From a virus: a stretch of DNA of 64,000 bases. The notes under the pieces were generated by a model. It made no database searches. It was not told the origin of the DNA and saw nothing but the letters and a program-made list of their open reading frames with translations. Both the position numbers and the translations under genes were made by a program. Of this stretch, positions 1 to 64,000 are shown one piece after another. The stretch lies in IMG/VR virus record IMGVR_UViG_3300036715_002570, positions 64,001-128,000 of that record. One strand, written 5' to 3'. Each line of letters opens with the position of its first letter. Position 1 is the stretch's first letter.

Positions 1-1
1 G

Positions 2-352
2 GTGGAATTTGCAGAGTGGTTCCTAATCCCGTCTGACCGTGCTCAAGCAGAAACAGGCTTTGAAACGCTGCATCCAAAGTGGCAGCAATTTGGTAGCGCC
101 GTTGCATCCGTTACCCCCGATGATCCTCCGGTTCACCTACGCTACAAGCAACAGTTCATGCAGGGGTTCATTTCGTATCAAACAATGACGACAAAGTTCA
201 ACCCTGAACACTATCCTGATTTTGGCGTTCAATTGTGCACGCGGTACACACAAGTGAATAATCGAAATGAGTGTGTTGCAGAGCAGCTAATTCCTGAGAC
301 AGGTGCATACACGGGAATGATCGACTTTTTCAACAAGTACCTGATCCCTTAA
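2..352 (+). CDS. Hypothetical protein, 5'-truncated by window edge
   Basis: Open from the window start, followed directly by a terminator hairpin. Confidence 0.6.
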   Translation: MEFAEWFLIPSDRAQAETGFETLHPKWQQFGSAVASVTPDDPPVHLRYKQQFMQGFISYQTMTTKFNPEHYPDFGVQLCTRYTQVNNRNECVAEQLIPETGAYTGMIDFFNKYLIP

Positions 353-355
353 GCT

Positions 356-391
356 AACAAAAACGGCGTTGTCGACAACGCCGTTTTTGTT
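356..391. terminator. Bidirectional intrinsic terminator (perfect 36-bp palindrome)
   Basis: AACAAAAACGGCGTTGTC|GACAACGCCGTTTTTGTT with T-tracts on both strands. Confidence 0.8.
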
Positions 392-728
392 TACGATAAT
401 GGAATGTCTGCCTATCCATTAACTGTCTCGATCCCGTTTTGGCCGTACAATTTCAGGTTCAACAAAATGACCTGAGGTTCAGTAATGGCATTGATGTTGC
501 GGCTGATATGACGCATGTGATTGTCACTCAATTCCAACAGTTAGACCCAACACTGTCACGATTGCATATCATTGGTGCTATCAATGGTATGCGTGCTCGC
601 TTACGTTTGTCGCCAGAAGGGCGTCAAGCTGATCAAGTACGAAATTGAACATAATGGAAGTTCATACATAAGTATACAAGGCCTGGTTGAGTGGTGTTAA
701 CCAGGAATTTGAAACAAGGAGCACCAAC

Positions 729-1409
729 ATGAAGACAATTGTCGAAATCCACTCCGCTGAAGGCGGTGACGACAGCAAGTTGTTTGTTAAGGACCTAGCA
801 CAAGCATACGGGAAGATGTTCAGCCGTTTTGGCTGAAAGCACCATGTTGTGTTAGATACTTCGGGAGAGGTCCACATAGAAGTAAGTGGCACTGATCTAA
901 CGCAGCTTAACAATGAACCAGGAGGTCATCGCCTCCAGCGTATTCCACCAACTGAACGCAAGGGTCGCGTCCATTCCTCATCGGTAATGGTTGCCGTAAT
1001 CCGTGTTGATCAATATGCCCAACCTGACTATTCGAAGATTGATCCGTCGGACTTCAAGATTGAATGGTACTCGGGAACAGGTGCAGGTGGACAACATCGC
1101 AACAAACACCAAAACAGCATCCGCTTGACCCATGTTCCTACAGGAGCAATGGTCACATCTCAGTGTCGTAGTCGAGAGAATTCGTACGCTGAGGCAATGC
1201 AAGAATTGATCAAGCGTCTGCAATCGGACGCAAAGTACCGCAGCATTGTGGCACAGTCAATTGAACGCAAGAAGCAGATGGGCTCTGGTATGCGTGGCGA
1301 CAAGGTACGGACGTACCGGTTCCAAGATAACATTGCGACTGATCATCGCACAGAGAAAAAAGTTCCGCTGTCCAAAGTAATGGACGGTAATTTTGATTTG
1401 TTGTGGTAA
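729..1409 (+). CDS. Class I peptide chain release factor (RF1-like PxT, lacks N-terminal domain 1) with in-frame UGA at 834-836
   Basis: AAGGAG then ATG729; MKTIVEIHSAEGGDDSKLF matches the RF 'LEIRAGxGGDEAxLF' segment; same frame as ORF 849..1409 with HRLQRIPPTE, GGQ (GAGGQHRNK) and RTYRF motifs. Confidence 0.85.
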
Positions 1410-1546
1410 TTAAGTGCGGAAGGTGAATAGTGTTTGACCGTTAGTCGTCTTGACGGCAACGCGTGACGATAATCTACTGGCGATACGCCGATAGATGGAC
1501 GCACGCTTCGGGTCGGGTGTAGCAAATCCCACTGTTTGATGTATTT

Positions 1547-1801
1547 GTGTTCAAGCACGGGTTTATTCCGCCGAAGCAGTTTGCTAAATTGTTCCATCGG
1601 CATGATTGGTCCGCAGAAGTTGTGTACGAGGGGAATATGAACCATCAATTCATCAATGACGTGCGTACCGGCAAGTACCCAGTTTATGAAGGGGTCATTT
1701 GCAAAGGTGCTGACTGGACAGCTAAAATCAAAACGATTGAATTCCTAGATCGTCTCAAAGGTGAGAATGAAGGATTGTGGAACATCGAAAAGGATGAGTA
1801 A
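1547..1801 (+). pseudogene. C-terminal fragment of a ligase/nucleotidyltransferase-like protein
   Basis: EGVICKG..AKIKT resembles ligase motifs IV/V, with LFDV just upstream; no N-terminal KxxG part. Confidence 0.4.
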
Positions 1802-2198
1802 ATTGGCTAAAGATCGACCGTTTATTGAAATCAAGGTGTCAGGTGCGACGGGAGCTGGCAAGAGCGCAGTTGTGCAATTGATTGCCAAGGCTCTACAGGA
1901 CGCGGGGATGCAAGTGTCCGCGTTGACGTTGGATCATGATTTTCGCACTCCTAAGCGGCATCAGCGGGCGATTGAATCGATCGCTGCGAAGGGTGCGCTG
2001 GTTGGAATCGAGGAATATGTACCCGCATGTTACTCGAACACGATCACGGATGGGCACCAGTGGGTCCGTCACCTTGACGACATGATGACCAACGGAAGTG
2101 GGGTGTGCCACACATTCCTTGAAGCGGGTGGCCCCAACGCGCCAACGGCTCCTGAAGATCCAATTGCTGCATATGACCGAGCAATGAAGGTAATCTGA
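1794..2198 (+). CDS. Small P-loop-containing protein with C-terminal EDPIAAYDRAMKVI tag
   Basis: Walker A GATGAGKS; stop/start overlap with the next gene. Confidence 0.65.
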   Translation: MSKLAKDRPFIEIKVSGATGAGKSAVVQLIAKALQDAGMQVSALTLDHDFRTPKRHQRAIESIAAKGALVGIEEYVPACYSNTITDGHQWVRHLDDMMTNGSGVCHTFLEAGGPNAPTAPEDPIAAYDRAMKVI

Positions 2199-2470
2199 TG
2201 CCAACAGCCAAAAAGCCAGCGATGCGTAGGACGGGACTGCTGTGTGAAAAGCATGGTGGTTCTGTCAAGCCATATGATGCGATGTGGTGCTGCGACGAAT
2301 GTGCAATCGTGGGGTACCTGCCATGTGTTAAATGTAATGGTAACGCTCGTGGCTTTGGAGAAGCGTTGTTTGCTGTTGCAGGATGTGAAATGTGTGATGA
2401 ATTTGTTTGTGGGACTAACGTAGATGTGCGTATGCTTTGGAATGCAGGCGTGCGCGGAAAGGTAAACTAA
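2198..2470 (+). CDS. Cys-rich (Zn-binding) small protein
   Basis: Several CxxC pairs; coupled to neighbours. Confidence 0.55.
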   Translation: MPTAKKPAMRRTGLLCEKHGGSVKPYDAMWCCDECAIVGYLPCVKCNGNARGFGEALFAVAGCEMCDEFVCGTNVDVRMLWNAGVRGKVN

Positions 2471-2653
2471 TGGTGCATTCAGATTACAATGCGGATGTCA
2501 CGATGCGCAGCAAAACGATGAGCTTCCCGGACATGCAGGATCTATTCGAGCATCTCAGAGCACTTGCCGACCGGTACAACATTACGTTCACGTTGCGCCA
2601 AAAAGTAAAGGACCATTTTGTGGTCCTTTACGATGTAAACCCAACGGTTGGCT

Positions 2654-3034
2654 TTACTGCGTCACAGCTGGCTGTTGTTCAGTGGGAGCGGGGGAGCTCT
2701 TTGATGCAACAGGAGCGGCCTTACCTGAACGTAGACCAGAGATCACTGCCGCGTCATCTGCAGGGAATCCTGCAGCGCGAAGCTGGCGTTGGAGAGCGGC
2801 GCGAACCTTGTTCAGGTTCACAAACGTGGCAGACATCCACTTCTTCTTGTCTGCTGGGTCCGGAAGAGTGCTAACGATCTTCAACGCACGGCTGCAAGCG
2901 TCGAGACGCTTGATCAGTTCGTCCAGCGACAGATCATCACTGAGCTCCACAACTTCCATGAGTGACGAGTAAGTGGGGTTGTCAGTGCTATCTTTGGCAA
3001 GACCAGCAAGCTGTTTTAGGCGGGTTGTATCCAT
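2654..3034 (-). CDS. Late hypothetical (possible virion) protein
   Basis: GGAG RBS, CATAAATA box at 3056-3063 (minus strand), N-terminal RLKQLAGL motif. Confidence 0.6.
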   Translation of the reverse strand: MDTTRLKQLAGLAKDSTDNPTYSSLMEVVELSDDLSLDELIKRLDACSRALKIVSTLPDPADKKKWMSATFVNLNKVRAALQRQLRAAGFPADDAAVISGLRSGKAAPVASKSSPAPTEQQPAVTQ

Positions 3035-3215
3035 GTGTTTGATCTCCAAATAGGATATTTATGCTAACATTGTTTCTTGATACAGAGTTTTACCGACTTC
3101 GGAAGCCGAATGGAATGCAGCAGTACTACAACATTGACCCGCGCCAACACCATGCGCTCGTTGATGCAAAAGCAAACCACCATGGCTGGTGGCAAGGATA
3201 TCAGGCAGGACTACA

Positions 3216-4172
3216 ATGAATAACACGATTGACAAACTCCATGGCGGTTTATACGGCGCCTTAATTGGTGACGCCGTTGGTGTACCGTATGAGTTCAAGA
3301 CAACTCTACAGATCCCCCACCCCCCAACGATGGTTCCACCACCTAAGTTCAACCGATCGTATCTTGGCGTCCCTCCTGGCACGTGGTCTGATGACGGTGC
3401 GCTGACGCTATGTCTGATGGAATCGTTGTTGAAGGCCGACGACTGGCTGGATACCGACTGGGTGCACGCGTTCGGACACCGGATGTCAAGGTGGCGATAC
3501 GAAGGGTACATGACGCCAGACAACAAGAAGTTTGACATTGGAAACCAGACCTCGGAGGCAATCCGTCTCCTGGAGTTTGGCCTTGATCCACTCGAGCTGA
3601 CGTATACAGAATACGAAAACGGCAACGGCGGCTTGATGCGTGCACTTCCTGTTGTTCTGGCGTTGTGGAAGTCGGAAGATATCGACCTAATCTGCGCCGT
3701 CTCGGACATGCATCACATGGTGTCGCACGGCCATCCAATCTCGTTGATCTGCGGTCAAATCTACGTAATGACAGCGATCATGCTGCTGCGTGGCGATAAG
3801 TTTAACGACGCCTTCTGGGCTGCCGTTGACATTGTTGAAGCTCGGTGTGACGATACCGAATGGCAAGGGCATTTCGCTACTGTCCTTGCAGGGAAAGACG
3901 AAGAGCCTCGCGGCACGGGATACGTTGTTGACACGCTATGGTCGGCACGTTTTGCAGTGCAAAGTTCGCTGATGGGCGATAACACGTTCATGAATGCAAT
4001 CGAACGCGCCATCCTTCTCGGTAACGACACAGACACAACTGCATGCGTGGCAGGTGGATGGGCTGGTATCATCTACGGCTGGAAGGGCATTCCTCAAGAG
4101 TGGCGTGATGGGTTGCGCGGTAAAGACCTCGTTAAGCCAATGGCAGATCGACTGGTGGCACTAAATGACTGA
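3216..4172 (+). CDS. ADP-ribosylglycohydrolase (DraG/ARH family)
   Basis: GDAVGVPYEF, WSDDG, GNGGLMR and NDTDTTACVAG motifs. Confidence 0.92.
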   Translation: MNNTIDKLHGGLYGALIGDAVGVPYEFKTTLQIPHPPTMVPPPKFNRSYLGVPPGTWSDDGALTLCLMESLLKADDWLDTDWVHAFGHRMSRWRYEGYMTPDNKKFDIGNQTSEAIRLLEFGLDPLELTYTEYENGNGGLMRALPVVLALWKSEDIDLICAVSDMHHMVSHGHPISLICGQIYVMTAIMLLRGDKFNDAFWAAVDIVEARCDDTEWQGHFATVLAGKDEEPRGTGYVVDTLWSARFAVQSSLMGDNTFMNAIERAILLGNDTDTTACVAGGWAGIIYGWKGIPQEWRDGLRGKDLVKPMADRLVALND

Positions 4173-4563
4173 ATACGTTAAGCAGGTAATTGTCGTCCGC
4201 AAGGACCTTAAAATGCCGAAGGGCAAGATTGCAGCACATGCTGCCATGGCTCCTCTGCTGAAGATGATGGACAAAGACTTTGGTACCAGTGAAACGGAAG
4301 GTTGGATGCTTCGATTCAAGCACGGAAGCGCTCTCGACAGCTGGTTGAATGGGTCGTACACCAAGGTTTGTCTTGGTGTAGAAGACGAGGAGCAATTGCT
4401 TGCCCTGTTCGCAGCCGCAGAACAGGCAGGCTTGCCGTGTGCTTTGATTCGCGACAACGGCTTGACCGTCTTTAACGGTGTTCCGACGAACACCTGCATT
4501 GCGATTGGTCCTGACTACGAGAGCAAGATCAATTCGATCACGGGACACCTTCCTCTGCTGTAA
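4165..4563 (+). CDS. pth2: Peptidyl-tRNA hydrolase, Pth2 type
   Basis: KQVIVVRKDLKMPKGKIAAHAA, D-x-G-x-T, TCIAIGP, ITGHLPLL. Confidence 0.92.
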   Translation: MTEYVKQVIVVRKDLKMPKGKIAAHAAMAPLLKMMDKDFGTSETEGWMLRFKHGSALDSWLNGSYTKVCLGVEDEEQLLALFAAAEQAGLPCALIRDNGLTVFNGVPTNTCIAIGPDYESKINSITGHLPLL

Positions 4564-4613
4564 ATACGCTACCAGCGTTGCTAATATTGGCCAAGAAGCT
4601 TGCCAGTATCATT

Positions 4614-4703
4614 GCTTCCATAGTTTAGCGGTAAAACCCCCGGCTTATACCCGGTATAGCTCTAGATAAGGGCGCGTCGTAGGTTCGAATCCTACTGGAA
4701 GTA
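4614..4703 (+). tRNA. tRNA-Ile(UAU) with long extra arm
   Basis: Acceptor GCTTCCA/TGGAAGT + A73; D arm GTTT/AAAC; anticodon loop CT-TAT-AC; 23-nt variable region with GCTC/GGGC stem; T arm GTAGG-TTCGAAT-CCTAC; CCA not encoded. Confidence 0.8.
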
Positions 4704-4737
4704 CTTTTTGGAATTATGGGATACAATAGTCCCCGCA

Positions 4738-4766
4738 CATAAATATCTCCATAATTATGGAGATAT
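4738..4766 (+). promoter_or_regulatory. Late promoter box CATAAATA overlapping an RBS-sequestering hairpin
   Basis: CATAAATA 4738-4745; palindrome ATATCTCCATAATTATGGAGATAT covers the GGAG of the HNH gene. Confidence 0.7.
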
Positions 4767-4767
4767 C

Positions 4768-5409
4768 ATGAGTCTAACCCAAACGTTAATGCAAATGCCT
4801 GACGCAGAGTTGGCGCTGCTAATAGCGCAATCCTCATCCAAGCACGCTGTCTTGGCGTCGTTAGGTTTCAAGTGTGAAGATTGGCGAGCTTACAAGTATT
4901 TAAGCCTGTTTATTGAGCGAAATCATGTTGATACCACTCATTTCAAATCTGCAGGCCGCCCCGTCAGGTATACGGTAGAGGAGGTTATCGATGCTGTGCA
5001 ACAGTGCACAAATATCTCACAAGTTCTACGAAAATTGGGGCTAAGTGAAGTGGGTGGAAATGCCCGGACAATCAAAAATCTGATTGAGAAACATCAGATT
5101 TCAACAGTGCACTTCACTTCAGCCAGGATTGGGGTTACGCGTTCCAGCGAAGACATTCTATGTAAAAATAGCACCGCATCTAGAACGGTGGTACGACATC
5201 ATATCATCGTGACAAAAGCCATTCCGCACGTATGTCAAATGTGCAATAATTCAGGGGTGTGGAACTCTACCAAGCTAACATTGGAACTAGACCACATCAA
5301 TGGTGATCGAACCAACAATGAAGTTTCAAATTTGAGATTCTTGTGCCCAAACTGTCATTCTCAAACACCAACATTTAGAGGAAAGAACAATACCGCGCGG
5401 GATGCATGA
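4768..5409 (+). CDS. HNH homing endonuclease
   Basis: CxxC...LELDHINGDRTNNEVSNLRFLCPNCH. Confidence 0.9.
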   Translation: MSLTQTLMQMPDAELALLIAQSSSKHAVLASLGFKCEDWRAYKYLSLFIERNHVDTTHFKSAGRPVRYTVEEVIDAVQQCTNISQVLRKLGLSEVGGNARTIKNLIEKHQISTVHFTSARIGVTRSSEDILCKNSTASRTVVRHHIIVTKAIPHVCQMCNNSGVWNSTKLTLELDHINGDRTNNEVSNLRFLCPNCHSQTPTFRGKNNTARDA

Positions 5410-5410
5410 C

Positions 5411-5459
5411 CTCTCCAGATAAGAGAGTTGTAATGTGGGTTCGATTCCCACCGCTGGTA
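5411..5459 (+). ncRNA. tRNA-like 3' half (stem-loop with GAT, T arm, acceptor 3' strand)
   Basis: CTCTC-CAGATAA-GAGAG, GTGGG-TTCGATT-CCCAC, CGCTGGT-A; no normal adjacent 5' half. Confidence 0.55.
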
Positions 5460-5460
5460 C

Positions 5461-5800
5461 TTACTCTCGAGCGGCAACAGTTTCATTGTACTTGCGGCGG
5501 GTTTCTTCAGACCATGTCGTTCCAAGATGCGTTCCATCCTTCCCAAAGTTTGGATTCTTCTCGCCTAACTTGGTTTCTGCCAACTTTGCACGGTGTTCGT
5601 CAGTTCGAGGAGGGAGCTTTCGTCCCTTCAATGGCGACACCCTGCCTTTGAGTGGTGACACCTTTCCTACTCTAGCCTCCTTCATTCGTTGTTTGGTTTC
5701 CTCAGAACGCTTGACGCCCTTCTTGGCGTCATTGATACGCTGCTTGGTTTCCTCTGATAGAACTTTGTTATCTCCTCCTGTAGTTAAGCCGTCGTACAAA
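5461..5800 (-). pseudogene. NUMOD3-repeat remnant of a homing endonuclease
   Basis: LTTGG..SEETKQRI, SEETKQRM, SEETRRK repeats; no recognisable catalytic domain upstream. Confidence 0.55.
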
Positions 5801-6156
5801 CGATGGTCGGCAACGACGGCCGGTTGAAGAGCGTTGCAGGTAAGAAGGTCGTCAAGATCGCTGTCAATTTGTCGGCGGCAACGTCGACACCGATGTCGAA
5901 GGGTGATGACTGGTACTCGATGGCTGGTTGGTCTCCAACGGAACATCGTTGGAGACCGGCAATCCGCGACAAGTCGTCTGTTGTCGATCAATTGTCTGGT
6001 CCGTACCGGGGTGGAATGACCCAGTAACTTGTTGTCGTAAGACACAAAACTACGTAATATGGGAGGCTGCTTAGCACAGCCTCCCCCTGCATTTGGGGAT
6101 AGGGTTAGTGTTAAATCGACCCAATAAGTACGACAACAATAACTAAAAGGTACTAT

Positions 6157-7296
6157 ATGACACTAATCACATACTTAACAAAAGCATACAGGAAAGCTGT
6201 AGGTTGGTTTGTTACTAAGCGCGACAACCGAATCTGGGAAGAACGGCTCGCTTCAAAGCTAAAGCTGTTCACTGCGAACGACCATGCATGGGTTACCCCC
6301 GTGTTGCAGAATGAGATTGCGTTTATTCGCAGCTCGTTCTCGAACTACAAGTTCGACTCATCACAGCAGGCGCTGCAGACAGATGAAGTGGCAACAATGG
6401 TGTTTAATGCCACTGTGTACGCATGCTTGGAACTAGTCCCTCTGAGAGGACTAGTTAGTATTCAACCATTGCAAGGTCCCGTCGGATTGGTATACCGGGC
6501 GGCGTACAAGTATCAAGATCCCGCAGTACAGGACAGCCAGTCGCTCCACCTTGAAGTGCTCAAGCACGCCGTTGAGGCAAAGACTCACAAGCTGGCAGCA
6601 AGGTTTAATGTTGAGGCAGCACAAGACTTATTCGCGATCTACGGGATTGACATCGCAGACGGGATTGCACGAGCCCTTGGTGCTGAAGTTGCGTACGAGT
6701 TGATTGCAGAGGTCCTCTGTGATTTGAACAAGATCGCAACCCACCGTCAGACAGTATCAGGCCTGCCGCACGATGACAATGCGATCATGATCAACGCAGT
6801 TGCGAATACAATTGCATCAACTACCCGTCGCGGCGCGGGCAACTTTATCGTCACATCTCCAAGGGGCGTCGCTCTACTGCAATCTGTATCGAAGAGTGGC
6901 TATGTCAAAACACCGGACTCTGAGCAGACGCACACCTATGCGCTGAGGCAAGTCGGTACTCTCAACGGCCAAATGCGTGTGTACGTGTCAATGGTTGACA
7001 TGAACGATAGTTCACCAAACATTGAATACCTGATCGGATACAAGGGTCCTAGCGACGTTGATGCGGGATACGTCTTTAGCCCGTACAATCTAGTGGTATA
7101 TAGTGGCGCCACGATTGATCCGAATACATACACCCCAATGATCAACCTCATGACTCGGTACGGTAAGACGGGTATCCAGTGTGATCCAACGACATCGAGT
7201 GAATCTGCGGATTACTACGGAGTGGTCACGGTTGAGGATGTATCGTACGCTGTCCCTGTTCCTGCGGTTGACTTACCCGCATGGGTTAGAAGATAG
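6157..7296 (+). CDS. T4 gp23/gp24-like major capsid protein paralogue
   Basis: VSIQPLQGPVGLVY, AAQDL.A.YGID, TRRGAGNFIVTSP, GYKG, AGYVFSPY, MTRYG. Confidence 0.8.
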   Translation: MTLITYLTKAYRKAVGWFVTKRDNRIWEERLASKLKLFTANDHAWVTPVLQNEIAFIRSSFSNYKFDSSQQALQTDEVATMVFNATVYACLELVPLRGLVSIQPLQGPVGLVYRAAYKYQDPAVQDSQSLHLEVLKHAVEAKTHKLAARFNVEAAQDLFAIYGIDIADGIARALGAEVAYELIAEVLCDLNKIATHRQTVSGLPHDDNAIMINAVANTIASTTRRGAGNFIVTSPRGVALLQSVSKSGYVKTPDSEQTHTYALRQVGTLNGQMRVYVSMVDMNDSSPNIEYLIGYKGPSDVDAGYVFSPYNLVVYSGATIDPNTYTPMINLMTRYGKTGIQCDPTTSSESADYYGVVTVEDVSYAVPVPAVDLPAWVRR

Positions 7297-7320
7297 TCCC
7301 GTCGCTTGTGAAAGCACAAC

Positions 7321-7532
7321 ATACCTATAAGGAAACAATCATGTCATTCACGTTCACCGCCGTTGGCACCCGAGCCACAATTCCTGCTGGCAAGCAGATC
7401 ATCAAGAACGGTACACCTGCACGTCAGACTCGTCCAAGCGAAGTCACGATCGTCAAGGCTGAACCAGCCCGCCGTGGCAAGACCCGGATCTACTGGAAGT
7501 CAATGGGTTACCTGAACTCTACTCTGGTCTAA
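7321..7532 (+). CDS. Small hypothetical protein (start approximate)
   Basis: AAGGA RBS, followed by a terminator. Confidence 0.5.
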
Positions 7533-7549
7533 TACGCCAGAACACCAAT

Positions 7550-7574
7550 AAAAGCCGCCGCTGCGCGGCTTTTT
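7550..7574 (+). terminator. Intrinsic terminator
   Basis: AAAAGCCGC-loop-GCGGCTTTTT. Confidence 0.7.
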
Positions 7575-7631
7575 GCATATCTGGAGAGACGGAATGGTGA
7601 CGGAGACAGAACGCAATGGATAAGTAGGTGT

Positions 7632-8330
7632 ATAAACTACACTAAAATTTACCAGTCGCTCGTAACTCGAGCCAAGAATCGACCACCGCTGACTACGTAT
7701 GTTGAACGTCATCACATTCTCCCGAAGTGCATGGGTGGTTCAGATAACCTGGTTGATCTTACACAACAAGAACACTTTGTTGCTCATCAACTGCTGGTGA
7801 AAATGCACCCAGAACGTCCGTCGTTAATTTGGGCATTAGCCTGTATAATGGGCGGAGAGCGTCGAAACAACAAATATTATGGTTGGATCCGAACGTGTTT
7901 TGCTGTAGAAATGAGCAAACCAAAGTCTGTAGAAACTCGGCGTAAGATGAGTGAGTATTGGTCTGCTTATCGTAAAGCCAACCCCGTATCTGATGAAGAA
8001 CGACAACGGATGCGTGAGCGAAATCTTGGCAAAAAACTTTCCGCTGAAACCAAGGCTAAATGCAGTGCAGTGCACAAAGGTAAGGTATTCTCAGAGGAGC
8101 ATCGAGAGAATATAGGTAAGGCACGACGTGGCAAGAAAATGCCGCCAAAGACCGAAGAATATAAACAAATGCAACGTGTTTGGGCGGAGCGTAAAGCAGC
8201 TGGGGTTGCACGAGGGCCTCACATTAAACGAAGTGCTGAGGAGCTGCGCATTTATAAGCGTGAGCTTGCCCGACAACAGCGCGCTCGTAAGAAAGCTGCA
8301 CAAGTACAAATTGAGGTATCTGATGATTGA
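7632..8330 (+). CDS. HNH/NUMOD3 homing endonuclease; homology starts at an ATA codon
   Basis: (I)NYTKIYQSL..ERHHILPKCMGGSDNLVDLTQQEHFVAHQLL plus NUMOD3 repeats. Confidence 0.75.
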   Translation: MNYTKIYQSLVTRAKNRPPLTTYVERHHILPKCMGGSDNLVDLTQQEHFVAHQLLVKMHPERPSLIWALACIMGGERRNNKYYGWIRTCFAVEMSKPKSVETRRKMSEYWSAYRKANPVSDEERQRMRERNLGKKLSAETKAKCSAVHKGKVFSEEHRENIGKARRGKKMPPKTEEYKQMQRVWAERKAAGVARGPHIKRSAEELRIYKRELARQQRARKKAAQVQIEVSDD

Positions 8331-8793
8331 AACGGAACGTAAGTTTTTGGTCACAAACGACGGCTGGAAGAAAGCTTCAGCTAAGAAGATCAAGATCAGG
8401 CAAGGCTATCTGGCAAAGTCCAAAGGGATCACAGTCCGAGTACGTATTGCCAACGAAAAGGCATTCATCACGGTCAAGGGAAAGCGTGTCAATCTCTCTT
8501 GTCCGGAGTATGAATACGAGATCCCTCTCGTTGACGCGGAAGAAATGATCACGATGAGTGTCACCCTTCTGATCGAGAAGACACGCTACCTAGTGTTCGT
8601 CAACGGGATTAAGTGGGAGATCGACGTTTTTAAGGGCGTCAACGCCGGTCTGGTAATGGCGGAGGTTGAATTCGATGAAGGTGTGGCACCTACGCTCGGT
8701 CAGTTGCCAACATGGGTTGGCACAGAAGTGTCATACGACAAGCGTTATACCAACGTATACATCGCGGAGCATGTTGTACCCCATTCTCTTTGA
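8323..8793 (+). CDS. CYTH-domain protein
   Basis: ETERKFLV, QGYL, VRVR, EYEYEI, IEKTR, WEIDVF, AEVE. Confidence 0.9.
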   Translation: MIETERKFLVTNDGWKKASAKKIKIRQGYLAKSKGITVRVRIANEKAFITVKGKRVNLSCPEYEYEIPLVDAEEMITMSVTLLIEKTRYLVFVNGIKWEIDVFKGVNAGLVMAEVEFDEGVAPTLGQLPTWVGTEVSYDKRYTNVYIAEHVVPHSL

Positions 8794-8855
8794 CCCTTGT
8801 ATAAACCGGTCTATCGTTGTAGACTTGCGGCACTTTGACAGACCGGGAGATCACA

Positions 8856-9032
8856 ATGGCACACTTTCACCGGGACGAGCGGGGCTTGCTCGTCAAATGC
8901 TACCACGAGTCGAAGTCCCAACTTCGCTCCCTTAGCTTTTGGGTTGGGATCACGATCTCATTCCCAATAGAACACTTTATCTGGGAGCATATACCACCTT
9001 TCTCCTGGATCACGCAATCACTAGGGTTGTGA
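8856..9032 (+). CDS. Small membrane protein
   Basis: GGAG RBS; hydrophobic C-terminal half. Confidence 0.5.
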   Translation: MAHFHRDERGLLVKCYHESKSQLRSLSFWVGITISFPIEHFIWEHIPPFSWITQSLGL

Positions 9033-9058
9033 GTGCGGTTATACACAAGAAGAACATC

Positions 9059-9514
9059 ATGACACAACGAATGATCAAGTTTCCGAGCATCAGTCAATTC
9101 CGCAACGTTGTGCACACGGTTGTTAGCCGTGCCCAGTACGTTGGTAAGGATGAGAACGTCGAACCCGTGTTCGACGAAGCAAAGCCGCTGCCTGTCCTGC
9201 CATTTCAAGGCACAACCAAGCTGCACGGGTGCGTTCACGCAGATACTCTGATCACGCTTGCTGATGGATCACGTGAACGGATCAAGGACGTTGTACCGGG
9301 GACATCGGTTCTATCGTACGATGAACACACGCAGCAAATTGTGGTTGATGTTGTGGATTCAGTCATCGTTCAAGAGTTGGACAAGCCTTGGATTGAGTTA
9401 AGTTTCAACAACGGCACTACTCTAAAGTGCACAGTAGACCATCCTCTGCTTACCACGGAAGGTTGGGTTGCGGCCGAAGATATTACCGAAGACCATCAAT
9501 TAATCATCGATTAA
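9059..9514 (+). CDS. RNA ligase (Rnl2-like) N-extein fused to split-intein N-half
   Basis: 57-aa extein ending in motif I ..TKLHG; intein block A CVHADTLITLADG from 9230, block B KCTVDHPLLT; stop after 94 intein residues. Confidence 0.88.
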   Translation: MTQRMIKFPSISQFRNVVHTVVSRAQYVGKDENVEPVFDEAKPLPVLPFQGTTKLHGCVHADTLITLADGSRERIKDVVPGTSVLSYDEHTQQIVVDVVDSVIVQELDKPWIELSFNNGTTLKCTVDHPLLTTEGWVAAEDITEDHQLIID

Positions 9515-9562
9515 CCACCAACTTGGCATAAATGTCTCTACATTGGTTTCATGGAGATATTT

Positions 9563-10399
9563 ATGACAGTAACAGAGACGTGGTTTCAGGGCAAGCGGAG
9601 CATGGATAGGTGCTTGTGTGAAAATTGTGGTGCACAATATATTCAGCGATCTTGTGACACCAGGACACGGCGCGCACGAAAATTGTCAGAGGGATTAGAT
9701 TTGTGTGCCGATTGTACTAAGATGCGACACACAGCCGCTTTGGTTGCAAATGGAATTCGAGCCTTGCGAAAGCGTACCCCTGAGCAGAGAAAACAAGATG
9801 CAGCCAATGCTGGCAGGATTTCAGCGCAGAAGCACGACCCTGCTAAAAGCAGTCGTTTTACAAATGAGCGTTGGAACCAACTTACCCGAGAAGAACAACA
9901 ACGGCGTGTCAAAAAAGCTAGTGCAGCATCTCACGAATTGCTAAAGGACCCCGTCCACGCAGCAGCTCGATATGCAAAAATCTTTGCACAAGCACAATTA
10001 GGCTACATGTCCAAGGCTCATGCTCAATTGCATGGGTTAATAGAACAATATGGTTTTGAAAGTCACGTTCAAATCAGCGCCATGCAGGTGGATGAATGTA
10101 ACCGACAGTTAAAGATTGTTGTTGAATATAATGGTGATATGTGGCACTGTAATCCAAAAACGTGGCGAGCTGACCAATATAACACTATCATTAAGATGAC
10201 AGCCGGTGAAAAATGGGCCAAGGACCGAGCGCGATATGCTTTCTTACGTAGAGCTGGATACACAGTAATTGTCATCTGGGAAAGTGGTTGGAAATTAGAC
10301 CCACAAAAATACATCGATAGAATAAAGGATACGTATGATGAAATTAGTAAGCAAAAAGAGCATTCAGAGAGAAACGTGCTACGACCTGTCAGTACATAA
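9563..10399 (+). CDS. Freestanding Vsr-like/PD-(D/E)xK homing endonuclease
   Basis: VD..IVVEYNGDMWHCNP..D..R...GYTVIVIWE; N-terminal CxxC pairs. Confidence 0.8.
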   Translation: MTVTETWFQGKRSMDRCLCENCGAQYIQRSCDTRTRRARKLSEGLDLCADCTKMRHTAALVANGIRALRKRTPEQRKQDAANAGRISAQKHDPAKSSRFTNERWNQLTREEQQRRVKKASAASHELLKDPVHAAARYAKIFAQAQLGYMSKAHAQLHGLIEQYGFESHVQISAMQVDECNRQLKIVVEYNGDMWHCNPKTWRADQYNTIIKMTAGEKWAKDRARYAFLRRAGYTVIVIWESGWKLDPQKYIDRIKDTYDEISKQKEHSERNVLRPVST

Positions 10400-11366
10400 T
10401 CATCACAACTTTTTTGCCAACGGTATTTGTGTTCACAATACGAACGCTGCCGTAGCACACCAAGCAGGGACTACGTGGTGTCAATCTCGTGATAACATCA
10501 TTACGATGATGTCGGACAATGCTGGCTTTGCGACGTGGGTCCACTCGCAGCGCGAGTTGTTTGACTGGATGTTCTCGTACCTAAAGGCCGTCCTCAACCC
10601 AACGGATGACCAGGCGATCATGATCTTCGGTGAATGGTGTGGTGGCAGCATTCAAAAGAGCGTCGGGCTGAACCAGCTGCCGAAGATGTTCGTGGTGTTC
10701 AACATCGCCGTCGTTGATGCAGAGGGTGAGAAGGTATGGCATGGTCGACATCTGATCCCCGCCCTGTTCGATGAGATCGAGCTCCAAGGTAAGGCCATTC
10801 CCGCCCTCAAGAATACGTATCAATTTGAGACGTTCGGTATTGAGATCGACTTTGCCCGCGCATATGCAGCTCAGGAACCGTTGGCTGCAATGACGCTCGA
10901 AGTTGAGAAGGTATGCCCTGTCGCCAAGGCCCTCGGCGCTGTTCCCAATGATAAGGGAATAATCGTCGGTGAAGGGATTGTTTGGATATGCACTCACCCT
11001 GACTATCAAGATAGCAGCTATTGGTTCAAGGTGAAGGGCGACGAGCACGCTCCGAAGACAAAGGTCAAGACGCTGGCTGCGGCAGACGTTGTCCGCCTGG
11101 ACTCGATCAACGAGCTTGCGGATTTGCTGTGCCCGACGTGGCGTCTGGAACAGATGTACGAGCAAACGTTCAACACGTTGAATGGCGGTAAGCCAGACAT
11201 CAAGAGGACGGGCGAGTTCATCCGTGCAATGATGGCCGACATCGTCAAAGAGTGTTCCGATGATGTTGCGGCGTCCGGGTTTACCATGAAAGACATTAGT
11301 GGGCGCGTCAGTAAGCACGCACGAGACTATTTGATCAATCAACTGAACGCAGAAGCATTCGGTTGA
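10335..11366 (+). CDS. Split-intein C-half fused to RNA ligase C-extein
   Basis: 35-aa IntC CYDLSVHNHHNFFANGICVHN then +1 Thr (TNAAV); ligase motifs FGEWCG.SIQK, GEGIVW, FKVKG. Confidence 0.88.
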   Translation: MMKLVSKKSIQRETCYDLSVHNHHNFFANGICVHNTNAAVAHQAGTTWCQSRDNIITMMSDNAGFATWVHSQRELFDWMFSYLKAVLNPTDDQAIMIFGEWCGGSIQKSVGLNQLPKMFVVFNIAVVDAEGEKVWHGRHLIPALFDEIELQGKAIPALKNTYQFETFGIEIDFARAYAAQEPLAAMTLEVEKVCPVAKALGAVPNDKGIIVGEGIVWICTHPDYQDSSYWFKVKGDEHAPKTKVKTLAAADVVRLDSINELADLLCPTWRLEQMYEQTFNTLNGGKPDIKRTGEFIRAMMADIVKECSDDVAASGFTMKDISGRVSKHARDYLINQLNAEAFG

Positions 11367-11409
11367 TCCCGTTTTAGGGGTTCAATAAGATTGCGTCATC
11401 TCTAACTCA

Positions 11410-11997
11410 ATGAGAACACCCAACATGAAACCGTTGTTCGTCGACGCTGCCAAAGCACCGTCAATCTCTCAACTCCACGAGCAGACGTCCGTGCCGTATC
11501 CGCACAGCACGGAACTGGCCGTCCAACCTACAACTCCTGTGCGAGCGATCTCAATGTCCGACATCGACAAAGTCGGGCAGCAGACCGAGGTTCGTGTAGG
11601 TGCCACAACCAAGAAGATTCTGGATGGTGCCAAGACAAACGACGCGGGCGAGTTCGGCACCAAGCTGAACGTCCTGATCGCCACAACCAAGGAGCTGAAC
11701 CCGAAGACGATGGGTAAGCAAGGGCTGCTGTCCAAGCTCGTCCACTTCGGCGGCTCTGTCAAGGAGCGGATGTTGTCGGAGTTCGAAAGCGTGACCAAGC
11801 GCATCGAGACGCTGGTCGCAGAACTCGACCGCACGGCTACCCTGGCTGAACAGCGTGCTGACCAGTGCGATGCGCTGTTCGAGGAGAACTACCAGACGTT
11901 CCGCCAACTGGACATCGACAAAGCCACGCTCGCTTCGATGGTTGCCGAACTCAACGCACAACTCGCCAGCCTGCCGCAGGTTTCTTCGCACGGATGA
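11410..11997 (+). CDS. TelA/KlaA toxic-anion-resistance-like protein, N-terminal part
   Basis: Coiled coil with GLLSKL..FESVTKRIETLV..LFEEN pattern. Confidence 0.65.
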   Translation: MRTPNMKPLFVDAAKAPSISQLHEQTSVPYPHSTELAVQPTTPVRAISMSDIDKVGQQTEVRVGATTKKILDGAKTNDAGEFGTKLNVLIATTKELNPKTMGKQGLLSKLVHFGGSVKERMLSEFESVTKRIETLVAELDRTATLAEQRADQCDALFEENYQTFRQLDIDKATLASMVAELNAQLASLPQVSSHG

Positions 11998-12365
11998 CGC
12001 AGGACGCCCCCGTCGATCCGAGCACGTTCCGTCCCCGCTTGACCCTGATGGCTACTCGCTTGCCTACAATCCTGGCGGAGTGCGAAGACCATGCGGAGAA
12101 GTGCAAGGCGAACCAGCGTGACATGGCGCTCAAGCTCGCCGTGCTGGTTGCCGCTGTCGACAGTGCAGGGACGATTTCTGACAACACCCTTGATTCGGCA
12201 ATCTACAATCGCCGTCAACTGCTCCAGCAGGGGTGTATGCAGTCCAAACTGATCGTCCAGCAACTGGAAGCGAATATGCAGGCGATCATCGACCTGCGTA
12301 CCGCCGTCGATCAAATGCTGAACATCACCCTTCCGCAGTTCGAGGCGGCCCGAACCCGCAGTTGA
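11994..12365 (+). CDS. TelA-like C-terminal part / partner
   Basis: ATGA overlap with the preceding ORF; RRQLLQQ..N..I..ITLPQF resembles the TelA C-terminal region. Confidence 0.5.
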   Translation: MTQDAPVDPSTFRPRLTLMATRLPTILAECEDHAEKCKANQRDMALKLAVLVAAVDSAGTISDNTLDSAIYNRRQLLQQGCMQSKLIVQQLEANMQAIIDLRTAVDQMLNITLPQFEAARTRS

Positions 12366-12390
12366 CTCTTACCCCAATTGCGAGTAAGAT
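12362..12390 (+). promoter_or_regulatory. Sigma70-like promoter
   Basis: TTGACT-17-TAAGAT. Confidence 0.6.
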
Positions 12391-12423
12391 GCCCGCATCA
12401 ACAACGAGCTGAGGATTCTCACT

Positions 12424-12654
12424 ATGATCAAGTCCACGATTCTGCCGCAAGTGATGGATCGCCTGGAAACCGTGACGTTCGACGTGAACAACCGTGAACA
12501 CCTCGAAGCGTTCCGCATGCTGACCGATCGTCGCAACTCGCGCCAACATCCCCGTCTCCGCTTCCGACTGGAACACCCGTACATTGACGTCCGTGCGATG
12601 CTGTACGACAAGGTCGGCCAAGCGTTCCTTGCTTCGCAAGGACTCACTGCCTGA
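12424..12654 (+). CDS. Hypothetical protein
   Basis: GAGG RBS, promoter upstream. Confidence 0.55.
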   Translation: MIKSTILPQVMDRLETVTFDVNNREHLEAFRMLTDRRNSRQHPRLRFRLEHPYIDVRAMLYDKVGQAFLASQGLTA

Positions 12655-12916
12655 AATGTCAACCTTCTACGACACTGCAGATCGACACTGCAGTCGAAAG
12701 AAGCGGTAATCGGGTTGCTCATATATACCAGCATGAGCACAAAAGATCTTGAACAAGTCAAGTTAGCAGCTACCGTGGCACGCCTGGAAAAGGTTGTCTC
12801 GGCGCTGCTAATCCGCGTTGCGACCCTGGAAAAAGAGACAAAGCGCCTGCGCGGGAGCGTCGGACGTGCTACAGACCAAGTCGGCTACTTAGACCGACGT
12901 ACACAGGGGAAATAAG

Positions 12917-13303
12917 ATGTGGTTGACATTATTACGCATGTGGTGGAAGCCAATTGCAGCCGTACTTTTGATCGTCGCGGTCTATGGCTATTGGGCTCAT
13001 CTCGAGAGCACAATTGAAGGGCAGCAGAAGACGATCGTCACTCTGCAAACATCCGTTGCAACGCTGCAAGCCAACAACGAGAAGCTGAACGCAACCGTAC
13101 AAGCCAACAGCGACGCTGTTGTTAAGCTGGCGGAAGGCACGCAGCAAACCGTTCAGGGGTTTGCTGCGCTGCAGAACACCGTCACTGCACGTACTGGCAC
13201 ATTGCAATCGCAGTTGCGTGGTATCTTGGCTGAAAAGAAGCCACAGACTTGTGATGACACGATCAAGTATCTGATCGACGCGGCACAAGGATACCACAAA
13301 TGA
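12917..13303 (+). CDS. i-spanin (Rz-like)
   Basis: N-terminal TM helix, long coiled coil, late Cys; adjacent lipoprotein. Confidence 0.75.
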   Translation: MWLTLLRMWWKPIAAVLLIVAVYGYWAHLESTIEGQQKTIVTLQTSVATLQANNEKLNATVQANSDAVVKLAEGTQQTVQGFAALQNTVTARTGTLQSQLRGILAEKKPQTCDDTIKYLIDAAQGYHK

Positions 13304-13686
13304 AAACCCATCTGATTGCTCTATGCATGTGTTTAGCAATTGCTGGTTGCAGTACGCTTCCGGCACACGATCATGTTGTCGTTGCTGATAAGCCGGTAGC
13401 GGTAATCCCCGCGCCACCGGAAACGCCGAAATTCGTCTCCCAAGTTGATAAGCTAGTTCCTACTGACGCTGCCGATCCTGGCAAGGTGGGGGTCGCGTAC
13501 AAATACGACATGACAGCGCTTCGTGAGATCAATTCGATTCTCGAAGCGATCATCGATCAGTACCGTTCCGGATCTGCGAACTTCGACAAAGTGAACGCAC
13601 AAATCACAGCACTTTACCAGCACGTCAACGGTAATCCTGCTGTTGCTCCTGCAACTCCCGCTTCCGCTGCATCTGCCCCGCGTTGA
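13300..13686 (+). CDS. o-spanin (Rz1-like lipoprotein)
   Basis: Lipobox LAIAG-C, Pro-rich segment; ATGA-type overlap with i-spanin. Confidence 0.75.
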   Translation: MKTHLIALCMCLAIAGCSTLPAHDHVVVADKPVAVIPAPPETPKFVSQVDKLVPTDAADPGKVGVAYKYDMTALREINSILEAIIDQYRSGSANFDKVNAQITALYQHVNGNPAVAPATPASAASAPR

Positions 13687-13738
13687 CAAAACGGGGAAAA
13701 TTGGGGTATGATTATTTACCCTAATTCAGGAGATTGTC

Positions 13739-14368
13739 ATGAGTTGGTTTTGGTTTAGCAAGAAAAAGCCCCCCGAGTACGACTACTGGTCTGATGCCGA
13801 GTTGGGTGTGCCGGACCCACAGTACACGCTGGCTGAAATGGCGGCTATCGATGGCAAGGTACAGCCGTGGATGTTGTATCTGTTGGAGCACAACACCCCG
13901 TGCTTCGACGACCGTTACCCGCAGTCGGATGAGCGCCATTACTTGGGCGGGCCGCCGCGTGCACCGATCATGGCCTACCTGAAGGCACATCCGCATACGT
14001 CGTTGAATAGCACGTCTCTGCTGATTCATCTGACGACCGGGGAGGCGCAAGCCGAGCGAGAACTTGAGGAGCGTGAGCGGGTCTGCGGCTCGTACGGGAT
14101 GTCCGCTGAAGAACGCGCAGAGGTGCTCGCCCGCCGTGCGGCCGAGATCATGTGGATGCTCGGACAGGCGGACGATGCTTCCGATATCCAATTCCGGATG
14201 ATGCTCGCTGAAGGTGACAACAAGCGGGCGGTTGCACGACAGTTGGAGAACATTCGCACTGCAATCGATCGCAGCGCAGTTGGTGCGAACGCGTTGGATC
14301 TTGCAAAGCAGCATCCTGTGATCACGGCTGTTCTGGCAGAGCTTGCGATCAATGCACTGAAACGCTGA
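13739..14368 (+). CDS. Hypothetical protein
   Basis: AGGAG RBS; TTGACA-18-TATGAT promoter at 13683-13712. Confidence 0.6.
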   Translation: MSWFWFSKKKPPEYDYWSDAELGVPDPQYTLAEMAAIDGKVQPWMLYLLEHNTPCFDDRYPQSDERHYLGGPPRAPIMAYLKAHPHTSLNSTSLLIHLTTGEAQAERELEERERVCGSYGMSAEERAEVLARRAAEIMWMLGQADDASDIQFRMMLAEGDNKRAVARQLENIRTAIDRSAVGANALDLAKQHPVITAVLAELAINALKR

Positions 14369-14403
14369 CGCCATAAATACGCCACACAAGGGAGTGGCGT
14401 ATT

Positions 14404-14682
14404 ATGGTGTTACAGGATCTGCTGGAGGCAAAGGGTGAGTTTGAAACCTTGAAGGACAACAAGGTAGCTCTGACACCTGAAGAACGTAAGCAGTGTCTGG
14501 ATCAAGACGCCGTATGGCATCATGGCCAAAACGGTGCACCATCGCCTGCCGTCTGGAAGTCTGTCAATCCACGATCGAAGAAGGTGACTTACGTCACCAA
14601 CACCCATCGTGCATACAATACAGCTCCAACGCTAAAAGGTGCTATTCGCCGCTTCCATGAGTTCATTAAGGACACAGCATGA
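14404..14682 (+). CDS. Late hypothetical (possible head) protein
   Basis: CATAAATA at 14372-14379; N-terminal LxxLLE. Confidence 0.6.
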   Translation: MVLQDLLEAKGEFETLKDNKVALTPEERKQCLDQDAVWHHGQNGAPSPAVWKSVNPRSKKVTYVTNTHRAYNTAPTLKGAIRRFHEFIKDTA

Positions 14683-15413
14683 GCGGACCAGGCAACGACA
14701 ATGAGTTTTCGAAGCAATCTTCAGAAATGAAGATTCCGTCTCAGTACGACAACCGTGATTGGGGCAAGGCGACAAAGATCGTCAAACGGAAGGTCACGAC
14801 AAAAGATAGCGGGGATCCATCGAAGGAGTATGGATCGAAGGCGATTATGACCAAAGAAGAACACAAGCCATCGTTTACCGACTTCCTACTGGGTGAAGGC
14901 TCTGACATTTCAACGCTGCCCGACTCAGTGATCGCTGAGATCAAGAAGAACATTCGCACAGGTGCCAAAGATTTGGTACAGAAGTGGAAGAATGCTCTTG
15001 AACTACTCCACAAAGCATATCAAGTTGCAAACGTTCGTCGCCCAACGCCTGATCAGAAAGGTGCTTGGAAGCAGTACAACGATCTGATTCAATTCGCTGT
15101 CCGTCAGCTAGTCGCAACACGCGGTCTAGATGGAGAGTGGCGCACGTCGCAAATCCTCGTCCGGGAGGACATGGAGCAGAACCATATTGGTTCGAAGCGT
15201 TTCTTTGTTGAAATTCCTGGTGAGCGTGCTCAAGAAGTTGATGGCAAGAATATGGACGAGATCATTGATGCGATCTCAAACAAGATCCGCAACAGCAAAC
15301 ACGTAACAGGAACAAAGGTTCGTGTTGAAGAGCGGTCCAAGGAACACGCGATTCTGACTGTGTGGGTCAACGACATCAAACGTGAACGGATTGTGATCAA
15401 ACAGGTATCGTAA
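14679..15413 (+). CDS. Hypothetical protein
   Basis: 244-aa ORF coupled by ATGA. Confidence 0.65.
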   Translation: MSGPGNDNEFSKQSSEMKIPSQYDNRDWGKATKIVKRKVTTKDSGDPSKEYGSKAIMTKEEHKPSFTDFLLGEGSDISTLPDSVIAEIKKNIRTGAKDLVQKWKNALELLHKAYQVANVRRPTPDQKGAWKQYNDLIQFAVRQLVATRGLDGEWRTSQILVREDMEQNHIGSKRFFVEIPGERAQEVDGKNMDEIIDAISNKIRNSKHVTGTKVRVEERSKEHAILTVWVNDIKRERIVIKQVS

Positions 15414-15468
15414 CGCCTGAAAAAGACGGTGTAAATAAAATATCCTGACCTAACGGAAAGGATACACC

Positions 15469-15876
15469 ATGTCAATCATTTACGGTACATCAGCCTCCAC
15501 ACTAAAGTCTAACTTGCCACCGGTTGAAGAGTTGGGGTCGTGCCGCCACGACCCCGCTTTTTCTGGGGTTTACGACGCTTCTATGCTGTCAACGCTAGCA
15601 CATTACCGTAGTGTAATTCAACACCTAGAAACGGACCTCAACCAAAAAACGGGCCAAATTGCAAGTCTCCAGGCTCGTGTAATCAAGATGGGTCGTGAAA
15701 TGTGTGACAATCAGCCACGGAATAGTATGGTAATCAACAATATTGTTGAGCAACTGACCCACGGAGAACTGACGAGTCGCGACGTTGAAGCATACCGCAA
15801 TGTTGGTGGGCGGATCGCCTTGCGTTGGGCTGAAGACCCAATTGAAGCTTACGATCGCGCAATGAAGGTTTGTTGA
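15469..15876 (+). CDS. Hypothetical protein with C-terminal EDPIEAYDRAMKVC tag
   Basis: AAGGA RBS; C-terminal motif shared with 1794..2198. Confidence 0.6.
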   Translation: MSIIYGTSASTLKSNLPPVEELGSCRHDPAFSGVYDASMLSTLAHYRSVIQHLETDLNQKTGQIASLQARVIKMGREMCDNQPRNSMVINNIVEQLTHGELTSRDVEAYRNVGGRIALRWAEDPIEAYDRAMKVC

Positions 15877-15925
15877 TCTTTAGTTCATATGCATAAATAG
15901 ATATGTACCAATTTAGGAGGTGCAT

Positions 15926-16684
15926 ATGAACTCAAAGCGAGGCGGTAGCCGAAAGAAGTGGACAAATGAGGTTATTGACGAATTTCTTCGTGGTGGTACA
16001 TTTGTCCGTCTAACAGATACTACAAATGTATCCCAACCGTCAACGACTCCACTGCAGTGGAAGTGCAATACTTGCAGCCATATATGGCTCGCGCGCGTTG
16101 ACAACATCGTTTGGAAACGATCAGGGTGTCCTAGGTGTGCAGGTAACGTTGCGTACACCATTGAGACCTTTCAATCTAAGTTGGCGGTGCAGGACCGTAC
16201 TGATCTCCGTGCTGTTGCATTACATCCATCATCAGCTACCGAAAAATACAGAATGGCTGATTTTGAATGTTTAAACTGCAACCACACTTGGTCCGCCAAC
16301 GTATTCAACGTGCTGAAATTTAGATATGGTTGTCCACTGTGTAATGATAACGTTAGTTCCCGCGTAGTAGACGCATCTGGAAACAAGTTTCATTCGAAAC
16401 TTGAGTACTATTTCTGGAAGCAGTACCAATCAATTCCCGGATTGCCCACTGTGATTCGCCAGCAGAGATATCTAAGTGTGAGGAGATTGACGTGCGACTA
16501 CTTTATTCCTGAATTGCAGTGGTGGATTGAGGTTAGTGGAACGGTTCTCCTTAACCAAGGCAAATATTCTTCAACCATAGAAGAGAAGCGTCAGATCACC
16601 CTTGATAAGGGGCATCGCTTTACAGTACTGTCATCTTTCATGGAAATAGATGCTTTCATAACTAAAATAAAGGATAGAGCATGA
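15926..16684 (+). CDS. Zn-ribbon + PD-(D/E)xK homing endonuclease
   Basis: Repeated WKC..C.H.W...GCP.C; SKLE..CDYFI..WIEV; late box and RBS hairpin upstream. Confidence 0.75.
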   Translation: MNSKRGGSRKKWTNEVIDEFLRGGTFVRLTDTTNVSQPSTTPLQWKCNTCSHIWLARVDNIVWKRSGCPRCAGNVAYTIETFQSKLAVQDRTDLRAVALHPSSATEKYRMADFECLNCNHTWSANVFNVLKFRYGCPLCNDNVSSRVVDASGNKFHSKLEYYFWKQYQSIPGLPTVIRQQRYLSVRRLTCDYFIPELQWWIEVSGTVLLNQGKYSSTIEEKRQITLDKGHRFTVLSSFMEIDAFITKIKDRA

Positions 16685-17529
16685 GTAAATTTGTCAAGCA
16701 ACCGTCGTTTTGCTACATTGCCCCAACAGCATATCTGAAAGACTATGCCACGGCAAGCAAGACGCATCTCGTGCTTGCACACTTAGTTGACTCTGATGAA
16801 GGTTATGCGGCGTTTTACCACGAACGTTCCGCCGCAGGAGACTTCATTATGGCAGACAACAGCGCCTATGAACTTAAGGAACCTTACTCGCCGGATAAGT
16901 TAATCGAATTAGGTCACAAGTGCGGCGCGAATGCGATTGTTCTCCCTGACTATCCGTTCCAGCCGAGCATCACAACGATTCATGCCGCTGAGAAGTTTGC
17001 TCCTCTGTTCAAGGCTGCCGGGTTCCACACGTTCTTCGTTCCTCAGTCGCAACCAGGGGATCTTGAAGATTGGATTCACGCATATACGTGGGCTGATCAG
17101 AACCCCGACATCGACATCATCGGCATGTCGATCCTCGGCATCCCCAACGCCATGCCTCACATCGAGCCCGCCTACGCTCGCGTCGTGATGACGCAATTGC
17201 TGAAGGACCGTGGCATCTTCTCTTCCAAGCATCACCACTATCTTGGTCTCAATTCTGGTCCTGCGCTAGAAGTTCCGTCCTTGCTGCGGATGGGCGTGCT
17301 GGACACGATCGATAGCTCAAATCCTGTATGGATGGGCATTCTTGGTCATGAATACACCAAGAACGCTGATTCGTTCCTGGCTACGCGCAAGATCAATCTT
17401 CCCGTTGACTTCAGTCAGAAGCTGACGCGTGACAAGGCTACGATGCAGCGCATTGCAAACAATGTCGCTCTGACGCAAGAGCTGTTCAACATTCCACAGG
17501 TAATCTCTCCTTGGTACGCCCAGGAGTAA
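16681..17529 (+). CDS. TGT-fold transglycosylase (DpdA/queuine tRNA-ribosyltransferase-like)
   Basis: MADNSAYE, VLPD, FVPQ, HHYLG, IDSS pattern; queD and queE in the same window. Confidence 0.55.
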   Translation: MSKFVKQPSFCYIAPTAYLKDYATASKTHLVLAHLVDSDEGYAAFYHERSAAGDFIMADNSAYELKEPYSPDKLIELGHKCGANAIVLPDYPFQPSITTIHAAEKFAPLFKAAGFHTFFVPQSQPGDLEDWIHAYTWADQNPDIDIIGMSILGIPNAMPHIEPAYARVVMTQLLKDRGIFSSKHHHYLGLNSGPALEVPSLLRMGVLDTIDSSNPVWMGILGHEYTKNADSFLATRKINLPVDFSQKLTRDKATMQRIANNVALTQELFNIPQVISPWYAQE

Positions 17530-17543
17530 AAAGAAGAAAAACC

Positions 17544-18137
17544 ATGTTGATTGACGTAAAAGCACTTGCTGAAGACTACACATACGTAGGTATCGTCGAA
17601 CGAACAATCGGTAAGCTGATCGGGAATCTCGTAGACCTTCCCGTCACAGACTTCACTGAAGATGTCGCTCGTCCAGAATATGACTTCCTCGTAGGCGATC
17701 TGCCTGTGGAGTTGAAGATTACAGACGGGTTCATGATCCCCGTGGAAATGTCGAAGGGCGAAGATGGATCCGTGCCATCTGGAGTTGCCGTAACCAAGGC
17801 ACCGTACGTCCTGTACATTTCTAACGGGCGAGCTCGCGACGAAGAAGGTGAAGGCCATCCTGCTGCGAAGGTCCGCCTGTTTGAGACAAATTGGCTGATC
17901 AAGACAGCCAAGCAAATCGAACCACGTCGCTTCAAAGGCCCGAAGGCCTCTGAGGATGCCAATGTCCACTATATCAAGGGCCCTTGGCACAACAAGGATA
18001 TCTGGCTCGGTGACATGCAGTATGCAGAGTCTGGTGGCAGGTGGTTCATTGACACAGACACATTCACACCGTCGCGACAAGCGATCGGTGCAATCCAACT
18101 CTTAGAACAGGAGTACCGTGATGGCTCTTTTGACTGA
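17544..18137 (+). CDS. Putative PD-(D/E)xK nuclease-like protein
   Basis: E..YDFLV..VELK motif. Confidence 0.45.
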   Translation: MLIDVKALAEDYTYVGIVERTIGKLIGNLVDLPVTDFTEDVARPEYDFLVGDLPVELKITDGFMIPVEMSKGEDGSVPSGVAVTKAPYVLYISNGRARDEEGEGHPAAKVRLFETNWLIKTAKQIEPRRFKGPKASEDANVHYIKGPWHNKDIWLGDMQYAESGGRWFIDTDTFTPSRQAIGAIQLLEQEYRDGSFD

Positions 18138-18438
18138 ACGACAAGTGTTTGCGGCAATTAGCCAAGAACGACAACACCAACGCAACAAGTACGGTCCTGA
18201 CCGTCAGCAATCGTTACCAGGCTTCCTGCTGATCGCCAAGCGTGAGCTCGACGAGGCAATTGAAGGCTGGAATAAGGACGGCGAAGGCCGCGATTCCCCG
18301 CTCTACGAGCTGTGCCAAGTGGCAGCCGTCTGCGTCGCAGCGATGGAGAAGTATGGCACGATCGGCAACACGATCTCAACAGACGATGTACCCGATACAC
18401 CAATTCAACCGTTTGCGGTTGTCTCCAATATCGTGTAA
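18121..18438 (+). CDS. MazG-like NTP pyrophosphohydrolase-type protein
   Basis: ERQHQRNKYG..ELDEA..ELCQVAAVCVAAME. Confidence 0.55.
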   Translation: MALLTERQVFAAISQERQHQRNKYGPDRQQSLPGFLLIAKRELDEAIEGWNKDGEGRDSPLYELCQVAAVCVAAMEKYGTIGNTISTDDVPDTPIQPFAVVSNIV

Positions 18439-18470
18439 GCTAGTCATCTAACTCTAACAAGGACACATAG

Positions 18471-19088
18471 ATGTTCATTAATCCAAAGACCGTTATCGAA
18501 AACGGCTGGGTCACGCGTAGTGACTGTAAGACATACCAGGATTGGGATGACCGCAAGTTTGTCAGCCCCAATGCAATTGACTTTACGCTTGATAGTCTTA
18601 AAGTGCTGGGCAGCGGATCGCCCGCTGTTATCTCTGAACATAGTAAGACTATGCGTCAGCTACACTCCGTAGCTACAAATCAAGACGGGAACTGGCACCT
18701 TAATCAAGGTGTAGTATATGATGGTGTTAGTACCACCTACGTCAAGGTTCCGGAAGGTATGGCAGCGTTGCTATATGTCCGTTCTACGCTTGCGCGTAAT
18801 GGCACATTCTTAATCAGCGGGATTTTTGACGCTGGTTATGAAGGTGCGTGCGGGTTTACGCTATACCCAATGGGGGGGAACATTGCGATTGAGCCTGGGA
18901 CACGAGTAGGCCAAATTGCATTCATTGATGCAGGAACTGCCAAGATGTATGCAGGAGGATACAATCATGCCCCTGACACGCATTATACAGAGCCTGCAGA
19001 TTCTAAGGAAAAGAGTGCTAAAGGTTCAGGTAAGGTAAGCAAAGCGGTCACCACCGACATCCAATCGCTTTCCGGAACAGCAGGCTGA
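18471..19088 (+). CDS. dCTP deaminase/dUTPase family
   Basis: PNAIDFTL, RSTLARNG, DAGYEG, RVGQI. Confidence 0.85.
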   Translation: MFINPKTVIENGWVTRSDCKTYQDWDDRKFVSPNAIDFTLDSLKVLGSGSPAVISEHSKTMRQLHSVATNQDGNWHLNQGVVYDGVSTTYVKVPEGMAALLYVRSTLARNGTFLISGIFDAGYEGACGFTLYPMGGNIAIEPGTRVGQIAFIDAGTAKMYAGGYNHAPDTHYTEPADSKEKSAKGSGKVSKAVTTDIQSLSGTAG

Positions 19089-19940
19089 TACTGCGCCAAT
19101 ATTGTGACCTGTAGCTTTAGCAGCAGACGTAACGGACACAAAAGTCTGACTCGTATTGAGGTGTACGACTGGCTTTCGTACCTCAATGGTAGGTCGCACT
19201 GAGCCTGGTGAGACATTGAGGTACGTCCACATAAAACCAACCGCCTGACGGACATAACCCTTCAGGCAATCATTAATGGTTGAAGCGTCACACTTACACA
19301 CTTGCGCTGCTTCTGATTGGGAGGAGAATTTATTAATAAATTCTCCTCCCAATGACCATTGGTAAACGGGTCGTACCTTAGAGCGCAGCTTTGGTGGTAT
19401 TCCCTTATATGCCCATATGAATCCTTTGTATGATGCTTCTTTGTGAGAGCAGCAAGCACTAATGGTGGAGTAATTACTCCACCCGTTGAGCCGCATCGCC
19501 TCCTTAGCATTTTTGTACTCGGCTACAAATTCTCCAAATAGATTATACTGACAAACGGGTATTCCTTCGGACGTGTTGCCTTCGCCTCCGTTGCATATAT
19601 TAGTGAGTATGCCGGAGCCAGTTGACCGCTGTCCGTAGAGCTCAATTAACCTGCGTTCATCAGTAAAGGCATCATCTTCCGTATTAAACGTGGAGATGAT
19701 CCGAACTATCACTTGCATACCATTGTTGATGATTTGAGCAATCGTTGCAGCTTTGTGGGGGTTTGATTGGTTGGCTTTGGCATTGTTTCGCATCAACACG
19801 TGCTTCCACGCTCGATTATCCCGACCTTTCCCAACGTAAAATGGTTGCATAGTAGCTGGGTTAACTAGTTCATACGTATAAAAATTGTTTGATTGAAAGT
19901 CGTGGTTAGCCTGATTTTCAATCAAGTAGTGCTTTGCCAT
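19026..19940 (-). CDS. GIY-YIG (LEM-3-like) homing endonuclease with NUMOD1 repeats
   Basis: YTYELVNP..PFYVGKG..R; E..LI..LTN..GGEG; three VxQ..GEFxxxFxS repeats. Confidence 0.85.
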   Translation of the reverse strand: MAKHYLIENQANHDFQSNNFYTYELVNPATMQPFYVGKGRDNRAWKHVLMRNNAKANQSNPHKAATIAQIINNGMQVIVRIISTFNTEDDAFTDERRLIELYGQRSTGSGILTNICNGGEGNTSEGIPVCQYNLFGEFVAEYKNAKEAMRLNGWSNYSTISACCSHKEASYKGFIWAYKGIPPKLRSKVRPVYQWSLGGEFINKFSSQSEAAQVCKCDASTINDCLKGYVRQAVGFMWTYLNVSPGSVRPTIEVRKPVVHLNTSQTFVSVTSAAKATGHNIGAVSACCSGKRLDVGGDRFAYLT

Positions 19941-20278
19941 CCCATGTCTCCTATAAACCCAGTTGAAGGTATTTATGGGTTGGTGCATAATCAATTTGTG
20001 ATTCTCACAAAAACAACAAGAAAGAGAAGAAAATGACCACAGAACAATCCTCTCCTGATGTCACTCTGGACATCATGAAGCAGCTGGCACTCCAAATTCA
20101 GAACCACGAAAAGCAAATCCAATATCTGATTATTCAGGTCCAGAACCTGTATGCTCGTCTTGGATTGGTGCCACTTGACGTGACAGCCGTCACGCAAACG
20201 CGCTCAACGCGCACGGAAACCGGCATGGGCGTTCTGCCAGGTGCCGACCAAACATCGTACCTGTAAGCGGAGTGGAAC

Positions 20279-20902
20279 ATGGCAGACAAGAAGCCTCGCG
20301 GCTACATTGATTTCGTCTTGTTCTGCGATGCAGAGACAAGCGGAATTGCTTTTGGATCTCTCGATCCGACGAAGGGTGCTGATGGTACTACGTACCAGGC
20401 TGTGTCGTTCGGCTTCGTTGTCGCTAGCGCTCGCACGCTAGAAGCAGTTGAGAAGCTATACGTTGAGATCAAGTGGAATGGTGAGAGTGCGTGGTCAAAG
20501 GAAGCCGAAGGCGTCCACGGCCTATCACTCGCCTACCTGGAAGAGAACGGTATGGTGGAAGAGGACGCTGTTGTCGAGATTGCGTCGCTAATCCTGAAGT
20601 ACTGGGGTCCTGACAGTCCAATCTGCCTTGGCGGCCATAATGTTGGCACGTTCGACAAGTTCTTCCTCGCCGATCTGTGTGCTCGACATGGCATCAATCT
20701 GAAGTTTGGAAGCAAGACAATCGACACAAATTCGATTGGATTCGCTACGTTTGGCACCCACAACTCTGACGATCTGTTTGAGATGGTTGGTCTGCCGAAG
20801 CGTGATCCTGCAAAGCACAACGCTCTGACGGACGCTGATAACGCGCGTCGCGCAGTTCAAGTCGTTCGTCGGTTGTTCTCAACCGTGCTAGACGGGGAGT
20901 AA
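20279..20902 (+). CDS. DEDDh 3'-5' exonuclease (DnaQ-like)
   Basis: DAETSG, GHNVGTFD, IDT, HNALTDA. Confidence 0.88.
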   Translation: MADKKPRGYIDFVLFCDAETSGIAFGSLDPTKGADGTTYQAVSFGFVVASARTLEAVEKLYVEIKWNGESAWSKEAEGVHGLSLAYLEENGMVEEDAVVEIASLILKYWGPDSPICLGGHNVGTFDKFFLADLCARHGINLKFGSKTIDTNSIGFATFGTHNSDDLFEMVGLPKRDPAKHNALTDADNARRAVQVVRRLFSTVLDGE

Positions 20903-21231
20903 ATGGGAACCTCTTCGCAGGGATACGAAACGCTCAAAGCTCTGGCGGGAGATCATCTGATCTCCCCCATAACCGACTATCACAATAATCGATCACTGTT
21001 ATCATTCTCGTGCTCTTGCGGCCGAATCTTCCATGCAACGAAGTATTTGTACGAGAAGAGTCGTGATGACCTGATCAGCTCTGGAATTACGATGGATAAG
21101 GTTGTGCGGAAGCTACAGCTCAAATTCAAGAAAGCTAAAATACATCCCGTCGTCTTTGATGATGAAAATAGCGACGGCGTTGCCTTTATTCGCCCCCACC
21201 CAAAGCAATGGATCGTTTTCCCGTACGAGTA

Positions 21232-21438
21232 ATGGTGTACAACCTCATACACATTGTAAAGGATTTCTTAACGGGCAACCTGCGGTCTGCCCCAAAGGAA
21301 ACGATCGACAAGCGGGTAGCGATCTGTAATTCTTGCGAGGTTCGCAATGAGGTACTCAATACGTGTACCGCATGCGGATGTTTTATCGCAGCCAAGACAA
21401 AGCTAGAGAAGTCCACCTGCCCGTTAGAGCTGTGGTAA
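21232..21438 (+). CDS. Small Cys-rich protein (DUF6171-like)
   Basis: R..IC..C..C..CGCF..K..CP..W. Confidence 0.6.
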   Translation: MVYNLIHIVKDFLTGNLRSAPKETIDKRVAICNSCEVRNEVLNTCTACGCFIAAKTKLEKSTCPLELW

Positions 21439-21822
21439 TTTGGCTACCGTTGATCTTTTACCCCCTATTAGCGTATGATTGAAGCAACGAACTCTATGGA
21501 GCTGCGAATGAGCTCAGTTGATAAGATGCTGGACGGCGATGAGTTGATTGTCCAGCAGATCTCGAGCAACGAAGGACCGATGGCCGCAAAGCGCTACGTG
21601 CAGCAATTCAACAATGCATGCATGCAGATGTGCGGCTTTGAAGATGCGCTGGAAGAGATCGAACACCGTTTCAAGGCTACAGGCATTGGTTTCTTTGCGT
21701 CCGTACACAGTCTATCGTATACGACGCATTGATTAGGGTTTGTTGATCGATCGCCCCGAAGTGGGTAGAATTGATAACGATCCCACCCAATTTTGCAGGG
21801 AACACAGACAGAGGAGATAGAC

Positions 21823-22371
21823 ATGACCAAACCCACCATGAGCTGGCCGGAGCGTTTTGCGCTTCTGGATCACTACAAGCCGCAAGATTCGCAGGTGTGC
21901 AGCGCCTTCAACATCACCAAGGACGAGCTCGACGTTGCTCGTATGATGCGTGATGCTGGCGTGTTCGCTCCGTCGAAGACGCTTGACGTTGCGGCATATG
22001 CCAACGTGTTCTCCGCCAACCCCGGTTCCGAACCGACGGTGGCGACGCCAACGATCGGCAAGTCCAACAAGAGTCGTACTGGGGGGTCGACGACGCACGT
22101 CAAGCCGGAGAGCGTGTCCAAGCGCGTCAAGGTTCCGCAGAAGCGTGGTCGCAAGGGTAGCAAGATCGCCACCGCCCTGCTCGCTGTGACGACGACGCAA
22201 GTGCCGGTCGAGACGTTCATCGCCCAGCATGGCGTTTCGCTCGCAGTCCTGCGTCAGAGCAAGCGGTTCATTGATACCCTCGACCCGGCGCTCCAGAAGC
22301 AGATCGGCCGCGTCAACGTCCGCCAGGACGCAGCGACGAAGCGGCTGATGATCTGGCGTGAAGACGTATGA
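21823..22371 (+). CDS. Putative DNA-binding protein
   Basis: GAGGAG RBS; basic KRGRKG AT-hook-like linker. Confidence 0.55.
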   Translation: MTKPTMSWPERFALLDHYKPQDSQVCSAFNITKDELDVARMMRDAGVFAPSKTLDVAAYANVFSANPGSEPTVATPTIGKSNKSRTGGSTTHVKPESVSKRVKVPQKRGRKGSKIATALLAVTTTQVPVETFIAQHGVSLAVLRQSKRFIDTLDPALQKQIGRVNVRQDAATKRLMIWREDV

Positions 22372-22691
22372 TGGCTGACGATACAGTCCAGATCGTTGGC
22401 CGGCGTGCTGACGGCACGGAAGTTGTAGTCGGGGAGGCACTGATGCCTCCTTTGATGAAGGCTCGGGAGCTGGCGCGTGAGATGTTTGGGGGCGACCCCG
22501 CTGACGACACCAGCGACACGGCAATGGCGTTCTGGGTGTGCGAGAACTTCTACAACTGGCTGGTCTCAACTGGCCAACTGAAGCCGGGGTTGTTCGGCGT
22601 CCAGGTACGGTAGCCAACGTAGAGTTTCCGTAAAGGCGTGCACGGGGCACGCCTTTACTTTTTGTGTGAACTGATATATAGTTGATCAACA

Positions 22692-23315
22692 ATGAGTTGG
22701 TCAATGGCGACAGAACAACAACTAAAAACGCTTGACAAATACGTAGACACGATCCACGAACTACTGATTGATCAGATCGAAGGCTTCCGCGTAAACCCTG
22801 CTCGACAACTGACGACCAATCGTCAGATATTTGTCCGAATGCTCGGCCAATTGCTGTATGAAGCACCACGCTTACATACTGGCAAGGTCAGCATCCGTAT
22901 GGTTGAAGAGAAGTTAAAAGACTTCACAGCCAAGGCATGCTTTGAACACCACCAAAGTCGTCAAAAAGGTGGCAAAGCCTTCCTGCATTTAGTTGACGCA
23001 GCAGTACGTACGGGTGTCAACCCAACCGTAGAACAGGTGCGCGCAATCGCTCTGGTCTACTGTCAAGTCCATTATACGACCGCACAGGAGAATGCGCAGC
23101 TTCGAAAGCACCAGCGCAGATGCTCTAGTGAGGCCGCTTACCGCCGTGCCAACATTCCCCTAATTGAGGCACGCGACCTGTTCACGAAGCTGGGACGACA
23201 CTCTGAACAGTGGAAGCGTACAATGATCGCAAAATACCAACCGATCATTGATGCATACAACACACCTGCGGTTAGCATACAGCCATTACCCGAAATGCCG
23301 ATTGTCATCAACTGA
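22692..23315 (+). CDS. Hypothetical protein
   Basis: 207-aa ORF. Confidence 0.55.
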   Translation: MSWSMATEQQLKTLDKYVDTIHELLIDQIEGFRVNPARQLTTNRQIFVRMLGQLLYEAPRLHTGKVSIRMVEEKLKDFTAKACFEHHQSRQKGGKAFLHLVDAAVRTGVNPTVEQVRAIALVYCQVHYTTAQENAQLRKHQRRCSSEAAYRRANIPLIEARDLFTKLGRHSEQWKRTMIAKYQPIIDAYNTPAVSIQPLPEMPIVIN

Positions 23316-23385
23316 TTGGGTTATTGTGGTGGCCACTTCCACCTGCTCCGGTGAAGTAACACTTGCTCCATTTTAATGGCCTGAT

Positions 23386-23574
23386 CTAAGGAGACGACGG
23401 TAGATATAATTTCTTCGCGGTTGTAAGCCTTGTACCGTGCATCTTGCACTTGATCTCAACAGTAGTGCTGGCGTTGATATATATAACCTTATCGCAATCG
23501 TACCGATTGCTGTGCACCCGTTGTGACAGTTCTACAAATTGCTTCTGGGTTAACGCTGATGGTAGTATAATCAC
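23386..23574 (-). pseudogene. Remnant of homing-endonuclease-associated repeat (DUF723-like)
   Basis: FVE..VH..RYD..V.Y.N....V.I.C..HG, truncated. Confidence 0.5.
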
Positions 23575-23617
23575 CTATAATCAAATCTGTCCCTATCTAT
23601 CGAATCGGAGGCACTAA

Positions 23618-24514
23618 GTGGCAAAATACGAATGGTCTGAAGTTTTCTACTCTATTGAAGGGGAGGCCAAATATGCTGGGCGGCCTACTGTCTACGCGCG
23701 GTTCGCTCTGTGCAATTTCCAGTGCAAAGGATTCGGCAATCCTGAGAAATTGGATACCACAAAGATTGATGTTCTCGGATTCAACCCCGCGGACTACAAA
23801 GACATCTACTCAATCCCTCTAATTACGAGGGGGTGCGACTCCATCTATTCATGGGATCCAAAGTTCAAGCATATGTGGCGGAAGACGGATGAGCATGAGC
23901 TGGCACAAGAATTGCTGAACGTTCTTCCGAACAAATCCTTTATTCAACCATCAGGCCAGCGCGTGATCTTGTCCTTGACGGGAGGAGAGCCAACTCTCCG
24001 TGCCAAATTCCTTCCAGCACTATTCAACGCTGCGGAGTTGTCGGACGTGAAGCATATCCTGGTAGAGACAAACTGCGCCGTTCCTCTGAAGCGTGATTTC
24101 ATGATGGAAATCAACGCATGGCTTGCAGCAGACGCGGAACGAAAGTGGACGTGGAGTAATTCACCCAAACTGTCTGTCTCAGGAGAGGAGTGGGATGAAG
24201 CGATTCGCCCTGAAATCGCCGTGATGCAACGGTTGGCTACCAGCCGTGAGTTTCAGCCACAGCAGGTTGATCAGTATTTCAAGTTCGTTTGTGACCCAAC
24301 CGACGAAAGCTTCAATGAAGTAGCGAAGGCTATGGAAGAGTACTACACGGCTGGAATCCCCCGAAACACAGAGGTATACATCATGCCCGTGGCGTGCCAA
24401 GACACAGACCAGTCGGCGATTTCTTCAGCGGTGGCACAGCAATGCATGACTCGTGGATATATCTACTGTCACCGTGTTCACCTTGATGTGTTTGGTAACG
24501 CACCAGGAACCTGA
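23618..24514 (+). CDS. queE: 7-carboxy-7-deazaguanine synthase (radical SAM)
   Basis: EVFYSIEGE, RF..CNFQC..CDS, TGGEP, VETN, SPKL, R.H..FG. Confidence 0.88.
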   Translation: MAKYEWSEVFYSIEGEAKYAGRPTVYARFALCNFQCKGFGNPEKLDTTKIDVLGFNPADYKDIYSIPLITRGCDSIYSWDPKFKHMWRKTDEHELAQELLNVLPNKSFIQPSGQRVILSLTGGEPTLRAKFLPALFNAAELSDVKHILVETNCAVPLKRDFMMEINAWLAADAERKWTWSNSPKLSVSGEEWDEAIRPEIAVMQRLATSREFQPQQVDQYFKFVCDPTDESFNEVAKAMEEYYTAGIPRNTEVYIMPVACQDTDQSAISSAVAQQCMTRGYIYCHRVHLDVFGNAPGT

Positions 24515-24809
24515 GGGAACAAAATGATCAACAGCCTAATCACGATCAATGACAAGTCGTACCAAGTACCGGCTACATCACGCCTGGATGCGACAGATCT
24601 CGCCGTCCTAGACGACCGCGCATGTGGGAAAAGTGCTATCAGTGTTCATGATCTCCAAGAGGCTGTGCAGGGTCGCCGATTTACTGAAGATGCCAGCTAT
24701 AGTCATAACTTCAGTGCTACAAGAGCAGAGCGAGCTCGCTCCACAGAGAAACAATGTCGTGAAGCTATCACGATGATCCGTCAGACCTTCACACAACAAG
24801 CGAGGTAAC

Positions 24810-25319
24810 ATGATTCCCGCCGGTTCAATTCACCAAAGCCACTTTGACCAAGAAGAAGGACCCTGGTGCAAACAGGTCCTTCTGTACTCTCCCGACAACG
24901 GTGGAGACAATCCAGACAACCGCATTGATTTGTATGCTGGGGAGCCTCAACGCTTGTCAGACGAGCGAATCATCGAGCTAGCGAAGAAAATCCTACGGCG
25001 AGACATCTTTGCGGGCTCTGCTCTAGCAGTATTTGCTCGAGCTGTTGAACAAGAAGCCACACAGCTACCAAAGGTGGAGAAGCTGCAAATGGTCAGGATC
25101 ACAATCAACGGAAAGCCTCACTTGGTATACAACAGGCCAATGACGTACTATGACGTTGTTCGCTTGGCATGGGGTGAAGGAGATCACCCACTGTTGACGG
25201 TGACGTATGCGAGCGAACATTGCAGTGGACTGCTTGCGCCTGGTACGAACCGGCGAGAAGCGTCTGTTGTTCCGTGTGACAATATGCACTTCTGTGCTGT
25301 TCATACAGGGAACGCTTAA
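24810..25319 (+). CDS. Protein with C-terminal multi-ubiquitin-like (beta-grasp) domain
   Basis: ITINGK..MTYYDVVRLA..TVTY..G.LAPG..SV...NMHF...TGNA. Confidence 0.55.
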   Translation: MIPAGSIHQSHFDQEEGPWCKQVLLYSPDNGGDNPDNRIDLYAGEPQRLSDERIIELAKKILRRDIFAGSALAVFARAVEQEATQLPKVEKLQMVRITINGKPHLVYNRPMTYYDVVRLAWGEGDHPLLTVTYASEHCSGLLAPGTNRREASVVPCDNMHFCAVHTGNA

Positions 25320-25614
25320 TTATGGTAGCAAAACTCAAGTTGGATGAAGAGGTCGCTGTGTCCTACGCGGTGAACATTCGTGGTGAGAAGGCTGACCCAA
25401 ATACGATCCAGTTTTTTAACGGTCACGAGTCATTGTTCACTGCGGTGCAAGTGATGCGGTTGGCTGACAAATTGGGTGTTAAATTGGTGCAGGATGATAA
25501 ATCTAATTGGACCGCTTTTCAGTACCAAGGAAAGCACCTGTCTAACGTCAACTTTTATCATCCTAGTCACGCCTATGCTTTCCTGTTGGGTGTGGCTGCC
25601 ATCAAGGGAATTAC

Positions 25615-26052
25615 ATGAGCCACAAATTTACCGTGCACGTAGAGGGTGCTGACACGGCAGCAAAGAAGGCACTAACACACCTGCTAGCCTCATTTCTGGA
25701 AGACAGCGTCAAGCACGTAATCGTTCCAGGCGAACGTATGTCAATGCAGAAGATTTTCGGGCAGATGGATCGAATTCAAGACCATGCTGTGGTTGAATTC
25801 GTCACAGATGCTCCCGTGGTGCACACCGTTCAAGCGGTAGTTGCACCTACAACGGTTGCTGGCACTGCTCCTACCTACACGGCCGCCACTGTATCTGCAC
25901 CTGCCACTGTATCCGTTTCCGCAAGTGCTGTTGATGAAGACGGTGACGCGTTGACTCTGCCAAACGTAGCAGAGTTTCTTCCTCCAACCCCTGCGAAGGC
26001 ATTACCGCAGCATCCTGCTACTGTGATGGCACGACCAAAGCATCGTTGGTAA
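25615..26052 (+). CDS. Hypothetical protein with Ala/Thr/Pro-rich tail
   Basis: ATGA coupled; N-terminus resembles a degenerate P-loop. Confidence 0.5.
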   Translation: MSHKFTVHVEGADTAAKKALTHLLASFLEDSVKHVIVPGERMSMQKIFGQMDRIQDHAVVEFVTDAPVVHTVQAVVAPTTVAGTAPTYTAATVSAPATVSVSASAVDEDGDALTLPNVAEFLPPTPAKALPQHPATVMARPKHRW

Positions 26053-26528
26053 AGTGAAGCCCATGCCTCGTAAATAGCACGACTATGGAGGGGGCACATG
26101 GAGAGCAATTGGCACAACTGGTTTGCGTGGCGGCCAGTTCGAATGATGGGTGGTAGGATTGTATGGTTCTGCTACGTATGGCGCCGTCGAATTCGACAGC
26201 AATGGCAATATCACGTTTTCTGAAAGGCCAACGATGGACATGAAGACCACTGGCTACGCAGCAATTGATCTCCAAGAGTTCCTTGAGATCGTATTGATGT
26301 GGCATTGCAGTGGTGATATTCCCATGGACCGCAAGTCAACTGCGGAGTTCATTGAGACGGACACCTTCAGTGAATTTCTGATGTCCGTTAAGCACTGGGC
26401 GCGCAGATTTGGTGTAAAGGTACCAACGACAGCTGAGATCGTCAAGACGCTGTACGCGCTATACAACGATCCTGCGCGTTGCAGTACATGACGGTTGCGA
26501 TATATACTCCGATCTAACAGGAGTTTCT

Positions 26529-26957
26529 ATGTCGTACGATAAAAAGTTGGTCTACCGGGCAAGTCTAATCCCATATGTCGTGGAGAACGGCCAGGTACTG
26601 ATGATGTTCATGAAGCCGTCCAACCCTGAGTATGGCGGCAATACCTACCAACTGGCCAAGGGCCGCATTGAAGATGGTGAGGACTCGAAGGCTGCTGCGA
26701 TCCGTGAAGCGAAAGAAGAGCTCGGCTTGTTCGTTGGCAATGTTGTATTGACCGAAAGCATCGGTCAATTCATGGGTAGGACGTCGGTATACGTTGCCAA
26801 AGTCAAGGATCGCAATATGTTCGGTGAGCCGGATTTTGAAACGGAAAGCGTCACGTGGATGACGGCCGAAGAGTTTGATCACGTTGGTCGTGATCTCCAC
26901 CGCCCCGTAGTCAAGGCTGCTGTGCGGAAAATTTGTCAGTTGGAGAAGCTACAATGA
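26529..26957 (+). CDS. Nudix hydrolase
   Basis: KGRIEDGEDSKAAAIREAKEELG Nudix box. Confidence 0.92.
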   Translation: MSYDKKLVYRASLIPYVVENGQVLMMFMKPSNPEYGGNTYQLAKGRIEDGEDSKAAAIREAKEELGLFVGNVVLTESIGQFMGRTSVYVAKVKDRNMFGEPDFETESVTWMTAEEFDHVGRDLHRPVVKAAVRKICQLEKLQ

Positions 26958-27267
26958 AGTTACGAGCACTATTAGAGCGAGATTACACGTACCCTGTATC
27001 GGTTCAGTACGAACAGGAATACACAAATGCGGACGGTGAGGTTGACGTCGAGGAAGATCCATACGCTACAGGTGATTCTCCGTCGCTGTCTTCTTTTGAG
27101 CCGACAGCTGTGTTCGTGACGGACACAAAGGAGCAGCTGGATCTTGCAGCGTTCCTCAAGTCGTTGACACCAGCACTGTACGAGTGGATTACCAGCGAAG
27201 CGCTGGAATTGGCCTAATACTAGACGTGCCCTCATAAATACTCCTACAACTCTGTAGGAGAACCAAT

Positions 27268-28032
27268 ATGAGTACACAATGGAATATGGCTTCAGTACGC
27301 CGCCTCGCCGGCCTGCCACTGACAGAAGGTTGGATGCGTGATGACGACGACGATGATGAAGATCCAGACGTCAAGATTGTCAATGCTGACAAGGGCCAAA
27401 CGGCTTTCGAACGCAAGAACAAGAGCCACCTCGATGACAACGCTGAAGCACTGAAGAAACGCACAGCTGAAGTCAAGGCAAAGGCAGCTGAGAAAAAGGC
27501 CGAGAAGAAGGCTGAACCAAAGTCTGAGACCCCTGCAAAGGACAAGACAGAAGAGAAGTCTCCACCTGCTGAAAAGGCTCCTGCTAAGGCTGAGCCAGCC
27601 AAGGAAGAAAAGAAGGTTGAAGCTGCGGCTGAGAAGAAGCGTCGTGGTAAGGCTCCTGATGAGAACAGCAAGTCGGGCCAGATGCGTACGTGGTACAACG
27701 CAAACAAGCCAACACAGCGCAAGCACTTCCTTGCTCATGCAGCAAAGATTGGCATGAGCGCTGCTCAGGCATCAACCTTGCATGCCAAGCTGAATCCAAA
27801 GTCTGGCCGCGAGGTCAAGACCGACGAGTGCTACGTGATTACACACCCGTTCATGCCATCGTTCATGCTTGCAGAAAACCGCGAAATGAACGGTCAAATG
27901 CAGTGGATCGATCCAGCAAGCCCTCTCGATCCATTGGTGTTTGAAACCGCTGAGGAAGCTCAGAAGGTTGTCAAGTACATGGCTGAGTGGAAGGGTCAAA
28001 CATCCAAGGTAACGAAGGTTGTGTTTGACTGA
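27268..28032 (+). CDS. Late, Lys/Glu/Ala-rich protein with a divergent GAxTY-like domain
   Basis: CATAAATA 27233-27240; RRLAGL..LTE; SK..WY..R..F....GMSAAQAST. Confidence 0.65.
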   Translation: MSTQWNMASVRRLAGLPLTEGWMRDDDDDDEDPDVKIVNADKGQTAFERKNKSHLDDNAEALKKRTAEVKAKAAEKKAEKKAEPKSETPAKDKTEEKSPPAEKAPAKAEPAKEEKKVEAAAEKKRRGKAPDENSKSGQMRTWYNANKPTQRKHFLAHAAKIGMSAAQASTLHAKLNPKSGREVKTDECYVITHPFMPSFMLAENREMNGQMQWIDPASPLDPLVFETAEEAQKVVKYMAEWKGQTSKVTKVVFD

Positions 28033-28242
28033 TCATGAACTCGCTGTTCTACACTGTCTGGCTCGGCGTTCAGGTAATCCATCCAGACACCCATGTGGCT
28101 AATTGCAAAGCTCCGCGGTAAGACGTATGAGTGGTGGGGCGGCGTACAGTAAGACGCAAACTTACTAGTAAACAAAGGGAAGCGTTGCTTCCCTTTCTTT
28201 TTGCCTATACGATATAGGCTTCTATCTACGTATGAAGCTCCT

Positions 28243-28722
28243 GTGAACAAACTTCTTGCCGCCCTGATGCTCGTCGCGTTTAACGCTTATGCGGTCGACG
28301 CCCCTGATCCGACGCTGACTCCTGGCGCCGCCCGAACGACGGACCCCGCTGACATCTGCTCGACCGCTGGTCACAAGATCAGCACAAAGGATGTCCGCAA
28401 TGTGCCAGAGTCCGTCAAGAGGCAAGTGTTCGCTGAGTATCACGTTGACGGTGGCAACCACACTGGTTACTGTGCTGTGACGAGCGGATGTGAAGTTGAC
28501 CATCTGATCAGCCTGGAACTCGGCGGCAGCAACGACATCAAGAACCTGTGGCCGCAGCCGTACACCGGTGTGTGGAATGCACACATGAAGGATGCGTTGG
28601 AGGATAAACTGCACCACATGGTCTGCACTGGTCAGATTTCGCTCCCCGATGCCCAACATGCGATCGCTTCCAACTGGAAGGGGGCATGGGTGAAGTACGT
28701 TAACAAGGGACAACCAAAATGA
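28243..28722 (+). CDS. Signal-peptide-bearing HNH-fold protein
   Basis: Signal peptide ending AYA; EVDHLISLELGGSNDIKNLWPQ..KDALE. Confidence 0.7.
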   Translation: MNKLLAALMLVAFNAYAVDAPDPTLTPGAARTTDPADICSTAGHKISTKDVRNVPESVKRQVFAEYHVDGGNHTGYCAVTSGCEVDHLISLELGGSNDIKNLWPQPYTGVWNAHMKDALEDKLHHMVCTGQISLPDAQHAIASNWKGAWVKYVNKGQPK

Positions 28723-29086
28723 TTGCGTTGGGTACATACGTTCAGTTCAAGCCAGAAATGTTCCTCCCGCCGAATACTCCATGGTATGATGGCTATGAAG
28801 GCCACGTATTCGAGGTGATCGGTTACATGCCGAACCAGGGGATTGAATTCGACCTGTCATCCCCTGAGCTCAAGGGAACACCATTCGATCACGGTGACGT
28901 TGTGTACGACCACATCAGTCTGAAGTGCGTCACTGGCGATGTGGTCGTACGTGGATACGTCCATGATTGGGATGTGATTCAGGTACCTTGACCTGTTCGC
29001 TGAACAGAATATATAGTAGATGACAGGTCTTCGGCTCATCCCTGCTAACTCTGCGCCAAAACAATAACTACAACAAGGAATAGAGC

Positions 29087-29614
29087 ATGAGCACACAGTA
29101 CCCCGCAATTGAATATAAGTGGACCTCTTCCAAGGAATATGTTGATGCATTTCCTGTTGCATACCGGCAATGGAGAGATGATGATAAGAATGGAGATATT
29201 CCTGGATGCAATAAAATTCACGGATATGCTTTCAGCATGAAATTTGAGTTTGGATCTAATGAACTTGATCGCCGAAATTGGGTTCAAGATTATGGATCTC
29301 TCAAGCCACTGAAAGAGTTCTTACAATCCCAGTTTGACCATACCTTGTTGGTCGCATCCGACGATCCTGAGTTGAGTTGGTATAAAGAGGCTGATAAGCG
29401 AGGGATCGCAAAGGTAATTGAACTACCCAATCTGGGGTGCGAATGTCTGGCTGATATGTTGTACAAGTACGTCAATGGTGTGTTTATTCCCACCGCATTC
29501 GGTTCGGGAGAATCAGATCGCATTTGGTGCTACAGGGTTTCAGTGCGAGAAACACAATCGAATGTCGCGTCTCGCACTGGTCATCGTGGGTGGGGAGAGG
29601 ACCTCTTTGCCTGA
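29087..29614 (+). CDS. queD: 6-carboxy-5,6,7,8-tetrahydropterin synthase
   Basis: C..IHGY, DYG.LK, FDH, CE.LA, V.ET. Confidence 0.85.
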   Translation: MSTQYPAIEYKWTSSKEYVDAFPVAYRQWRDDDKNGDIPGCNKIHGYAFSMKFEFGSNELDRRNWVQDYGSLKPLKEFLQSQFDHTLLVASDDPELSWYKEADKRGIAKVIELPNLGCECLADMLYKYVNGVFIPTAFGSGESDRIWCYRVSVRETQSNVASRTGHRGWGEDLFA

Positions 29615-30205
29615 AGTAGTAGTTCGCCACGGTGGTAGACAGCGCCGTGACCATAAACTTCTAAAAGTTTGGTATAGGCATTCGTCAGCATGAGCACATC
29701 CACAGCCCAACCCGTCGCCGATACATTCAATGAATGTATCGCTCAAGAGTTGATTCTGCAAGTCAATCCAAATGCAACAGAGGCAGAGATTACCGAGACT
29801 TGGCACAAGTGTCGCGATAATCCTTGGGATGCTGGCATCCTGTATGCTCTGTTGCAACTCGCAAGGGAGCGCGCATGATCGATACAACCGTCACCGTGTC
29901 GGGGATGGGTGGGTGCATCCAGAATGAGATTTTCTTGATCTCTGGTGCACCCCGCGCAGCGGGGGTTCATTGTCAAGGTGGATGACTCATACTCCCCCAC
30001 AGAGAAGTACGACGACCCCCTCAACACTCCAACAGGTTCGCCAGCATTGTCAGAAATTCAATGCTGGCATACTATCCCCTAACAGACCGCAAGCACGAAC
30101 CAAATACTGTACGTATTATTGCTCGCCATATTCCCCGGGGGCGGTTAAACACAACATTGAAAGTGAATGCCATAAATACAGCACCTGCCCCATAGGAGCG
30201 TATGT

Positions 30206-31480
30206 ATGACATTCAAAATGATCCGGGAAGCACAAGCGCTTGCCCGCCTCGGCCGTAATGCTGAATTCACCCAAACCGTTAAGAACGTGTTGGGTGTTGA
30301 CTCTGTAATCGGCTTGCCTGTGCTGCACGAAGGTGCAAGCCCTGAGCCAAGTGACTTCTCAACTTGGCTAACGACTCTCGTCGATCACGCCGCTGATGCT
30401 GGCATCAACATTTCAAAGCGTCAGGACTTTATGGACCTGGCCCACGAAATGTTTGACAACGACCCAAAGATGGGTATGTTTGGTGGTGGCCACAAGATGC
30501 GTGAGCGTTGTGCCAATATGCTGTGGGCTCAGTACAAGATGAACCAAGCCCACCAGCAAGTGCAAGATCACGTTGCCAACGTTGTTGCCCCAGGCAACGA
30601 AAACGAAGAGTCTGGCTTCAGCCAAGCGCTGACGATGGCCAAGGGTAGCGAAAATGAAGAGCGTGCTCGCACAAAAGCGCCTGTTCTTGCTCGTGCTCTG
30701 AAGGTTAACACGAAGACCAAGAAGAACCCATACCCAGCTGGATCTCTCCGTGCAGCGCTGTGGGATGACCTGCATTCAGGCTCTGAGGATGAGGAAGAAG
30801 ATCCAGAACTGCAAGACGATGTCAACGATGAGATTCCATCCGACATGGACGAGCCAGATTCATCCGATATGTCTCCAGATCAACTCGCCATGCGCATTAC
30901 CGGTGTAGCACACACTAGCGAGGATGACGAGGGCGACATCGAAGCACGTCTCGATGACCTAGAACAGCGCGTATCTGACATCGAAGGTACAGATAAGGAC
31001 GTCGGCAACGATGAACTGCTGGACCAGGAGCGCGAAGACAATCCAGAAATGGATCATCCAAAGGCTGATGACGACACCGACGACGCTGGCATCGACCAGA
31101 TGGGCGATGACGAGTACGCTGACGATGATGGTGAGGAAGATCCGATTGCCGCTGTCCGCAATAAGCCAGAAGGTGAAAAGCCTCGTGCTTTCCAACCAGG
31201 TGCACGCTTCCAAGAGGACGAAGAGTTTTCACCGGAAGTAACCAAGACGATTTTCCAACACGCCATCACACAACCTAAGCAGCATATGGCTCAGGCTCTG
31301 AAGGATGAGGAAGATGCTGGTGCGACAGCTTGGCTGAAGACACAACTGCCTAAGAATCCCCACCCAAAGGATTCACCAGCACACCGTGCTTGGATGAAGG
31401 GTCTGCGCAACACTGCTGCGCAAGCTCTGGGTATTAACCTGAAGCCTCGCGACCCCGTGAAGACCAAGAAGAAGCGCTAA
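30206..31480 (+). CDS. Highly acidic late protein (possible head/scaffold-associated)
   Basis: CATAAATA 30171-30178; D/E-rich; two KNP(Y/H)P..S...W motifs. Confidence 0.65.
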   Translation: MTFKMIREAQALARLGRNAEFTQTVKNVLGVDSVIGLPVLHEGASPEPSDFSTWLTTLVDHAADAGINISKRQDFMDLAHEMFDNDPKMGMFGGGHKMRERCANMLWAQYKMNQAHQQVQDHVANVVAPGNENEESGFSQALTMAKGSENEERARTKAPVLARALKVNTKTKKNPYPAGSLRAALWDDLHSGSEDEEEDPELQDDVNDEIPSDMDEPDSSDMSPDQLAMRITGVAHTSEDDEGDIEARLDDLEQRVSDIEGTDKDVGNDELLDQEREDNPEMDHPKADDDTDDAGIDQMGDDEYADDDGEEDPIAAVRNKPEGEKPRAFQPGARFQEDEEFSPEVTKTIFQHAITQPKQHMAQALKDEEDAGATAWLKTQLPKNPHPKDSPAHRAWMKGLRNTAAQALGINLKPRDPVKTKKKR

Positions 31481-31588
31481 TGCACCGCGCGTAGAGAGAA
31501 CTAGAGCACCCAACAGTGTTCAGTTCTCTCTACTCACTTTCGGTCGTATAATCATAACAGACGTGTATGTAACACGCAAGAGAAAACA

Positions 31589-31960
31589 ATGCAAGAAGCG
31601 AAGCCTTTCCTGACGGTTCAAGAGCTGATCGATCACGTTGACACCGTTCTCCTATCGTATCAATCCGTGCTCCAGCATGCGCGCGCCGGCACGATTGACA
31701 CTCTATACCATAGCACCATCAAGTGCGTCGTTGACGAAATGATGATGATGCCTTCTCGTCGTGTAGACTTGAAGATGGAGGTGGTTGAGGAGCAGCAAAA
31801 GGTAACTGAGGGGATGGCTACAATCACTAACATCCTCGCTGCAATGTGTGATCGTACCCTAACTGAAGTTACTGAAGATGTGGCTAAGGTAATAGGCGAA
31901 TTTCCCCAGCAGGATGTCATTACAGCCACACAGCTTCGCCGAACGAATATGCTCAACTGA
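31589..31960 (+). CDS. Hypothetical protein
   Basis: 123-aa ORF after hairpin. Confidence 0.5.
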   Translation: MQEAKPFLTVQELIDHVDTVLLSYQSVLQHARAGTIDTLYHSTIKCVVDEMMMMPSRRVDLKMEVVEEQQKVTEGMATITNILAAMCDRTLTEVTEDVAKVIGEFPQQDVITATQLRRTNMLN

Positions 31961-32028
31961 GTTGAGCATTAAACCCCTATCAGATAGGATATCGGTCATT
32001 CCAGCCGCTATCCTGCTGAGGAGGCCCT

Positions 32029-32994
32029 TTGGCTAAGAAACAAGCACCGTATTTCACACTGGCTCCTACACAAAAACCGAAAGTTGAGCCACCACCTGCC
32101 CAACTCCAGCTGTTCAGCAAGATGCACTTTGCGGCAATCGATCCGAAGATCGAACAGCTCGCTGATGAAGTCGCCCCGCGACTGAACAGAACAACGTCGA
32201 TGACGTATTACGCAGTGCTCCATCCGGAGACTGTGTTTGAGCGGCTCGACGACATCCAGCCCGACACTGCTCAATACGAAAAGTGGTCGTTGTGTGGCGT
32301 TACTGCTCAAGTAACCCCGAAGCGGATCCGCTCGTTCAGGGGCAACCTGAAATGTGTCTGCTGCGGCCGTGAAGGTAATATGTTCCTTGTCGAGCGCCAC
32401 AAAAACGACATAGGAGGATGCCAGTATCTGAACCTGTATCATGCGAGCCAATCTGGGCTCGCTCTGATGACGGTTGATCACATCCTGCCCGATAGTCTTG
32501 GTGGCAAGTACAGTCAAGACAACTTCCAGACGATGTGCCGCAGCTGCAACAGCGCCAAGGGCAACCTGATGTCGATCCCTGAGATTGAGAAGGTTCGCGC
32601 AAACATCGCTTTGTACGCAAAATCCTGGGTCGTACATGAATTCCTTGACCTGCTGTTGAGCTTGCAGCTGCATATCAATAAGGCAGAGGAAAACACGAAG
32701 GAACAGTCAGACTTGCGCAAAATCTTCGATCAGTACCGCCGCCGCATTAAGTACAACACCAAGCCGGGTGCTGCTAACGCCGCTGTGCTCGAATTGCGTC
32801 AAGCTATCGACCGCCACTTCAGCCCGCGGCCCGTGATCGCCGCCCATGTCGTGAAGCCGCATTCGTGGCTTCACGAGATTAAGTTGGCGTATCGTCGCTG
32901 GCGCAAGCAATCCAAGAAACTGGTTGCACAGTCGATTCGCCGGATGGGCGTATCACTAGTAAACATGTCGAACGCAATGCTGTCGGATAAGTAA
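32029..32994 (+). CDS. HNH-domain protein
   Basis: CxxC..MTVDHILP..GG...NFQTMCRSCNSAKGN. Confidence 0.8.
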   Translation: MAKKQAPYFTLAPTQKPKVEPPPAQLQLFSKMHFAAIDPKIEQLADEVAPRLNRTTSMTYYAVLHPETVFERLDDIQPDTAQYEKWSLCGVTAQVTPKRIRSFRGNLKCVCCGREGNMFLVERHKNDIGGCQYLNLYHASQSGLALMTVDHILPDSLGGKYSQDNFQTMCRSCNSAKGNLMSIPEIEKVRANIALYAKSWVVHEFLDLLLSLQLHINKAEENTKEQSDLRKIFDQYRRRIKYNTKPGAANAAVLELRQAIDRHFSPRPVIAAHVVKPHSWLHEIKLAYRRWRKQSKKLVAQSIRRMGVSLVNMSNAMLSDK

Positions 32995-34080
32995 CCCTGT
33001 TGTTTAATGGGTTTTGATCGATTAGGATCGAAACATCAACAGCAGGAAATTACATGAGCAGCTTCGCCAGAAAATTCAATGGTACTCATGTACTGTCTGC
33101 CATTGTGAATGCCACGGTGACCATCATCGTGTGTACGCTTACCGCCATCGGTGCGTTTGCGATCGGTCACATTGCGGGTTGGTGGTGATATGAACTTCAA
33201 CGGCATTGAGAAAATGATTCTGGGCCTCATCTTCTGGGATGTGGTTGCTGTGCTAGCTGTTGGGGCTCTGTGCTCCGGCATTGTGTACGGCGTGTACAAG
33301 GCTGGCCAAGCCATTGGTGCTTGGTAACGGGAGAATACCATGGACGACGAAAAGGTTTGCACGAACTACCTCGGCTACAAGCAGTTTGTAGACGAAAAGG
33401 GTCGCTACAAGTGCATCTGCTGCAAACTGCCGTACACCAACGAGGGTGATGGTCTGTTGTGCAAGATGTGTGCCGACAAAGAGGTTGGTGATGACTGACT
33501 TTAACGTCGCTATCCGGCGTGCGACGAGCATACACGGAGCAAGCACGATCTGTGTTGCGGTGGGTACTTTCGTGGATTGATTGAGCTTGACTCTTGATTT
33601 GGGTCTTGTGATAGTCTGTATACTGGTTTTTACAAGACGAAGCCAAGTCGAGACGACAACCCAACATCGTCGGCCTCGCGAGGCCGACGATGTTGCACCG
33701 AAGGTGCAGTGATTGCTGTTCTCGAAACAAGAGGAGCACACCATGTACCCGATTCTGCCAGCCAACCCAAATACCATCACCCCTCAATCCCGAGGGGGGG
33801 TGATGTCCGCTGCCGATGTCGTTCGTAAGTACGCGATAATCGATCGTCATGCGGATATCTATAATGCGGTTCAGGTGGACCTCGCACACCTGCGATCTTG
33901 GGACACGTATCAACGGACTACTGCTGAGGAGCGTGAGCAGGCAAAGATCGCGCTCTACACAGTCTTCCACGAGAGACTTCCGGGTGGAAAGCCGCAGAGG
34001 CTGCATTGAATTGCCCTCTTGACTTTTACCCTAAATCCTCCGATACTGGCTTCATTGTCGATCAACCGAGGATTCCCCAC

Positions 34081-35256
34081 ATGAGCACTACCGACCCCGA
34101 CTTCGAACAGAATGAACTCGCCAACTCGATCGAGGACGGGCTCAATCCGGACAGCCTTGTTGAGATGTACGGTGAGCGCGAAATGCGGTGGTATCAGGTT
34201 GCAGCTCGCAACCAAGCCGTCGCCGCTCTCGAATCGGGCAGCAAGCGGGTCCTGATCGTTCTGCCCACGGGCGCAGGTAAGACCCTGACGATCGCCGCTT
34301 CCCTGTCGTTCCCCGCGATGCGACACGCACTCGGCGTTACGGGCGATCGTCCGCTCCGCGTGCTGTTCATCGCACACAAGCACCGGTTGCTGTCGCAGGC
34401 CGAATCGACGTTCGTCTCCGAGAGCAACGTCGAACTGATCGCTCACAGTGCCTTCAGTGACCTCCCACCCGATCTGATCAAGAACGGCTGGGACGTGACA
34501 GTGATCGACGAGGCGCATCATGAAGCTGCCTCAACATTCCAGCTGCATTTGGAGCGACTCGGCAATCGCCCGATCATCGGCCTGTCTGCCACACCCGATC
34601 GTGCGGATGGCTGCCTGATCAAGTTCGATGTGATCATCAATCCGATCTCGCGTGAGCAGGCCGTGGCAGAGGGCTTCCTGGCGGAGACGTCGATCCACTC
34701 GTTCGTTGACGCCTCAATGAAGGACAAGACGGAGATCCTGACCGACATCTTCATGAACTTTGGCCATCAGATGGGCCAGACGATGGTGTTCCTGAAGACC
34801 AAGAAGGAAGTCGCTGCGATCACGCTCGTGCTCCAGTCGCTCGGCTACAAGGCAGTTGCGATCCTCAACCAGACCGAACGCGAACTCAACCGTGTGCTCA
34901 ACGACTTCTCGGACGGCAAGATCCAGTACGTGGTCAACTGCAACAAGATCAACGAGGGCGTTGACGTCAAGGGCTGCACCGATGTCGTCCTTGGACGCCA
35001 ATTTGGCTCGTACCCGCAGCTGAACCAAGTGATCGGTCGGGCAGCTCGGCCCGACTCGGACTGCAATGTGTGGGAGCTGATCAACCCGCTGTCTGGCCGT
35101 AACCTCGATACGACTGTGATCGTCGGCACGCCGAAGGAACACCGCCTGATGTCGAAGCGTGGCACAAAGTGGAACGAGCGTCAGTTCGACTATGTGACGC
35201 ACCGCACGAACAAGCAGCTGGGCATTGCGTCTGGCATCCGCATTCGTCATAACTGA
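34081..35256 (+). CDS. Superfamily 2 helicase (DExH, UvsW/ResIII-like)
   Basis: Q motif, PTGAGKT, DEAHH, SATP, EGVDV, QVIGRAAR. Confidence 0.9.
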   Translation: MSTTDPDFEQNELANSIEDGLNPDSLVEMYGEREMRWYQVAARNQAVAALESGSKRVLIVLPTGAGKTLTIAASLSFPAMRHALGVTGDRPLRVLFIAHKHRLLSQAESTFVSESNVELIAHSAFSDLPPDLIKNGWDVTVIDEAHHEAASTFQLHLERLGNRPIIGLSATPDRADGCLIKFDVIINPISREQAVAEGFLAETSIHSFVDASMKDKTEILTDIFMNFGHQMGQTMVFLKTKKEVAAITLVLQSLGYKAVAILNQTERELNRVLNDFSDGKIQYVVNCNKINEGVDVKGCTDVVLGRQFGSYPQLNQVIGRAARPDSDCNVWELINPLSGRNLDTTVIVGTPKEHRLMSKRGTKWNERQFDYVTHRTNKQLGIASGIRIRHN

Positions 35257-35265
35257 CGTGCAGCA

Positions 35266-35299
35266 AACAAAAACGGCCCCCACGGGGGCCGTTTTTGTT
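35266..35299. terminator. Bidirectional terminator between convergent genes
   Basis: AACAAAAACGGCCCC-loop-GGGGCCGTTTTTGTT. Confidence 0.85.
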
Positions 35300-35310
35300 A
35301 TCGGTGTGCC

Positions 35311-35769
35311 TTACTTCACTGGTGCACCCATGTACTTCAGCAGCTTGTAGCAGTCTACGCGGTCATCTGAAGTTGCTGGCAGGCCCGCACGGCGTGCAAC
35401 CTCTGCACCAAGCCTGAAGCAGTACCACTTGTTGCGGTCCGCTGTATCAAAACCAACAATGAAGCCCAACAGACCACGCCAGTCGTAGTCCTTGTATAGT
35501 TGTGTTTCCAACCACGTGAGAGCTTCTGCCTCGTTAGGAGCGCTAGCCTCTACGATTTGATGATCGGGGAATCCCTCCAGGAAGCTGTTAAGAGAGCGTT
35601 TCGTTACGCCGCTGCGCCGTGCGAACGCATCGATGATGTGCTTGCCGTCGGCTGTAACGATGGCACAGTGAGCCCATGGTGCAAGGCCAAAGTGACCTGC
35701 CCGCAGTCCTTGTACTAGGCGTGACAGTGTGCTGAGGAATGCTGTGTCGCGGGTGAAAATAATCTTCAT
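35311..35769 (-). CDS. Permuted papain-like (YaeF/YiiX, NlpC/P60) enzyme
   Basis: W.HCAI..YDW..WYC order His-then-Cys. Confidence 0.7.
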   Translation of the reverse strand: MKIIFTRDTAFLSTLSRLVQGLRAGHFGLAPWAHCAIVTADGKHIIDAFARRSGVTKRSLNSFLEGFPDHQIVEASAPNEAEALTWLETQLYKDYDWRGLLGFIVGFDTADRNKWYCFRLGAEVARRAGLPATSDDRVDCYKLLKYMGAPVK

Positions 35770-36161
35770 GGTTGTCCATTTGGCGTGTTGTTTGACCCAG
35801 TTATTTATCCAACGCTGTTAGTTATTTGGGAGATTCAACCATGCAAATATTCAAGATCAGGAACTCAGTAGGACTGTTCTCAACAGGCGGCGCCTCACCG
35901 CGATGGGCAAAGTCTGGCACCGTCGCGGTGATCATCTAGCGCAATCGGACTGCGCAGCGGTGTGCGGAATACGAACGCCTCAAGTGAGAATTCGGCTGAG
36001 GCCCCATTGACATTCAGCATTGCGTGGCGGGCAGTGCTTGGTTCGTCTGATTTTTGTGGGCACACCCTGCAAAAATCAGTAAATGGCCCTGTTGATCTTT
36101 CACCCTAAAACGATGATGATGGTCCCATCGCTGATCAAACCATTCCGAGGAAGCCCATATT

Positions 36162-37412
36162 ATGCTGAAGATCGATCCCAAGCTGCTGACTGTTGAAATC
36201 GTCCAACTGAAGGCTGTCACAACCGCTCTTGGCGGCAGCATCAGCGTGGTCGATCCCGAAGCCAGCGCGCCTGGCAAAGAAGCATACAAGCGGATCGCTG
36301 TTCCGTTGGCTGTGGCCCGTTCGTTCATCCAGAAAACCAAGAAAATCACGCGCTATCTCAAGCCCGTGTACACCGCCCTCGTTCGATACGACAACAAGCT
36401 GGTTGTGGCAATGGAACGCCACCCCCTTGCTGCAATGGGTGCTCTCGAGGAAGTGCTGGAAGATGGTACCGTCCATCGCTGGCGCGCTGCATGTGAGGTC
36501 AACCTGCGGTCGACTGTGATTCCGCTGCTGTCGAGCTTGAACCGCACGTGGTACTTCGACGGCCGCTACGCGTACGCACTCGCTACGAACGATCCGTCGG
36601 CTGCGATCCGCTCCGGCACGTTTCTGACGCGCAATGGCAGCTTCCGCAAGGTCATCGCCTCGTGCATCGATCTCCAGGAGCTGTCCGACGTCAACAAGTT
36701 GACCGTGTGCGACCGCAGCTGCTTGGCCTTCGTGACCAGCAGCGGCCAGTACGCGATCTCCCCTCCGATCTGGAAGAACCTGTCGGACGTTGGTGGCACT
36801 GCTCTGCGCAAGGCTGCAGCGGCTGAATCCACTGAAGACGAGGATGACGATGAAGGTACTGCACCCGACGCCGAGCACCCGGATGACCAACACGTGTACA
36901 ACTTCGACGAGATCGACCGTACGCTGGCCGTCAACCTGAATTTCGCTCTCGCCGCAGGCAATGAAATCGGTAAGCTGTTCGGATTCGAACAGATCGAGCC
37001 GCTCCAGCTCGATCGGTTGATGATCGAGCTGCATACGACCAACCTGCCGAACGTGCCAAAGCAAGTGAAGGCGACGTACGACACGGGCCTGCAATTCACC
37101 CACGCGATGGCGTGGCTGATCGGAATGTTCCGTCACACGAAGACGCTGGACACGCTGATCATGATGCGAGCCCTGATGAAGTACCTGACGCAGAAGGGCG
37201 TGTTCCGTAGCAGCACGTTTGATGCTGCTCACGTGTTCATGGAAGGCAAGTCGCAAGCTGACGTCCCCGTCCACAAGCTGGATGACCTGCTGCATGACGA
37301 CACGACGAAGGTATCGATCGGCGCCCTGCTGAACCAGGCTCGCCGCGGTGCCAAGGCACGCAAGGGCCAGCCCCTGATTCACCAAATCGGTGGCATGTTG
37401 AACGAAGAGTGA
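36162..37412 (+). CDS. Hypothetical protein
   Basis: 416 aa, GAGG RBS, biased codon usage. Confidence 0.7.
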   Translation: MLKIDPKLLTVEIVQLKAVTTALGGSISVVDPEASAPGKEAYKRIAVPLAVARSFIQKTKKITRYLKPVYTALVRYDNKLVVAMERHPLAAMGALEEVLEDGTVHRWRAACEVNLRSTVIPLLSSLNRTWYFDGRYAYALATNDPSAAIRSGTFLTRNGSFRKVIASCIDLQELSDVNKLTVCDRSCLAFVTSSGQYAISPPIWKNLSDVGGTALRKAAAAESTEDEDDDEGTAPDAEHPDDQHVYNFDEIDRTLAVNLNFALAAGNEIGKLFGFEQIEPLQLDRLMIELHTTNLPNVPKQVKATYDTGLQFTHAMAWLIGMFRHTKTLDTLIMMRALMKYLTQKGVFRSSTFDAAHVFMEGKSQADVPVHKLDDLLHDDTTKVSIGALLNQARRGAKARKGQPLIHQIGGMLNEE

Positions 37413-37713
37413 GGAGCGAACACATGGACAAGATCCCGAACCAATTCACTGCGGAAGACCGCGAACGCGTTGCGGACGGCTATCCGCCGCTCGATATGAA
37501 GGACGCGGTGATGTACACGCTTACATACCTCCCTGGGATGTGAGCTAAACGGCCCAGTAAATACACCGTTGACATCCTTCAGCGTTTCGCTTAGGATATC
37601 TTCACTGAACGACGTACGCGTACGAAGTCCAGTGTGTAGTTCGAGTCGGAAGCATCTTCGCCTCCCTCTCCCACCATCAACTCTAAATGTCTGCGGACAG
37701 ATAGGATACTGAA

Positions 37714-38808
37714 ATGACGCAATTCCACCTCCTGCGTGGTTCTTCGGTCGAAGCCAAGGCCGTCTCCACTGGTTCTGGGAAGGACCGCAAGGTACTCGCC
37801 GAGATCGAGATCGACGGCAAGTTCCAACACCGCTTCACGCCGCAGTCGCGCGTGTCGAAGCACCTCGAGATCATGACGCCCAAGGATCTCAGTGCCCGTC
37901 TCTCGGGCGGCTCGTTCTTCTTCATCGACGAAGAGGACGGCGAAGGTCCGAAGATGGTTGACTTCCGCGACGGCCAATACCACGGGTTCATCCACACCGA
38001 TGAGTCTGTCGGCAAGTTCATGGAAGTGCTCGGCTTCACTCACCGCAACACGATCCCGCTCCACCGTCGCAAGCGGAACGCCAGTGAAGACGTCACCGAC
38101 GTCGTGCTCCGTCGCGAGTGGTCGAACGGCGAAATCGAGGTCCCTGGTTACCAGTCCGGCGGCCAGTTCAACTCGCGCCTGTCGTTCGTCTGGAATCCGT
38201 ACGTCAAGACGATCAATAGCACGTTCGACCTCGTCCGTCTGATCTGCACCAACGGTGCGGTTGGCCTGACGTCGTTTCTGAACACGAAGATTCCTCTGCA
38301 GAACCGCTGGGAGGAGCACCTGGACATCGCGTCGCGCCAGATCCAGAACAAGGTCAGCTCGATCGTGGTCGAACGCGTCCAGCGGATGATCGAGGAACGT
38401 GCGTCTGTCGGCGAGTGCCTGCTGCTCGAGCAGCACATTTTCGATCGGTTGTACTCGCCGACTCCGAAGTCGGATAACGAGCGTGAGCGTCTGCTGGCGC
38501 TGCTGTCCGCCGTGTCGCCGCAAGCGCACATGAGCCAGGTGTACCGTGAGGAAGTGTTCCTCAACAAGGCACTCGCTGCTCAAGTGCAGGGCCACCTGTC
38601 GCACTTCGATCTGTGGAACATCGCGACCGAAGTGCGCACGCACACTGGATCGTCCGCTAACAGCTCGGATAACGCGCTGGACAAGCTGGCCAACAGCCTG
38701 ATGTTCGACGTGGAAGACAACTACTCGCTGTCGAACGCGCGGATGAGCGCGCCGTCGCTCAGCTCGTTCGCTGACCCCGAAAGGGCTTTTTATGGGACGT
38801 TGAACTGA
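37714..38808 (+). CDS. DUF932-like protein
   Basis: VRLICTNG motif; terminator follows. Confidence 0.6.
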   Translation: MTQFHLLRGSSVEAKAVSTGSGKDRKVLAEIEIDGKFQHRFTPQSRVSKHLEIMTPKDLSARLSGGSFFFIDEEDGEGPKMVDFRDGQYHGFIHTDESVGKFMEVLGFTHRNTIPLHRRKRNASEDVTDVVLRREWSNGEIEVPGYQSGGQFNSRLSFVWNPYVKTINSTFDLVRLICTNGAVGLTSFLNTKIPLQNRWEEHLDIASRQIQNKVSSIVVERVQRMIEERASVGECLLLEQHIFDRLYSPTPKSDNERERLLALLSAVSPQAHMSQVYREEVFLNKALAAQVQGHLSHFDLWNIATEVRTHTGSSANSSDNALDKLANSLMFDVEDNYSLSNARMSAPSLSSFADPERAFYGTLN

Positions 38809-39150
38809 GCACCCACCTGCTGGGCTGAAAGCCGCCTCCGGGCGGCTTTCCCTTTGCCTGATCCGTCTAGCTGATTCGGCAAGCTATAACGGGGATTTCC
38901 TACGATGAAAGCTGCTGTGTAGAAAAACGATCTATGATGGCGCCATCATAGATCGTTTACCCTAACGCAACCGTTGATAGCGAAGGGTTGTCACCCTTAC
39001 AGGTCTGTGACGACCTGAACGAGGACTACGAAGATCACCTGGTCGTCCAGTGCACGCGTTCCGACGGAGATGCCCATTCGCTCCGTTTAGGGTTAACGAT
39101 AACTATGTTATGATACTCATCTTTTCAACTCCTCTATAAGGAATATCACC

Positions 39151-39726
39151 ATGAAGATCAAACTGATCGCTGCCATTCTGGCGCTCGCCTTCTCGTCCGC
39201 TCACGCTGCCTCGACCACTGTCGGCGTTGAGTACGACTACAACCACAGCATGAACAACATGCACACGCACTACTTCGCCGCCGGCGTGACCGAATCGTTC
39301 GACAACTTCAGCGTCGACGGGTGGGTGCAATCGCAGCGCTTAACTGACGGTGCCTCACCGGTCGACAACATCAACGGCTGGGAGGTCGGCGTGTCCCACA
39401 CGTTCGCACTGCCGAAAGACTTCACGCTGTACGGCCGCACCGCGATCGGCACGTTCCACGGCATTGGCCCGTCGGACGGCATCGCCAACTACTCGCTGAC
39501 GACCGCCGAAGTCGGCCACCGCCTGAATGGCCACACGCTCGGCTACGCCAGCTACAGCTACACGCTCGGTCTGAACGATTTCGCTATCCCGGTGATCCGC
39601 CGCTGGCAAGTCGGCGTGGACACTGAGCTGACCAAGAACTTGACGGTTCGCACTGGCTACTCGATGCAGCGCGCGAACAATCAGGTCTACAATGGCCTGG
39701 TCGTCGTGACGTCGTACACGTTCTGA
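39151..39726 (+). CDS. Outer-membrane beta-barrel protein
   Basis: Signal peptide (..SAHA), alternating amphipathic strands, C-terminal SYTF BAM-type signal. Confidence 0.75.
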   Translation: MKIKLIAAILALAFSSAHAASTTVGVEYDYNHSMNNMHTHYFAAGVTESFDNFSVDGWVQSQRLTDGASPVDNINGWEVGVSHTFALPKDFTLYGRTAIGTFHGIGPSDGIANYSLTTAEVGHRLNGHTLGYASYSYTLGLNDFAIPVIRRWQVGVDTELTKNLTVRTGYSMQRANNQVYNGLVVVTSYTF

Positions 39727-39921
39727 CCAACGTGTCCCACTCGTTGCCTAACTTCAGCCGCATGTTGACGGCTGAACAGATCCAAGATCGCTTGCAACGG
39801 TTTTGGGACAGCAATGAACAGGATTGGAGCGTATTCGACGACGTTCCAATCCTGTTCAGCACGTCTGTGTGATGTATCCGCACAGAATCCGTATGATCAA
39901 CCTTTCCCTTGAGGTGCTCCC

Positions 39922-40533
39922 ATGATCTTTGGCATGTCCTACTTGGAAATCGCAGCGAACATGATGACAGTCGTCTGCATCCTGCTCGCCGGTCGTAACA
40001 ATATCCACACGTGGTGGACTGGCATCGTTGCCTGTGTGCTGTTCGGTGTGCTGTTCTACCAGTCACAGCTGTACGCAGACGTCACGCTGCAGGTGTTCTT
40101 CATCGCGACGAGCGTGATCGGTTGGTACGCTTGGGCAACGAAGGGACCGGAAGCTGCTGGTCTCCCAGTCAACAAAGCAGACGCGGGTCTGCTGCGGATG
40201 GCTGTGATTGGCGGTGCCGCTGTCTGGCTCGGATACAGCTTCCTGCTGCACAAGTTCACGAACGCGTACCTCCCGTTTGTTGACGGCGCGGTGATGGTTC
40301 TCAGCATCATCGCACAATTGCTGTTGATGCGCCGGTCCGTTGAGAATTGGCCGACGTGGGTGCTGGTCAACATCATCAGCGTGCCGTTGTACATGTTGAA
40401 GGACCTGAAGCTGACTGCGTTCTTGTACTTCGTGTTCCTGATCAACGCAGGGATCTCGTGGAAGCACTGGCTTAATCTGTTCGACGACCAGCGCACCACT
40501 CCCACTGAAGCGCAAGCTGCGCTCGGCGTGTGA
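39922..40533 (+). CDS. pnuC: Nicotinamide riboside transporter PnuC
   Basis: Multi-TM; LYAD..LQ, GWYAW, D..LS..AQ.L..R..ENW. Confidence 0.9.
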   Translation: MIFGMSYLEIAANMMTVVCILLAGRNNIHTWWTGIVACVLFGVLFYQSQLYADVTLQVFFIATSVIGWYAWATKGPEAAGLPVNKADAGLLRMAVIGGAAVWLGYSFLLHKFTNAYLPFVDGAVMVLSIIAQLLLMRRSVENWPTWVLVNIISVPLYMLKDLKLTAFLYFVFLINAGISWKHWLNLFDDQRTTPTEAQAALGV

Positions 40534-40541
40534 AATAGGAG

Positions 40542-41591
40542 ATGGCCATGTACAAGACGGGCTTTGTCGTAGGTAAGTTCTCGCCTCTGCACAATGGCCA
40601 TCTCCATCTGATCAATCAAGCTGCACGGCAGTGCGAACGACTAATCGTCCTCAGCTACTCGTTTCCGGAATTGCCTGGCTGTTCCGCTGAAGTGCGCAGG
40701 CAATGGCTGGCGCAAGTGCAACTGCCCTCCAACGTCGACGTCACAGTACTCGATCCAGAGCGGGTGGTTCTCCCCAAGAACGACGCCTCTGATTGGGTTC
40801 ACCGTGAATTCTGTGCGCACATTCTTCGTGCGCAGCTTGGCACGGAGGTTGATGCTGTGTTCAGCAGTGAGACCTACGGCCCAGGCCTTGCAGAACACCT
40901 CACCCGATCGTTCAACAAAGATCGAATGTACAAAACCAAGGTCGACCACGTTATGGTCGACCTTGACCGAACGACGATTCCGGTCAGTGGTACAGCGTGC
41001 CGGAATGACCGATTCACGTTGTACACACATACACGCCCTGTCGTCCATTCAACGTTCGTTCACCGCGTTGTTCTACTCGGTGGTGAATCGTCAGGCAAGA
41101 CAACCCTCGCAGTCGAACTGGCACAAGCGTTGGGTACACCGTGGGTTCCAGAGTACGGTCGCAACTACTGCGACCAGATCGGCGGTGTAGATCGATTGCA
41201 ACTGCAAGACTTGACGTTGATTGCACGGCGTCAGGTTGCCAACGAATTGATGATGGCTCAGTTGTTGTGCCGCACGTTTGAAGCGTTCCAGAAGCCACTA
41301 ATCTGTGACACCTCTCCGCTGACAACACAGTTCTATTCGGAACAAATGTTCGGGACGGTATGCAATGAGCTGCGGCAGCTGGCGCGGCGCCAATATGATC
41401 TGACGATCGTATGTGAGCCTTCGTTCCCGTTCGTACAAGACGGAACACGTCAAGACGACTCATTCCGCAAGATCGGTCACGAGTGGTATTTGTCGAGCCT
41501 CAAGGGCAACGAGTATACTATCGTTAGTGGGTCGGTTGAACAACGCGTCGAACAGGCCCTTGCTGCGATAAGGCTACTCAATGACAAGTGA
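40542..41591 (+). CDS. nadR: NadR-type NMN adenylyltransferase / ribosylnicotinamide kinase (no HTH)
   Basis: GKFSPLHNGH, SSETYG, GGESSGKTT, EYGR, CDT, QDGTR. Confidence 0.9.
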   Translation: MAMYKTGFVVGKFSPLHNGHLHLINQAARQCERLIVLSYSFPELPGCSAEVRRQWLAQVQLPSNVDVTVLDPERVVLPKNDASDWVHREFCAHILRAQLGTEVDAVFSSETYGPGLAEHLTRSFNKDRMYKTKVDHVMVDLDRTTIPVSGTACRNDRFTLYTHTRPVVHSTFVHRVVLLGGESSGKTTLAVELAQALGTPWVPEYGRNYCDQIGGVDRLQLQDLTLIARRQVANELMMAQLLCRTFEAFQKPLICDTSPLTTQFYSEQMFGTVCNELRQLARRQYDLTIVCEPSFPFVQDGTRQDDSFRKIGHEWYLSSLKGNEYTIVSGSVEQRVEQALAAIRLLNDK

Positions 41592-41788
41592 ATTAACTGA
41601 CGAACAAGTCTCTCTTCGGTGAAGACGCGATCAAGCAGGCCCACTGGCGAGTGGAGTCCGTCAGTCGTGATGCGCAGCAACTCCTACGCGAACGTCTGGA
41701 ACGGGGCCTGATAGGCATCCAGTTTTCTGCAGACGATTGATCTGAATTTAGGGTTAGTTTATACTGGGGGTTCAAAAGGATCCCCAGC

Positions 41789-44035
41789 ATGAAAGTCCAC
41801 CAAGTAGAATTAGAGATTGAACGCTCCGGCATTGAGGCCGAGGGCAAGTTCAAGATGAAGGCTACGGCCAAGGCGTTTGATATTCTGTCGAGCGCCCTGT
41901 ACTCAGACAAGATCCTCGCTGTCATCCGCGAGCTCTCTTGTAACGCGTACGATAGCCACGTTGCTGCTGGGAAGCAGAACGTGCCAATCGAGATTCACCT
42001 GCCGACGATGTACGAGCCAAAGTTCTATGTTAAGGACTTTGGTACTGGTCTGTCACACGAGGATGTGATGGAGATGTACACAACGTACTTTGACTCATCA
42101 AAGACGGAGAGTGACGAGTACATCGGCCAGCTTGGCCTGGGCAGCAAGTCTCCGTTCAGCTACTCAACAACATTCCTTGTTGCTAGCCGGTTCAACGGCA
42201 CGCTTCGACAGTACACATGCTTCAAGGATGAGAACAACATGCCGTCAATCGCTCTGCTTGGTGAGGAACCAACGGAGGTGTGCAATGGTCTGCAAGTGAC
42301 GCTTGCCGTCCGCACATCCGACTGCGAGAAGTTCCTGACGGCGGCGCGGAAGGCGTTGATGTACTTCGACCCAGTGCCTGACGTTAAGGGTGTGACGGGG
42401 TTCAGGCCATATTCGATGACGCATACGGTGCGTAGTGAAGATTGGCGAATTCGTGACACAGAGTACTGGGCTGGTATGTCTGGCGCACACGTCGTTCAAG
42501 GGTTCGTTACATATCCTGTTGATGCTGAGCAGCTAACAGCTCAGGGAATGTCCGCTGTTGCCAGTGCGATCGCTGCAACAGACATTGACATGTATGTGCC
42601 GATCGGTAAGGTTGAAACAGCTGCATCACGTGAAGCTCTATCGTATGACAAGCGGACCGTTACAAACCTTATCGGGGTGTTCGAGAAGGCAGCCGCAGAG
42701 ATGAGGCAATCATTCCAGAAGGAATTTGACGCCTGTACGACGCAATGGCAAGCCGCTAGCTTGCTCGATCGTCTCGGGAACAGTGGAGGCGACAAATTCA
42801 AGGCGCTGTTCAAGAAGTTCCATAAGGAGCAGCCATTCACTTGGAACGGTGAGGAAGTATCGACCGAGATTGTCCTCAAGCTAGACGCAATCAAGGAAAC
42901 GCAGGTAATTCGGCAAGGTGTCACCCGACGTCGCTCGTCCACCAAGACTGTGATCAACAGCACGTGGCACCCTGCAACATCCTCAGCACTGCACGTATTT
43001 AACCTGCAGGCGAACACGTTTGTTGTGTTTGACGACATGCCAAAGAATGCCGTTGAGACGCTCCGCACATGGATCTCCAACCGCCCTCAAGAGGGAGGAC
43101 GAGCGGCATCAGCTATCGTCCTCCGTCCTGTGACGAAGACACAGTACAACCAAGCTGAAATGGATGCGATCGTTGATGCTCTTGGGGGGCCTCCTGCGAT
43201 CAAAGTGTCTGCAATGCCTCAGGTCGTACGACACACCAACCGCTCGTCCTCGTCTGAGCACTCGTCTCGAAGCCGCCGCAAGAAGACGGAGAAGTTGGTG
43301 TGGAACGGATTCAGAACATCGGAGCGCCCAGGCCAGCGGAAGTTCTCGTATCTAACGTGGGAAACAAAGGAGATTGACCTCAACGCAGGAGGCTTCTACG
43401 TTGAGATTGAGCGTCACAGCGTCTTGTCTCAACACGGCGTAGATGGTGTGTATATGCAGGAGATCGTCAAGCTTGGCCGAGCGTTGGGATACATTGATGA
43501 AGATGTCGACATCGTTGGTCTGACCCGGAAAGACCTGGAGACCATTGATCCCACCATCTGGACAAATGCGTTCGAGTGGGTCAAAAGCGAGTTTTTGCGC
43601 AACAACGCAAACGGTGAACTACTAAGTAGGCAGATTGCTGATAGTGTGTTTTCAGCAATTGGCCACCACGTGCTGACGTTCTTTGTTAAGCCGTGGGACA
43701 AAGTCGAACCAAAGCTCGTCGATGGCCCGTTCAAGCGAATGATTCAAGAGTTGGTTGAGCTGGAGGCCACAGCGGGGAAGTTCCGGTCTCATGACGTGGC
43801 AACGTTGATGCAGGTGTTCCGCCAGGCGGCGCCACCGACCGTAGCGGAGCGAATCCAGGCGATCCAAAAGAAGTGGGAGACGGTGGTCAAGAAGTACGAG
43901 ATGTTGCAGTACATCAACATGCGGTACTACCTGAACAACGACTCCTTCAAGACGATTGTTAACTACATTAACCTTGTTGACAGTCAACAAAAATCTGCTG
44001 ATAGTCAGCAATCACAACAAGAAGGAACAGCATGA
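41789..44035 (+). CDS. rIIA: rIIA-like protein
   Basis: LYSDKILAVIRELSCNAYDSH, DFGTGL, GLGSKSPF; adjacent rIIB. Confidence 0.9.
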   Translation: MKVHQVELEIERSGIEAEGKFKMKATAKAFDILSSALYSDKILAVIRELSCNAYDSHVAAGKQNVPIEIHLPTMYEPKFYVKDFGTGLSHEDVMEMYTTYFDSSKTESDEYIGQLGLGSKSPFSYSTTFLVASRFNGTLRQYTCFKDENNMPSIALLGEEPTEVCNGLQVTLAVRTSDCEKFLTAARKALMYFDPVPDVKGVTGFRPYSMTHTVRSEDWRIRDTEYWAGMSGAHVVQGFVTYPVDAEQLTAQGMSAVASAIAATDIDMYVPIGKVETAASREALSYDKRTVTNLIGVFEKAAAEMRQSFQKEFDACTTQWQAASLLDRLGNSGGDKFKALFKKFHKEQPFTWNGEEVSTEIVLKLDAIKETQVIRQGVTRRRSSTKTVINSTWHPATSSALHVFNLQANTFVVFDDMPKNAVETLRTWISNRPQEGGRAASAIVLRPVTKTQYNQAEMDAIVDALGGPPAIKVSAMPQVVRHTNRSSSSEHSSRSRRKKTEKLVWNGFRTSERPGQRKFSYLTWETKEIDLNAGGFYVEIERHSVLSQHGVDGVYMQEIVKLGRALGYIDEDVDIVGLTRKDLETIDPTIWTNAFEWVKSEFLRNNANGELLSRQIADSVFSAIGHHVLTFFVKPWDKVEPKLVDGPFKRMIQELVELEATAGKFRSHDVATLMQVFRQAAPPTVAERIQAIQKKWETVVKKYEMLQYINMRYYLNNDSFKTIVNYINLVDSQQKSADSQQSQQEGTA

Positions 44036-45009
44036 ACTCTATGATCCGTACTCAATCCGGCTTATCGCTGGTAGTCAACAATCAGCCATTCACGATTGAC
44101 AGCACACACATCAATTACAACGACATTGTTGATGCTATCCGGGAAGGTCGTTGGAATGATGTTCCCGATCTGGTCTCAATCACCAAGTCGTTGCAAATCC
44201 ATCTGGCCAAGCCAGAAACCAACGTTCTTGGCCTGCGCGTCGCCAACGACCGTTTGTACTACAACAACGAGGGAGTAGAAGGCGTGATCGCTGACCGAAT
44301 CCTCGCAATGCGTGCTGACGGTTTCGATCTACGCTCAATGGACCTGTTCCTCGGCAATCTGTACCAAAATCCGTCGAATAAGGCGATCAAGCAGCTATAT
44401 AGTTGGATGGAGAAGAACGGAATCACGATCTCCGAAGATGGCCATCTGCTAGCGTACAAGCGTGTGTGTGACGATTATACGTCATTCCACGATGGTGTTA
44501 CGAAAAACAATGTTGGTCTGATTGTTGAACTGCCTCGCAACAAGTGCGATGACCGCAGCGAAGTGACATGTTCTACTGGTCTGCATTTCTGCTCACAAGC
44601 GTACCTGCCGCACTACTCTGGTGGTGCTGGCCGCGTCCTGTTGTTGAAGATCAACCCACGCGACGTGGTGTCGATCCCAACGGACTACAACAACGCCAAG
44701 GGTCGCGCTTGCAAGTACCTCGTCCTGACAGAACTGCGAAACGATGCGCGGGCGACAATCGAAGTCAAGCCTGTACTGACGCAGCCTGTTATCCTCGAGG
44801 AACGCACGGAAGAGGTCGCTGAAGTTGGCGATTCGTTCAAGGCTGGTTACGCCGATGGTTATAAGGACGGTCGCGGCAAGAAGGCGTACGGCACATCTGC
44901 AAACGGCAACTTCCTCAACGCTGTCGAGGCTGAGACAAGGAACAAGTACACGGAAGGTTACCAAGCTGGGCGCGTCGACGGCCGCAACAAGGCACCAAAG
45001 GCATACTGA
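44032..45009 (+). CDS. rIIB: rIIB-like protein
   Basis: NPS, I.EDG..LAYKRV, CSTGLH, INPRDVVSIPTDYN..KGR.C.Y. Confidence 0.9.
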   Translation: MNSMIRTQSGLSLVVNNQPFTIDSTHINYNDIVDAIREGRWNDVPDLVSITKSLQIHLAKPETNVLGLRVANDRLYYNNEGVEGVIADRILAMRADGFDLRSMDLFLGNLYQNPSNKAIKQLYSWMEKNGITISEDGHLLAYKRVCDDYTSFHDGVTKNNVGLIVELPRNKCDDRSEVTCSTGLHFCSQAYLPHYSGGAGRVLLLKINPRDVVSIPTDYNNAKGRACKYLVLTELRNDARATIEVKPVLTQPVILEERTEEVAEVGDSFKAGYADGYKDGRGKKAYGTSANGNFLNAVEAETRNKYTEGYQAGRVDGRNKAPKAY

Positions 45010-45044
45010 CCGAACTTGTAAATAGCCCATAAAATGATGCTAAT

Positions 45045-45277
45045 ATGAATTGTGAAGTCCGAAGCTCACCAATCCACGGTGTTGGTGTATTTGCGACGCA
45101 GCGTTTGAAACGTAATGACTTCCTGATGATGTACACAGGAGAACGAATCAATAGTGAAGAGGCAACGCGACGCCACAACATATCCCCGGATGGGTTTATT
45201 GACGGGGCGCCGTTGGAGGTAACTACGGCAGCAGTCTGAACCACCTATGCAGTCCAAACTGCGCAACCGGGTACTAG
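45045..45277 (+). pseudogene. Degraded SET-domain methyltransferase
   Basis: SPIHGVGVFA..YTGE in one frame, GN..LNHLCSPNC in a shifted frame, then stop. Confidence 0.65.
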
Positions 45278-45288
45278 CTGTGAGGTTG

Positions 45289-45930
45289 TCACACACCTGG
45301 GTGCTGGACACCCTGATAGTACATGTCGACTGCGAGTCGGATAGCGGCTATTCTTAGCTGGTCCTTCTCGTAGATCGACATTTCCTTTTTGCTGTACAGC
45401 ACGATGTAGCCGGTGACGCGCCCATAGTATGGTGGAATAGGAACACGACATGTGGTGTGAATGATGTTCCGCAGACCGTACTGTCTCGTGAAGATGCTTT
45501 CGCCAGAGTTACACGTGAACTGATTGCTGAGCAGAGAGGAAATCTCAGAATTGCTCTCTATGTCAGACGTAAACAACGGCTGCGGCTTTTCGGGGGGGTG
45601 TGCAATCTGTTCCTGCACTTTCGCTTCGAGCGCCTTATCATTGAACATCCGAAGCATGTTCGTTCGCGTGTTGTGAACCATATCAAAGTTGACAACACCA
45701 ACAACGTCAATATCTGGATGCGTCTTCAGAAATTGCTGAACGATCAGTACGCTGTTGGGAGTCAATTCCAAACGATCACCTACTGACATGATAAACGGAG
45801 GCGGATTGGATTCCGTCACACTTTGAAAGTACGCTATCTTAGCGCCGTATAAGATGAAGATCGTTGCCAGCATTACGGCAAAAACGACTGAAGTGACCAA
45901 CTGCGTCAGCGTGATGTTACGAAACTTCAT
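45289..45930 (-). CDS. Single-TM protein with periplasmic GAF-like domain (T4 holin T-like architecture)
   Basis: N-terminal TM, ~180-aa soluble domain with two Cys, CRVP..GYIVL..AIRL. Confidence 0.45.
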   Translation of the reverse strand: MKFRNITLTQLVTSVVFAVMLATIFILYGAKIAYFQSVTESNPPPFIMSVGDRLELTPNSVLIVQQFLKTHPDIDVVGVVNFDMVHNTRTNMLRMFNDKALEAKVQEQIAHPPEKPQPLFTSDIESNSEISSLLSNQFTCNSGESIFTRQYGLRNIIHTTCRVPIPPYYGRVTGYIVLYSKKEMSIYEKDQLRIAAIRLAVDMYYQGVQHPGV

Positions 45931-46405
45931 GCGAGGGCCCTGCTGTTGGTTGGACCATAAGTACAATCACGGCTGTTGCTGTCGCCGCAATCGCTGACAT
46001 GATTCCTGCAATGAACCCAGCGACGTGCCACCATCCACCGTACATAATTATACCAATTGATGATGCACTGACAGCCGCTGTTGCAATCAGCTGTGCACCT
46101 ATCGAGCAAAACACAAACTTCAATGCACGCGATTGCAGTACGGCGCAGTGGCGGATTGCAGCGATGCCAACGATTAGGTTCATTATCCCTGTGATAATGT
46201 GGCCAGCTGTTCGGCCAGAGATGATCCAACCAGTGTCTGATAAGCTGTAAATGAAATTGATTGGTGGCAACTGGCCAATTGCACCCATTGATACAGGCGT
46301 AACAGACAGCAAGCTCGATACAAGAATGCCAAGAATGATCACCTGGACCACTAAGATGACAAAGACGGTAGTAGACCAATTGAATGGTGGTGGTGGTCGG
46401 TCCAT
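45917..46405 (-). CDS. Multi-pass membrane protein
   Basis: About four hydrophobic segments; overlaps the next gene. Confidence 0.55.
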   Translation of the reverse strand: MDRPPPPFNWSTTVFVILVVQVIILGILVSSLLSVTPVSMGAIGQLPPINFIYSLSDTGWIISGRTAGHIITGIMNLIVGIAAIRHCAVLQSRALKFVFCSIGAQLIATAAVSASSIGIIMYGGWWHVAGFIAGIMSAIAATATAVIVLMVQPTAGPSHEVS

Positions 46406-46506
46406 TAAACACTTCCTAAATTCGTTCTGATTATTTAGTAGGGTGGGCACTGTTGACCTATCGAAAAAGGTCATATATTGTTGAGCACAAATGCTCATAA
46501 ATTACA

Positions 46507-47358
46507 ATGAGGAGCGCAGAGATGCCACTACCAACACAATTCCAAAAAGTACAGCGGTACCCCGTCAACACACAAGGCAAAGACTACGTTGTTGGTGATA
46601 TCCACGGGATGTATGAGACACTGCTGACGGTGCTGACAGAGCTGAAGTTTGACGGTCGAGTTGATCGTCTGTTTTCCGTTGGCGACTTGGTTGATCGTGG
46701 TCCTGATAGCCAGAAGTGCGCTGAACTGATCTACGAAAGCTGGTTCTATGCTGTTCGCGGCAACCACGAACAGATGATGATCGATGCTCTGGTCAAGGAT
46801 GACCAGAATTCTGCGGCATTATGGGCGTGGAACGGAGGTCAGTGGGGGATCTACGGAACTCCTGATGAGCAAAACGGGCGAAGACTGCTCGCCGCCGACC
46901 TTGATCTGCTGCCACTCGTGATCGTTGTTGGTGAAGGAGATCACCGGTTCAACGTTGTTCACGCAGAGATGATCCACCGCGAGTATGGTGAGAATGATGG
47001 GTACTACGGCGTTATTCCGCTGACGGATGCGATGATCGACAACTGGGTGTTCAACTCCAGTGAGGAGAACGGTCTGATCTGGGGTCGTCAAATGATCTCT
47101 GGCGATCCTGTCTCCAACCGTGCTCACAACATGGTCAATATGTCGCTGACGTTCGTTGGGCATACCCCTGTCCGTGAGCCGATTCGTGTACAGAGGCAGA
47201 TCTATCTTGACGGCGGCGCTGTGTTTGCGCAACGTAGTCCAAGCCACGAGAACTCAATGATCATTGCCTGCCCGCACGATAACGAACTACACGTGTTCCG
47301 AGTTGTTCCGCGCACGCTGGAGACGATCAAGTTTACGGACATCACTGTTGGGACGTAA
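46507..47358 (+). CDS. Ser/Thr protein phosphatase (lambda NinI/PphA-like)
   Basis: GDIHG, GDLVDRG, RGNHE, VHA, GHTP, DGG. Confidence 0.9.
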   Translation: MRSAEMPLPTQFQKVQRYPVNTQGKDYVVGDIHGMYETLLTVLTELKFDGRVDRLFSVGDLVDRGPDSQKCAELIYESWFYAVRGNHEQMMIDALVKDDQNSAALWAWNGGQWGIYGTPDEQNGRRLLAADLDLLPLVIVVGEGDHRFNVVHAEMIHREYGENDGYYGVIPLTDAMIDNWVFNSSEENGLIWGRQMISGDPVSNRAHNMVNMSLTFVGHTPVREPIRVQRQIYLDGGAVFAQRSPSHENSMIIACPHDNELHVFRVVPRTLETIKFTDITVGT

Positions 47359-48085
47359 GTAAATAGGTCGTATGAACCAAATTGCAACACCTGTCATACA
47401 TCCAATAGCAATAGGAGTGCCTGTGAAGGCACTCCGTCCGTCTTGTGCATGCAAAGGTGCCAAGATGCAACATGTCAACGGCAAAGTAATGAAGGTAATC
47501 CACAACAATAGTGGATACTGGTACTACTTGACGTCCGGCGTCACAGTCCGAGGTGACTGGATCCAGTCAGTTGGTGATTAACTGCTGCTGAGCTTGACAG
47601 CGATCCGCTGCACAGATCGGCGCGGAATATGTGTGACAACGCTCGTCTTCGCGTCCCATAGCTGGAATGTCTCCAGCTCCCCGTCCATAAAACTGGCGAT
47701 CTCAGCCGCAACGGTGTTGTACACGGTGGCTGGGATTGGTGAGCTGACCAACGGGAGCTGCTCTCCCACGAGGTATACATGCACAGCAAACGACTTGCTG
47801 TCGTTTGATGCATTTAGGTAGCTATCGAAGTTCTGGAAGTAACTCATGTCGTCGTTTTCCTTTTGACGAGGATCACCTTTGCCAGGTAAATCCAAATGAA
47901 CACGTTGACGACTGGCACAAGCAACAAGATCGCAACGGCAATAACCAACGGATGCAACATCGTCTTGCCGTGATCGCCGTCTACGAAGTCAATGTACGTA
48001 AAGTACAGCAAGAACGCGCTCATAATAACGGCTGACAACAGGACGTATCCTGCCGTCATCAATGCCAAACCGTTCCATAGTAGAT

Positions 48086-48751
48086 TCATGACGGCAGGAC
48101 CAGTTGATCAACGGATACCCAACGACGATCACCTGATTGGTCAAGTGCTTCAATCAGCACTTGCGCACAACCAAACATTCCGTTGTCGATCACTTGCACA
48201 ATCACATATTGCTTGCCATCGAGGACGACTTGCTCACCGGCAACACCAAGAGCCGGTTTGCCAGCAACAGCGGGTCGCTCAACGGGGCTGGTTACAACAA
48301 TCTGGTCATACTGAGCCTGCCCGAAGCAGAACACGTACCAGATGTTGCCATCAGTGCCAAGAATGTGATCAATGAAGATCCGCGTCTGCACGTCGTATTC
48401 AACAACCTCTTCTGTGTCACTTTGCAGTGCAAACACATACATCGGCCCGTCACCAAATGGCTTCGCTGCCGCTGGCAGCGTTGGGTTTACGTAGAAGCTC
48501 ATCTCAATCCGCGGACCAATCTCAGACTGGGGGTCGTCGTGGACCCACACCTTTGACGGTAGGTATCCACGGACGCGTGGATCGTCAACGGTGAACAACT
48601 GCACCTGCACGTTCCGCTCCGGCTCGTATTTGTCGCTAACGATGTCGAAGTGAGTGGACACCTTCGTCCGCTTGAATAGCGTGACATCGAGGCGGACAAT
48701 CTGCATCGTGTGCAGAGCGTGCTGTTGTTCAAACGTCGGTAACTGTGTCAT
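48086..48751 (-). CDS. Hypothetical protein
   Basis: AAGGA RBS; first of a coupled minus-strand series. Confidence 0.55.
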   Translation of the reverse strand: MTQLPTFEQQHALHTMQIVRLDVTLFKRTKVSTHFDIVSDKYEPERNVQVQLFTVDDPRVRGYLPSKVWVHDDPQSEIGPRIEMSFYVNPTLPAAAKPFGDGPMYVFALQSDTEEVVEYDVQTRIFIDHILGTDGNIWYVFCFGQAQYDQIVVTSPVERPAVAGKPALGVAGEQVVLDGKQYVIVQVIDNGMFGCAQVLIEALDQSGDRRWVSVDQLVLPS

Positions 48752-49810
48752 TTGCTGTTCCTTAACTGGCAGTGCGTAACATAGCACCGCCCTTTATACG
48801 ATCCGCCGTACTTATTGCCGCTAGTGCAGCGGTTGTCCTATAGCATCGGTGCAATTCGGTCAACAACGTGTTCGCCACGTATCGTCGTAATACGACATCT
48901 TTCGATCGAACTTGCCGGTTGCAATCCGCAGTAACGCGTCAAAGTAGTCCTTGTTGATCATTGCTTGTCCCTGATTACGTTTTTGTCGTCGAGCCACGCA
49001 TGGCACGCATACCATTTGCCGCCAACCCATACCCGTTTGTGCAGATCGCACTTCGGCGTCGGCCGGCCAGTTGTGTTATGACCATCTTCTAGGTGGTTGA
49101 ATTCGATCGGCTCACCCTTTCGCTGGCGGGCCCAAAGTGTCACTGGCTTCATTTCACCACCCACGGCGAACGCCTGCTCGCTCCTTCATCTTCGCCACCC
49201 GGATCCCAACCCACGTCAGGAACACCCAGCTAATCCCGATTGTGACGCCACCACCGCCACCAAGCAGCATTAGGAAGATAACGATTTCAATACCTGGACT
49301 CATGGTACAATGTTCTCCAAAACGTAGTGAATACCGAGTGGAACTGCAACAACCAACAGTCCCCAAATCACCGGATCGAACAAGGGGACCGCATGAACGA
49401 CGGCGCTACCGACCAACATTGCGGAAAAACGAAAACGCGCGGCTACCAGTTGCTCCGCCGTAGTTCATGTCAACAACAGCCTGGCTGATCACCATCGCAA
49501 AAAGCGAATACATCAGCCAGCACATCGCCGGCCCGAACACTGTGTTATCATTCATAGTTGTTCTCCCACACTGTAACATGCCTGCGCCGCAGGTGCAAAC
49601 GGAGGAAAGTCACTGGGCGGCGGGTAGTCACCAATTGGTTGTGGCGTCATTGCTCTATCTCCTGGTAAATTGTGTCAACAATCGCTGCAACAACTTCCAG
49701 CTGAAGCATGATCACCGTTTCCCACGCAGCACTGGTTGTCCTCCGGTCCCGTACAATGTTAAGCAGCTGCTCGATCTCCCGATCAGCCGCATCTAAAGTT
49801 TTCTCTGTAA

Positions 49811-49998
49811 TCATGGCATCCAAATCCATTCCAGTAGGCACCCAGCTACACCAGCCAGATTAACCAAGCCAAACCACCCAGCCCAGAACGACACGTTCTT
49901 GCTGACCCCCCCCCCCCCGGATACGCCCACGTAACCAATCCGATCATCGCTAGCAACGTAAACGTCAGCATCATTCGTATGATCAATTCGCTCGCCAA
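49811..49998 (-). pseudogene. Small two-TM protein frameshifted at a G13 tract
   Basis: TTG start after GGGGA; G11 or G14 would restore a frame ending in an ATGA overlap with the next gene. Confidence 0.5.
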
Positions 49999-50357
49999 GT
50001 CAGTCCCCTGGGTGAGCCGGAACCCCGTCGTGCGGAGCCGGAACCGTAACTACTGTATAACCCGCAATATGATATGTCAACGAATAGTATAGGGGAGCGT
50101 AATCAGTGACGCCCGTAACACCGTACATTCCGCCGGGGAAGTTGTACGCAATTGGTCGTTGCCGGACTGCAACGTGACAGCCCGGATTACCCACATAATC
50201 TGCGGGGAAGCAGTCGTTCTGCACGGGTGTTTACTAGTAGACATTTGAGCAAAAGTGATCACTCAACTCCGCCACATTGTTGCTGATTTTCGCATAATGG
50301 GAACCACACCCAAGGGGAGGTAGTTCGTCATTATTGCGTTATATCCGCGTAATCTAC

Positions 50358-50545
50358 CCGTGGTCTCTGTTGATTAGTGCTGTTTTTAGCCATAATCAAC
50401 ATGATCTACCGGCGGATTATGTGCATAATCAACATGATCTGCACCGTGGTCTCTGTTGATTAGTGCTGTTTTTAGCCATAATCAACATGGTCTGCACCGT
50501 GGTTACTAGTAAACATTGCTGTTTTAGCAACAATCAACACGGTTA
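50358..50545. repeat. ~50-bp direct repeats with internal inverted repeat
   Basis: CCGTGGTCTCTGTTGATTAGTGCTGTTTTTAGCCATAATCAACATG(A/G)TCT at 50358 and 50444, degenerate third copy at 50497. Confidence 0.85.
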
Positions 50546-50985
50546 ACCCTATTGTCTCTCGACAATCTATAGGGTTATGACCAGTTTACAATCAGTTCTG
50601 TGAAAAACAGCATGGCCGATTTTACCGCAGATTCATGCGATTTCGGTGTGTTTTGAACCCGGGGCGAACAGACGTTTTGTCAACGCTTCGTGATCATGAA
50701 CGTATGGCCGTCGGCAATGAACATCTCACAGACGTTCCTTCCGTCTCGATCATAGAAGTCAACGGTCCAAATGTCATCGAACCGCTTGTTTGTGCTGTAA
50801 GATTCACCTTAAATGTCGTGTGTAACAAGCGCTCCCGCGCTGAGAACACTGATTTGGTATTTTTGCATTGTTTGTCCAGTCGTATTAGCGTCCGTTTAAG
50901 CAATAATCAACGCATATCTATTGTACATTATTAACCAATTTGACGTCAACGGCTGGTCGGTCACAAGTGACAGTGCGGGTTTACA

Positions 50986-51040
50986 CCCACAATATGGGGC
51001 TTTCTACCCACAATATGGGTGTTTCCACCCACAATATGGG
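50986..51040. repeat. Three 21-bp-period repeats of CCCACAATATGGG
   Basis: Copies at 50986, 51007, 51028. Confidence 0.9.
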
Positions 51041-51382
51041 TGGTTAGCCCCCTGGGGAAAGCACCCACGATTGCCCCGTTGACCGGCAATAACCGTCGTC
51101 TTTGGGCGCTTGCCCCGTTGACCATCGTGTTCTGCCCGCTCATTACGCTCATTCTCACTTATACAGGGCGACCTCTCAAACTGTAACCAAGTCAACATGT
51201 ACAAAGAGAACCCGACTTTTCCAAATGTCAACAGGGCAACCAAAAAGTTACACGCATCTGACATTATACATCAAGCGGTGTACAATCGTCAACTGAGGGT
51301 AAAATCCCATGCCAACCACTGCGTTTTGGGTGATACTCTCGGTTGGGATGGTGCGAGTTGCCGGGGGAGAAAAACAGATAGG

Positions 51383-51438
51383 TGCTTTCGCCGTCCATCC
51401 CCCGTAGCTGCGGTTCGAATCAGTATGTGTATCATAGC
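51383..51438 (+). repeat. 56-bp direct repeat copy 1 (extended -10-like)
   Basis: Identical to 51874-51929; ends TGTGTATCATAGC. Confidence 0.9.
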
Positions 51439-51526
51439 AGGTTCGTGCGGTGGTGGTGATCGGTGGAAACCCTCACGCTGCAGTGTAGCTGATGCTGTAT
51501 CATAGAGGCTCCACAACAAGGAGCTA

Positions 51527-51817
51527 ATGATGAAGATGAAGATGAAGATGAAGATGAAGATCAAACCGGAACACTACGAGCACCTGCGTGCCGCAGCGGC
51601 GGCATACGTTGAGCAGGCTGGCCGCGCCCGCATTGCTGCTTATAAACAGCAGCTCAGCAGCGATCAGCGGGTCAAGGATGTCGACATGCGGCTCGGGTGG
51701 GATATGCTGCGCGCAACGGTGCCGTATGCATGGGTCTGCGACAACCTGTATCCGTATATCAACGACACTCACATCGACATCGCGCTGCGCGCGATCGTCG
51801 CTGAGCTGAAGCTGTAA
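51527..51817 (+). CDS. Small hypothetical protein with (AAGATG)n start repeat
   Basis: AAGGAG RBS; hairpin at 51829-51850. Confidence 0.65.
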   Translation: MMKMKMKMKMKIKPEHYEHLRAAAAAYVEQAGRARIAAYKQQLSSDQRVKDVDMRLGWDMLRATVPYAWVCDNLYPYINDTHIDIALRAIVAELKL

Positions 51818-51873
51818 CGGCAACCCCAGGGGGCGCTCGCGAGCGCCCCCGTTGCGATACTGTGACAGACGTC

Positions 51874-51929
51874 TGCTTTCGCCGTCCATCCCCCGTAGCT
51901 GCGGTTCGAATCAGTATGTGTATCATAGC
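51874..51929 (+). repeat. 56-bp direct repeat copy 2
   Basis: Identical to 51383-51438. Confidence 0.9.
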
Positions 51930-51931
51930 TG

Positions 51932-52087
51932 TGAACGGTGTTGGGGTCAAGCGGAAACAGTAAAAACACCTCACGGTTTCGCCGGGGTGGTCGGAGTTTC
52001 TGCTTGCGCCTTGCTGCAGAAGGAGGCGGCCCTGTAGTGCTGGGACTTCAAAGTGAGGTGCGGTGTTGATCTTAGGCGGTCCGTTCA
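51932..52087 (+). ncRNA. Candidate rod-shaped ncRNA
   Basis: Nested stems TGAACGG/CCGTTCA, TTGGGGTCAA/TTGATCTTAG, CACCTCAC/GTGAGGTG and further inner stems; starts just after a -10-like box. Confidence 0.5.
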
Positions 52088-52242
52088 GTTTCGTCGTATG
52101 CCGGAGCTGAGTACTATGACGGGGTGCTTGCGGATCGAATCGCATTCTCTAGCTTTATATATGACGAGTCGCTGTAAGACTGCCTATTTACCTCTGTCTG
52201 TGGTTGTTAGATACTACGGTACCGACTAAGGAGAGCTGAGAA

Positions 52243-52461
52243 ATGCAAGTCTTGAAAATTACGACCGCACCTGCGAACTGCCATACCGAGCAGATCGAGA
52301 TGGCTGAATTCACCGCTCAAGCGTGCCTGTTGGATGCGTACGGGAACGAGGCAGACGCAGAGCGCAACTGGGACAACATCGTCCATCAGGTGTTCCCCAG
52401 CTTCGTCACGTTCAGCACGATCGTCAACGACGAACGCATCACGTACATCGACAAGTTCTGA
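52243..52461 (+). CDS. Early hypothetical protein
   Basis: AAGGAG RBS, GATACT -10. Confidence 0.6.
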   Translation: MQVLKITTAPANCHTEQIEMAEFTAQACLLDAYGNEADAERNWDNIVHQVFPSFVTFSTIVNDERITYIDKF

Positions 52462-52463
52462 TC

Positions 52464-52869
52464 ATGGCTCTGATTCTGCACTCTTTTCCCGGCGATGTCA
52501 AGCTGGATGACGCCCTGGCCGCGCTGATGATCAAGAAGGCGGAGGAGTACCACTGCTGCCAGAAGCCGGTGACGCTCGTGCTCGACTACATCCACCAGAA
52601 GGAAGACGGCACTCCGCTGTTTCCTGGTGACCGTAAGAAGTGGCACCTGCGGCGACCCGCAGATCGAGCGCGGTGGCGACGTCAACCGACTGATGGTCGA
52701 GAGCTGCCGCTCGATGATGGAGGGCTTGTACGAGGGCTGGATCATCGGCTGGCTGCCGAACCGTGATGCAGCAAAAGCAAAAGCGAAGGCAGACAAGCTT
52801 GCGGAGCGGCGCCGTCAGCGGGGTCACGCTGCAATGATCACCGGCTGGTCGCTCAATCAATTCGATTGA
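52464..52869 (+). pseudogene. Early gene with apparent 1-nt frameshift near 52646
   Basis: ..KKWH continues as CGDPQIERGG.. in a shifted frame with matching codon bias. Confidence 0.5.
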
Positions 52870-52933
52870 GCTCGTTGTCTTTTACCCCAATATCAACGAT
52901 AGTAGGGGGGCATCCGTTCAAGGAGAAACCGTC

Positions 52934-53440
52934 ATGCAAGGATTCCAACGAGTCACTGACTTTAGCAAGCCGCACTACCTGACGACAAAGGACCGCGTTG
53001 TTCGCGAGTACGAAGGCAAGCCGACGGCGTTCCGCGTGCTGTTCATCCGCAAGGGGCGGGACGGCAAGGGCGAAGCGCTGCTTGGCAGGACCGTTCCCGG
53101 TCAGGCGACGAAGATCATCAAGGTGACGGTGCCGGACGTGATCGATGCGGAAGTCGCCAAGCACGTTGAGGTCTGGCGTCCGACCGGTGAATATGTGCCG
53201 CGTGTCGGTGCGACCGAATATGCGGGCGACGTCGAGCCCGCACGCAAGCGGACGAAGCCAGCGGCGGGCGAGAGCAAGATCGCCAAGTGCAAGGCGTTCT
53301 ACGCCTTGAACAAGACGCTGTCGCGTGATGCGATGCAGACCGCGTTCGTCGAGCAGTTCGGCTGCACCAAGCAGGGCGCCGTGACGTACTTCCTCACCTG
53401 CCAGCGGGAGCTTGGCGAGCTGGAGAAAGCCCCCAGTTGA
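52934..53440 (+). CDS. Early protein with C-terminal GAxTY domain
   Basis: SKIAKCKAFY..R..F...FGCTKQGAVTYF. Confidence 0.7.
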   Translation: MQGFQRVTDFSKPHYLTTKDRVVREYEGKPTAFRVLFIRKGRDGKGEALLGRTVPGQATKIIKVTVPDVIDAEVAKHVEVWRPTGEYVPRVGATEYAGDVEPARKRTKPAAGESKIAKCKAFYALNKTLSRDAMQTAFVEQFGCTKQGAVTYFLTCQRELGELEKAPS

Positions 53441-53493
53441 GGATCGCGGTGATCCAGCGGGATAGTTGGACACCAACCACGAGGAGCGTTCAC

Positions 53494-53808
53494 ATGAACA
53501 TCAACAAGAGCTACACCCGCAGCGTGATGATCGGCCTGCTGCCGAAAGACGCGAACGTTGACGATCTCGACGCGGAAGACGGGCTGCATCTGCAAGCGGA
53601 TGCGCATCAGCGACTGCTGACGGGGCTGAACCACATGGGGTTCGCACCGCTGTCGCCGTTGCACTTCACTGGTGAGATGAAGCCCGAAGTCGAAGCCGGT
53701 CGTTACGGCGACATCGTGCTGCATGCAGCGGGCGTGTTCGGCCTGCGGTTCAGCGTCGATCCGGACGACGAGCACACGTACGTGTGGATCTTCTACGACG
53801 AGCGTTGA
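53494..53808 (+). CDS. Early hypothetical protein
   Basis: GAGGAG RBS. Confidence 0.6.
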   Translation: MNINKSYTRSVMIGLLPKDANVDDLDAEDGLHLQADAHQRLLTGLNHMGFAPLSPLHFTGEMKPEVEAGRYGDIVLHAAGVFGLRFSVDPDDEHTYVWIFYDER

Positions 53809-53833
53809 CCCTAACTACGTTCGCGTGGATACT
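53805..53833 (+). promoter_or_regulatory. Sigma70-like early promoter
   Basis: TTGACC-17-GATACT. Confidence 0.65.
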
Positions 53834-54610
53834 GGACTCACCATCAACCAACGAGGAGCCTCATAGTGGCCAAGACCAACCTGTACACCGTCGACGTTTC
53901 GAAGTACAAAATCGATATCACCAAAATCGAGAAAATCGAAGATGCAGGTGATGACTTCGTCACGCGCGAAGAGCTGATGGAGCTGCTCGGCGGAGACTCG
54001 GAGCGCTTCTATTATGGCTACCCCAAGCGGGCGTGGCGGTATTCGGTGATCTCCAGTGAGGTCGCTGCATGGAAGAGCAAGATCAAGGACGGCAGCAAGT
54101 CGATCATCATCACTGATGATGATGATCGACGCGCTGCAACAAAGCTACTATTCGGTGTCGGACTACGTCCCCGGAACTCAACGCCGTGGCAACAGGCTGT
54201 TCATCCATGCTGATCCTGCAGTTCGCACCGTCGCGACCAAGAAGGACTACGGCCACCTGATCAACCGAATCCAGATGCAACTTAACAAACCGCTGAAGGG
54301 TTCGGCCTGTGTGATCGACATCAAGCACGTTTACGACGATTATGCGGGTGTTTTGCAGCTTCTGCAACGACTGATCAAGTGGGAGGAGATCGAGTGGACG
54401 TTCAACCACTACGGAACGACCATCACGACTGCTCCTGAAGAAGTCGACAGGATGAAGCAGATCTGGGACAACCCCACGATGTTCGACAAGCAGCCGACCA
54501 ACAAAGGCAGCCAATCGTGAGCCTGCCCCTGTTGTCTGTTCACCTTTTCGTTAGATACTGGCTTTGCCAGTTAGGCACCCATCCACAACCTTCACACGAG
54601 GACACATCAA

Positions 54611-55204
54611 ATGAACACGAACCAAAACGGCATGGCCGTCGCCCTGAAGTCGATCGAATCGAACGTCAACGTCGGCATGGACGAAGTCGTCTCGGTGTTC
54701 GTCTCGAAGTACGAGACCAACCTGTTCGACACGAAGGACCAACTGCAGTCGCAGATCAAGGCGGACAAGCGCGAAGCCGACGACCTCGAGAAGGGCCTGA
54801 TCGCTTCGGTCAAGCGCAGCGACTACGAAGCGACGGTGCCCCATCTCGGCCTGACGTTCACCGTCGACGGTGTGACGGTCAACTGGAGCGATGACAGCTA
54901 CCGCACGAGGGGTAAGTCGATCGTCATCGCCATCAAGATGGCCGATCGTGGCGACCGCGACAACCACTCCGCCTACACGAAGTCGATGTTCGTGCCGATC
55001 AACCAGATCGATCTCGACGAGAAGGCGCGTCTGACCGCGCTGATCGCCGATCTCGAGGGCAAGCTGCTCGAGGTGATGGGCAACATCAAGCAAGTCGGTC
55101 GCAAGGAACGGCAGATTCGCGGCAAGATCGCCGAGATGAAGCTGGGTCAGTGCGGCATGGCTGCCCTGCTGCAGAACGAAGAGCTGCTCAAGCTCGTCGG
55201 CTGA
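54611..55204 (+). CDS. Coiled-coil hypothetical protein
   Basis: GAGGA RBS, strong codon bias. Confidence 0.7.
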   Translation: MNTNQNGMAVALKSIESNVNVGMDEVVSVFVSKYETNLFDTKDQLQSQIKADKREADDLEKGLIASVKRSDYEATVPHLGLTFTVDGVTVNWSDDSYRTRGKSIVIAIKMADRGDRDNHSAYTKSMFVPINQIDLDEKARLTALIADLEGKLLEVMGNIKQVGRKERQIRGKIAEMKLGQCGMAALLQNEELLKLVG

Positions 55205-55304
55205 TCAACGGCGACGGTGTGGGGATAACTCCCCACACCAGCAGTGTTGTCAGTAACCGTGGTCTAAAGGATACTGACTTCACTGTAACGAACTGGAGAG
55301 CGAA

Positions 55305-55931
55305 GTGCTCAACGTCAACGTAGCCCTGCGGCACCTGGACATCAACCCGAACAGCGTGATGCGTGCCGTGCAAGAGGTGCGGCTCCACATCGAAGAGCGT
55401 GGGACCGAGCCGTCTGAAGCGATCAGCTTCATGCAGCGGGTGTTCGGCACGGCGCCGTCGTACGCGGAAGTTCACGAGCAGAAGATGTGCTCGCCGTTCG
55501 TCTACGCGGTCACGGTCGCGCAAGCGATGACGGAAGCTGCGATCAAGCAGCATGGGCAGATCGATAACGATACACTGCCGCTGCTGCTCGCGAACGCGAA
55601 AAAGCGGGCGGAAGGCGTGATCATGAAGCCGGAGAACCGCTGCATGTACGCTGAAGCGGAATCGGTCACGGGTGGAAACACTACGTCGGCCGCTGTTGCC
55701 AAGAGCGTCGACACCGTCGTCGAGGTCAAGGCGTCGGGCGAAATCAAGAAGGGCGGAAAGCAGATTCTGGCTGAGGCCCTGTACCGCAAGCACGTTCTCG
55801 ACACACCGTCGCCGTTGACAAACCAAGAATTCATCAAAGTGCTGATCGCAGAAGCACAAATGACGAAGGGTGGAGCAACGACGTATGCGTTCAATCTGAA
55901 GAAGAAGCTGGGCGCTCCGAAGACGGAGTGA
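55305..55931 (+). CDS. Early protein with C-terminal GAxTY domain
   Basis: GKQILAEALY..F...L....MTKGGATTYAFNLKKK. Confidence 0.7.
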   Translation: MLNVNVALRHLDINPNSVMRAVQEVRLHIEERGTEPSEAISFMQRVFGTAPSYAEVHEQKMCSPFVYAVTVAQAMTEAAIKQHGQIDNDTLPLLLANAKKRAEGVIMKPENRCMYAEAESVTGGNTTSAAVAKSVDTVVEVKASGEIKKGGKQILAEALYRKHVLDTPSPLTNQEFIKVLIAEAQMTKGGATTYAFNLKKKLGAPKTE

Positions 55932-56251
55932 CTTGTTGAACTTGGTCGGAAGGTGTTGTATCATCTTCCCACCGCAACCAAGGACCAGTATGCTGCCGAT
56001 TCCGCGAATCCAAGCGATGATCACAATCGTTGAGACGAACCAGATCATGAAGGTGGTGTTCACCAACGTGGGCAACATGATGGACGAGCTGCTGATTGCG
56101 ATCGAGCTCGCATCGATCGCTCTCGGACGCTGGATCGACCCGACCCCGTTCAATGTGCTGCGTGGTGAAGACATCTTCATCTGGTTCCTGTACGAGGGCA
56201 CCAACGAGAAGTACATGACGGTCCTGGGGCATAAGCTCAGCGACTGACTAG

Positions 56252-56280
56252 TTGACCCCAACAGGAGATCGTGGTATGAT
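56252..56280 (+). promoter_or_regulatory. Sigma70-like early promoter
   Basis: TTGACC-17-TATGAT. Confidence 0.7.
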
Positions 56281-56315
56281 CTCCTCTCCACAACCACTCC
56301 CCAAGGAGGAGCACC

Positions 56316-56885
56316 ATGAAGTACACTATCCAGATCGGCGACACCCGCCTGGTCCAAGACGACAACGGCGACGTGTTTGAGTTCACCGCGACGCGCCAAC
56401 TGTCGAGGGAAGAAGCCCAGGCGAAGATCGCCGAACGCGAGCAGGAGTTCCGTGACGAGATCGCTAGCCTGCTCAGCGGGCTCAGCGAGGTCGGCGGGCA
56501 GAGCATGGTTGTGCTCGACACTGCTGCATCCGCCATGGACGGCAGCAACGGCCACCCGCAATGCGCTGTCTGCGGCACACACCACGAGGGCGCTTTCGCC
56601 AGCCTGGACGCCGAGATCGTCACAACGTACCCGGTGACCGAGAGCGTCTGGTTCAACTACCCGAACACCGACGCGCTTGAGGACGACGTCACGCCGAAGC
56701 TGTACTTGACGGAGCGCACCACCGGCCGCGCGATCATCGAAGAAGAGCCTGAGCTGCTGGACTGCTCCGCTGAGCACGAGCACGGCGCGCTGATCCGCAA
56801 GTTTGTGTTCGAGGACGCCACGCCGGCTGAGAAGCCGGTGATGACGATCACGATCCAACCGGTGCCGTACCCGACCGTCCACTGA
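56316..56885 (+). CDS. Acidic hypothetical protein with CxxC
   Basis: AGGAGG RBS; terminator follows. Confidence 0.65.
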   Translation: MKYTIQIGDTRLVQDDNGDVFEFTATRQLSREEAQAKIAEREQEFRDEIASLLSGLSEVGGQSMVVLDTAASAMDGSNGHPQCAVCGTHHEGAFASLDAEIVTTYPVTESVWFNYPNTDALEDDVTPKLYLTERTTGRAIIEEEPELLDCSAEHEHGALIRKFVFEDATPAEKPVMTITIQPVPYPTVH

Positions 56886-57455
56886 CCACCGTCTCCTCGT
56901 TCAGAAGGGCTCTGCTAGCAACGGTAGGGCCCTTCCGCTTTTTGGTCACGAACGGGTAGTTTCACCCTGTTGATCATTACCCTCGACGGTATTAGGATAG
57001 ACCCTGTCGATTGATCAACAACGTCACCTACAGGAGATCAGACGTGAACAAGTCGCACCGTGCCAAGCATGCCCCGCAGCGCAAGAACGACGGCGGTGAT
57101 TCGCGGATGAACCGCCTGGCGAAGGCGGCCCGCAAGGGAACGCTGGCCCGCGTCCGTGAGCGCGAGGCGCAGGAGGGCTGATCACGTCACCCTGTTGATC
57201 CTAGCTCGCAATTGGGTTAGGATCAACTCAACACCTGGAGATCTGAATGGGATTACCGCTATAGGGCTTTGATGTGACATGCGCCCGCCCCGAAGTCACC
57301 CTCGGCTAGAGTTATCTGTGCTGCGGCAGCGCTCAGCAAGTGTGCTGAGACCGCCCGCGATCAGAGAATACGCATGTTAGAGGATTCCGGCGCCGGCCCG
57401 GGCCGGCGCCCCCAGCGCATTCATATCAACAATCCCACCTGGAGGATCCCAGAGC

Positions 57456-57647
57456 ATGAGCAAGAACAGCAAGAACGCCAAGCGCCACATCACTGAGAAG
57501 CAGGCGTCGACCCAGCGCCTCGCTGGCAACAAGGGCCCGTCGAAGACGGCGCCAAAGCACGGCAAGAAGAACGCGTGGTGGCAGAAGTACCTGTCGTACG
57601 CCAGCTACATCAAGGGCGGCAAGAAGGCGGCCAATCAAGACCAGTAG
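57456..57647 (+). CDS. Small basic protein
   Basis: GGAGG RBS; Lys-rich. Confidence 0.5.
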   Translation: MSKNSKNAKRHITEKQASTQRLAGNKGPSKTAPKHGKKNAWWQKYLSYASYIKGGKKAANQDQ

Positions 57648-57736
57648 GCCGCCGCGGCTGAAGCACGAAAAGGACCCATGTGGTTCTTTCGTTGTTTTTG
57701 GGGTACAATTGTTACATCTTTCAACGAGGAGCAACC

Positions 57737-58087
57737 ATGCCCACGAACAAGCTGTTTACGAACATTGACCGGAAGGTGTCCCGCGGCCGCCAGGACGTGA
57801 CGCTGTTGCAGTTCGCAACGGTCGGTGCCCACAAGGTCAGAATCGAGGTCAAGTCGGACTCTTACAAATTCCAATGCTATGCCCACTTATCGGTTCTCGA
57901 TAAGGAAAAGATGGCATGGAACCCCGTGGTGCATATCCCCCATGGTCAGATGCACACCCCTGAGGGCGTGTGCTATCAACCGGATGCCCGTGAGGTCACT
58001 GCCCACAATCAATCTACGCTTGCAGCCAAGTATTTTGGCGCCGACGTCAACGAGCTGATCCGTATCTATAAAGCGTTGATCGACTGA
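57737..58087 (+). CDS. Early hypothetical protein
   Basis: GAGGAG RBS. Confidence 0.6.
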   Translation: MPTNKLFTNIDRKVSRGRQDVTLLQFATVGAHKVRIEVKSDSYKFQCYAHLSVLDKEKMAWNPVVHIPHGQMHTPEGVCYQPDAREVTAHNQSTLAAKYFGADVNELIRIYKALID

Positions 58088-58234
58088 GTGGGTGTTTTCA
58101 CCTCGTGGTGAAAAAAGCATCATCGCCCAGTTGATTCGACCTGCGGTTTCCCTTATAGTTACTTCACTGGATCGAACAACGCAAGCAAGCGACTACGACC
58201 AGCCCTCATCCACCCTCTCCACAGGAGCTGCACC

Positions 58235-58870
58235 ATGTCCAAGAACCTCGCCCCCGCGCAACACGCCGTCGCCCTCGCCATCCTCGCCGCCGTCGGCCGC
58301 GAAGTCCTCGCCACCGAGGAAGGCAACACCCACACGCTCAAGATCACCGGCATCTCGCCCGACCAAGTCGGCTCGATGAAGGACAAGAGCAAGGCTCCGT
58401 ACGCCGTGCTGACCCGCGACGGCGAGGACGGCGGCGAGGCGATCGTCGTCGCCCTGCACCCGAAGAACGCCTCGGCCCTGCTCGAGAAGGGCGAGGACGG
58501 TATCTACAAGCTGGTCGCCGCTGAGGGCACGACCGAGGCCGTCTCGACCTCGGCCGCCGCCGAGCCGACGACCACGGAAGCGTCCGCCGAAGGCACGGCC
58601 GAGGGCAACGCCGAAGCGACCGTCGAGGCCAAGGACAACGTGCCGACCAAGAAGGAAATGGCGATCGACGCCTACATCACGTTGGCCAACGACGGCAAGA
58701 CCCGCGCCGAGATCATCAAGCACTTCGTTGACGTGATCGGCCTGTCCAAGGCGGGCGCCGCCACGTACTACCAGAACTGCCACTCGAACAAGGCGGGCTG
58801 GACCGAAGCGCTCGAGACCTCCAGCGACGCCGCGGGCACTGAGAACGATGCCGAAGCGGACGCGTCCTGA
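58235..58870 (+). CDS. Early protein with GAxTY domain after acidic linker
   Basis: TKKEMAIDAY..R.EII..F...IGLSKAGAATYYQ. Confidence 0.75.
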   Translation: MSKNLAPAQHAVALAILAAVGREVLATEEGNTHTLKITGISPDQVGSMKDKSKAPYAVLTRDGEDGGEAIVVALHPKNASALLEKGEDGIYKLVAAEGTTEAVSTSAAAEPTTTEASAEGTAEGNAEATVEAKDNVPTKKEMAIDAYITLANDGKTRAEIIKHFVDVIGLSKAGAATYYQNCHSNKAGWTEALETSSDAAGTENDAEADAS

Positions 58871-59257
58871 TCGGGCAATGGGGAGCTACGAGCTCCCCCA
58901 CTCCACCCAGAGGGTGGGTAGTCGTGAGGCTACCCACCCTTTCTCCTTTTCATGTGGGCAGATGGCGGAAAGAGCTTATCTGCAACGACGTTATTACTGA
59001 GGATTTCCCATGGACGACCCAGCTGGTCAATGTCTCCTAGACCTCTAGCAGATAAGCGACCATTGAATCAGGAGACTATCGACAGATTACCCTACTGTAT
59101 AGTCCGTTGACATTAGCTGCTTATTCTGGTTGACCGGTTGATCTCAACCCAGTTTACCCTGATAGTAGACCCCAATGCGAACGGAATTCCAGCCGGCGCA
59201 GAAACTTCAACCACAGGGCAGTTTCGCCCAGCTTTCCTTTTACAGGAGCCTTTCATC

Positions 59258-59713
59258 ATGTCGACCACCCAAGCCGTCAACCTGTCCCCCAACGCGATCA
59301 AGATCCTCGGCTACGTCAGCAAGGGCCTGAACACCCGCGAAGCGATCGCCAAGCGCATGAAGACCAGCGTGCCCGTCGTCAACGGCAGCCTGACCGTCCT
59401 GAAGCGCCAGGAGATGGTCACCGTCGACGAAGAAGGCGTGATCACCGCCGTCGAGGGCGCCGCCGTCGTCGCCGAGTCCGCCCACACGCCGCGCTCGCAG
59501 AGCAAGATGGCGCAGGCCCGCAAGCTGTACGCGAAGTACCAGCACAAGGGCCGTCAGGTCGTGCTCGACAAGCTGATCGGCATCGGCCTGACCCCGAAGG
59601 GCGCGTCGACGTACTACCAGACGCTGAAGACGCGCGCCGACGCCGAGGCTGCCGCGCCCGCCGCTCCGGTCGCCCGCAGCCGCAAGTCGCAGGCCGCTGC
59701 CACCCACGCCTGA
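59258..59713 (+). CDS. Winged-HTH-like protein with C-terminal GAxTY domain
   Basis: LS..A.KIL..T.EAIAKRM.TS..VV..SL..L...MV; SKMAQARKLY..GLTPKGASTYYQ. Confidence 0.75.
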   Translation: MSTTQAVNLSPNAIKILGYVSKGLNTREAIAKRMKTSVPVVNGSLTVLKRQEMVTVDEEGVITAVEGAAVVAESAHTPRSQSKMAQARKLYAKYQHKGRQVVLDKLIGIGLTPKGASTYYQTLKTRADAEAAAPAAPVARSRKSQAAATHA

Positions 59714-59863
59714 TCGGGGCGATCTGGGTGCCGCTCTGAGGGCGGCCTCCACTGTTCACTAGTAAACATCTGGTGTAATAGTGGTGGCCGCCCTCTCCGT
59801 TTGCACTGTTGACTAATTAGGGTGAAGGCAGTATCCTGCATCACCACTTCGAGGAGTCAACTG

Positions 59864-60181
59864 ATGCCCAAGAAATTGACCGATGCGGACCGCGTCCGTG
59901 CTGCGATGAAGGCGGCGGGGTTCAAGACGAAAACCCGCGTCGGCGACGTTGCTCTGAAGCGCAACGTCAATGTGTCCGACCGCTCGTGCAACCCGTACAT
60001 CCAGCTGACGCTGCCGCTCGCCGCCGACATCAACAAGGCGCCGCTGGAGCAGCAACATAAGCTCCATGACGAGCTGGTCAAGCAGTTCGGTGATCGGTAC
60101 GCGTTCGGGATGTTCCGCCGTCCGCACCCGCGTCTGTCGACGTACCTGCAGTTCTACGTCACGCGGGAGAAGAAGCAATGA
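59864..60181 (+). CDS. Early hypothetical protein
   Basis: GAGGAG RBS, promoter upstream. Confidence 0.6.
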   Translation: MPKKLTDADRVRAAMKAAGFKTKTRVGDVALKRNVNVSDRSCNPYIQLTLPLAADINKAPLEQQHKLHDELVKQFGDRYAFGMFRRPHPRLSTYLQFYVTREKKQ

Positions 60182-60544
60182 TGTACCAGCACCTGCCCGA
60201 GCGTGTGACGGAGACGGTTCAGCGCCACCCGCAACGTCCGCAGACTCCGACGCAATGGCCTCTCGGCCTGCCCGTCTCTCCTCCTTCGAACAGCAAGGAC
60301 AAGCCTCGTTGGTGAGCGCGCTGCCCACTTGAGGTACGAAGGCTGGTGTGCAAATGTCACCCAGCCTTCTTAAAAAAGTCAACGGCGAAAAACAAACAGG
60401 CGCTCTCGCCGTCCACCCACAGGATGCCTGTTCGACCGCATACCCATTATCACCGCACACTAGAGAAAAGGCAAGCCCCTCCTTAACGGTTGCCAAGTTA
60501 CCCGTGCGGAAGGATACTAAGGCATCGCAATTGAGGAGCCCGCA

Positions 60545-61066
60545 ATGGCCCGCACGCCCAAGCCGCAACCGCTCGTGACCAAGGAAACGCTGCAGCAGAT
60601 GATCCAGCTTGCAGCCAACCGCGCCGAGCAGAAGAAGATCGTTGGCCGCGCGCTCGTCGCGCTGTACCAACGTCAGACGCCGTCGGAACAGTCGTCTGAA
60701 ACGACGAAGGACAGCAACTCGATCGGGTTCTCCAGTGCCGATGCCGACGTCGGCTCCCGCTGCGCGAAGTACTTCCTGCAGCACCAGACGCTGCTCGACT
60801 GGATGTACGGCGTCTGGATGCAAGCCGGTAAGGGCGGCTATCCGCGTATCTGCCGGTACAGCCGCCAGCTGAACGAGATCGCTGAAGAGAAGGCGGCTCG
60901 CAAGCGTACGCTGATGCAGCGCCGCCTGGAGGAGCTGAAGGTGACCTATGGTGAGTGCGTCGACAGCGACGATCCGTCGATCCTCCAGCCGATCGTTGAC
61001 GAAATGCGCTCGCTCGAAGATCGACTGGGTGTTTCGCCCTACATCATCATTGGTGCTGTTGTCTAA
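60545..61066 (+). CDS. Early hypothetical protein
   Basis: GAGGAG RBS, GATACT -10. Confidence 0.65.
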   Translation: MARTPKPQPLVTKETLQQMIQLAANRAEQKKIVGRALVALYQRQTPSEQSSETTKDSNSIGFSSADADVGSRCAKYFLQHQTLLDWMYGVWMQAGKGGYPRICRYSRQLNEIAEEKAARKRTLMQRRLEELKVTYGECVDSDDPSILQPIVDEMRSLEDRLGVSPYIIIGAVV

Positions 61067-62296
61067 ACTGAATAGGTCAGATACGCTCAATCCGTCAACT
61101 GAAAAATTCGCTCAATAAGAGTGGATCTGCTAAGCAGGGCACCCAGCCAGTAAGAGGAGGGTTGGGGCGGATCGGAAGGTTGGCGTATTCCAACCAACCA
61201 GGAGCGAGAATGACCTGTGAAGCAGTCGAAGACACCGTCACCCCGACCGAGAACCTGAAGTCGCCCGTGTTCGCGGCGCTGATGGCCCAGATCATGATGC
61301 CGCAGCAATACGACACGATCATGCAACACGCGCTGGTGTCCGTCAACGCGAAGTGCCCCAGCCGCACTGTGACCATCGACAAGTGAGGAGATCATGAGCA
61401 CCAACTTCGACAACATCGTCCTGATGGGCCAGATCCAACGGATCGCGGAGGCCCACGGTGTCCAAGCAGCCGCTCATGTCGCCGACGACGCTGGCGTCCC
61501 GTTCAAGCAGGCGCACGCGATCCTGCTGCCGTACTGCGCCCGTGGGCGCACGTCGGTCCCGGCCGTTAAGGTGCAGCTGCTGCACTAGGCAGTTGCCAAG
61601 CCAGCAGCCTTTGTGGGATAGTTCCTACATCGGCTGCTGATTGAAGCGCAGCCGAGATGTTCTTCAATCAGCGGGAGCTTGCATGGCAATCATCAAGGAA
61701 GACACTCCGACCACGCTCGGCGTTCAGTTCGTCGTCGAGCTGCAGGTGGCGAACCACATCGACGGCAACTACCTCGACCACGAGATGATGGCCTCTGCGA
61801 TCCACGGTGCGATCCGGTGGATGCTGGATCGCCGTGGATACGCCGGCTGCAAGACGACGGTCGACTCAGTGCAGTACGAAACCGATTACCCAATTGACAA
61901 GGCGGCGGAATGATGAGAGAATTCTTCTACCGCACCGACTGGATCGGTGTTGCGATCGCGTTCGTGATCCTGTCCCTCTTCTTCACCACCGGAGCTGCTC
62001 AATGAAGATCAAGAAAGCCCTCACCCCCTTTGCATACGCCGTCCTGTTCGCGCTTGCGCTCGACGGGTTGATCGTGTGGGCGATCATCGAGGGCTGGGTC
62101 ACCTACACGCAGGCTCACCCGTGAAGGGTTGGCTGGTTGAGCGCCCTGCTCCCAGCCGTTTTTATAACGATGCTCAAGGAGAGCTGAATGAAATGGTTCC
62201 TGCGTCTGTGGTTGATCTGGGCGTGCTTGTGTCTGGTCGGCAGCGGTCTGTGCGTCTACGCGGTGGTGCATTTCATCCAGAAGTTCTGGTGATCCG

Positions 62297-62325
62297 TTGA
62301 CCCTCACCAGGAGTTAGGGTACACT
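62297..62325 (+). promoter_or_regulatory. Sigma70-like early promoter
   Basis: TTGACC-17-TACACT. Confidence 0.65.
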
Positions 62326-62350
62326 ACGTCCATCGTAGTGAGGAATCAAC

Positions 62351-63190
62351 ATGCACCTGACCGCTGAACTGAAGGCTCGTGTCACCGCGAAGATCAAGGA
62401 CGGCATCGCTCGCGCTGAGAAGCGCTACGGCCGCACGTTTCCGATGCCGACGATCGGGTACGACCTGACCGGCCGCGTCGCTGGATACGCGAACTACATC
62501 AAGTGGCACATCCAGCTGAATGCTGACCTGCTGGTTCGCAACGTCGATGATTTCATCGCCCGCACTGTCCCGCATGAGCTTGCGCACTTGATCACCGACC
62601 GGGTGTATCCGGAGAACCACCGGAACAAGGGGATCACGATCACCCGCACCGGCCGCGTCAAGCGTGAGAAGCGAGACATCCACGGGACTGACTGGCAGAG
62701 CGTCTGCCTGGTGCTCGGGATGACCGATGTCACCCGCTGCCACAGCTACGACACGACTGAGACCAAGCGCGTTACGTCGCGTAGCCGGACGGTCGAATGG
62801 CAATGCCCGTGCGGTGCCAAGCTGATGCTGTCGCCGAAGATATCGGCAGAACTTGCAATCAACCCAGACTCGCGCTGGCACAAGTCGTGCCGGTGCCGTC
62901 GCCTGTTCCGTGCAGGTACCCAGCCCGCACCGACCTCGAACACGACGGTGCATGTTCGCCCGCAGCCGGCTCCGATTCTCCTGCCGAAGCCGACCCCGAC
63001 GCCTGTGCTGTGCACCGCTGCAGCGGTGCAACAGGGCGCCAGCAAGATCGATGTCTGCTCTGCGCTGTACAAGGCTGCGCCTGTGGGTACGTCGCGCACC
63101 GCGATGATCGCACTGTTCGTCGCCAATGCGAACTGCACCCCCACGGGCGCGGCGACGTACTACCAGACGCTGAAGAAGAAGTTCAGTTGA
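62351..63190 (+). CDS. SprT-like zinc metalloprotease with C-terminal GAxTY domain
   Basis: AGYA, LN..L, TVPHELAH, HGTDW, CH, C.C; Pro-rich linker; GAATYYQ. Confidence 0.85.
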   Translation: MHLTAELKARVTAKIKDGIARAEKRYGRTFPMPTIGYDLTGRVAGYANYIKWHIQLNADLLVRNVDDFIARTVPHELAHLITDRVYPENHRNKGITITRTGRVKREKRDIHGTDWQSVCLVLGMTDVTRCHSYDTTETKRVTSRSRTVEWQCPCGAKLMLSPKISAELAINPDSRWHKSCRCRRLFRAGTQPAPTSNTTVHVRPQPAPILLPKPTPTPVLCTAAAVQQGASKIDVCSALYKAAPVGTSRTAMIALFVANANCTPTGAATYYQTLKKKFS

Positions 63191-63335
63191 TCCAGAGAGC
63201 GGTTGCTCTTTGCACCGTTCTCTGCTGCTGTGAGCACCTGTAAGTTCGCCTCACAGTGCAGCCCGCACACCAGTGGATGGTTGAGTGGGATGGTGTGATC
63301 AACTACAATACAAATATTGAGGATGTGAGGCAACG

Positions 63336-63584
63336 ATGTCTGGATACGCTGGGGTTGATGATGATGCCCTACACGCGTTGATTCTCGCTGAAAACGGAAT
63401 CAACGCGGCCAAATCAATGGTCGACGGACCTTCCCTGTCTGAATGTTTGGACTGTGGAGAATCGATCACTCCGAAACGGATCCAAGCACTTGCAACGATC
63501 GGGATGCGGTGCATGTATTGCATTGACTGTCAACCGAAACACGACAAGCCGGGCGGCATCAAGATGCTCGATCGGATCCTGTGA
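63336..63584 (+). CDS. DksA/TraR C4 zinc-finger protein
   Basis: CLDCGESI..KR..A....CIDCQ. Confidence 0.8.
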   Translation: MSGYAGVDDDALHALILAENGINAAKSMVDGPSLSECLDCGESITPKRIQALATIGMRCMYCIDCQPKHDKPGGIKMLDRIL

Positions 63585-63821
63585 GGCGCTTGCCTTCCGG
63601 GGTGCTCTGGTTGCGGATCAACAGGTGGATCGCGCTTCCCTGGAAGACGACACAGACGCCGACGGCTGCGCTGAAGTTCAAGCCCGGATTGCCGCTCGTG
63701 ACCGTGTGCTGTCCAAGTTGGTGAGATCCACTAGTAAACACCCACCCTCGATTACTCCATACCACTAGTAAACATTGGTGGTCTGGGTATCATACCGTCT
63801 TCACAACGCAAGGAGAGTGGG

Positions 63822-64000
63822 ATGAGCAACGTCGAGCTGGAGAACGTCTGATCGTCGACGTTCGCATCCCATGAGACCGCATGCTTCCAGGCATCCGTTT
63901 ACATCGACAACGCCGGGCATGGCGGTCCGAACCGTTACACACCGTGGGAGATCGAGAAGACGCTGACGGCGATCGCGAAGGCGACGATGCCGGTGCGGAA
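63822..64000 (+). pseudogene. Hypothetical gene with early in-frame TGA (63849-63851), runs off the window
   Basis: AAGGAG RBS; MSNVELENV*SSTFASHETACFQASVY.. open to the window end. Confidence 0.4.

Follow-up and report, generated by a model that had tools for sequence, protein, structure and literature searches.

A window of 64,000 nucleotides of viral DNA carries, at positions 729-1409, a gene for a release factor (RF) of the RF1 type that lacks domain 1 and whose frame is interrupted at codon 36 by UGA. The stop is kept at the position of a conserved tryptophan and, judging from the sequences compared, the complete protein would be obtainable solely via readthrough of UGA36. Two signs of programmed readthrough, a conserved in-frame stop and purifying selection on the downstream frame, are present, and we consider it very probable that this UGA is a programmed readthrough gate maintained by selection. 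The best explanation overall, towards which we lean with some confidence, is a single gene at 729-1409 encoding an RF1-type, domain-1-less factor, placed under UGA36 readthrough and sensing RF2 activity. The RF2-sensing logic of the gate, considered by itself, is a close call that falls slightly on the doubtful side.

Table 1. Features of the release factor gene, numbered from the first nucleotide of the window.
Feature	Position	Strand	Remarks
Shine-Dalgarno AAGGAG	716..721	+	7 nt ahead of ATG729; read directly
First 35 codons, opened by ATG729	729..833	+	decoding-domain strand 1 and long helix, with the GG(D/E)(D/E) tip
In-frame TGA, codon 36 (putative gate)	834..836	+	at the conserved Trp position; context GGC TGA AAG
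Spacer between stop and helix, 8 nt; +4 base A837	837..844	+	
RNA helix, 5' arm	845..854	+	pairs with 895-904
RNA helix, 3' arm	895..904	+	pairs with 845-854
Remaining 190 codons	837..1406	+	remainder of the decoding domain, GGQ domain, C-terminal domain
PPT	945-953	+	residues 73-75
GGQ	1086-1094	+	residues 120-122
Final stop TAA	1407..1409	+	closes the same frame

The gene holds one internal stop, and its read-through product comprises 226 residues (Table 1). A mechanical ORF list splits the gene into 687-836 and GTG849-1409. The initial annotation had described this restart of the ORF track at GTG849, a Shine-Dalgarno (SD) sequence with ATG729 opening 35 codons of RF domain 2, a TGA in the context UGA-A, and the continuation of the same frame through PPT and GGQ. 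All of these points hold: the opening is confirmed by reading the sequence and by Pfam and NCBIfam matches, A837 follows the stop, the frame stays open up to the final TAA, and the restart is found in the mechanical list.

Farther upstream, after a gene at 2-352, a GC-rich perfect palindrome at ~360-392 is followed by a T run and is likely an intrinsic terminator. The consensus scan overlooked this candidate, its loop being too short. A promoter-like TCGACA-17-GATAAT at 372-400 overlaps the palindrome.

Pfam assigns residues 3-88 to PCRF (69.2 bits, cut-off 24) and residues 103-207 to RF-1 (72 bits, cut-off 35). The NCBIfam RF1 profile covers residues 3-224, spanning the stop, and its match begins at profile position 106 of 347. 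The homology thus crosses the stop, and the protein begins where domain 2 of RF1 begins. The N-terminal domain 1 (about 105 residues) is absent, just 2 residues preceding the profile match, and SD and ATG sit right at the start of domain 2 in all relatives. The NCBIfam scores are 185 bits for RF1, 108 for RF2 and 45 for PrfH. The RF1 equivalog cut-offs (TIGR00019/NF001859) are missed, with 184.7 and 181.9 bits versus 400 and 423, as is the PrfH cut-off (TIGR03072; 45.1 versus 166.65 bits). Based on its sequence, the gene product is predicted to be an RF1-derived paralogue, distinct from prfA itself.

The best sequence matches among solved structures are RF1 chains (E about 1e-36). Codon 36 falls opposite a Trp in both Thermotoga RF1 ('..GW..') and E. 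coli RF1 ('RRWRVE'), which agrees with the Trp-like position that had been proposed for the TGA. Residues P73-P74-T75 lie inside ..HRLQRIPPTERKGRVH.., aligned to ..HRVQRVPxTE..GRIH.. of RF1. This PxT motif is invariant across the family, and the peptidyl-hydrolysis motif GGQ (G120-G121-Q122) is invariant in 55 relatives. The decoding residues Q70, P73-P74-T75 and H82 are all RF1-like, and none in the alignment is RF2-like. With PxT rather than SPF, the gate codon UGA falls outside the expected specificity of the product.

An AlphaFold model made from an alignment of 55 relatives (mean pLDDT 88.7) places a strand at residues 2-11 and a helix at 14-34 (pLDDT above 90), with another strand beginning at residue 37. 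Foldseek ranks ribosome-bound RF1 first (query TM-score 0.87), ahead of RF2, with closed crystal forms at about 0.54. Model and match together indicate that codons 1-35 supply a strand and a helix that are integral to the decoding domain. Judging by published structures of RF1 on the ribosome, it is presumably the tip of this helix that recognises the first base of a stop codon. A hypothetical product starting at GTG849 would, on this model, miss that tip. The profiles, the decoding residues and the fold match all support the RF1-type factor without domain 1 of the initial annotation. Domain 1 of RF1 is the contact for RF3 and L11. It is not needed for codon recognition and release, but it is required for RF3 (PMC1586002); the phage factor is thus expected to be active yet beyond recycling by RF3.

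The stop is conserved among relatives from three sources. A scan of viral contigs yielded 252 relatives. The best 80 were retained; they are 55-77% identical, and many of them lie on contigs of 200-520 kb. TGA occupies the aligned codon in 80/80 of these, each with exactly one internal stop and an ATG start with SD; an SD-like purine run lies ahead of the ATG in nearly all. Their final stop is TAA in 79 cases, TAG in one and TGA in none. A metagenome scan with the family alignment found more than 561 relatives; 80 were kept, and all 76 that span codon 36 have TGA. In a prokaryote scan of one genome per species, seven copies span the codon (44-59% identity). Six of them, from alphaproteobacterial isolates (Thalassospira, Jiella and Gemmobacter) and metagenome-assembled genomes (MAGs), carry TGA; the exception, L085 from a Hahella MAG, has TGG. 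Among the cultured bacteria with a TGA-bearing copy are Thalassospira xianhensis MCCC 1A02616 and Gemmobacter caeni DSM 21823, besides the Jiella isolate. All five bacterial carrier genomes that were searched whole also possess ordinary prfA and prfB. The gene is rare in bacteria: a copy was found in one of 401 alphaproteobacterial species representatives, that one being the query's own centre genome. The cultured-phage collection gave no useful near or distant DNA match, and its protein matches reached at most 37%. Altogether, the stop is invariant over about 150 distinct relatives, with identities down to 44%. The question of TGA versus TGG in homologues, raised by the initial annotation, is thus answered in favour of TGA.

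An artefact or a decaying gene (sequencing error, fresh nonsense mutation, pseudogene, a code with TGA as Trp, or selenocysteine) has a negligible chance of being the explanation. Database entries 222-226 aa long that have Trp as residue 36 initially resembled intact TGG versions. Those that could be traced via an exact match to fetched loci (P0031, P0039, P0049, P0064, P0078 and P0088) are, in six of six cases, calls on short contigs in which the TGA of a TGA-bearing locus was translated as Trp, and the other database entries of the family are truncated calls beginning after the stop. Sequencing error had to be checked according to the initial annotation; the contigs from four public runs, which sampled microbial-mat and sediment metagenomes and include one from a separate sample and study, show zero differences at 834-836 and no TGG. 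No RNA run is listed among the public runs that contain the stretch. The conservation of the stop and the purifying selection on both of its flanks (see below) speak against decay.

A changed genetic code was also rejected. The window belongs to a single virus contig of 150,677 bp with 52% G+C and 45 tRNA genes. The nearest complete relatives measure 343-524 kb and have terminal repeats, so that this contig is probably a fragment. TGA is its commonest stop, ending 82 of 169 long ORFs, and reading TGA as Trp (code 4) adds a median of only 14.5 codons in-frame. A tRNA with a UCA anticodon is found in 0/45 of the tRNAs of this 150-kb contig, itself probably a fragment. The genome uses the standard genetic code. 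Selenocysteine was discarded likewise: there is no tRNA-Sec in the contig, the aligned residue is Trp and not Cys, and the UCA tRNAs of relatives are ordinary cloverleaves of 77 nt.

Selection was analysed on 78 distinct coding sequences with pairwise protein identities of 50-100% (median 66%), in which synonymous sites are near saturation (pS about 0.76). The dN/dS ratio is 0.10-0.13 for the upstream 35 codons and 0.11-0.13 for the downstream part; the purifying selection that had been anticipated for 729-833 is thus present in the relatives. The third base is invariant in just 3 of 222 codon columns, TGA36, TGG113 and TGG226, so that the conservation of the stop greatly exceeds what chance would give. 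A single A-to-G change would create an uninterrupted gene for the same protein, and it is never seen in the 78 sequences, which argues that the stop itself is under selection.

Translation restarting at GTG849 was considered and rejected as a conserved route around the stop. In 78 relatives, the first in-frame start lies anywhere from 4 to 148 codons downstream, with an SD in 7/78, and no restart codon after the stop is conserved. The conserved stop and the lack of such a codon support the initial proposal that the full-length protein needs UGA readthrough.

The nucleotides around the stop are also constrained. Among the 78 relatives, 57 have A at +4, 16 have G, 5 have C and none has T, and the codon preceding TGA encodes Gly (GGC in 58/78). 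A constraint on the amino acids may be the simple source of both the +4 A and the Gly codon. Synonymous variation, normalised per pair, is lowest at codons 35-43 (0.55 of expectation). Downstream, an RNA helix was spotted by eye and tested afterwards on a 75-sequence alignment. Its arms, columns 27-36 with 77 and 84-92, are 79.8% paired, with 50 cells changed on both sides; this pairing was reached by 0/500 shuffles, and slid controls were at most 54% paired. In 70 further distinct sequences from outside the discovery set, 77% was paired, versus 43% or less for slid positions. Covariation thus backs the helix in two separate sets of sequences. The copy in the window forms ten pairs and begins 8 nt past the stop. 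With a spacer of about 8 nt, an RNA structure reaches the mRNA entrance as the stop occupies the A site, a known geometry of recoding stimulators. In this position, the helix may stimulate readthrough. The window's own fold around the helix has a z-score of -1.33, which is not significant alone, RNAalifold found no consensus structure in the codon alignment, and base-pair probabilities averaged across sequences are weak.

Two other structures were examined and dropped. A local hairpin between alignment columns 25-33 and 40-49 reaches 80% pairing in the family and is impossible in the window. A hairpin at 819-837 that would bury the UGA forms in the window; in the family, it is 39.6% paired, no better than shuffles.

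A different trigger for the gate would be a tRNA of the phage itself, either a UCA opal suppressor or a special tRNA-Trp(CCA), which would make the stop a timer and not a sensor of RF2. The five complete relatives G001-G005 (behind L001, L006, L013, L024 and L035) appear to use the standard code, encode 44-61 tRNAs with at least one suppressor tRNA each, and have TGA in the RF gene in 5/5 cases. Two of them, G002 (two copies) and G005, encode UCA tRNAs, which would be able to open the gate without any involvement of RF2. The contig's own tRNA-Trp(CCA), at 12190-12262 of the contig and outside the window, is mismatched at A30-C40 in the anticodon stem, has a weak D stem of 2-3 pairs and is a candidate UGA-reading tRNA; in the tRNA-Trp of G003, the top pair of the anticodon stem is unpaired. 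In E. coli, tRNA-Trp(CCA) variants with an open top anticodon-stem pair boost UGA readthrough (PMC13092985). However, the suppressors of G001 (two copies), G003 and G004 are CUA alone, and these phages keep TGA, so that the stop and the suppressor anticodon do not co-vary and the gate is not matched to a phage tRNA. The odd features of the contig's own tRNA-Trp are not conserved among relatives either: tRNA-Trp is absent from G001 and canonical in G002 and G004. In addition, no UCA tRNA was found in the 150-kb contig, although this is probably a fragment, and strong opal suppression would cause misreading of the stop that the phage uses most. We regard such a timer as unlikely. Permuted tmRNAs were also identified in G001, G002 and G004.

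The genes near the RF gene encode an ADP-ribosylglycohydrolase (3189-4172), Pth2 (4165-4563), a tRNA (4614-4704), an HNH endonuclease and a gp23-type major capsid protein (6157-7296). The synteny with Pth2 is weak, as only 6 related loci have a Pth2 gene within 3 kb of their RF gene. The tRNA directly behind Pth2 is 91 nt long and has a long variable arm, a UAU anticodon and a four-pair anticodon stem. A search with the Pth2 of the window found no stop-interrupted Pth2 beside the suppressor tRNAs of the relatives. In-frame coding potential continues past a stop at two other places of the contig, 147030-147912 (TGA) and 5903-6218 with the next 361 codons (TAG). These could be gated genes or neighbours that share a frame, since the extension analysis used to find other genes with in-frame TGA or TAG is confounded by neighbour genes in the same frame.

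Other relatives reveal different gates in the same family. In L085 (3001-3664), the Hahella MAG copy with TGG at codon 36, the first frame closes at CTT TAG C (codons 41-42) and the homology resumes in the +1 frame. The viral contigs L247 (476 kb) and L248 (296 kb) have CTT TAG C at the same codon, again with a +1 continuation, at 33% identity. The two lineages, L085 versus L247/L248, share about a third of their residues, and these CUU-UAG-C relatives keep the same PPT motif. No clear SD-like element was seen upstream of CTT TAG C. A scan with one narrow pattern, CUU-UGA-C behind the GGEDSKLF motif, gave no match. Domain-1-less RF1-like genes with PPTE and early in-frame TGA codons, putative stops, also occur in two huge phages: L244 (LR756504.1, 636 kb) has a TGA at ~codon 43 and L245 (LR756501.1, 735 kb) has TGAs at ~codons 38 and 51, their short factors being 34-36% identical. 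A faecal phage-like scaffold encodes a full-length RF1, with domain 1 and TGG. The CUU-UAG-C sites, the early UGAs elsewhere and UGA36 indicate that the family keeps a stop-dependent gate near the start of the gene, and the +1 frameshift of the rare relatives points to a gate that senses termination.

This diversity bears on two further explanations. The UGA might be a fixed attenuator that senses nothing and simply limits a potentially harmful factor to a few per cent of initiations. Readthrough at a set ratio is the classic use of a leaky UGA, as in Qbeta A1, and a domain-1-less RF beyond the recycling by RF3 might be toxic at a high dose (PMC1586002). A weak ribosome-binding site would suffice for this purpose, yet the SD is strong; moreover, relatives swap the UGA for CUU-UAG-C frameshift sites, the known sensor design of prfB, and the stop has been invariant over a very long time. 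Fixed attenuation is, in our view, unlikely to be the function. Self-regulation, in which the factor would act at UGA despite its PxT motif, or on ribosomes paused there, as in prfB, seems quite improbable for the UGA form. In the PPT-bearing CUU-UAG-C relatives, the gate codon does fit an RF1-type specificity, suggesting self-regulation somewhere in the family. For the gene described here, all the visible decoding determinants are RF1-like and none is RF2-like, and the RF1 profile outscores that of RF2 (see above).

Sensing of RF2 is the simplest reading of the gate, given that all visible decoding residues resemble those of RF1 and that UGA closes 40-49% of the phage's genes. Trp is the residue inserted by near-cognate decoding of UGA in bacteria, as in Qbeta A1. 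According to the proposed mechanism, most ribosomes would terminate at UGA36 via host RF2 and release a functionless 35-residue fragment. A minority would insert Trp, most likely by near-cognate tRNA-Trp(CCA), and this insertion would be helped by the +4 A and by the RNA helix at the mRNA entrance, resulting in the complete factor. When RF2 is short, termination at UGA would be slow relative to decoding by tRNA-Trp, and more complete factor would be made. A regulatory loop can be imagined, in which the RF2 shortage raises the level of the RF1-type factor, this factor covers UAA (and UAG), RF2 is freed for UGA, and the gate closes again. A UAA/UAG-specific product would not directly repair a deficit in UGA termination, so that this feedback is indirect and conjectural.

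More tentatively, the short phage RFs could be sensors of termination capacity with interchangeable gates. CUU-UAG-C would then be the RF1/UAG counterpart of prfB, and the UGA form might represent the first cross-regulated RF, easing the UAA load on RF2 or rescuing stalled ribosomes. Should RF2 activity indeed set the gate, the phages would possess a natural sensor of termination capacity that is cross-wired, and the gate would also be a rare bacterial case of readthrough stimulated by RNA structure. There is a practical consequence as well: gene callers split or truncate the gene, or apply code 4, which creates artefactual database proteins and could mislead the inference of genetic codes in phages.

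The prfB frameshift is the textbook example of how recoding lets a gene sense its own product. In prfB, which encodes RF2, a +1 frameshift occurs at CUU UGA C with the help of an SD-like element and, as in the phage gene, completion of the protein hinges on the efficiency of termination at an early stop. The phage gene, in contrast, continues in the same frame at GGC TGA A, without CUU or an internal SD. Whereas the product of prfB reads its own gate codon, the phage factor, having PxT and not SPF, should not recognise UGA; it is, in addition, viral and devoid of domain 1. The CTT TAG C site of L085, L247 and L248 corresponds to the shift site of prfB with UAG replacing UGA. A 2016 review (PMC5009743) knew of no bacterial RF gene with same-frame readthrough of an early stop and of no RF1/UAG counterpart of prfB. 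A same-frame version was suggested at a time when RF genes had yet to be sequenced, and the review cites only a giant-virus factor. Such a probable readthrough gate, called unfound in 2016 (PMC5009743), is fixed in hundreds of large phages, in an RF1-type factor. Surveys of huge and jumbo phages name RF1, RF2, tmRNA and Pth2 and mention no gate (PMC7162821, PMC7824862), and our literature search found no published description of a UGA-gated short phage release factor.

Viral UGA readthrough offers another comparison. Qbeta A1, MuLV gag-pol and the alphavirus-type 3' structures (PMC3159437) share with the phage gene a leaky UGA, a probable Trp and a structure after ~8 nt. In those viruses, the protein is functional without readthrough, and a set proportion of it is extended at the C terminus. 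The upstream product of the phage RF is merely a 35-residue domain fragment, making readthrough all-or-nothing for function, and, unlike in the other viral cases, the gated product is itself a termination factor. The release factor of Mimivirus and Megavirus is also virus-encoded and requires recoding at stops, by readthrough and frameshift (PMC5009743). That factor is, however, of the eRF1 type and from viruses of amoebae, and its fold and decoding are unrelated to those of the bacterial-type RF1.

Among bacterial factors, PrfH (RF-H), the partner of RtcB, resembles the phage factor in lacking domain 1 and keeping GGQ (PMC1586002). The decoding residues of PrfH are altered and an internal stop is not known for its gene, whereas the phage factor keeps the RF1-type residues. 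Finally, the 'Jade' phages (Borges et al., 10.1101/2021.08.26.457843) also encode an RF1 and manipulate the decoding of UGA. In those phages, TGA encodes Trp across the late genes and the RF1 gene follows the standard code and is uninterrupted, while here TGA is the main stop of the genome and a single TGA lies within the RF gene.

Follow-up and report, generated by a model that had tools for sequence, protein, structure and literature searches.

An apparently phage-restricted three-helix domain at the C-termini of five separately promoted early proteins, a candidate nucleic-acid tether

Five small genes lying between positions 52934 and 63190 of the window analysed here (a stretch of 64,000 nucleotides from IMGVR_UViG_3300036715_002570, the 150.7-kb genome of a large T4-like phage) raise the question of why proteins with dissimilar N-termini should end in much the same segment of about 50 residues. 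The original prediction held that these segments, together with a divergent copy in a late protein, form one unrecognised domain that delivers different effectors to a single target. All six open reading frames were confirmed, every one of them on the + strand (Table 1; genes are named by their first nucleotide). When a profile HMM was built from four of the clustered copies and searched against the 3004 ORFs found in all six frames of the complete genome, the omitted fifth copy was the top non-training match in every run (E from 1e-15 to 4e-5), which establishes that the C-terminal segments common to the five clustered ORFs are homologous. Profile searches of the same genome revealed no further strong copy. 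Two details of the proposed consensus needed amendment: the 55305 copy has threonine in place of the arginine, and the low-complexity linker said to precede each copy is clear in 58235 and 62351 but merely short or basic in the others.

Table 1. Positions of the promoter-like elements, genes and domain copies in the window, with the leave-one-out E-value of each clustered copy.
Feature	Position (nt)	Strand	Domain, aa	Domain, nt	Leave-one-out E	Remarks
Promoter-like TTGTCT-N17-GATAGT	52875..52903	+				Upstream of gene 52934
168-aa protein	52934..53440	+	113-161	53270-53416	1.3e-10	Beta-rich N-terminal module (aa 1-112)
Promoter-like TTGTCA-N17-GATACT	55247..55275	+				Upstream of gene 55305
208-aa protein	55305..55931	+	150-203	55752-55913	3.9e-5	Seven-helix N-domain (aa 1-115), linker, beta-hairpin (aa 127-141), domain
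Promoter-like TTGATT-N17-TATAGT	58131..58159	+				Upstream of gene 58235
211-aa protein	58235..58870	+	138-187	58646-58795	1.5e-9	N-terminal module, acidic A/E/T-rich linker, domain, acidic tail
Promoter-like TTGATC-N17-GATAGT	59138..59166	+				Upstream of gene 59258; read directly from the sequence
151-aa protein	59258..59713	+	81-128	59498-59641	6.4e-6	Probable MarR/ArsR-like winged HTH (aa ~8-80, sub-threshold)
Promoter-like TTGACC-N17-TACACT	62297..62325	+				Upstream of gene 62351
279-aa SprT-like zinc metalloprotease	62351..63190	+	230-279	63038-63187	1.6e-15	HELAH, CxC...CxC zinc ribbon, P/T-rich linker, domain
254-aa protein	27268..28032	+	133-180	27664-27807		Internal divergent copy

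The five genes belong to a block of small genes on one strand, and a sigma-70-like promoter precedes each of them, as expected for early genes and in agreement with the expression class proposed for them; the pattern TTGNCN-N17-GATANT was matched nine times against 0.39 expected. Identity among the five paralogues is only 24-41%, whereas each has a counterpart of 64-86% identity in another phage (86% over the domain for the orthologue P0027 of 58235), and we therefore rejected a recent duplication within this genome. The architecture of 52934 alone accounts for 14 orthologous cases among the family matches. Each architecture is an old and separately conserved gene family, and the suggestion that the five form one system found no support: in this phage they are separately promoted early genes, neither one operon nor one machine.

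With its 46-50 residues the shared segment forms a genuine domain, apparently confined to phages and bearing no library name. The claim that it had gone unrecognised proved right, since no Pfam, NCBIfam or PHROG family covers it at threshold, and our literature searches found no description of it. Among 146 members there was none in which a Pfam family reached its gathering score on the HTH segment, the best scores against their cut-offs being 22.7/27.6 bits for WH_Rok (PF23159), 21.4/23.1 for HTH_10 (PF04967), 19.6/23.5 for GerE (PF00196) and 19.6/26 for DUF7726 (PF24852), each in only one or two of the 146; Sigma70_r4_2 (PF08281) likewise stayed below its gathering threshold, and none of these five families matched the window proteins. 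The domain is widespread in phages, and among 1.84 billion proteins it is represented by 1608 cluster representatives at E<=1e-3 and by 114 at E<=1e-10. Its last copy lies within 15 residues of the C-terminus in 150 of 167 retrieved proteins; of the 167, 63 carry two or three copies, often in tandem, and 24 consist of the domain only. Most members are short proteins of 100-280 aa that lack a virion domain. When a stand-alone member was used to scan 185,579 bacterial and archaeal genomes, a search sensitive to close relatives only, 59 pattern matches arose and none was confirmed, which suggests that cellular genomes lack the domain; it appears to be restricted to phages. In 50,697 phage records megablast found no match to the region, tblastn of a tandem-domain protein found a single phage record, that of the cultured Vibrio phage Bakedbeans, and the five-copy profile detected no copy at E<=1 in T4, Vibrio phage VAP7 or Ruegeria phage RpAliso. 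Four copies are present in another IMG/VR contig, and Bakedbeans has five, on entirely different N-termini; Pfam recognised nothing in these five proteins. The Bakedbeans protein gp180 comprises hardly anything beyond the domain.

The HTH-like three-helix fold that had been proposed is borne out by AF2 modelling, which predicts (pLDDT 94.6) a right-handed bundle with canonical HTH spacing, the helices spanning residues 3-13, 20-31 and 35-49 with a three-residue turn between the last two. The same unit recurs in the full-length model of 55305 (pLDDT 92.4), and the domain superposes on HTH-type structures over 46-50 residues at about 2-3 A. Foldseek searches of PDB with the isolated domain and with full-length 55305 returned nothing at E<=0.001, the profile matched PDB sequences only by chance (designed repeats, a coat protein), and ESM Atlas yielded unnamed viral clusters only (scores 0.80-0.83). 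The family signature, K-x3-[AC]-x2-[LI]-[YF] ... [RK]-x2-[IVM]-I-x2-F-[VI]-x3-G-h-[TS]-x2-G-A-x-T-Y-[YF]-x3-K-K, is strongly kept at K3 (100%), R/K20 (92%), T/S34 (97%), G37 (91%), A38 (96%), T40 (95%) and Y41 (97%). With tri-helical HTH domains (LuxR/GerE, sigma-70 region 4, HTH_10, the Rok winged helix, possibly homeodomain-like) it has in common the three helices, the G-h-[ST] turn between helices 2 and 3, small residues at positions 4-5 and an aromatic at position 8 of helix 3, and a basic C-terminal end of that helix; it differs in its own signature, the invariant lysine opening helix 1 and G-A-x-T-Y-Y, in being nearly always a C-terminal appendage or a tandem array, and in its apparent restriction to phages.

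Examination of the N-terminal modules, which had been described as unrelated, upheld this for the SprT-like protease, left the winged HTH below threshold and assigned no function to the other three. The 62351 translation reads HELAH and CPCG...CRCR directly and belongs to the SprT-like family (Pfam PF10263, E 8.2e-11, 42.2 bits against a cut-off of 25.6); because its match to NCBIfam PRK04860 (E 1.4e-25, 89.8 bits) falls under the equivalog cut-off of 175, it is a member of the SprT family and not the orthologue of E. coli SprT. The N-terminus of 59258, a protein of net charge +8 whose ATG is preceded by AGGAG, resembles CggR_N, wHTH-PRTase_assc and MarR_2 at E 1e-3 to 1e-2, all below the Pfam cut-offs (best 19 bits against 27-30; NCBIfam 16.3 against 115), and the PDB gave ZitR at E 0.13; a winged HTH of MarR/ArsR type is plausible from this sub-threshold resemblance. 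Neither Pfam nor PHROG matched the N-terminus of 52934, for which ESM Atlas gave just weak structural leads (S24/S26-like and other beta folds, TM<=0.51), and no fold match was obtained for the N-domain of 55305. N-domains of this type are the partners met most often (42 of 167 matches, often with two or three tandem copies of the shared domain). Across the family about 50 different modules are joined to the domain. SprT-like partners occur in 33 of 146 matches, in the same architecture as 62351, and ADPrib_exo_Tox in three of the 146; the Alt-like ADP-ribosyltransferases (ARTs) that carry the domain are 600-840 aa long, and in a protein of 689 aa (L007) it stands directly after Phage_Mu_F and is followed by a HEFGH metallopeptidase. 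Only these ARTs and L007 fit the pattern of polyvalent proteins in the sense of Iyer et al. 2017 (large polypeptides that unite several effector domains, usually with MuF, MPTase or ART hubs), the window proteins being small with a single effector each. The diversity of partners, the five different N-termini in Bakedbeans and the conservation of both faces of helix 3 across the family lend the notion of an address module indirect support; a target common to all copies would be conjectural.

The sixth copy, which is internal in the 254-aa protein, is probably a divergent member of the family, judging from sequence comparison. The five-copy profile found it only weakly (E 0.045-1.9), but a profile of 234 family instances, the five clustered copies included, placed it at E 0.009 among the 3004 ORFs, and phmmer linked the protein to the 167 matched proteins at E 3e-8. 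It has TL where other copies have TY, and it is preceded by an acidic run, a K/E/A-rich stretch and RRGKAPDENS, comparable to the RGRPADENS that stands before the domain in family members; a C-terminal part of about 70 aa follows.

We consider it probable, though well short of certain, that the domain tethers its carriers, early or injected effectors of changing identity, to nucleic acid, most likely double-stranded DNA. We favour this reading because the domain is basic, because an AT-hook-like RGRP motif accompanies it in some members, because proteins made of tandem copies only exist, and because a protease and a winged HTH are among the partners. The net charge per domain averages +3.4 and is positive in 93% of 234 instances, as against +0.4 per 50 aa in the partner parts. 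The RGRP motif lies just upstream of the second copy in a tandem subfamily, where 12 of its 13 occurrences are located; it is found in 12 of 234 instances, all from this one subfamily, and so does not characterise the family as AT-hook proteins. The tandem domain-only members resemble AT-hook and other small basic nucleoid-associated proteins in being strongly basic with RGRP between two copies, whereas the RGRP core is absent from the five clustered proteins and the sixth has the degenerate RRGKAP. In the proposed mechanism helix 3 (T-x-x-G-A-x-T-Y-Y-Q-N-x-K-K) would be the DNA contact helix, the invariant lysine opening helix 1 and the arginine opening helix 2 would contact the backbone, and T4-like and jumbo phages would concentrate on DNA, by means of the domain, a changing cargo of proteins, whether made early or injected: a metalloprotease of SprT type, an Alt-like ADP-ribosyltransferase, a metallopeptidase linked to MuF, a winged-HTH protein and many uncharacterised modules.

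Similarity by chance or composition, arising from low-complexity linkers and a short motif, could have been suspected from the single-sequence phmmer comparisons, which are mostly weak among the copies (E 1e-5 to >1), but it has a negligible probability and is already refuted by the leave-one-out profiles, the 1608 database relatives and the two confident AF2 models. The fold, its canonical spacing, the fusion of one copy to a sub-threshold winged HTH and the somewhat variable outward-facing positions of helix 3 among the five paralogues would also agree with ordinary sequence-specific transcription factors, each copy having its own operator and the shared motif reflecting common descent instead of a common target. 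Fusion to proteases, ARTs and virion proteins is atypical of specific regulators, as are a position at the very C-terminus, arrangement in tandem and the family-wide conservation of the recognition helix, and we regard this model as very improbable.

Slightly more credible, if still improbable, is that the domain binds the phage genome or a component of the head interior, its partners being encapsidated and ejected with the DNA in the manner of T4 Alt and MuF-type polyvalent proteins. The position after Phage_Mu_F in the metallopeptidase protein, the presence in the long Alt-like ARTs and the late-promoter-like CATAAATAC about 30 nt upstream of gene 27268 point this way, and MuF, MPTase and ART serve as the hubs of polyvalent virion proteins (PMC5512222); the sigma-70-like promoters and one-strand block of the five clustered genes are typical of early and not of virion genes, and most members have the small size and lack of virion domains noted above. 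A protein-protein adaptor, docking its partners on one conserved protein of the host or the phage (such as RNA polymerase, a nucleoid protein, the replisome, the portal or head) and not on nucleic acid, deserves more weight, although we judge it unlikely. Both helix-3 faces and the invariant lysine are kept across phages of unrelated hosts, a pattern that sequence-specific HTH proteins do not usually show; protein-binding three-helix units (RecX, PqqD, ScpB, cullin WHB) are among the structural neighbours; and the Alt-like ARTs of T4 act on RNA polymerase (PMC7824862). Against this, the positive charge, the AT-hook-like motif, the tandem domain-only proteins and the partners (a protease of DNA-dependent type, a winged HTH) fit nucleic-acid binding more simply, and no candidate partner protein was identified.

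The nucleic-acid-tether reading has analogues in the literature. Injected polyvalent proteins have MPTase, ART and MuF as their hub domains and ArdC-N as a DNA-binding header (PMC5512222), and ArdC unites single-stranded DNA binding with a metalloprotease in one protein and overcomes restriction (PMC7213743). Our domain, which may be a functional analogue of the ArdC-N header of conjugative-element polyvalent proteins, is likewise a small and presumptively nucleic-acid-binding module attached to metallopeptidases of SprT/ArdC type, ARTs and MuF-type proteins, and it might share the proposed role of coupling effectors to incoming DNA (PMC5512222, PMC7213743). ArdC-N, unlike it, has an alpha/beta nested-hairpin fold that binds single-stranded DNA and stands N-terminally, whereas our domain is all-helical, C-terminal and found mostly in small single-effector proteins. 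SprT, Spartan and Wss1 are DNA-dependent metalloproteases known to couple the protease with DNA-binding modules (PMC9240642, PMC6945406). With these 62351 shares the SprT-like domain, HExxH and zinc ribbon, but bacterial SprT has no such C-terminal extension, and the module added in 62351 is the shared domain and not the Spartan ZBD/BR. That this fusion cleaves DNA-bound proteins, as had been suggested, may be supposed from its family.

A further step, which we take tentatively and hold to be possible but doubtful, would make the domain a portable, phage-only HTH "DNA-tether tag" that T4-like and jumbo phages attach to genome- or nucleoid-directed effectors, one conserved ligand organising a rapidly changing toolkit for takeover and anti-defence. 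In that case its presence would point to new phage effectors that act on DNA. The domain occurs in more than 1600 protein clusters, nearly all annotated as hypothetical, and a name for it would bring annotation to some of the dark matter of large lytic phages; whether a DNA tether or a tag for a single partner, the domain would flag each carrier as acting at that site and offer a cheap route to new effectors, among them proteases, ADP-ribosyltransferases and about 50 uncharacterised modules. It would also offer a testable hypothesis for the role of phage SprT-like proteases, and Bakedbeans, whose host is V. campbellii BB120, makes the domain experimentally accessible.

The motif ACTAGTAAACA, which the original prediction gave as an example of a possible target, is real, and at 59753-59768 it occupies the loop of a large hairpin adjoining a promoter, a location that points to a transcription signal.

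The open reading frames described in the original prediction are all present, and the shared C-terminal domain that it proposed for five clustered genes, an unnamed three-helix segment of about 50 residues with a G-A-x-T-Y signature, is borne out by profile analysis. Pairwise similarity between the copies is weak (single-sequence phmmer E from 1e-5 to above 1), and a lysine, the G-A pair and the T-Y pair are invariant in the alignment of the five C-terminal segments. When a profile made from four copies was searched against the 3004 six-frame ORFs of the whole genome, the omitted fifth copy was recovered with E values between 1.6e-15 and 3.9e-5, ranking straight after the training copies, and we regard this leave-one-out test as decisive for the homology of the five. 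The copies are 24-41% identical among themselves and 64-86% identical to their counterparts in other phages, and are, to judge from their sequences, old paralogues. Profile searches found no further strong copies of the domain in this genome. The divergent copy claimed in the protein at 27268-28032 was marginal when compared with the small profile of window copies (E 0.045-1.9), but reached E = 0.009 with the profile of 234 family instances and 3e-8 with the best individual family member (database of 167), in an alignment that runs into the motif preceding the domain (RRGKAPDENS versus RGRPADENS). It is therefore a probable family member, which would have lost the TY pair.

The domain had also been called unrecognised, and this description holds in the databases searched. 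In the window proteins and 146 relatives only partner domains reach threshold in Pfam, NCBIfam and PHROGs contain no family for the domain, PDB contains no sequence relative of it, and the ESM Atlas returned only unnamed viral clusters. Matches in BFVD (TM about 0.85) were to uncharacterised proteins of Rhizobium, Agrobacterium, Morganella, Acinetobacter and uncultured phages, and literature searches found no published description. The domain is an undescribed sequence family inside a very well-known fold class; what is unusual is that so many effectors carry it as a tag at their C-terminus.

Exhaustive HMMER searching of 1.84 billion representative proteins yielded 1608 family proteins at E ≤ 1e-3, of which 114 also pass E ≤ 1e-10; the statistics reported here come from 167 retrieved proteins comprising 234 domain instances. 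The last copy lies within 15 residues of the protein end in 150 of the 167, two or three tandem copies are present in 63, and 24 consist of the domain only. BLAST clustering of the non-domain parts gave about 50 partner classes, including the 55305-like helical domain (42 proteins), SprT (36), and the 52934-like (14), 59258-like (5), Alt-like ADP-ribosyltransferase (ART; 3) and 58235-like (2) classes; Pfam identified SprT-like in 33 and ADPrib_exo_Tox in 3 of 146 relatives. The three Alt-like proteins (P0074, P0101 and P0149; 600-840 residues) carry two canonical copies and, in addition, several three-helix repeats so degenerate that their G-A-x-T-Y signature is gone, suggesting that the domain can decay into unrecognisable spacers. 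In the IMG/VR contig IMGVR_UViG_3300033233_000212 (4976-7045) a 689-residue protein of polyvalent type has a Phage_Mu_F domain (165-286) followed by the new domain (305-353; 64 bits) and then by a HEFGH metallopeptidase whose match to the ATLF family is sub-threshold, and a second IMG/VR contig has four copies in 18 kb, one of them a SprT fusion. The cultured Vibrio phage Bakedbeans (PQ768826.1; 155 kb, host Vibrio campbellii BB120) encodes five copies scattered across its genome, each extreme C-terminal (gp4, gp65, gp94, gp180 and gp186, all annotated 'hypothetical protein'), on N-termini unrelated to any in this window. The gp94 gene adjoins an AP2-domain gene.

For so small a domain column conservation is striking: K3 is conserved in 100%, A/C7 in 94%, Y/F11 in 96% and R/K20 in 92% (helices 1-2), followed by T/S34 (97%), G37 (91%), A38 (96%), T40 (95%), Y41 (97%), Y/F42 (92%) and K46/K47 (about 75%). 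Helix 3 is conserved on both faces throughout the family. This speaks for one shared ligand over a multitude of operators and so lends some indirect support to the single target of the original prediction, but a conserved protein is just as probable as the ligand. The domain, by its sequence homologous, modular and basic, is predicted to be HTH-shaped and appears to be phage-specific. As the most likely mode of action we infer a nucleic-acid tether: the domain would bind nucleic acid, probably double-stranded DNA without strong sequence preference, and hold its fusion partners there. This reading is favoured by the fold class and by the charge (mean net charge +3.4, with 93% of instances positive; the attached non-domain parts average +0.4 per 50 residues). 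HTH proteins contact the DNA backbone where helices 1 and 2 begin and where helix 3 ends, and conserved basic residues at these positions in the domain point to the same tether, as does an AT-hook-like RGRP motif that immediately precedes copy two in a tandem, domain-only subfamily (12 of 13 motif occurrences; a single lineage).

The partner set (SprT, zincin peptidases, ARTs and MuF) is a further argument for tethering to nucleic acid, since the action of SprT/Spartan-type proteases is coupled to DNA. Injected polyvalent proteins are built on zincin peptidase, ART and MuF hubs, and in them ArdC-N, which binds ssDNA, serves as a 'header' (PMC5512222). ArdC itself combines ssDNA binding with metalloprotease activity and counters restriction (PMC7213743), and host-protein cleavage has been proposed for jumbo-phage SprT-like peptidases (PMC7824862). 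The observation behind the original prediction is confirmed, and its interpretation is partly supported. The domain family is useful and testable, and would represent a new kind of biology only if the common-target model is true.

Domain copies, sequence motifs and neighbouring features in the window
Position	Strand	Feature	Remark
52934-53440, 55305-55931, 58235-58870, 59258-59713	+	Domain genes
62351-63190	+	Domain gene	SprT fusion
27268-28032		Gene with probable sixth copy	Divergent
27268-27660		N-terminal half of sixth protein	Seven consecutive acidic residues, then ~70 K/E/A/P-rich low-complexity residues before the domain
63336-63584	+	82-residue ORF	Two CxxC pairs (CLDCG ... CMYCIDC); by eye resembles a TraR/DksA-type zinc finger
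33587, 34019, 43977, 52875, 53805, 55247, 60490	+	TTGNCN-N17-GATANT
32451, 60474	-	TTGNCN-N17-GATANT
50228-50243, 50500-50515, 59753-59768		TGTTTACTAGTAAACA	Palindromic form of ACTAGTAAACA
28164, 32955, 63730, 63764		ACTAGTAAACA	Half form
59737-59797		Long GC-rich hairpin, stem ~15 bp	ACTAGTAAACA at 59753-59768 in loop; directly upstream of TTGACT-N17-TATCCT promoter
14373, 27234, 30172		ATAAATAC	27234 and 30172: ~25-35 nt 5' of ATG codons (27268, 30206)
19969	-	ATAAATAC

The window covers bases 64001-128000 of a linear IMG/VR viral contig (150,677 bp, GC 52%, CheckV completeness 64%). Among the contig's products are a major capsid protein of T4 type (Pfam Gp23, E 3e-45) and an rIIA-like protein; no close relative was found among 50,697 phage records. 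Since proteins of the window are found on 6 contigs of up to 206,473 bp, the true phage genome is probably larger than the record, above 200 kb. In the 52-64 kb region, small genes form a block that runs entirely on the + strand, and sigma-70-like promoter matches are enriched (16 against 3.8 ± 2.0 expected). One such match lies directly upstream of each of the five domain genes, which makes it reasonable to label them putative early genes. The recurring form TTGNCN-N17-GATANT (9 matches against 0.39 expected) may be a phage-specific promoter; TTTACCC is present in several of its spacers. The motif ACTAGTAAACA has 10 matches against 0.47 expected, often as a 16-bp palindrome; the analysis revealed no connection between this motif and the domain. 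ATAAATAC, with 4 occurrences against 0.58 expected, resembles the T4 late promoter TATAAATA.
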